A stretch of DNA of 64,000 nucleotides, from assembly GCA_020184695.1 (NCBI GenBank), contig JAANOX010000069.1, positions 310,001 through 374,000 on the forward strand. The letters are read 5' to 3'. Shown here one piece after another: positions 1 to 64,000 of this stretch. The notes beneath the pieces are model-generated. The model worked only from the letters and a program-made list of their open reading frames with translations. It was not told where the DNA came from and ran no database searches. The position numbers and the translations under genes were made by a program. Source of the stretch: Histomonas meleagridis 2922-C6/04-290x. Lineage: Eukaryota > Protista > Parabasalia. Position 1 is the first letter of the stretch. Every line of letters begins with the position of its first letter.

Positions 1-436
1 AACGGTCATTAATCTCCATTATCCAACGATAGAAACATGTTTTGATAAATACGATACGAATTTGAATAGATTTGATAAGAACAAAAAAAATCACCTTTTC
101 GTTTTCTTGATATTCCGGTGTTTTTGTTGTAAGTAATAATGCCTTCTACCGCAGGTGCAGCAAAAGTTGTTTTTTTGAGTTAATACTTAGTATAATTGGC
201 GAATTATCATGAACTGTTTCTGATTCAAATATCGACTTTTTCAGACATACGCCCCAGAATATCTTCACGAAAGAACCATATGGTTTTTCAGAAATTATTC
301 TGCTATTGAGCAAAATGCACTAATAATTCGTCAAGCTGTTGAAGCATTTGCGTAAGTGTATAAAATAAGTTCATAAAATTAATGTCTTATGAAGACAGAT
401 GTCTAAAATACGACAACTTTTTCTTTTATTTATAAT

Positions 437-445
437 GAAAGTGTC
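437..445 (+). promoter_or_regulatory. AAAGTG(T/G)C core-promoter-like motif (T. vaginalis M2-like / reverse-complement Inr)
   Basis: GAAAGTGTC about 10 nt before the ALG5 ATG. The same AAAAGTG motif precedes ATGs at 26914 (+), 30623 (-) and 45772 (-). Confidence 0.4.
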
Positions 446-454
446 GGCCAAAAA

Positions 455-1453
455 ATGGACCCAGATAAGCTAGCAGAATATATTGGGTATTTTTTAATAA
501 TTCTCCTAGTAATTTCTTTTATTTTTGTTCTTTTTGATCGCTTTGTATCAGACCAGACTTTATATGATATAATTCAATTACCGCCAAAAGACCCAAGACA
601 TATTACATATTATATTGAGCCCATATCAGACCCAACCAATCCTGTTCCATTCCCTTCGGTTTTCTCACAACCTGAAGTTTATGTTACTTTTGTTGTTCCA
701 GCATATAATGAAGAAAAGCGTCTACCATCAATGCTTGATGATACTGTTGACTACCTTCTTTCACGTCAATCAGCTGATCCCAACTTTACATGGGAGATTA
801 TTATCGTAGATGATGGATCCAAAGATCGTACTGCAGATTTTGTTCTCAGTTATTCTTTAAACCATCCCGAAGTTCGTTTATTACGACAACCACGCAACAT
901 GGGCAAAGGCGCTGCTGTTCAAGCCGGCTGTCTTCATGCACGCGGCAAAATGATTTTAATGGTCGATGCCGATGGAGCCACAAAAATATCCGAATTTGGT
1001 GTTCTTGAACAGAAGCTTCTTCAACTTCAAAATTATAATCCAATGGTTGTCGTTGTTGGAAGTCGTGCACATCTCGATGGCGAAAACAAAGCAAATCGAA
1101 CAGCTTTACGAGATTTTCTTGGGAAAAGTTTTCATTTTCTTATTTGGCTTTCTGGCGTACGTGGCATAAAAGATACGCAATGTGGGTTTAAGTTGTTTTC
1201 ACGTGAGGCCGCGCAATGGCTCTTCCCGAATCAACATATACAAAGATGGTGTTTCGATCCAGAGCTTCTCGTGATCGCGCGAAAGAAAAGAATGGAAATA
1301 TCTGAAATCCCGGTCGAGTGGAATGAGATCGATGGATCGAAAATGAAGTTTTTGTCTATGATCAAAATGGCTTTGGACTTGTTACAGATAGCTGTGTTTT
1401 ATCCATTCAAGATTTGGAATGTAAAAATGAGAGGAAATATTCAATATGAGTAA
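455..1453 (+). CDS. ALG5: Dolichyl-phosphate beta-glucosyltransferase (GT2 family)
   Basis: N-terminal TM; [36 protein letters not shown] and DTQCGFKLF motifs; W(C)FDPELL. Confidence 0.9.
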
Positions 1454-2049
1454 GTCAATAAATATCAGATTTGGATTTTATATAGAACAATTTATTGAAC
1501 TTATTTTGATTTTATGATATTTGCATGTGCTTGATGTGAAAACTATTGCAAAAAAAAAATATTTGGAAGAGATTAAATTTTATAAAATTTATTAAGTATC
1601 CAAGATAAGTTTTGTTCATTAACCTAATTATGAATACCAATTCGTTCATTTCTTTCTTTTTGTCGTAATAATTGAACTATTTCCAAGTTGTCATGTTTGT
1701 ATTCATATATAATTGTCGTTTTAAATATTTTGAATGATTTTCGAATATTATTTTAAAATAAGGATTTATTAAATTAAATTTCAAACAGAGCAAATATATA
1801 TTTTAACTGTTGCTATATGACCATTATAAAAAGTTAACATAAGTGCTGTATCAAATAATTTCCAAATATTATTTTACCATGTTACAAACATTCTCATTCT
1901 AAAATAGTTTCAACCCTTGTGTCAAATCATTTTCAACTTTATGAAATTATAAGATATTAAATTTATTTCAATGCCGTTTTGTATTAAAATAAGGCTTCTA
2001 ACAATGAATACAACCTCTGCAAAATGTTATTAAAATTTTAAAGTACTTG

Positions 2050-3184
2050 TTTAAAAAAAAAAGTAAAATGTTTGTTGTTGCTTGGAGAGCTTGAAAGTGA
2101 TGTATTCAGAGAATGACTTTTATTAACAACAGTAATAATTGGAGAAACAGTTGGAAATATAAATAGTAGAGCATTTGCATCATGTACAAAATTAGAATAT
2201 GTCCAATTTCCAGAGAAATTAATGGGTGGAATTGGATGTGGTGCATTTGCAGAATGTATTTCATTAAATAACATTACAATCCGTTGTAATAGCATTGTTG
2301 GTAATGCATTTTATAAATGTACAGGACTTGAAACGATAACATTAGATGAAGGCGTACAAAATTTTGGAGCTGATGCATCCAGAGGATGTACAAACCTTGT
2401 GAATATTTATATACCAAGTTCTGTTTATTCGAATGGAAATGCATTTTTAGAATGTACTAAACTTCAATTTATTAATGTTTCAGAAGAAAATATTGGATAT
2501 TCGAATTATGAAAACGATGGCGTTTTATATGATAAAGAAATTACACAAATCATTAGTTATCCGAATGGGAAAAGTAAAACATTTACAATTCCTAATTCAG
2601 TCATTTCTATTATGAATTATTCTTTTGCAAGTTGTATTAATTTAGAAAGAATTTTTATTGATGAAAATGTTCAATATATTAATTCATGTGCATTTGTTAA
2701 TTGTACATCACTTCAATGTATACATTTTAATGGAGAAATTTCACCAGAAATACAAAATGATGCATTTGTTAATATAAATGCGACATTAGTTATGACAATA
2801 GAAACATATCAAAACGAAACATTTGGAAATATGAATGTTACAAAGGGAACAACACTTGACGAATGTCTCCCGCCAACACGCACATTTACTGACTCAAATA
2901 CATTTACGAAATTAAATACATTTACGAAAAGTGATACACTCACTAAATCATATACATTTAATAAATCGGATTCACTAACTGCATCAGTTGCTCATTCATC
3001 TGATGTAACTTTATCTTTAACGCATTCGTTCACTTTAACACACTCATTATCTATTACACATTCGATTACTTTATATAGTATATACATAAATACAATTTCA
3101 TTGCTGACATTCGAATCCACTTATAGTAATATATTCAGTAATGTATTCGTATTAGAAAAATGTGTTTGGTTGTGTAAATGTTGA
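2050..3184 (+). pseudogene. BspA-like leucine-rich repeat surface protein, 5'-degraded
   Basis: TpLRR repeats (AF..C..L..I), PPTRTFT plus S/T-rich stalk; in-frame TGA at 2114-2116 where Cys is expected; no intact start or signal peptide. Confidence 0.75.
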
Positions 3185-3699
3185 TTTAAATTTAACATAA
3201 TAAAATAAATTGTGCAAACCATTTTTGCTTTTTTTTGTAAACATCAGAATATTTCTTTTAATCGTTTTTTTGCTTTTGGTGATGTTGGGTGTTACTTTTT
3301 GTATGATATTTAATCGGCACTGCATTTGAAATTTCCTACGTAGGAATTGAATAGCATTAAATTTTCTGACAATTTCTTGACACCTTTGAATGGCCAAAAA
3401 TGGCTTTAACTCCTTATTAAAAAGAAATCGAAGTTCACAATTTGTATGGGCATTCAAAAGTACTTTCCTTTGAAAAGCTAATCAGCTTCATTGAATTTTC
3501 AATGATTGAAAAATTTTGTGGTTTTGCCTTGTTTTCTTTCCAATAATGAAAAAATCTTTGATAGTTATGTGAATGCATTTGCTCTGCTTTACATTTTGCT
3601 GATTTTTGATGATCTATCTTTGTGCAATTTTTCCCCAGATGTTTTCTTTTTTTCGATTTTTTGGTGATGACGATGTAAATTGACGGTTAGAATACACAA

Positions 3700-4734
3700 A
3701 TGGAGAATGGATTCAACTTCTGCCAGCAAATGGGAAATGGATACCCTTATATGGGAATGATTAAGAAAGACAGCGGGCCTTCGCTATCTTATGAAGAATT
3801 TGATGCTCTTATCAAATCTGTTCAATTATTAAGAATTTCTCAGCTTCGTTACATTGTTCAAAAATACTCTATTCCAGCAAGTGGAAACAAAACAAAACTC
3901 TTAAGTTTGGTCATTAAAATATTTCACAGTCTTCGATTTGATAAGAGTTTAATCGACATTCTCAATGAAGTTAATCGTCTTCTTGCTGATCAGCAAGACT
4001 CATTTTCGATTTCTCCAATTACATCTGTTCCCAATAACTTAGAAATATGTGATCCTGATCCAAATTATTTCCCACTAACGAACCCATTATATGAATATAT
4101 AGATGAATCACCCTTTTTTGGACCTATACTTGTTCCTCCTGGTCAAAGTAATGGAAAGTTTACTTTCACAAATGATTTAGCTCCAAATAATTCCATGTTC
4201 TGTCTTACATTTTACTTCAAAAATGGTAAGACACAACAACTTTCCTTGAATGGTTCAATTAATGGCTCACCATTTGATATTTTTCCTGATGATCCATATC
4301 CACAACCGATTGATCTTACAGGAGGCATCCTGCCTACAAATGTCCTTGAGCTCCGTATCCAAGCTCCATCACAGATGATGATATGTATCAATCGGTACCA
4401 ATATTCTGGCATTCAAGCTGTTGCTAATAGGATATGTGGTCAAGCTCAACCACTTGTAATTCACAACAGTTGTACCGTGCACCATCCATTTCCTCTTGTT
4501 CCTTTCCTATCTAAAGCTATTAGTACCGATAATTGGAAATGTCCAATTTGTAACGAATTTATACAAATTTCGCAGATCGAACCTTACAATATCGGTGCAG
4601 TGCCTACTGAGGTTATGGAGAATGAGATTGTCAGACCATCACATATGTTTTCATTTGATAATAATCCGACAATTGATATTTTTTCCCAACAACAGAATGA
4701 TATATTCAACATTGATTGGGATGGGTTCTCATAA
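3700..4734 (+). CDS. SAP-domain / SP-RING (PIAS/Siz-like) protein
   Basis: N-terminal ISQLRYIVQKYSIPASGNKTKLL (SAP-like); C-terminal CTVHHPF..VPFL......WKCPIC (MIZ/SP-RING-like). Confidence 0.6.
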   Translation: MENGFNFCQQMGNGYPYMGMIKKDSGPSLSYEEFDALIKSVQLLRISQLRYIVQKYSIPASGNKTKLLSLVIKIFHSLRFDKSLIDILNEVNRLLADQQDSFSISPITSVPNNLEICDPDPNYFPLTNPLYEYIDESPFFGPILVPPGQSNGKFTFTNDLAPNNSMFCLTFYFKNGKTQQLSLNGSINGSPFDIFPDDPYPQPIDLTGGILPTNVLELRIQAPSQMMICINRYQYSGIQAVANRICGQAQPLVIHNSCTVHHPFPLVPFLSKAISTDNWKCPICNEFIQISQIEPYNIGAVPTEVMENEIVRPSHMFSFDNNPTIDIFSQQQNDIFNIDWDGFS

Positions 4735-5613
4735 AAATGTAACAGAACATTATATAATCGGTTAATGCGCTTTGATAAACAATTGGTAATTAAATTTGAA
4801 TTTTCTGATTGTATAAGGAATTTCTTCGTTGAATTTATTGGAAATACGATGGTCAAGTTTGTGGAAATACGGAATAATCAAACGAAAACCAGTTACCGGT
4901 TTCAATCGTTTTTAATCGAATTACACTCAAAAAGTTACGGTGATAAACTTTTTTCAGACGAGACAATTCAATGAGTAAAACCGTTATACCAGAAAATTCT
5001 GTTTCAATTTTATGTGAGGTTTTGAAATATTTAATAAACTATTCAAAACGCACCGATAGGCGCTTTAGGAGGTTTCAATTCAATTTCAAAGAAAAAAAGA
5101 ATTTTCCAAGCATGCATCTGTGTGTGAACATTTGGTTCCTGAAAATGACAGTAATATCTTATTTATTTAAAAGTGATTTGGATGAAATGAATATGTAAAT
5201 TGAAGTTATTTTTTATCATAAAATCATATGAACGTGACATTTCACTATATTCACTCAGAAGTAAATCAGTAAGTGCAATTTGTGTTGATTTATATAAATT
5301 GTGTCGGTAAGGATTGATATGGATTTCATTCGACCCGAGTCACAAAAGATAAAGTACAAGTAGATAAAAATTACGTAAAAGATTATAAAATGACATAGTG
5401 AAATTGAAATAAGTATGATTTGTGGGATCCGATAGGGTACCCATTTTTTTTGTTGAGCTATGTCGACGTCAAACCAGCGTTATCATTTTCATGAAATTTA
5501 AAGGCTGCGAATAAAATAAGATTAATTTAAACTAATACTCTTTTTTTATTATAATGTAATTACTTAATGTAATTATAAATCCAATTTTTTGGTCTTGGGC
5601 TTTGTGAAGCGCC

Positions 5614-8600
5614 TTATTTTTGTTCAGTTTTTTCTTGGAGTAATTTAACAATTTCATTTATCCCCCTAAAAGATGCCCATGAAAGAGCTGTATATAATCA
5701 ATTAAAAAAACACCCGAAATTTCTCTAATATACAAAGTATTTAAAATCAACGAAAACTGAAGAAAATAAATATCTTTAGCGTCTAGGTCTATACCTTCTT
5801 GCTCAAGCAGTAATTTAACTATTTCATTTCTGGAATCCTTAACTGCTAACATAATTGCTGTTTCGAATAATTTATATATATTCCAAATGTAATTATAAAA
5901 TTCTAAATCATAAAAAAGAATTTTTTATAAGATAATTTAACATTTTGTACATTGGTATCAATTCCTTTTTGTTCAAGAAGTAATTTAACTATTTCTGTAT
6001 GACCATAAAGAGATGCTTCCATAAGTGCTGTCATAAATAATTTAAATCATTTCCAAATATTATTTTGAAATATTAAATGATTAAAATAAATATTAAATAA
6101 AACAAATAAAAATCTTTGGCATTAATATCAATTCCTTTTTGTTCAAGAAGTAATTTTACAATTTTAATTTGACCATTTATAGATGCAACCATAAGTGCTG
6201 TAGAAAATTTTTCGAAAAATTTCCAAATAATAAATTTTAACGTTAAATTATTATAACAAAAATTAATAATAACAAACAAATGGTTTTAATATTAACATTA
6301 ATATCTTTCTTTTCTAGAAGTAACTTAACAAGTTTGGTAGATCTATACGAAGACAAGTAAAGAGCTGAACGATATAAAATGATTTAAATTCCAAAAATCC
6401 ATATAAGATATCATATATTTCAAAAAAACAATGAAATTTATAAGTAAACATCTTTAGCATTAATATCAATATTTTCGTTTTGAAGAATGATTTCTGCAAT
6501 ATCACTATGATTGTTAATTATTTCATGTAAAAGTACTGTCCGAAACAAAATGAAAAAACTTCAAATATTTCAATTTAAATATTAAATTATTTGAAGAAGC
6601 AGAGAAAAAAAATTAATAATATCTTTGAAATTAAGTTCAATTCCTTCTTGTTGTAGTAATAATTTAACTATATCATTATAATTATTCGATGCTGCCAGTA
6701 AAATTGCAGAAAAATATAAGATAAATGAATTCCAAATGCAATTTTTAAATATTATAATAACTAAAAAAAGATTATGCGCATTTATATCTATTCCTTCTTG
6801 TTCAAGAAGAAGTTTAACTATATCAATGGAATTTTTTGCAACAGCATAGATAAGTGCTGTCATAAATCACAAGAACAAAATCCAAAATTTTTATTAAAAT
6901 TGAAAAAATGAAGAACAGAATCTAAATAAAAATAAAATATATCTACAGCATTAAAATTAATCCCTTTTTGGTCAAGTAACAATTTAACCAATTCAATATA
7001 ACCATTTTGAGCTGCTATCATAAGTGAAGTTCTAAAAGAATGAATTAAACTCCAAATTCGATTTTAAAATTCCGAAAATATTTAAAAATCTTTGATTGAG
7101 CAAAACCAACTCCTTTTGCATTTAAATCAATTCCTTTTTGAATAATAAGTAATTTTACTAGTTCAATATTACCATTTTGAGTTGCCTCTAGAAGAGGAGT
7201 AAGGAAAAATTTGAAGAAAATCCAAATTTCCTAATTAAACATTAAATTTTTAACATAAAAGCTTTTAATATTAATATTAATACCACCATGATTAAGCAAA
7301 ACTTCAACAATATCAAAATTATCATTTTTCACAGCTGCTTTAAATGCTAATGTAATTACAATAATTAGATTCTTTATATTTTGAAAAGATATTAAATTAT
7401 TTATATAAACGTTCAAAGATTGTGTATCATTTCCATCTGTTTCAAGAAGTAATTTAACAATTTCTATGTGTCCATTTTGGGCTGCAACAATCAGAGCTGT
7501 TTTAAATATATTTTATTGATTCCAAGTTCATTATATAAACAGTAAATATTCGAAACAAACTTTGGATATCATAAAAAGACTGTTTTAGCAAGTACATCAA
7601 TATTATCTTTTTCAAGAAGCATTTGCACAATTTCTATTTTTCCACTTGCAGCTGCAAGAATTAAAGCTGTACAAAACGATTATAATGAATTCCGATTTTT
7701 ATAATTAAATATTAAAAAATCAAAAATAACTTTGAATATCAGAAACAAATGGCCTTATTATTTATATTGACATCTTTTTGGAGAAGTATTTTAACAATTT
7801 CATCATTGTCATATTCAGAAGCGCATGCATGCATAAGTAATGTCATAAATATTTTATATAATTTCCATGTCTTATTTAGAAACATCATTTCATTAAAATA
7901 AAAATTATATTATAAAAATTAATATCTTTAATATTAATATCAATTTCTTTTTGTTCAAAAAGTAATTTTGTGAGATCTGTGTGACCATTTTTTATTGCAC
8001 TAACTATTGCTGTTTGAAAACATTTAAATAAATTCCAAATACTATTATGAAAAATTAAATTTTTAAAACAAAATTTAAATAAGTCAAATAAATATCTTTA
8101 ATATTGATATCTGCGCCCTTTTTAAGAAACCATTTAAGAATTTCAATTTTTCCTCTTGCAGACAAGCCAAAAAGCGGTGTTTGAAACAATTTGAATAATC
8201 TCCAAATATTATTTGGAAACATTAAATTTTTAAAATAAATTTTATCTTTAACATTAACATCAATTCCTTCCTTTTCAAGAAGTAATTTAATTATATCTGG
8301 GTGATTATTAGAAATTGCAAAATCAATTGCTACATGAAATCATTTAAATAATTCCCAAATTTTGTTTTAAGACACTAAATTATTAAAACAAAAAGCTGTA
8401 AATAAAACAATAATATATCTTGAGCATTAATATTAATTCCTTCTTGCTCAAGAAGCAATTTAGCTATATCAGTATAACCATAGATTGATGCGATCATAAG
8501 TGGAGATAAAAATATTTTTATTAAATTTGATTTAAGTAAAGTAAACATCAAATATATAATATAATTTTTTTCCCCATTAATATTAACACCTTCTTGTTCT

Positions 8601-9748
8601 AACATATACTTTATAAGTTCGGAATTTCCTGAATGTGCGGCTGAATAAAGAATTGATTTTGGCAATTGATTCCCTTGCAAAAAATGAAAAACGAGAAATA
8701 GATTTCCTTGTTCAGCCGAATAATTAATGAATGATTCATCTATTTTCATTTTTTTTTCTTCGAAAAATGAAAGAATTTCAAAGTTATTGTACCAAATACA
8801 TTTTTTCCCGTTTGCATTTAGTTTTTCTTTCTTTTCAAGCTTATTCTGGAAAATATAATGAACAACATCATTATGATGAAATTTAATTGCTGCTTCATAT
8901 CCTCCTTTGAATGATGAATGATTTTGTTCACATAAATGAATAGTTTCAATATTTCCACTTGCAATTGCATATTTACCTGTGTTAGTTACATCTGCGCCAT
9001 TCATAAGTAAAAATTTAAAACATTTAACTGAACCAAAAAATGCTGCATAATCAATTAATGTAGCATTCCATTGATCAATGAATGAATTTCTTTCATAAAA
9101 TGATGGTTCAATAGTTTGATTAAAATTAAAATTTGTTTGTGATGATATTTCTTGAAGTTTTTCTATTTCGTCATTTCGTATTACTTTTGCAATTTCATTT
9201 GGATTATGTCCTTCTTTAACATATTTCTTATGAAGTTCAAAATCATTCTTGAATAACTCTTCATATTCAGAGAAAGATAAACCATAGCCAGGAAAATTCT
9301 TCATCTGATCTATTTTTTCATCATTAAGATAATGCGCAAAATAAAGTTTAGGATATTTAATAACATCATCTGGATTAACTAATTTCTTGGTAATTAACCT
9401 TTCACATAGAAAATCGGCTTCACGTGATGAGTTATCACAAAGAATTTGAGAAAACATTTTTATTAAATCGATACTATATTTGTTTTCTTCTATTTCCTTT
9501 GCTTCAATTTTTTTCAAATAATGAAAATATACATCATCATCATCAAATCTAGTATAAATAGCATTTTTAATTATATTGCATAATACAAAGTTAAAAGAAT
9601 ATGGAAACTTTGAATCAAAAAGATTCATTGTACCTCGAACAGATTCTTCAATATTATATTGGTTTAAATTAAAAACAATTTTTTGAATGGAAATTAAATA
9701 TTGAAGATATTTTTTATCTTGAACATCGATAGTTTTATTTTTCTTCAT
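5614..9748 (-). CDS. DUF3447-like/ankyrin-repeat protein A, interrupted by 18 non-GT-AG inserts
   Basis: ORF 8375-9748 (IDYAAFFGS.KCFK, AI.FH.ND motifs) followed by stop-free 99-105-nt ankyrin exons. Removing the 48-71-nt inserts gives one ORF ending at TAA 5614-5616. Confidence 0.8.
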
Positions 9749-9907
9749 GATGTTTGTTGAACCAAGGCCATATCAACCATTCAAAATTTCACTATTGCCG
9801 ATAAAAATTTCAAAACCCTATTTCAGAATATTTTCAGTATTATGTTCACATTAAAATGTGGAAATACAAAATCAATTAATCTTTTTTTTAATGAAACAAA
9901 AAAAAGT

Positions 9908-11832
9908 TTATATGTCAACTTTATTTATCGAATTATCTTCTTTAAAATCTTTAGCAAATGGATCTTCTTCAATATTTGTTCCTGTCATACCAACTAAATA
10001 AATATCTTCAGATTGATTTTCATGGAAACTTTCTGTTTGAACTACTTCATTATTGAATTTGTTACGCCTATGAATATATATTAATAAAACAATAATAATT
10101 GAAATAATAATAATTGCTATCAAAACTCCAATGATAATATAAATATATGATTTATCATTTTCGCTTTGTTCAGTATTTTGTAAAATTGTAAAGAAATCCG
10201 AATAAAATGTATAATGTGTTGAATATATTAATATTGTATATTCATAATAAATAAATTGACTTACAATATGCGTACATATGGAATTATAATGTGTATATAA
10301 AAGTGTGCTCTTTAAATAGTTCTTAATAATGATAATGTTTGTGTATTTGAATATGTTAGAGTTAATATAATAGAATATGAAATAGTTGTATCAAAATCAA
10401 GTGCTTCTGTATATGAATGTATATATGTATATGTATTTGATTTAGAGAACGTATTACTTTGAGAAATTATACTTGCTTGTGTAAATGTATTACTTTGAGA
10501 AAATACAATTGATTTAGTAAATGTGTTACTTTGAGAAAATGTACTTGACTTATCAAATGTATTACTTTGTGTAAATGTACTTGACTTATCAAATGTGTTA
10601 CTTTGTGTAAATGTACTTGACTTATCAAATGTATTACTTTGTGTAAATGTACTTGACTTATCAAATGTATTACTTTGTGTAAATGTACTTGACTTATCAA
10701 ATGTATTACTTTGTGTAAATGTACTTGACTTATCAAATGTGTTACTTTGCGAAAATACATTTGATTGTGTAAATGTAGCTGTTGGTGGAATACATCTATC
10801 AATATTAATTTTGCTAATTTTAAGGTCTCCAAATGATTCACTTGAATATGAAGATGTTACTATAACTGTTTCTGCTAAAACGTCTAGAAATGCAGACACC
10901 TCAATATATGGCTCACTTTCCCCGAAATAATATATACATTTAAGTTGAACACATGCGCGAAATGCTTGATCCATAATCGTTACAACATTTTCTGGAATAT
11001 AAACAGTTGTTAAACTTTTGCAAAAATAAAATGAAACATAACCTATTGATGTAATTGTATTTGGAAGCATTATTGAAACCATTTTACTACAGTTAAAAAA
11101 TGTATAATTTTGAATTTCAGGAATATTTCCATAAATTTCAACTGTTTCTAAATTACTACATAACTGAAATGCAGTACGCCCAAGTGATGTAGCAGATTTT
11201 GGAATTGTGAAATTTTCTAAACTTGAACATCGATTAAATCCATAATTACCAATTGTCTTTAATTTTTGACCAATAATAACGATCTCTAAATTAAAACAAT
11301 GCATAAATGAGCAATACGCAATAGTTTCAATATTTTCTCCAAGGTTAATAGTTGTTAAACTTGAACATCTACAAAATGAATAATCATCAACCGATGTTAT
11401 CGTGTTTGGAAGTAATATAGAATTCAATTTGCTACAATTATGAAATGTACCCATTGCAATTTGTGGAATGTTTCCATATATTTTAACTGTTTCTAAATTA
11501 ATGCATTTTCTAAATGCATATCTTCCAAGTGATTTAACTGAATTCGGAATTGTAATACTAATCAAACTTTTACATTGAGAAAATGCATAACTATCAATTA
11601 ATACAATTGTACCACTAAGTTGCAATGATAAAAGCGATTCCCATTGATAAAATGCGTAGGATGGTATTGTGGTGATTCCATTTGAAATAATAACATTTTC
11701 AGCAGTATGATATCTTTGTATTTCTTCCTGAAGAATTTGGTCTCCATTATCTATTATAAGTGTTTTTGTATTTTCATTCCATATGTAAGAAAATGTTTGT
11801 GTAATAAAAATGAAAAATATAAATGGAAACAA
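9908..11832 (-). CDS. BspA-like LRR surface protein with S/T repeat stalk, TM and cytoplasmic tail (one frameshift; ATG not intact)
   Basis: Signal-peptide-like N-terminus starting at TTG; about 12 TpLRR repeats; 12-aa repeats; TM and tail (9908-10123) in the -1 frame. Confidence 0.75.
10441..10790 (-). repeat. 36-bp coding tandem repeat (TFDKSSTFTQSN)n
   Basis: aaatgtattactttgtgtaaatgtacttgacttatc repeated about 5-6 times, with degenerate flanking copies. Confidence 0.9.
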
Positions 11833-11860
11833 ATATTTTGAAAGATAACGCTGTCAACCA

Positions 11861-11940
11861 AATAAACGGTCGTTTCAAAACAAAATATTAATTTTTTTTT
11901 TATTTTTATCTGAATTAAATTTAGAGAAATTAAGAAAAAA
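11861..11940. repeat. Dispersed ~78-bp module with Myb/M3-like GACCGTTT core (copy 1, upstream of BspA)
   Basis: aataaacggtcgttt...attaattttt...ctgaatt also at 31281 and 33346. Confidence 0.6.
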
Positions 11941-12266
11941 TTATTATATATATCAAATTTAATAAAACTAATTTGGCTTAATTTTGTTATCATATTTTTT
12001 TAATGATCGATCTCAAAAATTTCAAAATGCTCATTTGGGCTAAAACAAAAGTTCAAATTTGAAATATAAATAGAAATGAACTAAAGTTCAAAAGCCGGCA
12101 ATACGATAGATCTCTTTTACTTCAACAACGGACTTATCGTGATGGTTTCATTCATAATTCAATACTTTACACATTGCCGACTTTCGTCGAAAATTAAAAT
12201 TGAATGTTATTCAGTTTTTTTTGAATAAATTCCAATTGCCTGTACTTCAGCGATGTGTACCATCTT

Positions 12267-12461
12267 GGGTACTCTCCAAGCAAAAGGGAAAATTTGAATA
12301 CCTTCCTCTCAAAAAGTGGAAATGCCTTTCAATTATGCGTGATTTTTTGAATAGCATTGAAAAATTTTCATTCAAAATATTTTTGTGAGAAAATATTCCT
12401 TCTCAAATTCGATTTCTATGTTCTACATTTTTTGACATAAAAATTTCTGAAAATTTATAAA
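12267..12461 (+). mobile_element. Solo 3'-end fragment of the Tc1-like element
   Basis: Near-identical reverse complement of 22876-23070. Confidence 0.75.
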
Positions 12462-14002
12462 TTGCCATTGTATTTTTTAAATAATTTTAAATTATTCGAT
12501 ATTTTCAATTTTAATATGACAAATATGCACTGACACGCAACATTCTCAGATATAATATATTTATCGAACTCAATATTTATAATGATAATATATATTAAAT
12601 TCGTTTCCGAAATTCGGTCATAGGTATACTGGGAAGATATAAGAACTAGCCATTAAAAATACATAATATATGCACATAATTGAGGATATTAATTAATATA
12701 AATATGAAATAATATTCATGATAAGTCAAGATAAATCATTTTTTTAAAAGTGACAAATATCACTTTTGTATGGTTTATTTTCGTCGGTGCGCCGATGGTA
12801 AACGATATGACCAATAGATGCAAGATAAATGAGCAATAAATAAACATATTTCTTGATCAATTCATTGCAAATAAAGTAAAAATTACCCAAAAATATCATT
12901 AATCATTATTTGAAATAAAAATATATGAGGAGGGGGGTGGGGGTAAAAAAAGAACGACCCTTTTATCTCGACTTCTATTCAATAAAAATTATTTTTAAAT
13001 TATATCATATTTAAATATTCATTATTAAATCTAAATATGTGAGCATTATGTTCATCATGTCCAAATGCAATTGTTTTCAATCATTAAATTTTCTTTATAG
13101 ACATTTAGAAATATTGCCAAATTGCATAATTATTGGTAGAGGAATGACATTAAATTCGATGAAGAAGTTATGTTTATATTAGATATTTTAAATATACTAT
13201 TAGTTATAAAACCAATTTGTTACACTATCTATTGCATAATGCGAAGAATTGAGAATTTTCACCTTATTTAGAATATTTATGTTCATTTTGATTAGTATTT
13301 GAAACTAATAATTTATCGTATTTCATAAAGAATATTGAAATATTATCAAGTTTTTTAAGCACAAAATATAATATCTTATATACTCAGTACCAAACAAATA
13401 AAGATCATGAAACTGGATTCTGCAATATATTTATTAATATATTACCACATATAAGTAAAAATGCAAACGAATTAGATAAATCGAGAATAATAATAAGAGT
13501 AATTAAAGATTACATTAATATTTTATTTATTTTTAATATCATAATTTAAATTCCATTGAAAACAAAAAATCGGAAGATATAATCAAGAATAAAAAAAATG
13601 TATATAAATATCTACAACAAAGAACAAATATAAAATATTATATAACGAGTTAAATATTACTAAAATACATCAGATAATGAGATAACTCATTATTATAATA
13701 ATTAATACAATGAACAACACATGTGTTGATAATTTAATTTATTATTGTTGATGATGCGAAATCATTTATTGTAAGTCAAAAAAAAAAAAAAAGATACAAC
13801 AATTTTATGCAACAAATTATTATCAAAAACCAATTTATCACTGAAATGATTCATTAATAAATTATGATTCATTATTGCATTAATGGAATAATCTTCTATT
13901 ATAATAATTCCAAGAACAGTGAAACTATGGCAATAACAATTCCTGTAATTGCACTTGGATGAAGCTTTGTACCATTACTATGGCTCAATGGGCATACATC
14001 GC

Positions 14003-15557
14003 TTATTTTGTTACCCTTGGTAACATTGATCTCTGCAAAAAGTGCTTTTTAGAATATTCATTTGTTACATAAATAGTTGGACTATCAAATGTTGTATTAT
14101 AACACGATGGTTCATTCTTACCATAGAAGCAAACAATTTCAAGACTCATGCATGAACTAAAAGCATAGTTATCTATCACATTAATGTTCTCTGGAATGAT
14201 AACTTTCTTAATGCTATTGCAATTGATAAATGCGCCTAATCCAATCGTTCTTACTGAGCTGGGAATATCAATACTAGAAATCAAAGAACAACCTTCAAAT
14301 GCATATTCTTGGATTGCTAATATGGTTTTTGGAATTACAACATCACCTGATTTTCCAGAAGGGCAAAATATTAATTTAGTAATATTTTTTTTTATATACA
14401 ATTCAGTCATTGTTATAATTGGAGTAATATACATTATTTAGTGAGATGGTTACAGATACTAAATTTGAAAAATTTTGAAATGCAAATAGACAAATTGAAA
14501 CCACTGAGTCTGGAATATTGACATTTGTGGAACAAACATCCATAAAACTGGAAGTCTTGTAATACTGTGATTGAATTGGGAATACTTAAATTTGTCAACA
14601 AAGAACAATTAATGAACGAAAAGACACCAATTGATTTTACAGAATTGGGGATATTTATATTTGTAATAAGAAAACAATCCTCAAATGCATAATCTTCAAT
14701 TAATTGAACAGAACTAGGAATATTAACAATACCTTCTACTGCTGATGGACATAATATTACTTTTGATATGTTTTTATCATAAACAATTCCATCATTATTA
14801 TAATTCGAATAGATTTCATTATTTTCAGAGATTTTAATTGCCTTTAATTTTGTGCATGCATCAAATGCAGATTCATTAATTAGGGAAACTGAAGAAGAAA
14901 TTTCAATTTGCTCTAAATTTAAACACCTATAAAACGCAAATTCTTGAATTTTTTCAACAGAATCTGGAATTATAACTTTTGTTATCTGCCTGCAATCAGA
15001 AAAAGAGGAATATCCTATTGATTTTACAGAATTGGGGATATTTATATTTGTAATAAGAAAACAATCCTCAAATGCATAATCTTCAATTAATTGAACAGAA
15101 CTAGGAATATTGACAATACCTTCTACTGCTGATGGACATAATATTACTTTTTGATATGTTTTTTTATCATAAACAATTCCATCATTATTATAATTCGAAT
15201 AGATTTCATTATTTTCAGAGATTTTTAATTGCCTTTAATTTTTGTGCATGCATCAAATGCAGATTCATTAATTAAGGAAATTGATATAGGAATAATAAGC
15301 TGGTCCATAGAACAACCATAAAATGCATAATCTTTAATCGTTGTAACAGATTCACCGATTACTACATTTGTTAATTTGCTCTGATTATAAAAAGCATGGC
15401 TATCAATCACAAATACATTGCTCCCAATTTGCAGTTTTGAAAAATGACCAATGGTTTCAATATCATCTCGTGTAATAGTTGAAACATTAAAGACTTTAAG
15501 AGTATCATTTTCGAGAATAAAGTTACAGCATGTGAAAATAGGAAGAAGGTAAAACAT
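14003..15557 (-). pseudogene. BspA-like LRR gene with an internal tandem duplication and frameshifts
   Basis: ORFs 15225-15557 (signal peptide + LRR) and 14003-14434 (LRR) are linked by LRR-coding sequence broken at homopolymers. Confidence 0.7.
14615..15285. repeat. ~390-bp period tandem duplication within BspA
   Basis: attgattttacagaattggggatatttatatttg... at about 14630 and 15017; copies differ mainly in A/T run lengths. Confidence 0.85.
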
Positions 15558-15606
15558 GTATAAAAATAAATGCCATCTTTGGCAAATTTAAAATTCAATT
15601 GTTCAA

Positions 15607-16003
15607 ATGTTTTTCTTGATCCCTATTATCATTGTTGCCAGACAATCAACAGAAAATAATGAGGGAAAACAGTGCTAAGCCAGGACTTTTAGTTAATGTT
15701 AAAGGAGATCTTGATTTCAACGAATTAATAGATCAAATCAGCAAAATAGTAGGTTTCTTGCTAACAGCAAAAAATGAAATTCCAACAAATGGAGGTGGTA
15801 GATTTATTACAGGTGTTGATTCCGGTAATGTTTATGCATTTTATTACCATCCGTCAAAGAGACACAGAGTTTCATGTAGACCAGGACATGGCCAAAGAAT
15901 TCAACCAAAAGATCCAGTATGGTTTGAGGCAAATGAATGGGCCTATGTTATTCTTAAATCAGCCTGGTATGGAGGTAATCGATGCTGGTATGATGATGAA
16001 TAA
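15607..16003 (+). CDS. Lactococcin-972-family bacteriocin-like secreted protein (1-nt frameshift near 15660)
   Basis: C-terminal GGGRFITGVDSGNVYAFYYHPSKRH...EWAYVILKSAWYGGNRCWY matches the family pattern GG.W..G.....V...YYH..K.H...WA......GN..YY. ATG 15607 gives MFFLIPIIIVA one frame off. Confidence 0.7.
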
Positions 16004-16400
16004 ATCTAGATTAAGTGTAAGAACTTCAATCGATTTATTTTAGTTTTTAATAATTAAATAATTTTTTTAAATATATTTTTAAAAAATTTTAATATTATTT
16101 AATATTATTAAATGATTATATAATGTTTTATGTTATTACCATATAATAATATAGACAATTAAAAATATATTATTCGATTTTTGATAAAAATGCCATTTTT
16201 TTGCTATGCCATTATAATCCAAAATTTCATCAAAATATTTGCATGTAGGAATATAACAGATTATTTTAAATTTTATATTGTTGATTTAAAACATTTGTTT
16301 TTTTCAGAATTATTCTAATATTGAATAAAAAATATTATTTTTGATATATTAATTATGGAATTGTATGAGAAAATAATATAATGATAGCCTAACATAAATT

Positions 16401-16920
16401 TATGTTATGTACATGCATAAAGCTTCATCAAATTTGTGTATTTTCACTTGTTTATTCATGCTTTTTCATATTATCAAATGTTTTATCATGTTCATTCATG
16501 TTGTTCTATCTTATCTTGTGCTTATTCATGTTTTTTCTCATTATAAAACTTTTTTCATATTATCTCATTTGTATTAATAATTTTTTATGTTTGTTCACAT
16601 AATTTCATATTTATTCGTGTTATATAATGTTTATAAATTAATTTTGAATGTTATCTCATGATTTTCTATGTTATCTCATGTTATATCATATTTATTAATG
16701 TTTTTTCATATTATCTCATGATTTAATATGTTGATTCATGTTTATTCATGTTTTCATTTTATCTGATATTTATTTATGCTTTTTATGTTATCTCATGTTT
16801 ATTCATGGATATTCATGATTTTTCTTGTCATAAAATGTTTATTTATTAATTTTAATATTATCTCATGTTTGATTTGTTGTTCATTGTTTATTTTCAATGT
16901 ATTATCTCCATGTTATTCAT
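16401..16920. repeat. Degenerate 10-bp-period minisatellite (TTATYTCATG-like)
   Basis: ttatctcatg attttctatg ttatctcatg ttatatcata tttattaatg ttttttcata ttatctcatg...; similar tracts near 21850-21990 and 22420-22560. Confidence 0.6.
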
Positions 16921-18795
16921 AATACATGTCATAATAACATATAGTGAAATTTTTTATATTTTTCTATGAATTGTGTGACATTTTACACTTAATAATTCCA
17001 TGAAAATCCATTTTGTTTATCAATATCAATAGATTTCAAGTTATAACATTCGTCAAATGAAGTTCCATCAATGAAAAATTACAGAATTAGATACTTATAC
17101 TGTTGTTAATGCACTTTGTTCATTAAAAAGAAAGTTCTTCTATTTCTTAAACAGTATCCCCTATAATTACTTATGTAAAATAATGATTAATAAATAGCAA
17201 TTAATATGTATAATAATTTATCATTTTGTTATGTTTCATTATGTTCTCTTCATTTGATTTTGGTTTATTATATATTGTATATAATAGAAAAAAGCAAATG
17301 AACAGGAAAACATATATATTTCATAAGAATATCAAATAACATATGAAAACACATTTGAACACCATAAATAACATAAGAATATGAATATTTACATTCGTAA
17401 ACATATTGACTATGTAATTTACAATATATTATGAGGCTTGTTTTTATTGTAAGCTTTGCCGAATAATAACCCAATTTTTTGGGCAAGAAAAATAAATTAT
17501 ATATAAATAAAACTATAATATGCTGATGCATTAAATGTCAATATACATATTCTACATAATAAGATAATATTTTAAAACTTTTTTCTTACTAACCAGAAAT
17601 TAGGGTATTTAGATCAATTTATATTTACCCCCTATTCATATATCAATAATATATATTTCGATTTTTATGAATATATAAATATCTTATTTTATCATAATAT
17701 AATTGAATTTATATAAAACACCTTAAAGTTAATATTTAATAACTTTCATACTTTAAATATAACATTAGACTTTCATTTGTTATAATATAAATAAAAAACT
17801 TCTTTCTAACTTTCATCAATATTTCTCAAAATTCATTTGAATGTTGTACCATTTCATTTCTTCTAACAACAGTTAATTTATATGGGATCAGCTTTCGAAC
17901 ATATTCCATATAGTACAAAGCATACTTGAAAACTTTTAAATATATTTTATGTATTGCCTAATATTTAAATAATATGTTTTTTGTACTTGCATATGAATAT
18001 TTTGGAAGGATCTATGTAAATGACTCAATTAAGTTACTGTCGTCCATTTCATTAGTATATCGGAATAAGTATGATAAATTCACTTTTTTTGCATTTTTTA
18101 CAAATCATTTTTAAATTTCTTATGCATATATAATTTTCTCTAACTAGATTATTTAATACTACATACATGATTTTATATTCTAAATAAATGAGGATGAGAT
18201 ATTTAATTATAAAATTGACATAAATTCAACCATGATTTTTCAAATTTTCTCAATGAAAATTTTTGGTCATCACCAAAATTTCAAACAAATTTTTCATTAT
18301 CAAATAAAAAGTTTAAAAAAACTTTAATTCTAGTTTATTAATACACACATCTTATATAATAAAAATAATATTATTCAAAATATTATTTATTCATTTGATG
18401 TAGAGATATGTGAGTCAATTAAAATTGACCCTCATATATTTTTTGATATATATTAAAATCCATTCATTCTATATTATGAAATTATATTATTAATTTTTTT
18501 ATGAGCTAAATGTCTAGATATCAATGATCATAATTTATTCGATTACAAATATATTTAAACAAATTATTTTTATAAAATTTAATTGGATTTAAATGAAATA
18601 TATTATATTTGATTTATTGAGCTATTTATGAAATATTATATGAATTAATTGATTTTGCTGATTATAATATTTTGATTATTATCGACTTAAACTAATAAAT
18701 TAATTTTTCTTTTTATGTATACGCTTTTATTTATTATTCATATTAATAATAATTCAATATTGTATGCATTATGCGTTTAATATTTATTTGTTATT

Positions 18796-19763
18796 ATGAA
18801 TTACAATCAGCCTCAACAATTATCTTTCCCGTTTATCGATAATACTCTCTCTTATTTTTGGCTTTTTACGAATGAAGACGCAGCTATTCAATTCGCATTA
18901 CAGAATGGAGTTATTTATAATCAAATGATGTGTGAAGAATGTAATTTCGATATGCAGATCTACAGAGATTCTTCAAAAGGATTTGGATACAAATGGATAT
19001 GCACAAGATGCCACAAATCAAAAAGTATTTTTATATGGAAGTATTTTTACTCAGCAAAAATATCACTTTCTAAGATTTTTTATTTATTATATTGTTGGGT
19101 ATATAAATATTCATGTAAAGATACTGCGAGAGAAGTAGGAGTGAGCAGAAACACAGTAACTTATTATTTTACTTTATTTAGAAATGCATGTGATGCATAT
19201 GTTTTATCTTTAGAAGGTCTTGTTGTTGGCGGTCCTGATAAAACTGTTCAAATAGATGAAACTTTAATGTGTCGAAGAAAATATAATGTTGGACGATGTT
19301 TAAATCAAAGTGTGGATCTTTGGGGGAATTTGTGTGGAAGATAGACAATTCTTTTTGTCTTGTTGTACCTGATCGAACAAGAGAAAACATTAGAAGAAGA
19401 AATTCGTAATAATATATTACCTGAAACAAAAATAATTTCTGAGTGCTGGAAAGCGTATGACTTTCCTGATGATGAGAATGATTACGAGCATGAAAATGTT
19501 AATCATTCATGTAATTTTTGTTGATCCTGAAACTAAAGCGCACACTCAAATGATAGAAAGACTTTGGAGGGAACTAAAAATTAATAAAAAGATATGAAGG
19601 AATCCCAGAAAATAAAGTCAATGAACATATATCAGAGTTCATGTGGAGATGGAATGTTATTCACAATAAGGATCAAATGTTTAGGGCCGCCGTTCAATTA
19701 ATTGCAGACACAAAGTTTACAAAAGTAATTGATTGCGATGAAGAAGAAGAAAAGTTGGAATAA
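18796..19763 (+). mobile_element. Merlin/ISXO2 (IS1595-like) transposase, frameshifted
   Basis: CxxC...CxxC finger; VGGPDKTVQIDETL..RRKYNVGR; VNHS.NF; HTQMIERLWRELK; several 1-nt frameshifts; second Asp position reads Glu (ISECW). Confidence 0.85.
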
Positions 19764-19878
19764 GTAAAAATTCATATCTTCGATTGTTATGATCATTTTT
19801 TATTTCTAGAAAATTGAGGATAGAAATATAAATGATATTTTATTATGTTATTTAAATATCGATTTGTGAAGATTTATG

Positions 19879-20368
19879 TTACAAATTTCGAAATTTCGAA
19901 AATTTAATTTTTGAAAAATATGTATATATTATCTTTATTTGATGACATATTTTATTATATTATTTAAATATTGATTTGTTTAAATTTTTTGTTACAAATT
20001 TCGAAATTTTGAAAATTTAATTTTTTAAAAATCTGTATATATTATCTTTATTTGATAACATATCTTGTTATATTGTTTAGATTTTGTTTTGTTTAAATTT
20101 TTTGTTACAAATTTCGAAATTTTTAAAAATTTAATTTTTTAAATATCTGTATATATTATCTTTATTTGATAACATATCTTGTTATATTGTTTAGATTTTG
20201 TTTTGTTTAAATTTTTTGTTACAAATTTCGAAATTTTGAAAATTTAATTTTTTAAAAATCTGTATATATTATCTTTATTTGATAACATATCTTGTTATAT
20301 TGTTTAGATTTTGTTTTGTTTAAATTTTTTGTTACAAATTTCGAAATTTTGAAAATTTAATTTTCGAA
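19879..20368. repeat. ~113-bp tandem repeat, about 4.3 copies
   Basis: ttacaaatttcgaaatttt... starts at 19879, 19992, 20105, 20219 and 20332. Confidence 0.9.
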
Positions 20369-22875
20369 AAAGATCGTCATTAATCAATCCTATATCGTGG
20401 TAAACCTTAATGTATTATATACACTTTAGTCCTATTAATTTTTTACATTAATTTGATGTCAAAAAAATCATATCAATTTTTAAAAATCAAATAAATTCAT
20501 TAATCTATCTCATTAATAAACATGACACATGTTAAAAAAACTTCGATAAAAATATTATTATATACATAAAAAATCGGATTTTTTAGGAATAATTAAATTT
20601 ATAAATTTTTCTGATTTCAGATTTCAATCACATTTCTCATGTTTAGTAATGTATACATATTTAATCACTCGAATTTTGTCCAACCAAACATATTGCAATC
20701 TTGAAAAAAAATATAATAATTTTCGGTAAAATGATGTTCATTCAATTATTGAATGATAATTCAATATTTATACAGAAAATTCTGCGTAAAAAGCAGTTAA
20801 TTCCAAACATTTATTCAAAAAGTGAACATTTTTTTTGAAGAATTAATTATTACACACATTCATTTATGAGCGATAATATTATTTTATCTGGTAAATTTTT
20901 TTCATTTTTTTGTATGAAAAATAGTGAAATAATCTATTCTATTTTTAAAAATGTTAGAATATTTTTTGAAATATAAATCTAATGAAATATATAATTTTTA
21001 ATGACAAAAATTGATATAATTTTAATTTGATAATAATCTTTTTTAAAATCTTACCAAAAACACGGGGATTCAACTTATTCAGAGTCTTATATGTACATGA
21101 ATGTATATCTTATAATATTTCTAAAGTTACCAAGAAAATAAGTGTATAAAGTTATTGTCATAATGCTAATTGATTTTATGGGAAATATGAATTTATCGAT
21201 CATTTTTTGATATGATTACAATTAGTTCATTTTTTAATCATAGTTATAATTAATAATCATTAATAAACAGTATATTAATCTTGAAATAGTTCAACATGAA
21301 AACATTTTTATTTTAGATCTTAAAAGTCTTCTTTGTAATTATAAATCACTTATATATATATATCCATTGAAATTTAACATTATTAAAGATTTTTATAGGT
21401 GATTTCACGAACCTTGATCCAGAAAATAATTGTAATTTACAATTTTCATAATTGTAGCATAAATATAATTTTCCGAAAAAATCATTTCTAAATATTTTAT
21501 AGTTTCCCCTCTATAATAATGAATGAAATCTACGCTCTCTTATATATTTTATTTCAAATTCATTAAGTACAATTACTTTTATTACATTTCGAGTTACTAC
21601 TATTTCTTATGCATAATATAAAGAATTTTTTTTTAAGTTAGGTATCATAATAATTCATATAATTATATTAAATTTATACATTTTGTTCATTGATAGATCA
21701 AGATAACTTAGAATATTTGAAAAATTTCATTATTTAAATCATAAGAGAGAGACTAAATTAAGGTAGAGAAGTCATAATTTATTATAATAAACAAATTAAT
21801 ATAATATTCATATTTAAAAATCATATATACTCACATTTATTAATTTAATTCATGCTATGTTATATTTGTTAATGGACATGTATATTAAGTGTTTTTCAAT
21901 GTTATCCCTATGTTAACTTTTTCCCCCAGTTCTTTATGTTATCTCAACTTTATTCATTTTTATTCTATATTTGATGATGCTATTTCATGCTTATCAAAAA
22001 TTATTAAAGGAATAAAATAAGCTAATAAAATTATAATTTTATATACAAATGTCATTAATAAATCTTGTTTTTATGAACACAGCCAAATAATAAATGTTGA
22101 AATACCTAATTCTCTTTATTACAATAGAATAACTTATTTTATAGAATATTATTACATGAAATTATAATACCAAAATCAGCGATGTCAATTTCTCCAAAAT
22201 ATTTTATCTCATATTGTATTATGTTCATATATGTTAAAACCATGCGATTTTTCGTGTTGTATTTCATTCGAATAATAGTAAGGAGGGATTTTAATTATTC
22301 TATTTATTCACAATAAAGTAAGGACACTTAGTTTGAATAAACTTTATACAGTATTGAATCGAAAATTACTTTAAATGAATTCAAATAATATTGTTATTTC
22401 ATTTGATCTATTATATCTTGTAGCTTATTCACTCATGATTCTTCATGTTTACTTATGTTAATTCAAATTCATTTGTGTTTGTATATATACCTACTCATGT
22501 TCATTAATGAATGCTATAGTTAATTCATGTTTATTTATTATTCTTTATGTTGTTTTTGAATAAAAATCTTGAGAATTGATTTTAAAATGAATAAATCTCA
22601 ATATTAACTGAATATAAATCAAAATTAATGAAACTTTTAATATATCATATAATTTTAATAAATGTGATAAAGATATTTTTCAACTATTTAATTTTAAGTG
22701 AAAATGATTATCTATAATAAAAAAAATTCGAATATTTTAATATTTAACAAAAAGCATTAATTATTATATATGTTTTTTGGTTTACAGATCAAAATTATGA
22801 ATGTGTACTGATTTATCAACAAAGCAATATTTTTTTGGTGGCGACCGTTCAAAGTAAAAATCTATTTGGTGACAT

Positions 22876-24227
22876 TTTATAAATTTTCAGAAATTTTTAT
22901 GTCAAAAAATGTAGAACATAGAAATCAAATTTGAGAAGGAATATTTTCTCACAAAAATATTATGAATGGGAATTTTTCAATGCTATTCAAAAAATCACGC
23001 ATAATTGAAAGGCATTTCCACTTTTTGAAAGGAAGGTATTCAAATTCTCCCATTAGGTTGGAGAGTACCCCATCTTGTTTTGCAATGATGTGCTTTTTTG
23101 TAGAAAATATTTTTTGCAATTTCATTTTATTTGTTCCCGATCTGTGTTCTCATCTTCATTAGAATTTCATCTTTATCTTTTGTCCAAGTAACATGTGCTT
23201 GATCAAGTTCGAAGTTTTCAATTTCTTTACAGAGATGAAGGTGCTCAGAGATTGATTGTCCATTAAATTTCAGACACAATTTCAACCTAGATTCAGAGGA
23301 CTCGCACAATTTATTGATAATGTCCATTGAAATCGAGTTACATGCAAATTCAAGTTCTTGAACCAATTCTTGCTTCGATTGAGGCTTTTTTATTAAAAAT
23401 GCTTTCAAAATTTTATACAATAGTTCTATAGGATTTAAATCAGGACTATTCGGGGGCCAATCTGGAATAATGTCACAATTTTGTTCTATGTGATCTAGGG
23501 TCTTCTGGCATGTGTGACATCTGGCACCATCCTGCATGAAAACCCAATTAAATGTGCCATGAATTTTGTCCGATTCATCATAAAAATTCAATTCTTCAAG
23601 ATTCTGAATATAACGATCAGAATCAATTGAACCCTCGACAATAAGAAGTTTTGACTTAAAATTGACACCAATAACCCCAAAAACCATTACAGATGATGGA
23701 AACTTTTGCTGGTCAACTGTAGAACTTGGCATGTGGTCACCCCTTCTCTTTCACATCCACCTTTTGTCCGACCCTAGGACAAATCGTGATCCATCGCTAA
23801 ACACGATTTTTGAAATTATATCAGATTGCTCATCAAGCATCTTTCGACAGAAAACAATTCTCTTATCAATTTGTTTTTGAGTGAGCAATTGCGTGTGGAG
23901 TGGAGGTCCAAAAACGAATCTATGTTTTAATCTCTCACGTCTGATGGTACTATCAGACAAACTTATGCCAAATTTTTGTTCTACTTCTTTCACCAATGAA
24001 GAATTCGTCAACGTAACATCCTGGAGAGTTCTCAAAGAAATATATTCAGAATTTCTTTGGGTAATTTTTGATGGTCGACCCATTTTTGTTTCAATATAAC
24101 TACCTGTTTCCTTAAAATGATTAATAGTTTTTTGAACTCTATGAGTTCCAACGGAATATTGGTGGGTGATCTCTTGGTATGTTTTTCCTTGAATAAATGC
24201 TTGTATGATTTTCATTTCTTTACTCAT
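22876..24227 (-). mobile_element. Tc1-like (DD34E) transposase with C-terminal Myb repeat; two nonsense codons
   Basis: FSDGSRF, VFMQDGARCH...WPPNSPDLNPIE (34 residues between D and E); in-frame TGA 23751-53 and TAA 23127-29 both at Trp positions; reading frame continues to TGA at about 23040. Confidence 0.85.
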
Positions 24228-24939
24228 TACAAACTGAAATCAACGGCGTATTTTGATTGAAATATTCATAACAAATCTAAATTTGAATTAAATTTTATTC
24301 ATTGCCGAGTTTTGGATTTTAGTTTAATAATAGTCAATATAAATTTATATAAATTTTTTTTAATTTTCATCTTGTTTTTGAGTTATACAAGATTTTCTAT
24401 ATCTATAGATCAGAGCAAAAACTCAAAAATCTGTCTTTGCAAATTTTTATGATTCATTTGTTATGTAAATAGGATAATTCTTGAAGCAGTATATTCATTA
24501 TTGGAGGCTCTGAACAAAGAAGAAAAAATAAATTTTTGAATTCATTATGCGGTTACAAATCCATCAAGATTTGAATGGGTAGTCAAATTATAATACTTTA
24601 CAAAAAAAATTTGAGAGCAAATCCATCAAGCAGAAAATGTCTAGTTCCGAGACGGGTGAGCAATGCTCACAAGAAAGATTAGAAAATATAGTGATTAGTT
24701 ATTTAATCATAAGCGATATTAACATTTTTGAAAAATACAAAAATTATCAATTCGATGATAAGATTAAAATTTTTTTTTCCTGCCAATTATTTTCGAAAAA
24801 AATTATTAATTCATTCCAGCTCTACACCATTATAGTCAATAAATTTGATATGCTTCAATTATATCAAAATTTGGGGTGACTTAAAAAATACGATATTCGT
24901 TTTTAACAATAACCTTTTAAAATGGGTTTTTACTTATTT

Positions 24940-25160
24940 TTTGAAATTCATTCCTCAACCTCATTAACTATTGCATTCCAGCAATGAGCAAATGTTGGTG
25001 CCAAGTTCCTCCTGAAGCAAAATTCATGGAGGTAAGAATCTAACCATTCCCTATTGGTATAGAATTTTTTAGGGAAGTCTAATTCTATATACAAAACATA
25101 CACACTTTTGGACGGTTATCGACTCAATTTCTGACTTTTTGAACTGTTGTATAATCACAA
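24940..25160 (-). mobile_element. Degraded Merlin/ISXO2 transposase C-terminal remnant
   Basis: Minus strand reads ...EWLDSYLHEFCFRRN..., like the L..YL.EF.WR C-terminal motif. Confidence 0.45.
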
Positions 25161-25867
25161 CAAGAAAAAAATCAAAAATTTCAAAATTTAAAAATTTTTC
25201 GATAAAATAAAATTAAGTATTTCAAAATAATGATATCAAAAACATAATATATATAAGTAGAAATTATATTTTATGGCATATAATAAAGAAAAAATAATTT
25301 TTGATGTAATTAATGCAGATTAAAAAAAGTAAAAAAATTTTTTCGGAATAAATATCATAATCAAATCCTCCATATGTTAAAACATATGGTAGTATAATAT
25401 TTTCATTAAAATATTCTATGTATATGATTTTATTTAAAAAATTTTTCATTTTCATGATGCCATTTTTTAATGAGTATTCAAATCACTAATTTAGGAATTG
25501 GTAGAAAATATCACCTATTCGATTTATTTTTGGATACTTTCTATTTTTGTCAGGATAATTCTGATAAAATATAAAATGTCAGATCAACAAAAAAAAATAC
25601 TTGAATTATGGAAGCAAATAATGATTTAATTTTAATTTTATATTAATAACTTTTGTTTATTTAACACACTTTATAAAATTTTTCAGGTTTATTAGCTAAA
25701 TCATTATAACTATGAGTATGATCTGATGAAGCATAGTTTGCATGCTCATGATCTTTTTTAGCATAAATCTCATCATGATTATGATCATTTAAAGATATTT
25801 CAGATGTATCTACATTATTTATAGACGCACATCGAATATTGCCATTACTACCAAAACTTAATAATGT

Positions 25868-26341
25868 TTAAGTTTTTGATTTAAAATCTAATGAATTAGT
25901 ATTAGCAGTAATTCTCCATGTATTATCTTTATCGTAATCTGCATTATTATGCATATCAATATATTGTCCAACTTCTACAACACCATCTTCTTTTAATGTG
26001 ATAATAGCTGGAACATATAATTTTGTATCCCATTTACCACCTTCTGCTGTTGACAATTGAAAACCATTTAATGAAGTAACTTGTACATTCCCATTTACTG
26101 TTAGATCATTATTTATTGTATTATGTGTATGACTTTTTGTAGAATATTTTTCATCTGATTGTGATTTATTATAATATAATTGTGGGATTGTAATCGAAGT
26201 TATAGTATTAAGTTTTTCTGTTATTTGATCATTTGTAGAATAATTTTCTAAAACTTTTTGTAAGTCATTTTGGTCAATAATATCAGGAGCAGAAATAACA
26301 TTAGTTTTTATATTTTTTGTAGCATTTCCAATACTAAACAT
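25868..26341 (-). CDS. Maverick/Polinton-associated fibre-like protein with a phage tail-fibre-like motif
   Basis: YYNKSQSDEKYSTKSHTH and DGVVEVGQYIDMH...D..WRI; adjacent to a Maverick-type ORF. Confidence 0.45.
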   Translation of the reverse strand: MFSIGNATKNIKTNVISAPDIIDQNDLQKVLENYSTNDQITEKLNTITSITIPQLYYNKSQSDEKYSTKSHTHNTINNDLTVNGNVQVTSLNGFQLSTAEGGKWDTKLYVPAIITLKEDGVVEVGQYIDMHNNADYDKDNTWRITANTNSLDFKSKT

Positions 26342-26703
26342 AAAGAAAAAATGATTTTTATTCTATAAATTAATAATAATTCTAACATAAAATATTCTGG
26401 TTCAATTTCTTTACCATTCATTTTATTAAGCCATATTTTAATATTTGGTTTTCTACTTTTATATTCATATTTCTTATATTTAGTTCTATTTTCATTCGTA
26501 TAAATACAAAAATAATCTTCATAATGGTCACGTTCGATAAAATCAGCGTGCATTGTAACATCAGATATCAAATAATCCTTAAATTTACACTTACATTGTT
26601 GTACTACTATATATCTAGGATTTTGAAAATCCAAAAATTCAGGCGGAAAACGGTTTTCTTTTTGAAAAGTACAAAAATACGTTTTAGTCACAGGTTTTAG
26701 CAT
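26308..26703 (-). CDS. Conserved hypothetical protein of trichomonad Maverick/Polinton type
   Basis: RYIVVQQCKC...HADFIERD.Y.DYFC...KKYEY...IW...G..I....F.LELLLIY pattern recalled from T. vaginalis Maverick ORFs; not database-verified. Confidence 0.55.
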   Translation of the reverse strand: MLKPVTKTYFCTFQKENRFPPEFLDFQNPRYIVVQQCKCKFKDYLISDVTMHADFIERDHYEDYFCIYTNENRTKYKKYEYKSRKPNIKIWLNKMNGKEIEPEYFMLELLLIYRIKIIFSLCLVLEMLQKI

Positions 26704-26884
26704 TTATGAAAATGAAGTTCGCCATGCGACCGTACAATAACCGTCGCTTCTTGACTACTTAACATCCGACCAAATAATAACCGTAGACAATTTGTGCTGG
26801 TCATACGAGGTTGTCGATAAGTTTATGTGAAAAGTGGCATAAAAGTGCTGTCGTTTCTCTCAAAAAGTTTCCCGTTCACTCAAA

Positions 26885-27813
26885 ATTGAATGCTCATTCA
26901 AAAAGTGGCATAAATGGCCAAACAGACTCCACAAAATTATTGTATTAAGCACTTAATACAAATGATCCCCACTCATCTCGCTGCAATTGATTATCTAATA
27001 TTCAAAGGCGTTTTTCCTAAAACAACAGAATGCAAAAAATGTAACATAATTTTATACTCCAGTAACAATCAATTTCGTTGTAGATATTGTAATAAACAAC
27101 AATCCATCACAATTGGGACAATATACGAAAAATGTTCAATACCTTTTGACATGGTTTTGATGGTTGCTTATTATTGGCTTTTGAAAACCCCAACAACATC
27201 AATCGATTCAATAACAGGATTATCTTAAACAACAGTTTGCAAATATATACAAAAATTCGAAAAAATTGTTTCATGCATGGTTCGAAATCGGTGGTGAAGG
27301 AATTATAGTAGAATTAGATGAATCTAAATTCGGAAAAAGAAAATATAATATAGGGCACAGAGTAGAAGGTGTCTGGGTTGTTGGTGGTGTAGAAAGAACA
27401 AAAGAACGAAAAATATTTGCATTAAGTGTTACGTCTAGAGACAAACATATACTTAAAACAATAATATCAGATCATGTTAAGCCTGGTACGATTATTTATA
27501 CCGATGCATGGAAAGCTTATGTCCCTGCAATCGAAGAGTTAAACACATACCAAAATACAAATTTTAAACATGAAATTGTGAATCATAAAAAAGGATTTAC
27601 AAGAGAAGATGGAGTACACACGAATACAATAGAAGGAAATTGGTATGGTTTTAAATGTAATCTTACAAGTCAACATATGAAACCAAAACTGATCGACCGT
27701 AAGTTTGCATTAACACTGCGAAGAATCTTCAGCTGATCTTTTGACTTGGCTTTTTTGAGCTATTGTAGTCTGGCTTCTGACCAATTGTACCACTTTTTGA
27801 ATGGATATTCAAT
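26885..27813 (+). mobile_element. Merlin/ISXO2 transposase (stop plus frameshift) flanked by 24-bp imperfect inverted repeats
   Basis: IGGEGIIVELDESKFGKRKYN.G.RVEGVWVVGGVER, YTDAWKAY, VNH, HTNTIEG.W; attgaatgctcattcaaaaagtgg (26885-908) vs reverse complement of 27790-813, 21/24 identical. Confidence 0.85.
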
Positions 27814-28088
27814 GTGTGATGGTTGTAAAACCGATCCGGAAAAAATCGATTTCGAAATTTCGATTTTGATCCGGATATTTTTTCCCCAATTTGAAAGCAG
27901 ATTTTTATTCATATGTTGAGAAGGATCTAAATAAAAATCAAAAAATTCACCAGGATATGTTTATTTCCTCAGTTTGAGGACCTCTAACATAACAATTCTA
28001 GTGTTACATTAATATCACCACATACTTTTAGTTCATGTGGAAGTCTCCAAATTATTAATATTTATTCAGATAATCAAATGTATTCTAA

Positions 28089-30623
28089 TCATAAAAGAAT
28101 ACAATTCGAATTTTTGTTCCGAAGTAACTTTACTATTTCTATATTATTATTTCTAACTGCTATATGAAGTGCTGTTTCAAATTATTAAAAAATATTTCAA
28201 ATTATTAAAACATATATAAAATTATTAAAACATATAAAAAATTATTAAAACATATTCCAAATAATTAAAACATATTCTAAATTATTAAAATGAATAGTTT
28301 TTGCATTAAAATCAATTCCTTCTTTATCTAAAAGTAATTTTACTATTTCTATATTATTATTTCTAACTGCTATATGAAGTGCTGTTTCAAATTATTAAAA
28401 AATATTTCAAATTATTAAAACATGTTCCAAATTATTAAAACATATATAAAATTATTAAAACATATATAAAATTATTAAAACATATCCAAAATTATTCAAA
28501 TGAATAGTTTTTGCATTAACATCAATTCCTTCTTTATCTAAAAGTAATTTTACTATTTCTATATTATTATTATTTCTAACTGCAATATGAAGTGCTGTTT
28601 CAAATTATTAAAACATGTTCCAAATTATTAAAACATATTCCAAATTATTAAAACATATATAAAATTATTAAAACATATTCTAAATTATTCAAATGAATAG
28701 TTTTTGCATTAAAATCAATTCCTTCTTTATATAAAAGTAATTTTACTATTTCTATATTATTATTATTTCTAACTGCTATATGAAGTGCTGTTTCAAATTA
28801 TTAAAAAATATTCCAAATTATTAAAACATATATAAAATTATTAAAACATATTCCAAATAATTAAAACATATTATAAATTAATAAAACATATTCCAAATAA
28901 TTAAAACATATTATAAATTAATAAAACATATTCCAAATAATTAAAACATATTATAAATTAATAAAACATATTCTAAATTATTAAAATGAATAGTTTTTGC
29001 ATTAACATCAATTCCTTCTTTATCTAAAAGTAATTTTACTATTTCTATTTTATTATTTCTAACTGCAATATGAAGTGCTGTTTCAAATTATTAAAAAATA
29101 TTTTAAATTATTAAAACATATTCCAAATAATTAAAACATATTCCAAATTATTAAAATGAATATTTGTTGCATTAACATCAATTCCTTCTTTATCTAAAAG
29201 TAATTTTACTATTTCTATTTTATTATTTCTAACTGCAATATGAAGTGCTGTTTCAAATTATTAAAAAATATTTTAAATTATTAAAACATATTCCAAATTA
29301 TTAAAACATATATAAAATTATTAAAACATATTCCAAATTATTCAAATGAATAGTTTTTGCATTAAAATCAATTCCTTCTTTATCTAAAAGTAATTTTACT
29401 ATTTCTATTTTATTATTTCTAACTGCTATATGAAGTGCTGTTTCAAATTATTAAAACATGTTCCAAATTATTAAAACATATTCCAAATTATTAAAATGAA
29501 TATTTGTTGCATTAACATCAATTCCTTCTAAATCTAAAATATATTTCACAAGTTCAACATTTCCTGATTCTGATGCAAATGGCAAAATATTTTTTGGAAT
29601 TTGATTCTTTTGAATGAAACATTTAACAAGATATAAATTTCCATTTATTGCTGATTCATTTATATTACAAGCATTAACATCAATTCCTTTTTCTTCCAAA
29701 AATTCTAAAATATCATAATTATCTTTTTGAATACAAAGATCTATCAAACAATGTGTGACTTTAGACATTTTTGGATATGATTGTATTTTTTCTAATTTAT
29801 TATCATAAAGATATTTAAAGATATCATTTTGATGAAATTCAATTGCTGTTTCATATGCACCTTTAAATGATGAATGATTTTGTTCACATAAATGAAAGAT
29901 TTCTACATTTCCACCAGCAACTGCATATTTGCCTGTATTTTCTACTTTTGCGCCATTCATAAGTAAATATTTAAAACATTTAATAGAAGAAAAAAATGCT
30001 GCATAATCAATTAATGTAACATCTTCTTTGTTAATAAAAGAACATCTTTCATAAAGTGATGGTTCAATTATTTGATTAAAATCAAAATTTGTTTGCGATG
30101 ATATTTCTTGAAGTTTATCGATTTCATCATTTCGAATTATTTTTGCAATTTCACTTGGATTAGCTCCTTCTTTAATTGTTTCATTTGGCATGTATTGCAC
30201 AAAATATCCTTGAGAAGCAATCGAGTGTTTTATATTTTTAATGATTTTTTTATCAAGTAAATTATCTTCAATCATTTTGGAAAGAAGATAATATGATTCT
30301 TGTGTACTTTTACTAACAAGAAAATGTCCATATATATCAAAAATATCAATTTCTTGATGAATGTTCATTTCTAGTTTTTTTATTTCTTTAAAAAAATCCA
30401 AATATAAATCAATATCTTTCATTCGTATGATAGCAATTGCGTATGTAATCCTAACAATAATTAAATTAAAAGATAATGGATAAATATCATCAAATTTACT
30501 TATAATTAATTTTGAAGATAGAATGATATTTTCTTTGTTTAAATTGAATATTAAATTCTTAATATATTATTGTGATGTTTCCCATTCGTTCCCATGAATT
30601 TGGCTTTTTGCTTGAAATATCAT
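28089..30623 (-). CDS. DUF3447-like/ankyrin-repeat protein C with 7 inserts built of a 20-bp unit (premature TAA near codon 19)
   Basis: ATG 30623 is in frame with ORF 29451-30422; near-identical 102/105-nt ankyrin exons (FETALHIAVRNN.IEIVKLLLDKEGID.NAKTIH); final TGA 28089-91. Confidence 0.75.
28182..29495 (-). repeat. VNTR-type inserts (TTTAATAATTTGGAATATGT)n+TTTAATAA between ankyrin exons
   Basis: Inserts 29448-29495 (48), 29258-29345 (88), 29088-29155 (68), 28798-28985 (188), 28605-28692 (88), 28392-28499 (108), 28182-28289 (108). Confidence 0.9.
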
Positions 30624-31280
30624 ACCAAATGCCACTTTTGTGTCAATTCATCATGTTGTTATAATTGAATACAATGTATAGTTTACATAATCATTTTCAT
30701 CTCAAATTTTTGGAAATAAACCGTCGAATCCAAATCGTATTCAGACAAATAATAAATCAGATATTTCTATTGTTTCTGAATCGATTTTTTTATCAAATTA
30801 TAAATAAATCTCCAATTAGTTTAATTCTTTTTCAGTTATTGCTTCAGATGGAACTGAACTTGATGAACCATTTGTATTTAAAAATAGTTAAGTATAAAAG
30901 ATTTAGGTAAAAATTGATTAAAAGTTCCAGTAACTCCGAGAAGTAAACTTGTTCATTTCACAGGAAAAAATATTTATGTCTCCCTTGATCAAGGAGAAAA
31001 ACTTAAATTTAAAGAATTTTGAGAAAATTTTATCATGTAAGAATTTATGTTTAAATGCTGAAATTCCATTTTTATATAAATATATATTCAAACATTAATT
31101 CGTTATATCTATGAAGAAAATGTAAATATTTATAATATGTTAACTCAATTGCATTTTCAATGAAACCATTTTCTGATTCTCACTATTGTTTTATTTTTCT
31201 CATAAAAATAATATGATCGGAGAAAAAATGAAGCATTATGAAGATAATCAAAAGAATAGCTATTGCCATCATGTGGACAT

Positions 31281-31357
31281 AATAAACGGTCGTTTTGAAT
31301 TAAAATTAATTTTTTCATTTTCCTCTGAATTGAATTTCATATAATTGAAATAAATTT
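31281..31357. repeat. Dispersed ~78-bp module (copy 2)
   Basis: aataaacggtcgttttgaattaaaattaattttttcattttcctctgaatt...ttgaaataaattt. Confidence 0.7.
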
Positions 31358-31672
31358 GCCGCAAAACCACCTGATTAATAAACGGTCTCTTATACATGTC
31401 AAATTAAAAATTTGCAAAGAACCCTATTATAATTAAAAGGTATAGACCTTTATGTTGAGTCGAACATTCTTGGTGACACCATTCTGGGAATTAAACATTG
31501 GGAGATAGCTCTATTGCAGTAGAAAAATTAAAACTTCATTTTTTCCATGGAAAATTGAATTCAAATAAATCACTAAACAACGTATCGTTAGTATCAAAAA
31601 GCCGAATATTGAATAATTTACAATTGTTTTGAGAGCGCCGACAACCACGAACATAAATTTAATCATTTTTAT

Positions 31673-32920
31673 TTATTCAAATTGTTCGTTTGCTTCTTGT
31701 ACAATATCGCTAATTGTACTTGGTAACTCCTCAATATTTGTATTATAAAATTTCTCTAAATCAGCAATAATTCTCATTTCTCTCCCACAACAAATATTAA
31801 TTGCGATACCTTTTCTACCATATCTACCACTTCGACCAATACGGTGCAAATAACTTTCGCGATCAATTGGCATTTCGAAGTTCATAACAAGTGTAACTTG
31901 TTGAACATCGATACCACGTGCAATGAGATCAGTTCCGATTAATACTCTTGTTGCTCCTACACGGAACTGCTGCATGATCCTATCACGCTCAGATTGTGGA
32001 AGCCCTGAATGGATGGCAGAGACCATAAAGTTCTCCCGCTCCATTTGTTCCTTGATGTAGTCAACAACATCTTTTGTGTTGGCAAAAATAACAGCTTTTT
32101 GAATGCGAAAACGGCCAAAGAGATCGGCCAATGTTTCCATTTTACGGTTTTCTTTTCCGACGTTTACGTAAAACTGACGGATACCTTCGAGTGTAAGCTT
32201 CTCTGCTTTAACAAGAATCTTAATGGGATCAACCATAAACTTCTCAGCAATGTTGAAGACTTCTGGTGGTACAGTAGCAGAAAATAGAAGAATTTGAATG
32301 GTAGGATTGAGATACCTGAATATTTCTTGGATTTGCTCAATGAAACCTTGTGAAAGCATTTCATCAGCTTCATCAAGACAAACCATAACAAGGTCTTCAC
32401 ATCGGAGATGTCCTGATTCAATCAATGATAAGACTCGGCCAGGTGTACCAACAGCTACCATTGGAAGGCTGGATGCTTTATCTTGATCTTCGGATTCGGA
32501 GTGGCCTCCTGTGAAAAGTTCAATTGTAAGGCCATTCATTTTAATTCCAATTTCCTTCATAAATGTAAACGTTTGAGTAGCAAGTTCACGTGTTGGGGAA
32601 AGAACAAGTGCTTGTGTTTTTTGGAGGGACAGATCAAGGTTATTTAATATTCCGATACCAAAAGCACCAGTTTTACCAGTACCTGATTGAGCTTGAGCAA
32701 TAACTTGTCTTTTTTCAATAATTGGTTGAATTGCTAATGATTGGATATCGGAAGGATGCTTAAATCCATAACTATAAATACCATGGACGAGTTGTTGATT
32801 CAGGCCCATCTGTTCAAAATCATCAATTCTTTGGTCCCAATTTGCTGTAAAGTTTGGGTTTTCTTCAGCGGGTTGTTCCCTCCGACGAAAGCGCCTGTTG
32901 TTTTTTTTTTGGTACGACAT
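31673..32920 (-). CDS. eIF4A: eIF4A-family DEAD-box RNA helicase
   Basis: GFKHPSDIQ, AQSGTGKT, PTRELA, TPGR, DEAD, SAT, ARGID and HRIGRSGR motifs; first ATG at 32920. Confidence 0.88.
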   Translation of the reverse strand: MSYQKKNNRRFRRREQPAEENPNFTANWDQRIDDFEQMGLNQQLVHGIYSYGFKHPSDIQSLAIQPIIEKRQVIAQAQSGTGKTGAFGIGILNNLDLSLQKTQALVLSPTRELATQTFTFMKEIGIKMNGLTIELFTGGHSESEDQDKASSLPMVAVGTPGRVLSLIESGHLRCEDLVMVCLDEADEMLSQGFIEQIQEIFRYLNPTIQILLFSATVPPEVFNIAEKFMVDPIKILVKAEKLTLEGIRQFYVNVGKENRKMETLADLFGRFRIQKAVIFANTKDVVDYIKEQMERENFMVSAIHSGLPQSERDRIMQQFRVGATRVLIGTDLIARGIDVQQVTLVMNFEMPIDRESYLHRIGRSGRYGRKGIAINICCGREMRIIADLEKFYNTNIEELPSTISDIVQEANEQFE

Positions 32921-33345
32921 TTTGTTTTTCTGCCGGAGGAGTGGCCGTGACAAAGGCTCAATTTTTTGGATGGTTTACATGTAAAATGTGTTCGTTTTTT
33001 GGAAAATTTGATTTTTTTCCTGTGATTGAGAAGATATTATTAGGAAAAATTAAAAACATTTTATGATAAATGTTTGTTGATGAAGAATTTCTTTATAAAC
33101 TTCATCAGAATAGCCTAAATTTAAAGATACAACTAGTGACCAATCTTGAGGCTGACCATCCACAAATTCAAAACTTGTTTTCAATTGATTTTTCTGAATT
33201 AGTAAAAAGTGCTGCACACCTTTGATGACAGTTTTAAATAAACATCTGAAAAATTACGAAGCTTATCAACGTTTACTGGCGTATTTCAAGTTTTGAAAAA
33301 TAAATTTTTGAACTTTACATATTTTGAAAACAACAATGTAGATCT

Positions 33346-33423
33346 AATAAACGGTCGTTTTGAATTAAAAAATTAATTTTTTCATTTCCTCTGAATTAAA
33401 TATAATAAAATTGAAATAAATTT
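33346..33423. repeat. Dispersed ~78-bp module (copy 3)
   Basis: Same orientation and high identity to 31281-31357. Confidence 0.7.
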
Positions 33424-34089
33424 TTTTATATAAATGAAATTATACTGTTCAAATTTTGTTATCTTATCTTTTTATGTGAACAATCTCCAAAACTTTTTTG
33501 GGTTTCAGAATTAAAAAAGAAGTTCAAATTCAAGATATATATGAGACTCAAGATACTTAATATTTTTTATGTTAATTTTAAGGGTTTATTTTACTTTTTT
33601 TAAATTACATGATTTTCAATATCTAATGATCAAAGCAAAAATCTGTTTTTACAAATTTTTTTGATTGAATTGTTGTGTAAGTAGAATGAATCCTGAAGCA
33701 ATTCGTTCATGATTGGAGGCTCTAAACAAAAAAGAAAAAACAACTTTTTGAATTCATTGCAGTTTCTTTATTTTTTTTCAAGAAGATAATTAGATTCTTG
33801 TGATTGTAATGAGAAGATGACCAAAAACATTTATTATTCTATTTATATCTAAATTGCTTTTTTTTTTTTTTTTAACAAATAATAAGATTGAATAAATATG
33901 TAAAATGCATATTTATAAATATTAAAGTTGAATTAACAGATTATGAAATGTTATCTCCATTTAAATTTAAAATAATTTCCTCAATTTTTTGTAATATCTG
34001 TAGTAGATTTTTGTGTTTAATTTAATTACATTTCTTTTCCATTTCATTTGACACTTTTTATTTACTCGAACTTTAGTCACTATATAAAA

Positions 34090-35749
34090 ATGCGAAGTAA
34101 TAAGAAGATCATTGGATGGAGAAAAATTACAAAATTATTGGAGTCCATTATTTTCACATTAGATAAAGATAACGTAGAATTATGTGCTCAATCAACAATA
34201 AATATATTTACAAAAGAATTTCCTTTTTCATTTTATCTTCTAGTTTGCAGGTATGTATATTCAGTATTTAAATTCAAAAAACATGAGCCAATAATATATC
34301 TTAATTATTTACAATTAATTGAAAATATACAAGACAAAAAGGAATTAAGCAATCCAAAGATAATATCATGTTTTTGTAAGTTTCTTGTTGAATTAAAAAC
34401 ACAAGAATCATATTATATACTTGGAAAGATGATTGGACAAAAATTAATTGAACCTCATTTTCGAACGGATTTAAAAGTTCCATATTTTTTACATTATAAA
34501 ACAAAAGAAGTGATTTCAAATATTTAAGAAGAAGATATCGAACAATTTAGAATATATATTTGCGATCTTTACAAACATAATTTAAAAATTTATAAAAAGT
34601 ATATCAACGAAGGAGTTAATTCAATGGATATTACATTATTTATTAGAAATGATGATCTTGAAAATTTACAAGAAAAAGCATCACAAACAAACTTTAATTA
34701 TAATCAAAAGACAGATCCACCAATATATGAAAAATGTTCTTTGATTTATCAAGAAAATGTTACATTAATTGATTATGCAGCATTTTTTGGTTCACTTAAA
34801 TGTTTTAAATATTTGCTAATGAATGGTGCAAATGTAAATAATTCACTTAAATATGCAGTTGCAGGAGGAAATATTGAAATTATTCATTTATGCGAACAAA
34901 ATCACTCACCATGTAAAGACGTATTAGAAATAGCAATAGAATATCATAGAAATGATATTTTCCATTATTTTTATGATAAAAAACATATAAATCAAAACGT
35001 TAAAACAAGTTTAGGAATTAAATGTATAAAATATTGTAATTATGAGCTTTTCACATTTTTGGAAAATGAAGGATTGAAGATAAGTAATGAAATCATTTAT
35101 GAATTTTTAAGAATTGGAAACATATTTGTGGTTAAAGATGTGAATTACAAATACTGTGATAGTTATAAAATTCTTCTTGCATTATCTGAATCAGGAAATT
35201 CATCCGAATGTTTTGAAATAATTTCTAAACTAGGAAAATATTTTGATGTTAATGAAAAAAATATTTTTTTGGTTAATTTGATTTTTTATATAATATCATG
35301 GAGATTATTCAAATTATTTTTGACACTACTTATGACAGCATGTTTAAATCGTAATATTAAGATTGTTAAGATTCTTTTAGATCAAAAAGAGACTGATATT
35401 AATGTTCCAAATGTATTATTTGTTATATCAATGTTTTTAACTATTGTTTTATGTATTTTAAAATAATCTTATGTTTGTTTAATTTGATTGGTTGTGCTTT
35501 TAATATTGCTTATTTTAATGGTGATGCTGGTATTGTAAAATTGTTTCTTGAAAGAGAAGATACTGATTTTGAGCAAACTGATGTTTATTGATTTTATTTG
35601 AGGTTTGTTGTCATAATTATATGTATATTTTACTTAATTGGAATTTCTTCATATTATTTTATGGCGTATTCTATTACGCCTTTCCAGGCGATGAGGTTTA
35701 TGATTTGCTGCAAGATGCATATTATAAAAAATATGGATGCTATTTTTGA
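34090..35749 (+). pseudogene. DUF3447-like/ankyrin protein D with 3 inserts (48, 68, 68 nt) and an in-frame TAA at 34525-27
   Basis: ORFs 34048-34527 and 34624-35466 are in the same frame; inserts include 35419-35486 and 35589-35656; final TGA 35747-49. Confidence 0.7.
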
Positions 35750-36119
35750 CATCCAATTGTTGATGATATCATCAAAATAGATTATATATTAGACATTTGA
35801 TTATAAATAAATCACATGTGTCTCATTCTAGCTTTTCCATAAAAGTACATTAAATTGTAATACAAGTAGTAAAAATTAATATTTTGGATACTTTATACTT
35901 TCGTTTTTTTAGGTTTAAAACTTAAGTATCTGTAAATGAACAAATAAATCACAAATTAATTTTTTCTTGAAACTTCAGCAAATGTGCCTTCTATAATAAT
36001 AGAAATTTCATACAAAATCATTAATGAAGCAAGTACTTGCAATGCATACACATGATAAATATCAGAAATTTATAGTTATCTTGTTTATGTCACAATAGCA
36101 GATCGCTTTAATTAATCGA

Positions 36120-36240
36120 TGTATAAATATTAACATCAATTCCTTTCTCATTAAGAAGCAATAGTTAACTATTTCTGTATGACCTCTATCAGAAGCTAAA
36201 ATAAGTGGTATTTTAAATAAATTTAAATCCCATTTATTTT
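36120..36240 (-). pseudogene. Orphan single ankyrin repeat fragment
   Basis: FKIPLILASDRGHTEIV...EKGIDVN, preceded by the insert-type 3' motif TGGGATTTAAATTTA|TTT. Confidence 0.5.
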
Positions 36241-37029
36241 GATTTCGTATTGTATTTTCTCCTTGAGCAGATTCGATTTATTTGTTGTAAAAATGGTGAT
36301 TTGAAATTTTGACTATATAACTGGTCATCCAACCACCATTTTTTGAGTGATATTGAATGCTTGTAAAAAAATATATCAGAAATTGTTGCAAATTACTTTG
36401 TGTGGATTAAAATATGAAATGTGGTTTTTGAGAAAAGTTAAAGTCATTGATTTTATGCGAGGAATTGATAGAGAAGTGAGCAAGCCATTCAGTCGATTTG
36501 ATGATCACAGGTATATCAAAAGTCCAAAAGCCAGGAGAAAGTAAATTAAGCTTTGGCTCTGTTGCATTTCTAATTTCTGAAATTTCATCAATTTTTGAAA
36601 TCCGTTGCGCAAGTATTTGTATAGTTAAAACATCATGAAGTTCATCAACCAAAGAATCATGTAGTGATTTTATATCTCCTTGGATAATAACTTTTTTCAA
36701 AATGTCTCGCGCATATTCAACAAGGTCATTTTGTACATTCATTTTTTTTAACGTTCACATTTTTCTTTTTTGAGGCACAAAACGAACAGCTCAAAATACT
36801 TGAATCATGCATTCAATTAAACAAATCGTAACTTTTTGATAATTTTACAACATCTGCCAAAAATTTCTTTGATTTCAAAGTTTAGTCTACCCAAAATTTC
36901 TTCAAATCAACAAATCTGAACTACAATCACATAAATCGATAAAAGAAGTAATTTCATCAAATTTTCACTATAATTATGATGTTTTTATGAACATTTTGAG
37001 TTTGTTAAAGTAATTCCCTTTAAATTTTT

Positions 37030-39184
37030 TTATTGTAAATTTATATGGATTACATTTTGATAATGTAATGATTTAGATGATGTTTTTCTTGAATTGATTT
37101 CAATATTATTAGTTTGTGTACTTATGTCAATATGTTTAGACCCAGAAATATTTTTGTTATTTGAATTTTTATGAGTATCTTCCTTGAATTTAAAATTATT
37201 TTGAAAACCATTTAATAACAAGAAGTTATTTTTGTTCGTTAATACACTAAAATCAAAGGTATTTGTATTTACCTTTCTTTCATTTATTAATTTAACAGTT
37301 CCTGTATGACCATTTTCAGATGCTTTCATAAGTGCTGTTTGAAATAATTTAGATAATTTCCAAATATTATTTTGTTATCCGAAATTATTAAAATAAATTT
37401 TAAATAAAACGAACAAATATCTTTAGCATTAATATCAATTCCTTCTTGTTCAAGAAGTAATTTAACTATATCTATATGACCATTTTCAGATGCATACATA
37501 AGTGCTGTTTTAAATATTTTAAATAATTTCTAAATATTATTTTGAAATCCAAAATTATTAAAAGAAATATCAAATAATATAAATAAATATCTTTATTATT
37601 AATATCAATTCCTTTTTGTTCGAGTAGTAATTTAACAATTTCTATATGACCATTTAATGATGCCAAAATAAGTGGTGTTTGAAATAAAATAAATAGTTCG
37701 CAAATTTTATATGGAAATATAAAATTATAAAAGCAAATTTTAATGAAATCAAACAAACGCCTCTAGCTTTAATATCAATTCCTTTTTTTGTTCAAGAAGA
37801 AATTTAACTATTTCTATATGGCCATTTTCAGATGCTTTTAAAAATGCTGTCTCTAATAATTTATATAATTTCCAAATATCATTTGTAAATAAAACATTAA
37901 AATAAGCATTAAATATAATTTTGAATTATACATAGCATTAATATTAATTTCTTTTAGTTCAAAAACATATTTCACAAGTTCAATATTTCCTGATTCCGAA
38001 GAGAAAATAAAAATATCTTTTGGGGTTTGATTATTTTGAAGGAAATATTTAACAAGATATAAATTTCCGACTTTTGCTGCTTCATCAATAATACTATCAT
38101 TTATTTTCAGCCCTACTCCTTGTAAAAATGAAAAAATTTCATAGTTTCCTGTTTTTATACATAAACATCCCAAGTCATTGATATTGACTGGACAAGAATG
38201 TCCTTTTGACGAAAATTTACGTATTAAATATTGAGCATTTTCATATATTTGTTCTAATTTATTTTCATAAACATACTTAAAGACATCATTTTGATGGAAT
38301 TGAATTGCTGTTTCATATGATTCTTCAAATGATGAATGATTTTGTTCACATAAATGAAAGATTTCTACATTTCCACTTGCAATTGCATATTTGCCTGTAT
38401 TTCCTACACTTGCACCATTCATAAGTAAATATTTAAAACATTTTATAGAAGAAAAAAATGCTGCATAATCAATTAATGTAACATTTCTTTGATTAATAAA
38501 TGAACATCTTTCATAAACCGATTTTGGAATTGTTTGATTAAAATCGAAATCATTTTGTGATGATATTTCTTGAAGTTTTTCTATTTCATCATTTCGAATT
38601 ATTTTTGCAATTTCATTTGGATTAACACCTTTTTTAATTAATTGCTTATGAAGTTCAAAATCATTCTTTGATAGTTCTTCATAAGTAAAAAATGCTTCAT
38701 GAGGTGAAATATAAAATTTAGCATAAATATCAGGGTTTACTTTATAATGCATAAAATAAAATGATCGAATATTTTTAGTAATATTAGAATCAATCAAATT
38801 TCGTCTAATCATTTCCTCAAGTAAATAATATGATTCTTGAGAACCTATTTTACTTATATGATTACTAAAAATTTTTGTTATATTTGTAACATTTTTTTGA
38901 ATTTCTTTTTCTTTTATTTGTATTGTTTCCAAATAATTTAAATATATATTAAGTTCGTTATTAGAATAAAATGCAAAATAAACCAAATTACTAATAATTT
39001 TATTATATGAATATGGGAAATCTAAATCGAATAATTTCATTGTTTGATCAATTGTTAATTCAAAGTTATCTTGAGTTAAATTAAAAATGATTTGTTCAAG
39101 TTTAAATAATAATTCCATGATTGTAGGTTTCGATTTAATATCATTATTTTCGAAGGTTTCGCTAATCTCGGAATGAGATTGCAT
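37030..39184 (-). CDS. DUF3447-like/ankyrin protein E with 4 inserts (65, 68, 68, 68 nt)
   Basis: ORF 37853-39184 plus ankyrin exons plus C-terminal ORF 37030-37329; an A7 run near 37783-89 shifts the frame (possible homopolymer error). Confidence 0.7.
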
Positions 39185-39849
39185 TTGAAATTTTTTTTTG
39201 TGATTCTTGGGATTTTAAATGTTTTTGCATGACTTTTAATTGAAATGTTGGGGTTGCGAGACCTCATAGAAAATATTGAATGAAAAAGGTTTATTTTCAC
39301 AAAATGTTGCAATTTCCACAAAAAAGTTGTTGTAAAATCGCCAAAAAGCATGCTTTTCTCATGAAACAAAGATAACATATATTTTCATCTTTTTCATGAA
39401 AAATTTTACTCTCCCATTGGAGCTTGAAAAGTAAAAATATTAAAATATTATCGCGGCAGTTTGAAAATGATAAAAACCTTAAAATTAAATGCATTTTGGA
39501 TTTATTTCAAATTTATATTTATAATGTTGCTTATAAACAACATCCATGAGCATTGGACAAAACAAATTGGATTCAAGAATGGAAATCGTAAAGATTAGGA
39601 TATATATAATTCAGATAATTATCGAATAGTTTAACGTCAGTGTCAGTTTACCAAAGTATTGTTACTGTTGATGGAGAGAACAAAAAAAATTTTATAAACA
39701 AATTAACTTATGGAACAAATTTGTTCCCTCTTTTCTTTTTTTCTTCCCGTTTTATGATTATTTGGGCAAATTCTTCAAATGGTTTTTCGACATTAATTCC
39801 CAAAAGTACAGAAGTTTCAAAAATGGAGCACTTAGCGAGCTAATCTTTT

Positions 39850-40230
39850 ACCGTCGGATACAACCTATACGAACATGTTATCCGTTTAACTACTGTCTCT
39901 ATGAACATGTTATACAAAATAGCTGTTGTTTACCAACCGGGACATTTGCTTTACTAATACAAGATAACGCGCTTTCAAGGTATAATACCTTTTTCCCCTT
40001 TCTCTTTCAACAGCTATATCAAAATGTACATCCCAAAAATTACTTACAAGTTTGATATCAAATTCAATTTTTCTGTTGTTAAATGTGTGGAGTATTGGTA
40101 AACATTATCAATAGGCTTATATTGAAAATTAAGTTCTTGATAACGACCATTCACAGTATGTTAGACTTTGCCAAAACCAGTTTCGCCTAAAACGCAAACA
40201 TTGAAGCGACAATTGTTCGAAACATTACTT
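39850..40230 (-). pseudogene. Degraded small-GTPase-like P-loop gene
   Basis: Minus strand reads RFNVCVLGETGFGK, followed by stops and frameshifts. Confidence 0.35.
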
Positions 40231-40525
40231 TGCATGTTTTCATAACGTACCTAAATGATGTCATCATTGCTTGTGGCACAATCAAAGGTTTACTGCATCT
40301 TCCTTCTTTCTTATAAAACCTAATGGTTCTGTACAGCGCTAGATTAAAATAATTTGACTAACATATATTATTTGATCAGCACAAATAGCTACACGTAAGA
40401 ACATTATAAATAGTTATTTTTTAAATAAACATGTCCCTAATTTACCCTTATGCGTAAAATTGAACGGTTTTATATACTAGTACTTTTTTGTAATTCAATT
40501 AAATTTTGATTTGACATTATATTTA

Positions 40526-43500
40526 ATGAATAAAAAACCAAAGCAAAATAAAAAGAAAAGAACATCTGAACTCAAATACCTACAAAAGATAGAAAAAATT
40601 ATTTTTGATATAAAAAGAGATAATATTGAAGAAAATGTTAATCAATTATTGTTTTTATTTCACAAGAAAACTCAATACTCTTTTAATTATATTGTTTGTC
40701 AATTAATATATTCTTATATTTTATATAATACCAATGATGGTGAACTTTGTATTCAAATGCTTCAATTAATTCAAACTAAAGAAAAATATTGTTCTCGAAT
40801 TTTTGATATTTTTACAAAAGTTCTCCTTAAATATAGCTCTAATGAATCATTATATCTTCTACATAGTATGACTGAACGAAATATTATAGATAAAAGTATA
40901 TTGTTACAATTTAAAGCAAAAGAATGTCCAAGTAAAGACAAATATTTAACAGAACTTTCGAATATTGATATTGAACTTCAACGCAAATATGATAAAGAAG
41001 GAATAATCCAAATGAAATAGCAAAAGTAATTCGATTTGACGAACTTGAGGAACTTCAAGAAATAACATCACAATCAAATTTTAATTTTAATGGATATATT
41101 GAACCATCATATTTTGAAAGATGTTCATTTATTAATGAAAAACATGTTTCATATATTGATTATGCAGCATTTTTTGGATCACTTGAATGTTTTAAATTTT
41201 TATTATTAAATAAACCAATCTTAACAAACACAGGTAAATATGCAGTTGCAGGCGGAAATTTAGAGATCATTCATTTATGTGAACAACAAGGTGTAATATT
41301 TAAAGGTGCATATGAAGTATCAATTAAATTTCATCGAAATGATGTCTTTAAATATATTTATGATAATAATTTTGAGAAATATAAAAAAATAGAAGAGTTA
41401 GCAAAGATATGTCTTTATTCATTTAATTTTGAAGTTTTCTCATTTTTACTTGAACAAGGGCTAACAATTAATGAAGATATTATTAATCTATCAGTAAAAA
41501 CAGGTAATTTATTTCTGACGAAATATTTCATCAGAAAAAATGAAATTCCAAAAGATATTTTAATTGAAGCAATAAATTCAGGAAATATTGAACTTGTTAA
41601 ATATCTAATTGAGCAAGATGGAATTGATCTCTATTATGAAAACATATTTTTATTTTGTTTAATATTTGTTTTAATAATTTTATATTTCAATATTGATTTT
41701 AGAATATTATAATATCATTTGAATTTGCTCCTATTTGTGCATGTTTAAAAGGATATATTAATATTGTTAAATTTTTTATTTTAGAAAAAGGTGTAAATGT
41801 TAATATAAAAAATATTTTTTTAATATAATTAGTATAAATTTTTTAATGATTTTTATCATAATTTAATGTTTATTTAATGAATTTTTTTCTCTTCTTCATG
41901 CAGCATGTTCAAATAACCATGTTGAAATTGTTCAATTTTTACTTGAGCAAAAAAATATTGATATTAATGTGAGAACTATTTCTTGATTTGATTTATAACA
42001 GTTCTTATTTATTTTATGGTATTTCTTGAATTTAATTGATTCGGCAATTTTAATAGCAAGTAAAAAAGGTTATTTTGAAATTGTTCGTTTACTTGTTGAA
42101 AATGGATGTAATTTAAATTATAGGAATGTTAACTTATTAATCATAACGTTTATAAAAACATTTTTATGTTTTATATCAAATTATGGATTTTTCATCAAAG
42201 TAATTAGAAACAGCAATAAACAAAGCATATGAAAACCAATATCATGATGTTTTTCAGTTCCTTTTTAATCAGAATGATATTGATTTAAATGATAAAAATT
42301 TTTTTTCATTCTATTTGAAAATTTTTCATTATAAAATTTGGAGTTTTTTTTGATATATTTGAAACACTGCTTTTGTTAGCAATTAAAAGAAATCAAAATA
42401 GATTTGTTAAATTAATTCTTGAGAAAAAAGGAATTGATTTCAATGCGAAAGATATCAATTTACTCTGTATAAAATTTATTTTAATAATTTGAAAATTCAA
42501 AATAATATTTGGGAATAATTTAAAATATTTAAGACAGCACTTATTTTAGCAGTAAAAAAAGGTGATACAGAAATAGTTAAATTACTTCTTGAACAAGAAG
42601 GAATTGATATTAATAATAAAGATATTTATTCGTTTTATTTAAAATTTATTTTAATAATTTTCTATTTCAAAATAATATTTGCAAATTATTTAAATTATTT
42701 GATACAGCACTTATTTTAGCATCTTGGATGGGTCATACAGAAATAATTCAATTACTTCTTGAACAAGAAGGAATTTATATTAATGCTAAAAATATTTATT
42801 TGTTTTATTTAAAATTTATTTTAATATTTTGATATTTCAAAAATAATATTTGGAAATTATTTAAATCATTTAAGACAGCACTTATTTACGCATCTGAAAA
42901 TGGTCATACAGAAACTGTTAAATTACTTCTTGAACAAGAAGGAATTGATATTAATGCTAAAGATATTTATTTGTTTTATTTGATATTTCTTTTAATAATT
43001 TTGGATTTCAAAATAATATTTGGAAATTATTTAAATCATTTAAAACAGCACTTATGTTAGCATCATTAAATGGTCATATAGATATAGTTAAATTACTTCT
43101 TGAACAAGAAGGAATTGATATTAATGCTAAAGATATTTATTTGTTTTATTTAATATTTATTTTAATAATTTTGGATAACAAAATAATATTTGGAAATTAT
43201 CTAAATTATTTAGAACATCACTTATGAAAGCATCTGAAAATGGTCATATAGATATAGTTAAATTACTTCTTGAACAAGAAGGAATTGATATTAATGCTAA
43301 AGATATTTATTTGTTTTATTTAAAATTTATTTTAATAATTTTCTATTTCAAAATAATATTTGCAAATTATTTAAATTATTTGATACAGCACTTATTTTAG
43401 CATCTTGGATGGGTCATACAGAAATAATTCAATTACTTCTTGAACAAGAAGGAATTTATATTAATGCTAAAAATATTTAATTGTTTTATTTAAAATTTAT

Positions 43501-43623
43501 TTTAATATTTTGATATTTCAAAAATAATATTTGGTGATTATTCAAATTATTTAAGACAGCACTTAAGTTAGCAAACGAAAACAGAATAGAGCAACTGTCC
43601 AATTGCTTTCTGAACATAAATGA
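40526..43623 (+). CDS. DUF3447-like/ankyrin protein F with 12 inserts (1-nt frameshift near 41005; TAA at 43478-80)
   Basis: N-terminal ORF, conserved IDYAAFFGS block, then 170/171-bp period ankyrin exon + insert units at 42528-43560. Confidence 0.7.
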
Positions 43624-43733
43624 ATCAATTTGCAAAACTGTAAATAAATCAATTTGGGTGTTTGTTTATTCAGTTTTGAGTGAAAAAAGAGGTAAATCAG
43701 AGTTCCTCAAACTAATGAAATAAACATATCCTG

Positions 43734-44696
43734 GTGAATTTGATTTTTATTAGATTATTATTAGGAAAAATAAATATAGAACGTAAATATAATAAAAAGT
43801 TATTTGGTTATGATATCAGAGATGAAATAGAATATCGATTAAATGAATTAAAACAAACTATTAATAGTTTAAAAATTGATGTTAATGTAATACTCTATTA
43901 CAGATATTCAGATCTTATGTCAACACTAATGTATAAATATGGTTGCTTTGATAACGTATATGAATTAAGTGGTGATATTGCTAATAAACTTCGTTCAGAA
44001 TGTAATTTTCAGAAAACTATATGGAAAAAAAAGCATTTAATAGGAAAATATTACTACATTGATCTTAATGGTGCTTATATGAGTAGTGTTATATCAATAC
44101 CTACTGGAAAACCTAATGATAAAGGTGAATTTGTTGGTAATAATCATTTAATAAAAGAACTTATTACTAAATTATATAATATTAGAAAAGAAGATAAATT
44201 AAAAGGTAATGACAAGCTATCTACAACAATTAAATTTATGATGAATAGTTGTTGGGGAACTAGTATAAGATCTTATAAAAATTATGTTAATAAATTGATT
44301 AATAATTCTTCAATAAGTAAATATATTGATACTTACTCTCCTCCTTATGTAATAAAATATGATAATAATTATGTTTCATTAGTAAATTCATTTAGAGAAC
44401 ATTATACGTTTCCACAGTTTGCTAAATCAGTATTAGATAACTTTAATAAAAAAATGAATGATATTTATAATCTTGTTGATAAAGTATATTATTCAAAAGT
44501 TGATTTTTTATTGATATCTGAAAACGATTTTAATAAATTAAATGATATGGGATATATAGGTAATGAATTAGGATTATTTAAAATAGAATATATTTTCGAT
44601 GAAGTATTTATTTATAGTGCTAATAATTGGATTGGAAAAAAGATTAATGGATCGCAGACAAGCTGCTCCGCTGCGCCTAAGGATGGGTATCGATAA
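43734..44696 (+). CDS. Divergent family-B DNA polymerase (Maverick/Polinton-type) catalytic fragment
   Basis: Motif A YYIDLNGAY, motif B KFMMNSCWG, motif C variant YYSKVD, LGLFKIE; no ATG start and truncated ends. Confidence 0.65.
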   Translation: MNLIFIRLLLGKINIERKYNKKLFGYDIRDEIEYRLNELKQTINSLKIDVNVILYYRYSDLMSTLMYKYGCFDNVYELSGDIANKLRSECNFQKTIWKKKHLIGKYYYIDLNGAYMSSVISIPTGKPNDKGEFVGNNHLIKELITKLYNIRKEDKLKGNDKLSTTIKFMMNSCWGTSIRSYKNYVNKLINNSSISKYIDTYSPPYVIKYDNNYVSLVNSFREHYTFPQFAKSVLDNFNKKMNDIYNLVDKVYYSKVDFLLISENDFNKLNDMGYIGNELGLFKIEYIFDEVFIYSANNWIGKKINGSQTSCSAAPKDGYR

Positions 44697-44920
44697 ATAT
44701 TAATTTCCTATTTTTTTGATTCAAATAATTTGGTGAAATAAACAAAATATTTTAAAACCCATAAACTTTGAAAACAGTAATATGACACTTCGATCGCCGC
44801 CGTTGCAGGTTGAATATTATTCAATTAAAAAATATTTTTTTTCGTGATAACACAGAAAGTAAAAAAGTGACTTTATACTATAATAAACGTGCGAACAATA
44901 AACGGTTTTTATAATTTTCT

Positions 44921-45772
44921 TTATTTTACTCTTTGGAAGTAATCGAAATCAACAAAATTTGTTCTAATTGTACGTCCACCATGTTCTCTGTTGTTCAAAA
45001 GTACGCAAGCTGCCTTTGAAAATTCAAGAGAATCCATTTGGAAAAAGATATCTCCGCTTCCATCGGAAGATTGTTTAATTGAATCAATTCCACCAAAGTA
45101 ACTCACTTCTTGCTTAAGCCATTGGAAGTCGTTACAATTATGAACTGCAAATGTTCTTTCGGCAGCACCTTTATAAAGAGGTGCAACAATAATTGGAACG
45201 CCTGACCTTCGGTGGCCATTAAATGTTCGATATGCAGTCATTGCAGCTGTTTCAGTCGTGAAGAATATAACATAATAAAATGTATTTCGATACTTATAAG
45301 ATTTTACCATTGAAATTTGTCCACATTGTCCGAAAAATTCATTGACATCGGAGTTATCACCATTGAAATTGAGAACATAAATAATTGGAGGAGATTGCTT
45401 GTTATCAAAATTAATTGCATCGAGTCTGGAAATTGACATCATTCTAATGAATTTGTGGAAAGCTCCTACACTTTGGAACAAACGAACTTTAACAGCTTTT
45501 CCTTTAAATAACTGAGATTGTAATCTTTCTAATCGACTTTGTGTAACTTCTTCTGTAAATTGGGCAATTACAGTACCTGTTGGTGTGCCATTCAAGTCTC
45601 TGAATAAGGAAAGATCTTCTAGTTCAACTTTTACGTAATCTTCAATGAAATTATATATTTCATATGAATAAAATGGAACAGGCTCAAATTCAACCGAAAT
45701 AAGGATGCCTGATGGTTCTGTGTCATCACCTTTTTTCCCTGATCGGTATGAAGGGTGGCTTGAGTAATCCAT
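44921..45772 (-). CDS. Multi-RRM RNA-binding protein
   Basis: Three RRM-like units (IYVLNF...FFGQCGQI...VIFFTTETAAMTAYRTFNG). Confidence 0.65.
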   Translation of the reverse strand: MDYSSHPSYRSGKKGDDTEPSGILISVEFEPVPFYSYEIYNFIEDYVKVELEDLSLFRDLNGTPTGTVIAQFTEEVTQSRLERLQSQLFKGKAVKVRLFQSVGAFHKFIRMMSISRLDAINFDNKQSPPIIYVLNFNGDNSDVNEFFGQCGQISMVKSYKYRNTFYYVIFFTTETAAMTAYRTFNGHRRSGVPIIVAPLYKGAAERTFAVHNCNDFQWLKQEVSYFGGIDSIKQSSDGSGDIFFQMDSLEFSKAACVLLNNREHGGRTIRTNFVDFDYFQRVK

Positions 45773-46202
45773 TTTTATGTTGGCGAGTTAATGACACTTT
45801 TGTGTCTTTCTTGCTAAGTTCACAAACTGGAAATATGAATAAGATTTGCATGTTAGTGGTGGCTATTGCAAGTTCTCAAATAAACTTTCTTATGGTTTAA
45901 TGAAAAGCACATTCATTCCTATTTTTTAAAAATAATGTAAATTTGCAATTCATAGATCATAATTTATTAAAAATATTAATATGTATTCTAGCTTAAGCTA
46001 AGTGAGTTTTTTCATTTAGTTAGTAGTGACTGTACTTGTAGTTTTTTTTTTATGATTGAAGATGTCCTTCCAAAGGCTTTCCAGTTTTTGAATATAAGTG
46101 CGATGGTTTTTCATTCAACTCTATCGTTAATAAATGTTATTTCCTTTTGTGAGTTCTGCGGGGCACCCCAACTAGCAATGGCGGGCAGTGATTCACAATC
46201 GC

Positions 46203-47555
46203 ATGAAAGCACTCAACCAGGACTGCATTAACTTACTTTCAAGCGGTCAAGTAATTTCCGGTGTTATTGATGCTGTTAAGGAGTTACTTGAGAATGCTCT
46301 TGATTCAGGTGCAAAAACAATCAAAATAAAATTAGAAGATCAAGGTTTACAACGCATTGTTGTTACAGATGATGGTTGTGGAATTACACCAAATGGAAGA
46401 GAAACCTGTGGTCTTGCATACACCACTTCTAAAATTCTATCTTTTGAAGATCTCATGAATGATTTAACAACATTTGGGTTTAGAGGCGAAGCACTCCATT
46501 CACTATGTTGTGTTGGAGATGTAGAAATTATTACTAGGTGCAAAGATGAAGACACAGCCAAAAAACTCATATTTGATCATAATGGTAATATTTTAAAAAC
46601 AGAAATTGTTGCAGCTCCTCAAGGAACTTCTGTATCAGTTTGTAATTTGCTCTCTGTTTTCCCGGTACGTGTTCGTGAAGAGCGTGTAAATTTCTCTGTT
46701 GATTCTTTGAAAAATCTTCTTTCCAGATATTATCTTGCAGCACCATCAGTTCGTTTTGTTATTGATGCACCACCATTTCTTAATCAAACGCGACCTCCTT
46801 TCGCCTCACTTTCACAAGCTGTTACATATGAGTATGGATCTCAAGTTTCCGCTGCACTTGTTGAGAAAAATGCCGAAACTTATAGCGGAGACATCAAGAT
46901 ACGTATGAAGGGATTGGTCCCATCCCCTACATGCGAATGGAAGGACGCATCAACGAGTCGAATGCAATCAAAACAACTTTTGCTCGTTAACGGTCGCCCC
47001 GTACGGAACAGTACAATTGAAAAGAAGGTGAATGAGATTTGTTGGGCCAAATTTGGGTCGATTCCAAAAAGGTTTCCACGGTATATCATATGCATTGATT
47101 TTTATCGAGATAATCAGATCTGTTCATCAATGATGGATGTTAATGTTGACCCATCAAAAGCTCATATAATATTCTCTGAGGCAAATATTATTATTAAGTT
47201 GGTGGAACAATTGTTCGAAAACAAGAAACAACAGATATCTTTCAAAAATATTAGAGAATGGCCATCAACTTTCATCAATTTGTCACATCCGGCAATCGAT
47301 ATTGCATCACTTGGAGGATGCGTATGGAGAGGAGCCGGGTCATACGAAAATTACACGCTGTTTAGCGTTTTGGATTTTTCGAATAATTTGCATCTGATCG
47401 CAGCAGACCTCCAAAAGCTATATGAAAAATGCGGCGTACACCCAACAGAAATCGGTAGAACAGATCAATCCGAGTTCATTGTTATGTATTGGGATCAACT
47501 TATGGAAATTCATAACGAATCTCCTTGCGTATTCCACTTGTTTCAACTTGATTAA
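46203..47555 (+). CDS. MutL-family mismatch repair ATPase (PMS1/Mlh2-like)
   Basis: AVKELLENALDSGA, VTDDGCGI, TFGFRGEAL, GT.V.V, DVNVDPSK; no DQHA(X)2E(X)4E endonuclease motif. Confidence 0.85.
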   Translation: MKALNQDCINLLSSGQVISGVIDAVKELLENALDSGAKTIKIKLEDQGLQRIVVTDDGCGITPNGRETCGLAYTTSKILSFEDLMNDLTTFGFRGEALHSLCCVGDVEIITRCKDEDTAKKLIFDHNGNILKTEIVAAPQGTSVSVCNLLSVFPVRVREERVNFSVDSLKNLLSRYYLAAPSVRFVIDAPPFLNQTRPPFASLSQAVTYEYGSQVSAALVEKNAETYSGDIKIRMKGLVPSPTCEWKDASTSRMQSKQLLLVNGRPVRNSTIEKKVNEICWAKFGSIPKRFPRYIICIDFYRDNQICSSMMDVNVDPSKAHIIFSEANIIIKLVEQLFENKKQQISFKNIREWPSTFINLSHPAIDIASLGGCVWRGAGSYENYTLFSVLDFSNNLHLIAADLQKLYEKCGVHPTEIGRTDQSEFIVMYWDQLMEIHNESPCVFHLFQLD

Positions 47556-48133
47556 ACAATTTATTAAATTTTTAAGATTTTGCTCCTGTGTTTACTTTTG
47601 AAGTATAAAATTACAAAGAATGAATGATGAAACAAAATTAAAGAAATGAAAAACCTATAAAAAAGCAGATATTCCATACCAAGTTTAAATGAATAAATGT
47701 TTAATAATATCATTGTATTTTACTCACAGTGCTTTTTTGAAGAATTTATTTAAGGGATTTTCATTTTTAACAACTTCCAATTTTTTACAATTGTAAATAT
47801 TAAAATCTTCTGGTTCTTTGGTAAGAAATATCTTCGGGTACAAGGATCATTATGATCATTATCTATCTTTTCTAAGCAGTTCTTCGTATTCTTTCAAGAC
47901 GTCTTTATTTCAAATATTAGTTAAAATTAATACAAACATAAATTTCTTTTGTTTTAATACACAATTTAAAAATTTTTCAAACAATTATAATATCTCCAAA
48001 ATCAAATTTACCCGACTTAAACAGAGAAGAAAAAGAAAACATTTTATTAATAAGCTTGAAATAAAAGAAATTATTACATATCAGATAAAAGTTTGAATAT
48101 GAAAACAAATAAAAGATATAAACATTTTATTCA

Positions 48134-49486
48134 TTATTCATCGCTTTGAATCTCATTAATTTTTTCATAAAACAATTCGATCATTTCGATTTGTTCCCGA
48201 TCAAAAGAATCATTTTTTTCCAATGAGTCAAAAATTTCTCTATTTTCCAGCAAACGCTCTGCGAAGTAAGCGCTAAAATTATCATTTCTCATAGAAGCAA
48301 ACAAAAACAAATCGATCACACTAAAACTTAACATCGGATCATCACAATTACAAAACTCAATAATCTCATCAACTAGCTTCTCAGAAAACAAAGAATAAAA
48401 GAAGTCAACGTCATTATGTGCCAAATATTGTATGAAATTTATAAATTGACTTTTTGCCAAAAAATCTTTTCCTCCAAATATTTGCAAAAAATCAACTGAT
48501 TGAAAGCATTGTAATGCTTCATTCCTCGCATTTATGCTCCTAGAAATTTTATTAATTAACAAATCAAAACAATACTTTACAATTCGGTTTTGACAGTTTA
48601 CAATGTTCTCAAAAACAACCGTAACGTCAACAGCATTCAAAAATTCTGAATCCATTTGAGAAATTATTGAAATCAGTTCAAAAGTGAGACGTTTAGATTT
48701 GACAGAGTCTGTTTGCAAAATTTGCAACAAATCAAAAAACAAATTACTTTCACGAACAAATTCGATTATACCATTAATGTTTTTGCACGCATTAATTAAA
48801 CCTTTTAAACATTGTTGTTGAATATCATCAATGTCACGAAGATGGGATTTGAGATATAAAAGTAAATTAATAAGTAAATCTCTTGGAATTGTTTCGTTAC
48901 TATGTGTAAAAATATTTGAAATAACCCAAAAACATTTCTGTCGTATGACAATGTCAAATGGAACCCAATTAATTAGAAATTGAAGAAAAGACGATTGACA
49001 AAAATAATTTGGAATGGCTTCTGAATAAAGAATGAAATTACCTGTGCTAGTTAGAATATATTCTTGAACTTGTACATTAGTTGTTTCTTTAAGTGAATCT
49101 TGAAAAAAACTAAAAATGTCAATTTCTTGGAGGACTTGAAATAAATCATCATGTCCTTGAATATTTAAACTAAGTAAGTAAAAGAATTCAAATATTTCAT
49201 TTGAAGCTACAAAAGAAAACGCACGTGCTTTCAGACAGTATAAAAGTGTTGGAGTGACATTAGTAATAAAATTGCCATCTTCGATACCACGACCAATGGA
49301 ATTTATTTTTGAGATGCAGTCAAGCATTATTACAGGATTATTTGCAAAAACAAGTGATGAATTAAGCATAACTGAAAAAGGAATGAAACATTTTCCTGAT
49401 TCTTCTTTTTCATTTTGTTCAGCATTTGATAGTAATTGTTTTCTTTTTGTTTTTGTTTTGTTTGACTGGAGTTCATTTCTTTTCAT
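48134..49486 (-). CDS. ARM/HEAT-repeat helical protein (importin-alpha-like)
   Basis: 450-aa helical ORF, basic N-terminus, W.ISNI and L.TGN ARM-like motifs. Confidence 0.45.
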   Translation of the reverse strand: MKRNELQSNKTKTKRKQLLSNAEQNEKEESGKCFIPFSVMLNSSLVFANNPVIMLDCISKINSIGRGIEDGNFITNVTPTLLYCLKARAFSFVASNEIFEFFYLLSLNIQGHDDLFQVLQEIDIFSFFQDSLKETTNVQVQEYILTSTGNFILYSEAIPNYFCQSSFLQFLINWVPFDIVIRQKCFWVISNIFTHSNETIPRDLLINLLLYLKSHLRDIDDIQQQCLKGLINACKNINGIIEFVRESNLFFDLLQILQTDSVKSKRLTFELISIISQMDSEFLNAVDVTVVFENIVNCQNRIVKYCFDLLINKISRSINARNEALQCFQSVDFLQIFGGKDFLAKSQFINFIQYLAHNDVDFFYSLFSEKLVDEIIEFCNCDDPMLSFSVIDLFLFASMRNDNFSAYFAERLLENREIFDSLEKNDSFDREQIEMIELFYEKINEIQSDE

Positions 49487-49853
49487 TCGAAGTTTAAATT
49501 GATCTAGATCATTTGTGACCGTTTATTTTTGAATTCAATGACCAAATAAGGATTGAAATAATTCGAAAAAAATGTACATTTAAATGAGGAGAAAACAATT
49601 CGACTAACAACACTCTAAATCTTCGTTAAAATCAAATTTAATATCACCAGCATTTTTTTAGCCAAAGTTTGCTTTTTAAAGAATATGATCTAATGTAAAA
49701 ATATACAAGCAACTATGAAAAATTACATAAACTTTATCACGCGCACATAAGTATTTGAATTTGTGCAAACTTTTCTTGTATCGTGGAGGTTATATGGTAA
49801 AATTACCCTTTCGTTTTCGGTTTGTTCATTTCCGTTACCGGTTAAGAACACAT

Positions 49854-49910
49854 AAAAACGATCGGTATATAACCGCCATTATGGCGGTTAAAAATCAAAC
49901 CGACGTTTTT
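49854..49910. other. GC-rich imperfect palindrome in intergenic DNA
   Basis: TAACCGCCAT-T-ATGGCGGTTA (49870-90) nested in AAAAACG(A)TCGGT...ACCGACGTTTTT. Confidence 0.7.
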
Positions 49911-50155
49911 TCGTTCTAACAAAATCAAAATGTAAATATCTTTTAATTCAACACTAAACAGAAGATAATATTAGAGATTCATGCTTACATCTATTTATTG
50001 ATATTGGTATTTAATTTTGATATATCCAATTCCCATATCATTTAGCTAAATAAATTCACTTAGTTGATGGCTTATTCGCATTTCTCACAAAATTCATGAT
50101 AACTCATACGCAATGTTTTATTGGCTAATGTTTTTAAGAACAAAAAATGTTTTAA

Positions 50156-51733
50156 TTATAATCCGCTTAAAAATACAAAACAAACAAAGATATTAAGGAT
50201 CATCAATACATGAGAATTCTTACAAAGTCCTAAACATGTTTCCAGCAGCAAGCCGAAAATTGTTGTAAGTGCAAGAATCTTATCATCAGAAATCATTAAA
50301 ATGATAAAAGCATATATTAAAGCTCTTGTTATTCCGTATGTGATTGATTTTGGTTTCTGTGCCATCAGTGCGAGGAACATTATCATTTTCATAATGATTT
50401 TGTTCCTGTCGACTTTAACGGTCTTTTTAACCGCTTTTTTGACGGTTATTTCATCTGTTTGAGTTTCTTCGTTCATGAAAGAGTTATCAGTCAACGCCAA
50501 CAGTACGCTGCTTTGTATGTCTTCCATTGACGGCGAAACCACAAATACTCTTGGTCCATCGTTTTTCAAGCATGTTTCTAATCCAAATTTTACCACCATT
50601 TCGTGAATAGTCGGATTTCCAAGAATTTCATCGATGCTACATCTTTTACTAGGATCTCTCATCATCATCTTTTTCAAAAGCATATGAACCAATGGCGGTA
50701 CTTGTACGTTTTCCAACTTCAATTCTGATATTAATTCATCTACAGAAGTGAATTCCTTCAATCTTTTCTCACCAAAATCCCCTGTAAAAGGGTTTTTTCT
50801 GTAGAAAAGTGAGAACAATATTACACCAAGTGACCATATATCACTTGCAAATGAATGTGAATATAAATATGATCCACTCGATGACTGAACTAACAGTTCC
50901 GGTGCCATTGTTTCAATTGTTCCCGTCGCTCCTGTCCTAGCTGTTTGCTTCATTTGGAATCCGGTATCAATTGATGTTCCGAAATCAGATAAAACAAGTC
51001 TTAGCGGCAGCGGCATATTTGTCTTTTCCTCAAAAATCAGAACATTCGACAGCTTCAAATCTCTATGAATGATTCCGAGTGAATGAAGGTGATGTACTGC
51101 AACTGCGATATTTAAGAACATTTGCCAAGTTTCTTCTTCAGAGAACTCTTGGAAGTCACCAGACCCATCATCACACATCAGAAGGTTCTCAAGGTTTCCC
51201 AAAGGCGCATATTCCATGAGAATGAAAAGACATGGAATCTTTGGCCCAAATGTTGCTGTCTGCCATTCTTCAATCCAACAGTGCTTGTACCCGAGAATAA
51301 GAGGGTTAGGCTTTTGTGCGAGTTTTTCTAAAAGTTTCACCTCGGAAATTACTTTTTTGAGCCATGCAAATTCTCCAACTGGTATAACCTTAACAGCATA
51401 CTCGGCAAGGCGAATCCCCGCAAGAATATGTTCGACTCTGTAAACGCAGCCACATCCACCTTTACCAATTATTTGTCGTATTGGAAAGAACCGCTCAAAA
51501 TATCCATTCATGAGAAAATCGCCAAGAGAAAATGGAATAGGACCATTGCCACTTAGAATATCTGCAAGAATTTGGAAATATGATGGCGAACTCCATGAAA
51601 TTGGAACTTCTGGATCAGATGTTTGTGAAACAGTTCGTATTTGTTGTAGTGACGAATTATAGAGTACAAGTGCTCGCTCTGGAGTTTGGAAAACAACATG
51701 CCAAGAATTCGAAAAATTGGCTAAATCGCCCAT
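50156..51733 (-). CDS. Ser/Thr protein kinase, IKS1-like, with hydrophobic C-terminus
   Basis: GKGGCG, YAVK, HRDLKLSN, SDFG, APE; WHVVF...ALVLY N-terminus and FGP.IPCLFILM insert typical of IKS1-type kinases. Confidence 0.75.
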   Translation of the reverse strand: MGDLANFSNSWHVVFQTPERALVLYNSSLQQIRTVSQTSDPEVPISWSSPSYFQILADILSGNGPIPFSLGDFLMNGYFERFFPIRQIIGKGGCGCVYRVEHILAGIRLAEYAVKVIPVGEFAWLKKVISEVKLLEKLAQKPNPLILGYKHCWIEEWQTATFGPKIPCLFILMEYAPLGNLENLLMCDDGSGDFQEFSEEETWQMFLNIAVAVHHLHSLGIIHRDLKLSNVLIFEEKTNMPLPLRLVLSDFGTSIDTGFQMKQTARTGATGTIETMAPELLVQSSSGSYLYSHSFASDIWSLGVILFSLFYRKNPFTGDFGEKRLKEFTSVDELISELKLENVQVPPLVHMLLKKMMMRDPSKRCSIDEILGNPTIHEMVVKFGLETCLKNDGPRVFVVSPSMEDIQSSVLLALTDNSFMNEETQTDEITVKKAVKKTVKVDRNKIIMKMIMFLALMAQKPKSITYGITRALIYAFIILMISDDKILALTTIFGLLLETCLGLCKNSHVLMILNIFVCFVFLSGL

Positions 51734-51822
51734 ACAAAATGCCTCAAAAAAAATTTGGGGCACCCCAATGTTCTCATGAATAAACTATAGAAAATTCAAC
51801 AAGAACGTTAAAGGTGAAAAAA

Positions 51823-52215
51823 ATGGAAACAAGTAATCAATTTCAAACAGAAGATAAGAAATTTATACCCTTTAGAAAAAGAAAATCCCATTGGGGTGAA
51901 CAAGAAACTCGTTATGCTATACCAAATATTGCTACTGTTCTTCCTCCAAATTTACCAGAACCCATTCTTAAGGCTCTCCTCTTAAGAATGCAAATAGAAG
52001 AACTTCATTTCAAGTTAAGGAATAAAGACCAATTTATAAATATTCTTTGGAGAGAAAATTCTATTGATACTACAAATTGGGAAAAAATCGATGATGCACT
52101 TGAGGGAAGAGCAAAAGAGGCGGCAGGTGCAGAAATTAGGGCTATAGTGAAAGAAATTGATGAAATGTTTCCGCCGAGTTCAACAACAATTTTGAGTCCA
52201 AACAATGCGACATAA
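51823..52215 (+). CDS. SF1/BBP-like protein: ULM plus helix-hairpin only, no KH-QUA2
   Basis: RKRKSHWG followed by T.LPPNL...L.MQIEEL..KLR. Confidence 0.6.
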   Translation: METSNQFQTEDKKFIPFRKRKSHWGEQETRYAIPNIATVLPPNLPEPILKALLLRMQIEELHFKLRNKDQFINILWRENSIDTTNWEKIDDALEGRAKEAAGAEIRAIVKEIDEMFPPSSTTILSPNNAT

Positions 52216-52567
52216 AAAACACAAATATATTAATCATAGAAATATAAAGTCAATAGGGGAAAGTAAATATTTCATAATGTCTAATAAACCAAATTTTCAA
52301 ATGTTTTCACATTCTAAAAAATTAATCTAACCAAAGAATACACCAAGCAAAGTATGAATTCTCAAAGTATATTAAGTAAAAACCAAATATCTAAATTTTG
52401 AATGTATTGATATTTTCCTTTATCACTGATTTTGATAATCTAATGAATTCCTTACAAACTCTTCGCTATTATAACATTTTCGGTACTTGTAATAAATCAG
52501 TAGAAATCAGAAATATATGGAAATAATTTTTATTTATCGGAATTATTTTAAATTAACTTTATAAAGT

Positions 52568-53283
52568 TTAACTATAATCAGAGCTATAACTACGATTATC
52601 CGAGCCATAGCTATAACTATAATCTGAACCGCTGTATGAATATGATCCTTTATCTGAATTATCGGATTTTTCGGATTTTGAATAACTATAGGACTCAGAT
52701 CCACTATACTGAGAACCAGAGTACTCAGGTGAACCAGAGTAAGAATCTGAGTATGAATATGTGTATGAATCAGAATATGAATATGAATAACCAGAATATG
52801 AATAATCTGAATCAGATTGGCTATAATCGGCACGATCATTTTTGCCATTCCTTGCAGGTTCGTTCCTGCTCTGATTTCTTTTCTGTCTTGTATCATCATC
52901 GAATTCTCCACGTCGATCTTTTTCTGCTCTTTGACGAGAAGTTGCACGATATCTGATGTTAGAATTAAAAACTACATTTCAATTAACTCGTTTGGCGGCT
53001 TTACAGAAATTTCAGCACGGAGATATCTTCCATCAAGTTCTGCTCCGTCTAAATATTCTGCTGCATTTCTGGCTCCTTCAGGGGTTTCGAATTCTGCAAA
53101 TGCATAACCACGAGACTCGCCAATTCCATCTCTGGACAAATCAACACGATAACATCGACCGAATTGCCTAAGCATTAGCATAACATCCTGAGCTTTAAAC
53201 TTATATGGTATGTTTGATACAAACACAATTCTATTTCTCCATGAATAGCTGCGCTCTGGTCTTTTTCTTTCGCCAGAATCCAT
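52568..53283 (-). CDS. RRM protein with Ser/Tyr-rich low-complexity tail; join(52976-53283, 52568-52952)
   Basis: RNP2 VFVSNI, RNP1 RGYAFAEF; removing the 23-nt intron gives a 693-nt ORF with (SY)-rich C-terminus. Confidence 0.85.
52953..52975 (-). other. 23-nt spliceosomal intron GTAGTTTTTAATTCTAACATCAG
   Basis: GT...AG ends, TCTAAC branch motif fused to the 3' site, contains an in-frame TAG, restores the reading frame. Confidence 0.85.
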
Positions 53284-53675
53284 CTTTTTTGCCAAAGCTC
53301 TTTGTCAAACAACTGTTGACAACAAAAGTGTCGTATTTTAAAAAGTGACTTTTTAAAAAAAATGCTGAATTAAAATGATCAAGAATTGAACTGCATCTAA
53401 AACTAGATGATGAATTTAAACCAATTTTGAGTTTATTGAAACAATTGGCTATATAAAAGATTCTCAGTTAAATTAAACATAAAATGTTTTGTCAATTGAT
53501 CACATCGCAACTCAAAATCAATTAAAATTTTAAATGTTTAATAATATAAAGCTATAATACAGTAAGTTCAGTTGTACAAGCAATTGATCATTCATGAATA
53601 CGTGTAATTTCTGCATAATTATTTTATCAATTCACAAAATCCCAAAAACAAAAGCAAATATTTATATTTACGCAT

Positions 53676-56375
53676 TTAAACATCTGTTGGTATTTCTTCA
53701 TTTTCGAGTAACAGCAACGCCTGCACGTCGTCTTCCATTATGGTCAAGCAATCTTCTAATTGGTTTCTTAGTGCGTCATCCAACTCATCGCTATTTTCGA
53801 TTGTTTGGAATGTTTGATTAAAGTATTCATTCAATTCATCGGAGAACTTTTTTCGTAACTTATTCAACAAATCATTAAAAAGAGGAAATGTCATTTTAAT
53901 AATCACGAAAACAAATGTGTAAAATATCGATGGAACATTTTGTTGGGAAGTAACAAACGAAATGATACTAATTAACAATGAGTCGTAAACATTTTGTTGG
54001 AACTTTTGTAAGTCGACAACATTGAAGTAATTTATTAAACATTTAATAAGTTTCTTGGAATTGTTTATATCATTTTCAGGTCTTAAGAAGAATTCCGTCG
54101 AAAACTTTAACAAATATACTAAAACATTTTCGATTGGCTTAATTTCAATTTGCGTTTTTCTTATTAAATTTAATAATTTAATATTCACATTTATGAAAAT
54201 ATCTTCGTTACAAAGATATTTTATATTTAATTTTATAATCAAATCAAAAAATTCACTTAAAAAATCATTAAAAAATGTATCACCATAAAGACAAAAAACT
54301 CCGAAATTTAATGATGAATACGAAAGGAAATTCGAGATTATTTCCATTATATTTATTAAAATTATAACAACTTCTTTACAATGATAATTAATATCTTTTA
54401 TATAATTTATAAGATTTTGTGAATTATTTATTACATCTTTCACAAGTTGAAGTGAATTTGTATTAACTAAAGTATAAAAATTAATGTTCGAAAACAATTT
54501 TAAGAATTCAGATTTTTGTTGACACGTTATATCAAAGTTCATTTTATTATTAAGGATAAAGTTTGCGTAATTAATGTTTTTACTTTCATTTAGAATGGAA
54601 ATACAATATAAATCCGAGAAAATGATTAAATTAATTTTTTGATTACCAGCAACAAAATAAATATGAAAAAGAAATCGAACGAAATTATATAAATGTTCAA
54701 CATATTCATCATCAGTCACAATAACAAAATCCAAATTATTTATATAATCAATAAATTGTTGATTAAAACATCCATAAACATTTGGACTAAAGTCGAAAAC
54801 TTTATTAATTTCATGAATCAAATGAACATTTTGTTTATTAATCAGTAAAACGTTTATTAAATGTATTAACAACTCCAAAAATGAATTAAAAACATTTATA
54901 TTAATTTTATCCATTGTTAAATAACAAATATAAAACTCACGTAAATAATTACATAAACTTAATTCTAAATAATATAACATCGAATTATCTTCAATTTGAT
55001 CATCGCCGATTTGAACATTATGAAAAAAGTTAATTAATGTGTTATTTAATTCTAAATCGATTTCAAGATAAACGAAATAATTATAATTCTCGTTATTATG
55101 ATGGTTTTGAAGTAAATAACTTAAGATTTCGATTATAATACTTAAGCTACAATTATTTGGGAAAATTATAAACAAATTACAAAAATTTGTTATTTCTTCT
55201 TTATAATGTTGACTTAGAAATGTCCCCAAGTTATTAAATAACATTATCGACGGATCTTCATATAAATTCTCAATGATTTCTTGTTGATATTCCGTTTCTT
55301 CGATCATTGAATCAATAAAAGTGTTTTTGATTTGCGTTTGCATGTTAATATATAATTGAACTTGTTCTTCATTGAAATGTACAAATGGAATATCAGATAA
55401 CCAAAATTGTATCATGTTATCGATTAATATATAATTGGAATGAATTTTGATGGGAGTGAAAATGATTAAACTGAAGTTAAAAATTTGATTGATGAAATTC
55501 ATACAAAAATCATCAACCGCCATTTCACGAATCTCTTTCATATCTTTGAGAGTTAATAATATAAATGATATTTCTAACAGTTGAATTGTTGATGTTTTGC
55601 TTTCGTTGAGTAATCGAATTATCAAATTCATAAGATCAAATAAAAAATGTAATTTGTCGGCATAATCAACTTTTAAAAACTTACGAAGAAGTGAGAGAAG
55701 TTTGGCTGATGTTTGTGTGGGCGAATTGACGATTACTTCCTCGAAATTATTTAAACCGTTATTTGAAAAAATGGCTGACATTAAACTATTGTTAGCTGGA
55801 AATCGTTTTATGACTGAAAATAAACATTTTGCACTTAACAAGAAAATGTTAAATGAAGATAAAGATTGAATATTAGTTGTTAGAATCCGAACAATTCCTT
55901 CGATTTCTTGAAAAGATTTGACATGCTTAACAAAGTCTGAAAAAATATGCAATCCAACATATAAATTTGATTCGTTTTCTGGTAAAATTGTGTTCAATAA
56001 TATCGAACCTTTTTCTGTTTCTTCTTTATAGAGAAGTGTAAATAACTTTGATAAAGATGAAATTAAATATGGTATTCCTTGGAACCTTTGAATATTATTA
56101 ATACAAAATGGATTGAACCAACTTTGAATTTGTATAATTGGAACTAAATTATCTTTAACATACTTTGCAAGTGTAATGAGGCAAAAGTTGACTGTTTTTA
56201 GATCAATTTCATTGCATGCTAATGTATCAATTAAAAAAAATGCAGATGCATTAGTATTATTAAATAATTGATAAATACCATCTAGTAATTTTTGTGGTGT
56301 GCTTGATGAATATGCATTAACTACCAATTCATTTAATTTCTCTGGTGTTAACAATTCATCAGCTATCCTTTCCAT
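53676..56375 (-). CDS. Exportin-7/RanBP16-like karyopherin-beta HEAT protein
   Basis: About 900-aa helical ORF; NFGVFCLYGD matches the exportin-7 NFGVF.LYGD motif. Confidence 0.65.
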   Translation of the reverse strand: MERIADELLTPEKLNELVVNAYSSSTPQKLLDGIYQLFNNTNASAFFLIDTLACNEIDLKTVNFCLITLAKYVKDNLVPIIQIQSWFNPFCINNIQRFQGIPYLISSLSKLFTLLYKEETEKGSILLNTILPENESNLYVGLHIFSDFVKHVKSFQEIEGIVRILTTNIQSLSSFNIFLLSAKCLFSVIKRFPANNSLMSAIFSNNGLNNFEEVIVNSPTQTSAKLLSLLRKFLKVDYADKLHFLFDLMNLIIRLLNESKTSTIQLLEISFILLTLKDMKEIREMAVDDFCMNFINQIFNFSLIIFTPIKIHSNYILIDNMIQFWLSDIPFVHFNEEQVQLYINMQTQIKNTFIDSMIEETEYQQEIIENLYEDPSIMLFNNLGTFLSQHYKEEITNFCNLFIIFPNNCSLSIIIEILSYLLQNHHNNENYNYFVYLEIDLELNNTLINFFHNVQIGDDQIEDNSMLYYLELSLCNYLREFYICYLTMDKININVFNSFLELLIHLINVLLINKQNVHLIHEINKVFDFSPNVYGCFNQQFIDYINNLDFVIVTDDEYVEHLYNFVRFLFHIYFVAGNQKINLIIFSDLYCISILNESKNINYANFILNNKMNFDITCQQKSEFLKLFSNINFYTLVNTNSLQLVKDVINNSQNLINYIKDINYHCKEVVIILINIMEIISNFLSYSSLNFGVFCLYGDTFFNDFLSEFFDLIIKLNIKYLCNEDIFINVNIKLLNLIRKTQIEIKPIENVLVYLLKFSTEFFLRPENDINNSKKLIKCLINYFNVVDLQKFQQNVYDSLLISIISFVTSQQNVPSIFYTFVFVIIKMTFPLFNDLLNKLRKKFSDELNEYFNQTFQTIENSDELDDALRNQLEDCLTIMEDDVQALLLLENEEIPTDV

Positions 56376-56521
56376 TCCAAATACGATCAAAAAGTATTGA
56401 ATTTCAGAAAAAGAAAAAAATAAAAATTCTGACTTCCAGGAAATGAAACTAATTGCTCATATAATTGATATTATAATTTAAGATATTTTTAATCAAAATA
56501 TTTTAGCTAATATTTCTTTTT

Positions 56522-59032
56522 TTATGCAATAAATGTTACCACATTTTCATTATTTCCATGAACCCAAATAAAAGGCGGCATAGCATCACTTACAAAATCT
56601 AATATACCTAGCCAGAATGCTGGGTCTTGGCTTGTTCTTGGAATTAACATTGAACATAAAATCAATGAACTATTTTCAGAATGTTCTAAAATCAATTCTC
56701 TTAATCTTAAGAAAGTATTTAAGTTACTTGTATCAGTTTCATTTTGAATGTTTAAGTTTAGATTATTCCATTGTTGTATTGTTTGATCAGAAGGTGGAGC
56801 ATCGATTGCAAGAACATTTACTTCTGCTTTAATTCTAAACATTTCCAATAAATGTGCCATTTTTAGTTGGAATTCTAAAATGTATTGTTCATTTGATATA
56901 ATAGTAAACACTCTTAATTTACAATGTTTCCATTTTGGATATTGATCAAGTAAATGTGCAAATAATATAATTAATCCACCATCATCAGCAAGCCACCAAA
57001 CATCTATAGGCCATCTTTGTTCTATATTTGTATCAAATAATTCAAACCCACGTGAAATAGCTACTCCAAGATTTCCATCAAGTGCTGCACCTACCATATC
57101 AAATATATATGTGTTATCATAAGTTGTTTTAATAAAAGGTATTGCTAAAATATTTGGTCCTATTTTACCAAGTTTACATGTATTACTTACATACAATACA
57201 AATTGAACGGGATCAATTTTTTTCCAATTTCTAGTATAGTATTCATCTAAGTTAGGTTTTTCTTCTGTTTCTTCGCCAATACAAGAAACACATAGAAGTG
57301 AATAAGCTTGTTCAATGATTTGTTTAAATGGAACAATATTCTTTAATTGCTTTTCAATGTTTCCTACTTCATAATTTATTACAAACTCAATTTCAGGATG
57401 ATATGATTTAACATGCTCTGGAATTTTCTTTAATGTATCAATTCCATTAATAGTCCTAGTAAAAAGAAGTGATTGCGTAAATTCACCCCAACTTGCATTT
57501 GGTTTTTCATTCCAATGGAAATACATAAATAATAAAACTGTAATACCTATCACGACAAAAGCAAATTGCCAACTAATCAAAAACATTGCAGCAATGCAAA
57601 ACGAAGCTCCTAAAATAGCTGTTATAGGATGATAATACTTCCAGGCAGGTCTCCATGAAGGTGAATGACTCATTTTCCCTACTAAACAACTTTGGCAGAC
57701 AATTGCATAACTAATTAAGAAAAATTGAGTAAGAGCTTTGCTTACTGCATTTAAGTTTTCGAAAATAAAAGTACATACGACAGTAATTGCCCAACCAAGA
57801 ACAAAACCTCGTATTGGATCATCAGATCCTTCTTTTCCTTTTTCAAAGAACATGAAAATTTTAGGCAATAAATTATCTCTACATAATGCTTGAAATGTTT
57901 TAGGGCCACCTACTAAACAAGCTGATGCAGATGATACTGAAGCAGCAATTACACCAAACGTAATAAAATATTTCCAAACAGAAATATCAGCTAATATATG
58001 CATATTTGTATGTAATGTATCTCTATCACCAGCAGAAGAAATTATCAAAGCTGTCAGTATATATAAAAATGTTGTAAAAGCAATTGCACCTAATGTTCCA
58101 TATGGAATTGATTTTTGAGGCTTTTTAAGATCACCACTGATGTTAGCACCTGCCATAATGCCAGTACATCCTGGGAAAAAAACAGCAAATATTGACCAAA
58201 AATTATTTCCATTTCGAAAATCTGGACCAAAGTTATTTTTTACATTTGTAATCGTCCATTTTGGATTTGAAGGAATACAAAATCCAAAAGTAATAGCAAA
58301 CAAAGATAGTACGATTAATACAGCTAATATATACTGCAAATAAAATTCCCATTCTAAAGAAATAATATCTGTTATTAACAATATTGTGACAAGAGTTATA
58401 CCAATTATAGGAATATCATATTTCCCATCTTTTGTAATATTTTTACCTACTAATTCATGAATAACTTCAGTAAAACCATATGCATTTAAAACAGTACCAA
58501 AAGTTGTTGCAAATGAAAACATTACTCCAATTGTTCCACCAAAATCAGCACCTAATGATCTTGATATGAAATAATAAACGCCACCACCTTTCACAGTTCC
58601 ATTAGTTGCAAGTGCTGACAACGATAAAGCTGTTAACGTAGTTGTAATACCACATAATAAAATTAAAACAATTGTTAATCCAAGACCAAGATTGCCAACA
58701 ACCCATCCAAGTCTAAGATAATAAACAACAGACAAAATATTAAGTGTGCACCTAAGGAAAACACCACTAAACGTCCCATAGTTCCCACCTTTTTTTTCTT
58801 GCTTCTTCATGCTAACATAGTTGCCAACACCATCTTGTCCATGCCTGAGCTGTTTGGGATTCGATCGCTTGATGGCAAAAGATCTATAAAACATTGTTGA
58901 TGGCATTGCCTCACTGGTGTCAATAACTGAGGGGATCATCTCATTATCAGGAGGACGTACCTCATTTTCAGTGCCAAGTTGATCATTTGGATCTTCTTTA
59001 TCAAAAGACTTATATGCAAATGTATGACTCAT
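56522..59032 (-). CDS. SLC12 cation-chloride cotransporter
   Basis: GTFSGVFLRC.LNI..V.Y.LRLGW.VG, GG.YY.ISRSLG..FGG.IG, FFP..TGIMAGANISGDL, IDVWWL.DDGGL motifs. Confidence 0.92.
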   Translation of the reverse strand: MSHTFAYKSFDKEDPNDQLGTENEVRPPDNEMIPSVIDTSEAMPSTMFYRSFAIKRSNPKQLRHGQDGVGNYVSMKKQEKKGGNYGTFSGVFLRCTLNILSVVYYLRLGWVVGNLGLGLTIVLILLCGITTTLTALSLSALATNGTVKGGGVYYFISRSLGADFGGTIGVMFSFATTFGTVLNAYGFTEVIHELVGKNITKDGKYDIPIIGITLVTILLITDIISLEWEFYLQYILAVLIVLSLFAITFGFCIPSNPKWTITNVKNNFGPDFRNGNNFWSIFAVFFPGCTGIMAGANISGDLKKPQKSIPYGTLGAIAFTTFLYILTALIISSAGDRDTLHTNMHILADISVWKYFITFGVIAASVSSASACLVGGPKTFQALCRDNLLPKIFMFFEKGKEGSDDPIRGFVLGWAITVVCTFIFENLNAVSKALTQFFLISYAIVCQSCLVGKMSHSPSWRPAWKYYHPITAILGASFCIAAMFLISWQFAFVVIGITVLLFMYFHWNEKPNASWGEFTQSLLFTRTINGIDTLKKIPEHVKSYHPEIEFVINYEVGNIEKQLKNIVPFKQIIEQAYSLLCVSCIGEETEEKPNLDEYYTRNWKKIDPVQFVLYVSNTCKLGKIGPNILAIPFIKTTYDNTYIFDMVGAALDGNLGVAISRGFELFDTNIEQRWPIDVWWLADDGGLIILFAHLLDQYPKWKHCKLRVFTIISNEQYILEFQLKMAHLLEMFRIKAEVNVLAIDAPPSDQTIQQWNNLNLNIQNETDTSNLNTFLRLRELILEHSENSSLILCSMLIPRTSQDPAFWLGILDFVSDAMPPFIWVHGNNENVVTFIA

Positions 59033-59739
59033 TTTGATTAGATAATTTTTTTATAACTTTCGAAAACTATAAAGAAAAAACCAAATATATAAAAAGAAAA
59101 AATTAACACATATTCCACAAGTTAACAATTTTGGTTCTAAAAACATTTTTTTATAGGAAATTCAATTTTGATTCCGCCGAAAAGATAAATTGAATTCATA
59201 AGTAAGATGTTTGGCCTAAACCTTCTTGAATTCTTTTCCAAAGTTAACAGTGTTATGGATTCAGCGTTGATTTAAACAAATTAAATAATTAATAAAACTT
59301 TAAAAGAATTTCAAACGGTTGAAATACATAGCTAAAACGAATAGATATGCATTCCTTGTGTTTGTGTGTTGGAATGTCTTAGAGCACCAAGGTAAAACAA
59401 TTCAGCTTGGCCACTTGACATCCGAATGACACTTTTCCAATCGACCAAAGCGGCTGTTTATCAAAAAGTGCCATTTTAACCAGCATTCTTTTTACGAAAT
59501 CAAAAAATATTCATATCTCAATATTAATCTTATTACTATGCATTTTAGTTGGCAAAGAATTCTTTGATTATGTTTTTTTATTAGGTGAAGTTTGATATTA
59601 ATGTAATATTCTGATAAAGATCTTTGAATCATGTAACTGCTTAAATATATTGTCACTTTTTTACACGTAGCTTAAATTGTAAGTTTTACACCAACTTCAA
59701 ATTTTCACTTTTTAAAAAAAAATAGAAAAACGACAAGAA

Positions 59740-60069
59740 ATGTTTGCTTTCTTGATATTCAAGCTTTGCTCATCCTATTATCCAACAGAAACTATATCAT
59801 GGCAGCCAAAACCAAATACGCCAGCTTGGCCATCAGAAACAGAAGAATGGAGTATACCACCGACGGAATATCCAAATCAAGTAAATCCTTCTTCATCAAC
59901 CATTGAAATTGTTGGTATAGCAATTGCTGCAGTCTTCTCTTCTGCGTGTATTATAATTGTAGCAATAGTTTGGATTTTTGGTCCTAAACTTCAAAAGGGA
60001 AGAGATAGGATGGATAAGAAACTTGATCAACCACTTGTTGAAAGTATGAACGATATTCATACCAAATAA
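59740..60069 (+). CDS. Small single-pass membrane protein (signal peptide, P/T-rich stalk, TM)
   Basis: MFAFLIF start; IVGIAIAAVFSSACIIIVAIVWIF TM segment. Confidence 0.65.
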   Translation: MFAFLIFKLCSSYYPTETISWQPKPNTPAWPSETEEWSIPPTEYPNQVNPSSSTIEIVGIAIAAVFSSACIIIVAIVWIFGPKLQKGRDRMDKKLDQPLVESMNDIHTK

Positions 60070-60609
60070 ATAGTTTATGTACAATTGTATATTATTATTT
60101 TTGTTTCAATTTACGATAAATTAAGTTTCAAGTTTCGCTTGCAAGTTACGATTTAAACCAAAGAAGGAAGTCTTTGAGATCTTGTTTTAATATTTTTTGA
60201 GTGATCTATTTTTTATAGAAATTTCCTTTGTCCAAATACATTTTTAGATTTTTCGTTTGTGGCACATAAACAATTTAATAATTTACAAGGTAGTGTTTCA
60301 TAGATGCATCATTTTTAAAGCAATTAAATTTTATAATAAATTTTTTCGAGTGATGTTAATCAGTCACATGTATAATTAGGTGTTCTGGTCTAGGAATTAT
60401 TTAATTTACTTAAGTCATTGTGAATTAGAAAGTTATTTATCAAAACACATTAATATAATAACTGTTTACATATTATTCAATTTATCTTTTAATATAAGGC
60501 AATCAAATAAATCTTAAAATTATGAAAGATGTATAATTATTAATAATATTTATTTTCTAATGTTTTTACATTTTAAAAAAAAATGAAAAATAATTTGTTT
60601 TTTTTTATT

Positions 60610-60831
60610 TTATTTTCCATTGCAACAATTCAACTGATTTTCAATAAACACCAATCTCCTTTCCAATTGTGTTAACTTTTGATTTAGGTCAGCAATACGT
60701 CCTCTTACGTTTGAATGAAAAGTGTTTAAAAATCGGACAACTCTCATCATCCCAAGAGATATGCTTTGTGTGAATTCACGATTTTGGAAATCACTTTCAA
60801 CAGCAGCTCGAATAGACTGATTTTCGGACAT
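60610..60831 (-). CDS. BRK1: BRICK1/HSPC300 subunit of the SCAR/WAVE complex
   Basis: DFQNREF...FLNTF..NVRGRIADLNQKLTQLERRLVFIE matches BRK1; ATG 60831. Confidence 0.85.
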   Translation of the reverse strand: MSENQSIRAAVESDFQNREFTQSISLGMMRVVRFLNTFHSNVRGRIADLNQKLTQLERRLVFIENQLNCCNGK

Positions 60832-62153
60832 ATTGCTTTTGACATTACATAAAAATTTTATGTCCATCCGATAGATCCAACGGCAAATTTGTAATTTCAG
60901 ATAAATTAAAACAAACAATGTCAACTCAAATTTATAATAATAAAATTAATTTTAAGAAACATTTTTTAGAGATGTTATAATTATTTATATTACGCAATTG
61001 TGCATAAAGGCCTTATAACCAAGTATGAAACTTTTTTTCTTAATATTTTATTGCGAATTTCATCCATTTTTTATTGAATGTATTCTTGTATTGCACGATT
61101 AACTTTGCAAGTTACGTTATATTCATTTTTCAGCTCTTTAATCATTATTTGTACCTGTAATTAAGCTTCTTTGTGTATAACTTGTGATTGAGTCATTAAC
61201 AATTCTTTTAAGATAGCTTATTTTGTTTGCAATGTTGTTTTGAATATTTTCATCAAAGAATTCAGATAATATTCTCATTGTATCGTTAAGTTTTTGCATT
61301 AAATAATTTTTGATTTCCATTTTAACTCTTTCATCATAGAATCGATTCTAAACCAATTGCGTTTTCACAATTATTTTTCATTTGGTCAAGTAAGTTTTCG
61401 AAGAATGGGGCTCTTGACTATGTTATTTGATTTTATTTCTATACTTTTGTTCATTATTTCTATTTGAATCAACGTTACTTTTATAAGATTGAAGACTTTG
61501 TTCAGTATTTTCTCCTGTAACTATTTCTATTTCTTCTAGTATGTTCTTAATGAAGAAATTTGAGTTCTAACATATTTATATGCTTTTTCTTGTACTTCAT
61601 TGAATTCACTTTTTGTTATTTTATTTAAGCATTCATCACTGTTTATTTGAATTTGGTTCATAGCAATTGTATGAATTTCATTGTAATCAGTTGATGGACT
61701 TCGATGAATATTATTCATTAAAATTGCTTTTCGGATGGTAAAATTTCATCAATTCCTTTCTTAATCAATAAATATAATTCATTTATTTTTTCATTTTTAA
61801 TAATATTCAGTTAAACGTTTTGATATTTTTTTGTAAACGTGCTTAGCTTGGAAATTAAAACCGTATTTTTTTCAATGTATAAACTATTCATTCCAAAATT
61901 GAGTGAGCAGAATTTTGACAAAGTCTGTTTGCATCTTTTTTCTCTAAAAGGTAATTTATTTTAATGATAAAGCAAAGACCTCATGAAAAATGGTAAAAGA
62001 TTATAACTTAGTATTTCAAAGATCAAAAATGTATACTTAAAAAAGAATGGTTATTCCCAATAAATAATTTAAAATTTGATAAAAACAGTTACAAAACACA
62101 TGTTAATAATTAGAACTGAATAAAGCAATAGAACTGGTGAGAAATATTTTAGA

Positions 62154-62426
62154 TTACGATTCAGTTGTTGTATAATATTCATCAGTGTAATATCCATCAC
62201 TTCCATAAGAATAATATGATGAATCTGTGCCAGAGTGATCAGGTTGTGGTGGTTGCTGTGGTGGAGCAGCTGGTGGAGGTGAAACAGGTGCTGGAGGAGG
62301 AGTTGACTGTTGTGGTGGAGCAGCTGGTGGTGGTGCTTCAGGTGCTGGAGGAGGAGGAGATTGTGGTTGTGGCTTTGTCTGCTTCTTGCTTGAAGACGCA
62401 GATGGTTCGTCAACTTCTTTGCACAT
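62154..62426 (-). CDS. Proline-rich hypothetical protein (may extend 5' to about 62587 through a frameshift)
   Basis: GC-rich (P)n tract and SY-rich C-terminus. Confidence 0.5.
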   Translation of the reverse strand: MCKEVDEPSASSSKKQTKPQPQSPPPPAPEAPPPAAPPQQSTPPPAPVSPPPAAPPQQPPQPDHSGTDSSYYSYGSDGYYTDEYYTTTES

Positions 62427-62886
62427 TGACCTGAGTTAACCGTCAGTCTCCGAACAAGAATAACGGTTTGGCTGAAAAAGTCATCGGATTTGAATAAGAT
62501 CTCATTCAAAAACCCCTTTCCCAAAAAGTTACGCGGACATTCGGAAAGTTTCCATTTTGACATATCAAAAAATTTATTAAATTTCATCTTTTTTTTTCTT
62601 GATGTCACCAAAACCTTTCGTACTTGGAAGTTTTTCTTCTAAAACTGATTAATTTTAGAATATATTAAAGGAAAATCAAATGTCATTTTCATAGCCATCT
62701 TTTAAAAAATTATTTTTGTGTTAAAACAATTTAATTTTTAATTTTTTGTACAATAGAAATAAAAAAGAATAAGATGAGACACACAAAAATAGTAATTGTT
62801 ATTTAGGGAATCAAACTAAACGATTTACCACAAAACAAAACATTTTTTTTTTTCATTTTTAGACAAATACTTAAATCAAATTTATT

Positions 62887-64000
62887 TCAAGATATGAAAC
62901 ATTTTTCTTCAGGCTTTCCTCCATGCGCCTCCAAGAAATTCATCACATCCACCGAATTATATTTCTTAGCTAAGTCATAAGCTGTTACACCTTTTCTAGC
63001 CTTTGCTAATGGGTCGAAACCTATTGATAGTAAATATTCTATCATTTCTATTCTTTCATTTGCTGCTGCCCAATGTAAAGCATTCCAAAACACAACAAAT
63101 AAATTCCGAAAATGTCAAACAAATTTTTGAATCTGTAACATTAATATCAGCGCCACATTTTACGAGTAACTTCGTGACTTCTAATTGTCCATTTAAGCAA
63201 GAGAAAAGAAATGGCGTTAATCCATGCATATCCGACACATTAATATCAGATCCTCTTTCAATTAAAAGCATAGTACAACTCAAACTACCATAACCAGCAG
63301 CTAAACTCAATGCACTCCAAAACATTCCAAATAAAATCCAAAAAATTTAAATATATTTCAAAGCTTTTGATGGAAATGTCTGATTTGTAATCAAGTAAAA
63401 CACGGACAATATCAGTTAGCCCAAATTTTGATGCCCAATGAAGTGGAATCATATTATATTTATCGGGTATATTAACTTCAGCACCTTTTCGTAATAGTAA
63501 GTAAACTATTTCGAAGGATTTCATACGTACTGCTGTATGTAATGCAGTCCAATTATTAGAATCAAGATAATTAACATCAATCCCACGATCAATAAGTGCT
63601 TCAGATGCTTCAATACACCCGCTTCGTACTGATAATATTAAGGAATTATTACCAAGTGAATCAACAGCTGATATGTTAGCACCTTTATCTAATAATAAGT
63701 TAAGGGCTTTAACAGAATTGGTTTGTGCTGCAATCATCAATGGCGTTATTCCATTTTTAGATGGACAGTTTACATCAGATCCATTATCTAATAAAAATGA
63801 TATAATTCCAATTTGATCTTTAGCTGACGCAAAATGAATAGGTTCCCAAAAAGTGACAAATTAACGTCTTTGGCATTTTTTGATTGAAGTGATGAACCAT
63901 TACTCCAAAGAAATTTAACAACTTGAAGTTGCCCGTATAGTGATGCATAATGAATAGGAAGGTTTCCTTCGCCAAAGGTTTTGAAAAAACATCGAGACAT
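62887..64000 (-). CDS. Ankyrin-repeat protein G (5' end outside window) with inserts of 8, 28 and 28 nt
   Basis: Canonical 33-aa ankyrin repeats; the frame is restored by removing 63852-63859, 63323-63350 and 63091-63118. Confidence 0.8.

Follow-up and report, generated by a model that had tools for sequence, protein, structure and literature searches.

Genes of the lactococcin 972 type have been described in Trichomonas under the name AMP-Lcn972 (Mol Biol Evol 2025;42(11):msaf276; PMC12612818). For these homologues, the available data consist of the up-regulation of a single gene, observed in T. gallinae upon co-culture with E. coli, and of the growth defects of E. coli strains expressing the domain (PMC12612818). 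The same work gives AlphaFold overlays on 2lgn and two conserved histidines for AMP-Lcn972, reports several Trichomonas homologues without predicted signal peptide (Table 1) and names homologues in T. foetus, H. meleagridis and other metamonads (section 13); its Table S2 holds the H. meleagridis entries KAH0788655.1 and XP_067770210.1. These two accessions correspond, respectively, to the intact paralogues P0004 and P0001, which share a 90% cluster with the product encoded in the window, by which is meant the whole stretch of 64,000 nucleotides analysed here (~25% G+C). An accession search in the main texts of papers gave no match. The existence of a lactococcin-972-type gene in H. meleagridis is therefore already known, and, the protein cluster having been published in 2025, the main claim of an earlier note on this DNA, a lactococcin-972-like bacteriocin gene in a protist genome, is of little weight as a discovery. 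What is modestly new is the transposon context, which is absent from PMC12612818, as are the copy number of the Histomonas gene and its frame-shifted copies.

The AMP-Lcn972 proteins of T. vaginalis, T. gallinae and T. tenax resemble the Histomonas protein by their C-terminal Lac972 domain and by the two histidines, and some of the metamonad members possess a signal peptide, a putative one being present in the intact Histomonas copies; unlike these homologues, the window copy is interrupted by a single extra base. Lcn972 of Lactococcus (2LGN) and Formosin D (9HKJ) share the fold and the motif, which is read as YYHPSKRH in Histomonas and as YHHGSKTH in Lcn972, but their identity to the Histomonas domain is ~19% in the structural alignment. 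Moreover, bacterial Lcn972 is devoid of the ~45-residue helix-bearing linker found in the Histomonas protein. The bacterial operon form comprises linked immunity and ABC transporter genes, whereas no immunity or ABC transporter gene was found in the 10.8-kb unit carrying the Histomonas gene, where the only other genes recognised encode a BspA-type protein and a transposase. The host also differs, the Histomonas gene residing in a eukaryote, and lipid II binding by its product is putative. On the evidence presented below, the stretch under study is probably one copy of a multi-copy H. meleagridis gene of bacterial origin, which encodes a pre-protein of the Lcn972 family and is carried as a transposon passenger.

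Membership of the lactococcin 972 family

The ORF of the window scored 23.4 bits (E 8.8e-5) with the Pfam model PF09683, whose cut-off is 22. The NCBIfam model TIGR01653, which is tuned to bacterial precursors, gave 14.6 bits on the same ORF, under its cut-off of 32.1. An exhaustive phmmer search yielded 28 representatives with E <= 1e-3. T. foetus TRFO_19861 (E 6.6e-12) and T. vaginalis TVAG_097990 (E 7.1e-6) are matches in trichomonads; the latter now carries the name 'bacteriocin (lactococcin 972) family'. Twenty-four of the representatives were aligned (alignment A1), and PF09683 matched 22 of them with a best E of 9.9e-16. Two histidines, H81 and H86, encoded on the plus strand of the window at 15848-15850 and 15863-15865, are invariant in this alignment. 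They belong to a motif of the general form YYHPxKxH.

A search against the PDB with the single sequence gave no useful match and the family profile was needed. The A1 profile was aligned with 2lgn over residues 1-64 of 66, that is the whole mature Lcn972 (E 1.2e-7), and with 9hkj (E 1.2e-4). In the AlphaFold2 model, the pLDDT is above 90 across residues 60-131, and Foldseek placed 9hkj (Formosin D) and 2lgn at ranks 1 and 2 of the PDB (TM 0.80 by target length, rmsd 2.4 A, 68 columns). The HMM check of the lactococcin-972-like assignment thus came out in its favour, both by the Pfam score and by the structure match to 2lgn, and the membership of the Histomonas gene in the lactococcin 972 family is solid at the levels of sequence, profile, predicted fold and genomic context.

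Two further members deserve mention. P0005, a metagenomic protein of 701 aa, contains five tandem Lactococcin_972 domains (E 7.2e-28; L009:760-2865, ENA ERZ16268151 scaffold_2580). Its contig is eukaryote-like and its gene directly adjoins one for a glycoside hydrolase of family GH3, which is also part of the published trichomonad 'antibacterial toolkit'. P0024 (EukProt, Ammonia sp., MMETSP1384) is a family homologue from a foraminiferan transcriptome (E 3.2e-5): either the gene occurs in one more eukaryotic lineage or this data set contains a contaminant.

Organization of the gene and of its surroundings

In the window, the gene extends from the ATG at 15607 to the TAA at 16001-16003, in agreement with the interval 15607-16003 proposed in the earlier note, and it is read in two overlapping ORFs of the plus strand. 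The short one (15607-15678, frame 1, 23 codons; MFFLIPIIIVARQSTENNEGKQC) has a signal-peptide-like N-terminus made of M, FFLIPIIIVA and a polar stretch, and it is closed by a stop codon at 15676-15678 that is met through the frame break of the window copy. The intact paralogue P0001 (131 aa) has the identical sequence in residues 1-19, and relatives in alignment A1 have similar short hydrophobic N-termini. The hydrophobic stretch of this putative signal peptide counts 10 residues, without charged n-region. Judged by eye, the signal peptide is in frame with the domain in four other copies of the gene (L001-L004) and out of frame in the window copy.

The long ORF (15659-16003, frame 2, closed by the TAA at 16001-16003) corresponds to the annotated 114-aa product P0002, found exactly on contig JAANOX010000069.1 of the Histomonas meleagridis assembly GCA_020184695.1; its alternative starts are the TTG at 15632 and the ATG at 15659. 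The NCBI protein GPJ56_008067 is 99% identical to its product. It encodes a conserved linker helix of the D-x-N-x-L-L-D-Q-I type (15716-15751, plus strand), defined by the A1 consensus and predicted as a helix by AlphaFold2 at residues 37-48 of P0001, followed by the Lactococcin_972 domain, a beta-sandwich delimited at 15791-15973 (plus strand) by Pfam, the profile and the model compared by Foldseek. The motifs first noticed by eye in this DNA are present in the long ORF as GGGRFITGVDSGNVYAFYYHPSKRH and WAYVILKSAWYGGNRCWY; the pattern then written for them was correct except for the spacing GV...V, which is wrong by one residue and should read GV....V. The product of the intact gene is a 131-aa pre-protein in which residues 1-11 are hydrophobic, a linker of ~45 residues comes next and a domain of ~70 residues forms the C-terminus. 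The linker between signal peptide and domain contains one strand and one helix, which are kept in relatives.

The gene had been placed between BspA and AT-rich DNA, and this position was verified: ORFs with leucine-rich repeats lie upstream (14003-15557) and the downstream DNA has 20% G+C. The upstream ORFs are pieces of a BspA-type leucine-rich-repeat gene on the minus strand (LRR_5, E 1e-15 to 4e-19), whose ATG at 15557 stands 49 bases from the Lcn972-like gene and points away from it. Larger pieces of this BspA-type gene are present in L012, and its breaks differ from copy to copy of the element described below. It also contains a direct repeat (14627-14984 versus 15014-15373, ~360 bp, 88% identical) that corresponds to LRR units. 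Another BspA-type LRR ORF, intact and of 506 aa, is located at 10312-11832 on the minus strand (LRR_5, E 1.8e-61), close to the transposon but beyond its left end.

Gene copies and the one-base frame break

Seven assembled copies of the gene and one copy on a Logan contig were compared. Four of them read through as the 131-aa pre-protein: L001/L012 (WSYJ..180), L003/L014 (WSYJ..60), L002/L013 (JAANOX..227) and L004 (Logan ERR15966324). In the window copy (JAANOX..69), a GGG run at 15663-15665 (plus strand) stands in place of the GG of the intact copies, and the extra base shifts the frame after codon 19. The one-base offset pointed out in the run 'gagggaaaac' is therefore real in the assembly, the intact paralogues having 'gaggaaaac', and intact P0001 reads ...ENNEENSAKPG at this site. 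L006/L015 and L007/L016, both on WSYJ..147, have an extra A where the window has its extra G, and 81 bases including the ATG are missing from L007. L008/L017 (JAANOX..205) keeps GG at the frame-break site and has T7 versus T5 after the ATG, as a result of which the annotators chose an upstream ATG (144 aa). The 337 bases from 15667 to 16003 are identical in all eight copies, and the extra G is the sole difference between the window and L004 or L001/L003 over ~800 bases. A spliceosomal intron joining both frames was considered and rejected since the GT..AG stretch is only 8 bases long and the intact paralogues are colinear.

Both assemblies were drafted with Flye from ONT reads and then improved with Illumina data. 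They represent two sub-lines of a single clone, and the assembly authors count only 2 Illumina-supported true indels between them. Homopolymer length nevertheless differs between the assemblies in two orthologous pairs, L013/L016, which have a common TSD and an Rpb1 neighbour, and L014/L017, which have common TCP1 and symplekin neighbours. Nearly all inter-copy indels are within homopolymers of at least 4 bases. Rpb1 itself is one ORF of 1411 aa in JAANOX010000227.1 (L013:1431-5721) versus two of 743 and 557 aa in WSYJ01000147.1 (L016:1387-5772), and this split gene indicates that some frame-shift errors persist in the assemblies. Because of the homopolymer disagreement between orthologs, the split Rpb1, the location of the indels, the intact Logan contig and the small number of true indels, the extra G of the window is read as a probable artefact; as judged from the assembled sequences, a leftover long-read assembly error or a polishing failure in repeated DNA appears somewhat more likely than a real pseudogene. 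Two observations count against an artefact: long-read errors do not usually fall in two-base runs such as the one that holds the extra base, and an extra base occurs at one and the same site in three loci (window, L006 and L007).

A true pseudogene would imply that a real insertion severs the signal peptide in the window copy, that no secreted product is made from it and that the intact paralogues do the work. The GGG read in the assembly, the two other loci altered at the same position, one of them also without its ATG, and the fact that the transposase and the BspA-type gene of the window are broken too are all compatible with this situation. It is nonetheless the less probable one, without being far-fetched, for the 337 bases following the site have remained identical in all eight copies, and the disagreement in homopolymer length between orthologous loci of sister strains, with the essential Rpb1 split in one of them, points to assembly errors.

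The annotated 114-aa protein could also be taken at face value, as a real cytosolic product starting at ATG 15659 and devoid of signal peptide. It is so annotated by NCBI at three loci, and the absence of a predicted signal peptide from several Trichomonas homologues (PMC12612818) would go along with it. Such a product is very improbable: ATG 15659 is in frame with the domain because of the frame shift and is out of frame in the intact copies, so that it becomes a start through the shift alone; ATG 15607 is met first in translation; and the eukaryotic cytosol offers no target to a lipid II binder. The annotated 114-aa forms rather look like products of homopolymer errors in the repeated DNA of two ONT-based assemblies, and such annotation artefacts matter to anyone counting or expressing Lcn972-like genes.

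A Merlin/IS1595-type transposon carries the gene

The gene is enclosed in a DNA transposon of the Merlin/IS1595 type, 10.8 kb long (12268-23069), which was delimited by its 96-99% identity with L012-L017 and by its sharp ends, the identity stopping outside 12268-23069. Its left terminal inverted repeat of 194 bp (12268-12461; terminus GGTACTCTCC) and the right one, also of 194 bp (22876-23069), are 95.4% identical when one of them is reverse-complemented. The element is bordered by a perfect 8-bp target-site duplication, CCATCTTG, with its left copy at 12260-12267 and its right copy at 23070-23077. The duplication is TTCTTTTT at L013/L016 and GAAATGAA at L015, and none was seen at L012 and L014/L017. 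A perfect 8-bp duplication in three of five loci is not due to chance and indicates that the whole 10.8-kb unit transposed with the gene inside. The unit is present at at least 5 loci, at some of which it stands beside housekeeping genes.

The transposase gene of the IS1595/Merlin DDE type is found at 18805-19733 on the plus strand. In the window it is broken into three frames, and tblastn with P0057 covers residues 2-310; the Pfam analysis of its 182-aa and 214-aa pieces gave weak HTH matches only. The transposase of L016, on the other hand, is an intact ORF of 322 aa in which PF12762 (DDE_Tnp_IS1595) is recognised at E 1.2e-16, and the relatives of this enzyme, of ~315 aa and up to 81% identical (P0057), also contain PF12762. 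The PF12762 family, the terminal inverted repeats and the 8-bp duplications together fit the Merlin superfamily (IS1595/IS1016-like DDE), with which the Histomonas element has these three features in common. It differs from Merlin elements by its length of 10.8 kb, far above the need of a transposase gene of ~1 kb, by its inverted repeats of 194 bp and by its two passenger genes. A literature search on Histomonas and Merlin transposons brought up no report of the 10.8-kb element.

A tandem array is present inside the transposon, 3' of the transposase gene (19873-20371), and consists of 4.4 copies of an AT-rich unit of 113 bp with a 95% match. Beyond the right end of the element, a Tc1/mariner-type transposase was detected on the minus strand, with HTH_Tnp_Tc3_2/HTH_32 at 23751-24227 and DDE_3 at 23127-23732. 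These DDE_3 and HTH ORFs (23127-24227) were rejected as the transposase of the element, outside of which they lie. They begin 57 bases past its right end, so the insertion site of the 10.8-kb element was probably within another transposon or adjacent to one.

The gene is resident in the Histomonas genome

A bacterial contaminant or a chimeric assembly join would account for the bacterial affinity of the domain, and nothing more than this affinity speaks for it. Its composition is that of the host: the GC3 of the Lcn972-like ORF, 0.21, equals that of the adjacent BspA ORFs. The gene is enclosed by terminal inverted repeats and target-site duplications, and the unit carrying it occurs in both assemblies as well as in an independent Logan contig, some other copies adjoining the Rpb1, TCP1/Cpn60 and symplekin genes. 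Close metagenomic relatives are located on contigs with the eukaryotic genes BBS1, a PCI-domain proteasome subunit and UCH. The contaminant or chimeric explanation is thus refuted and retains practically no probability. The earlier note had argued that the contig is no contaminant, and the host-like GC3, the repeats and duplications, the occurrence at at least 5 loci and the two assemblies agree with it.

Origin and possible function

A bacterial origin of the gene is supported by the family make-up and the published tree (PMC12612818), but the gene is old and fully host-adapted, and relatives are found in Tritrichomonas, Trichomonas and other metamonads. A lateral origin and an effector directed against the microbiota had been put forward for the window gene from its sequence, and both ideas match the published trichomonad analysis (PMC12612818), secretion and activity being deduced. 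By analogy with the biology of Lcn972 (PMC12612818), the pre-protein would be secreted or delivered to phagosomes, and its beta-sandwich may bind lipid II. Wall and septum synthesis would then be blocked in the bacteria that the parasite lives among and eats. In Histomonas, the gene travels with the BspA-type gene, both being passengers of the Merlin/IS1595-type transposon. We infer an antibacterial function for the Histomonas protein; H. meleagridis depends on gut bacteria, which makes this protein a reasonable candidate for handling them.

The domain might instead be kept only as selfish transposon cargo, or play a role other than antibacterial, in which case the copy number would reflect transposition and not selection. 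All copies are indeed within one transposon family and are identical, so that no selection signal can be read from them. Expression data, to which the earlier note had looked for a check, brought no help to the antibacterial reading: no RNA run of H. meleagridis was listed as containing the gene. However, the family is conserved over distant metamonads with its invariant histidines and its conserved linker helix, and bacteria trigger the expression of one of the T. gallinae homologues (PMC12612818), which makes these alternatives rather unlikely.

Returning to a gene with an antibacterial role, the transposon context leads to a broader proposal, towards which the balance leans slightly: a Merlin-type transposon may have captured the antibacterial gene of bacterial origin together with the BspA-type gene and copied the pair as a unit to at least 5 loci, and it could spread the cassette between parabasalids. 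No paper reporting the capture of such a pair of antibacterial and BspA genes by a Merlin-type element in Histomonas was found. The Merlin-type transposon explains the spread of the gene in Histomonas and offers a neat case of a DNA transposon with a laterally acquired antibacterial cargo. If the proposal is true, a cassette directed at the microbiota would be carried, and its dosage increased, by a eukaryotic cut-and-paste element.
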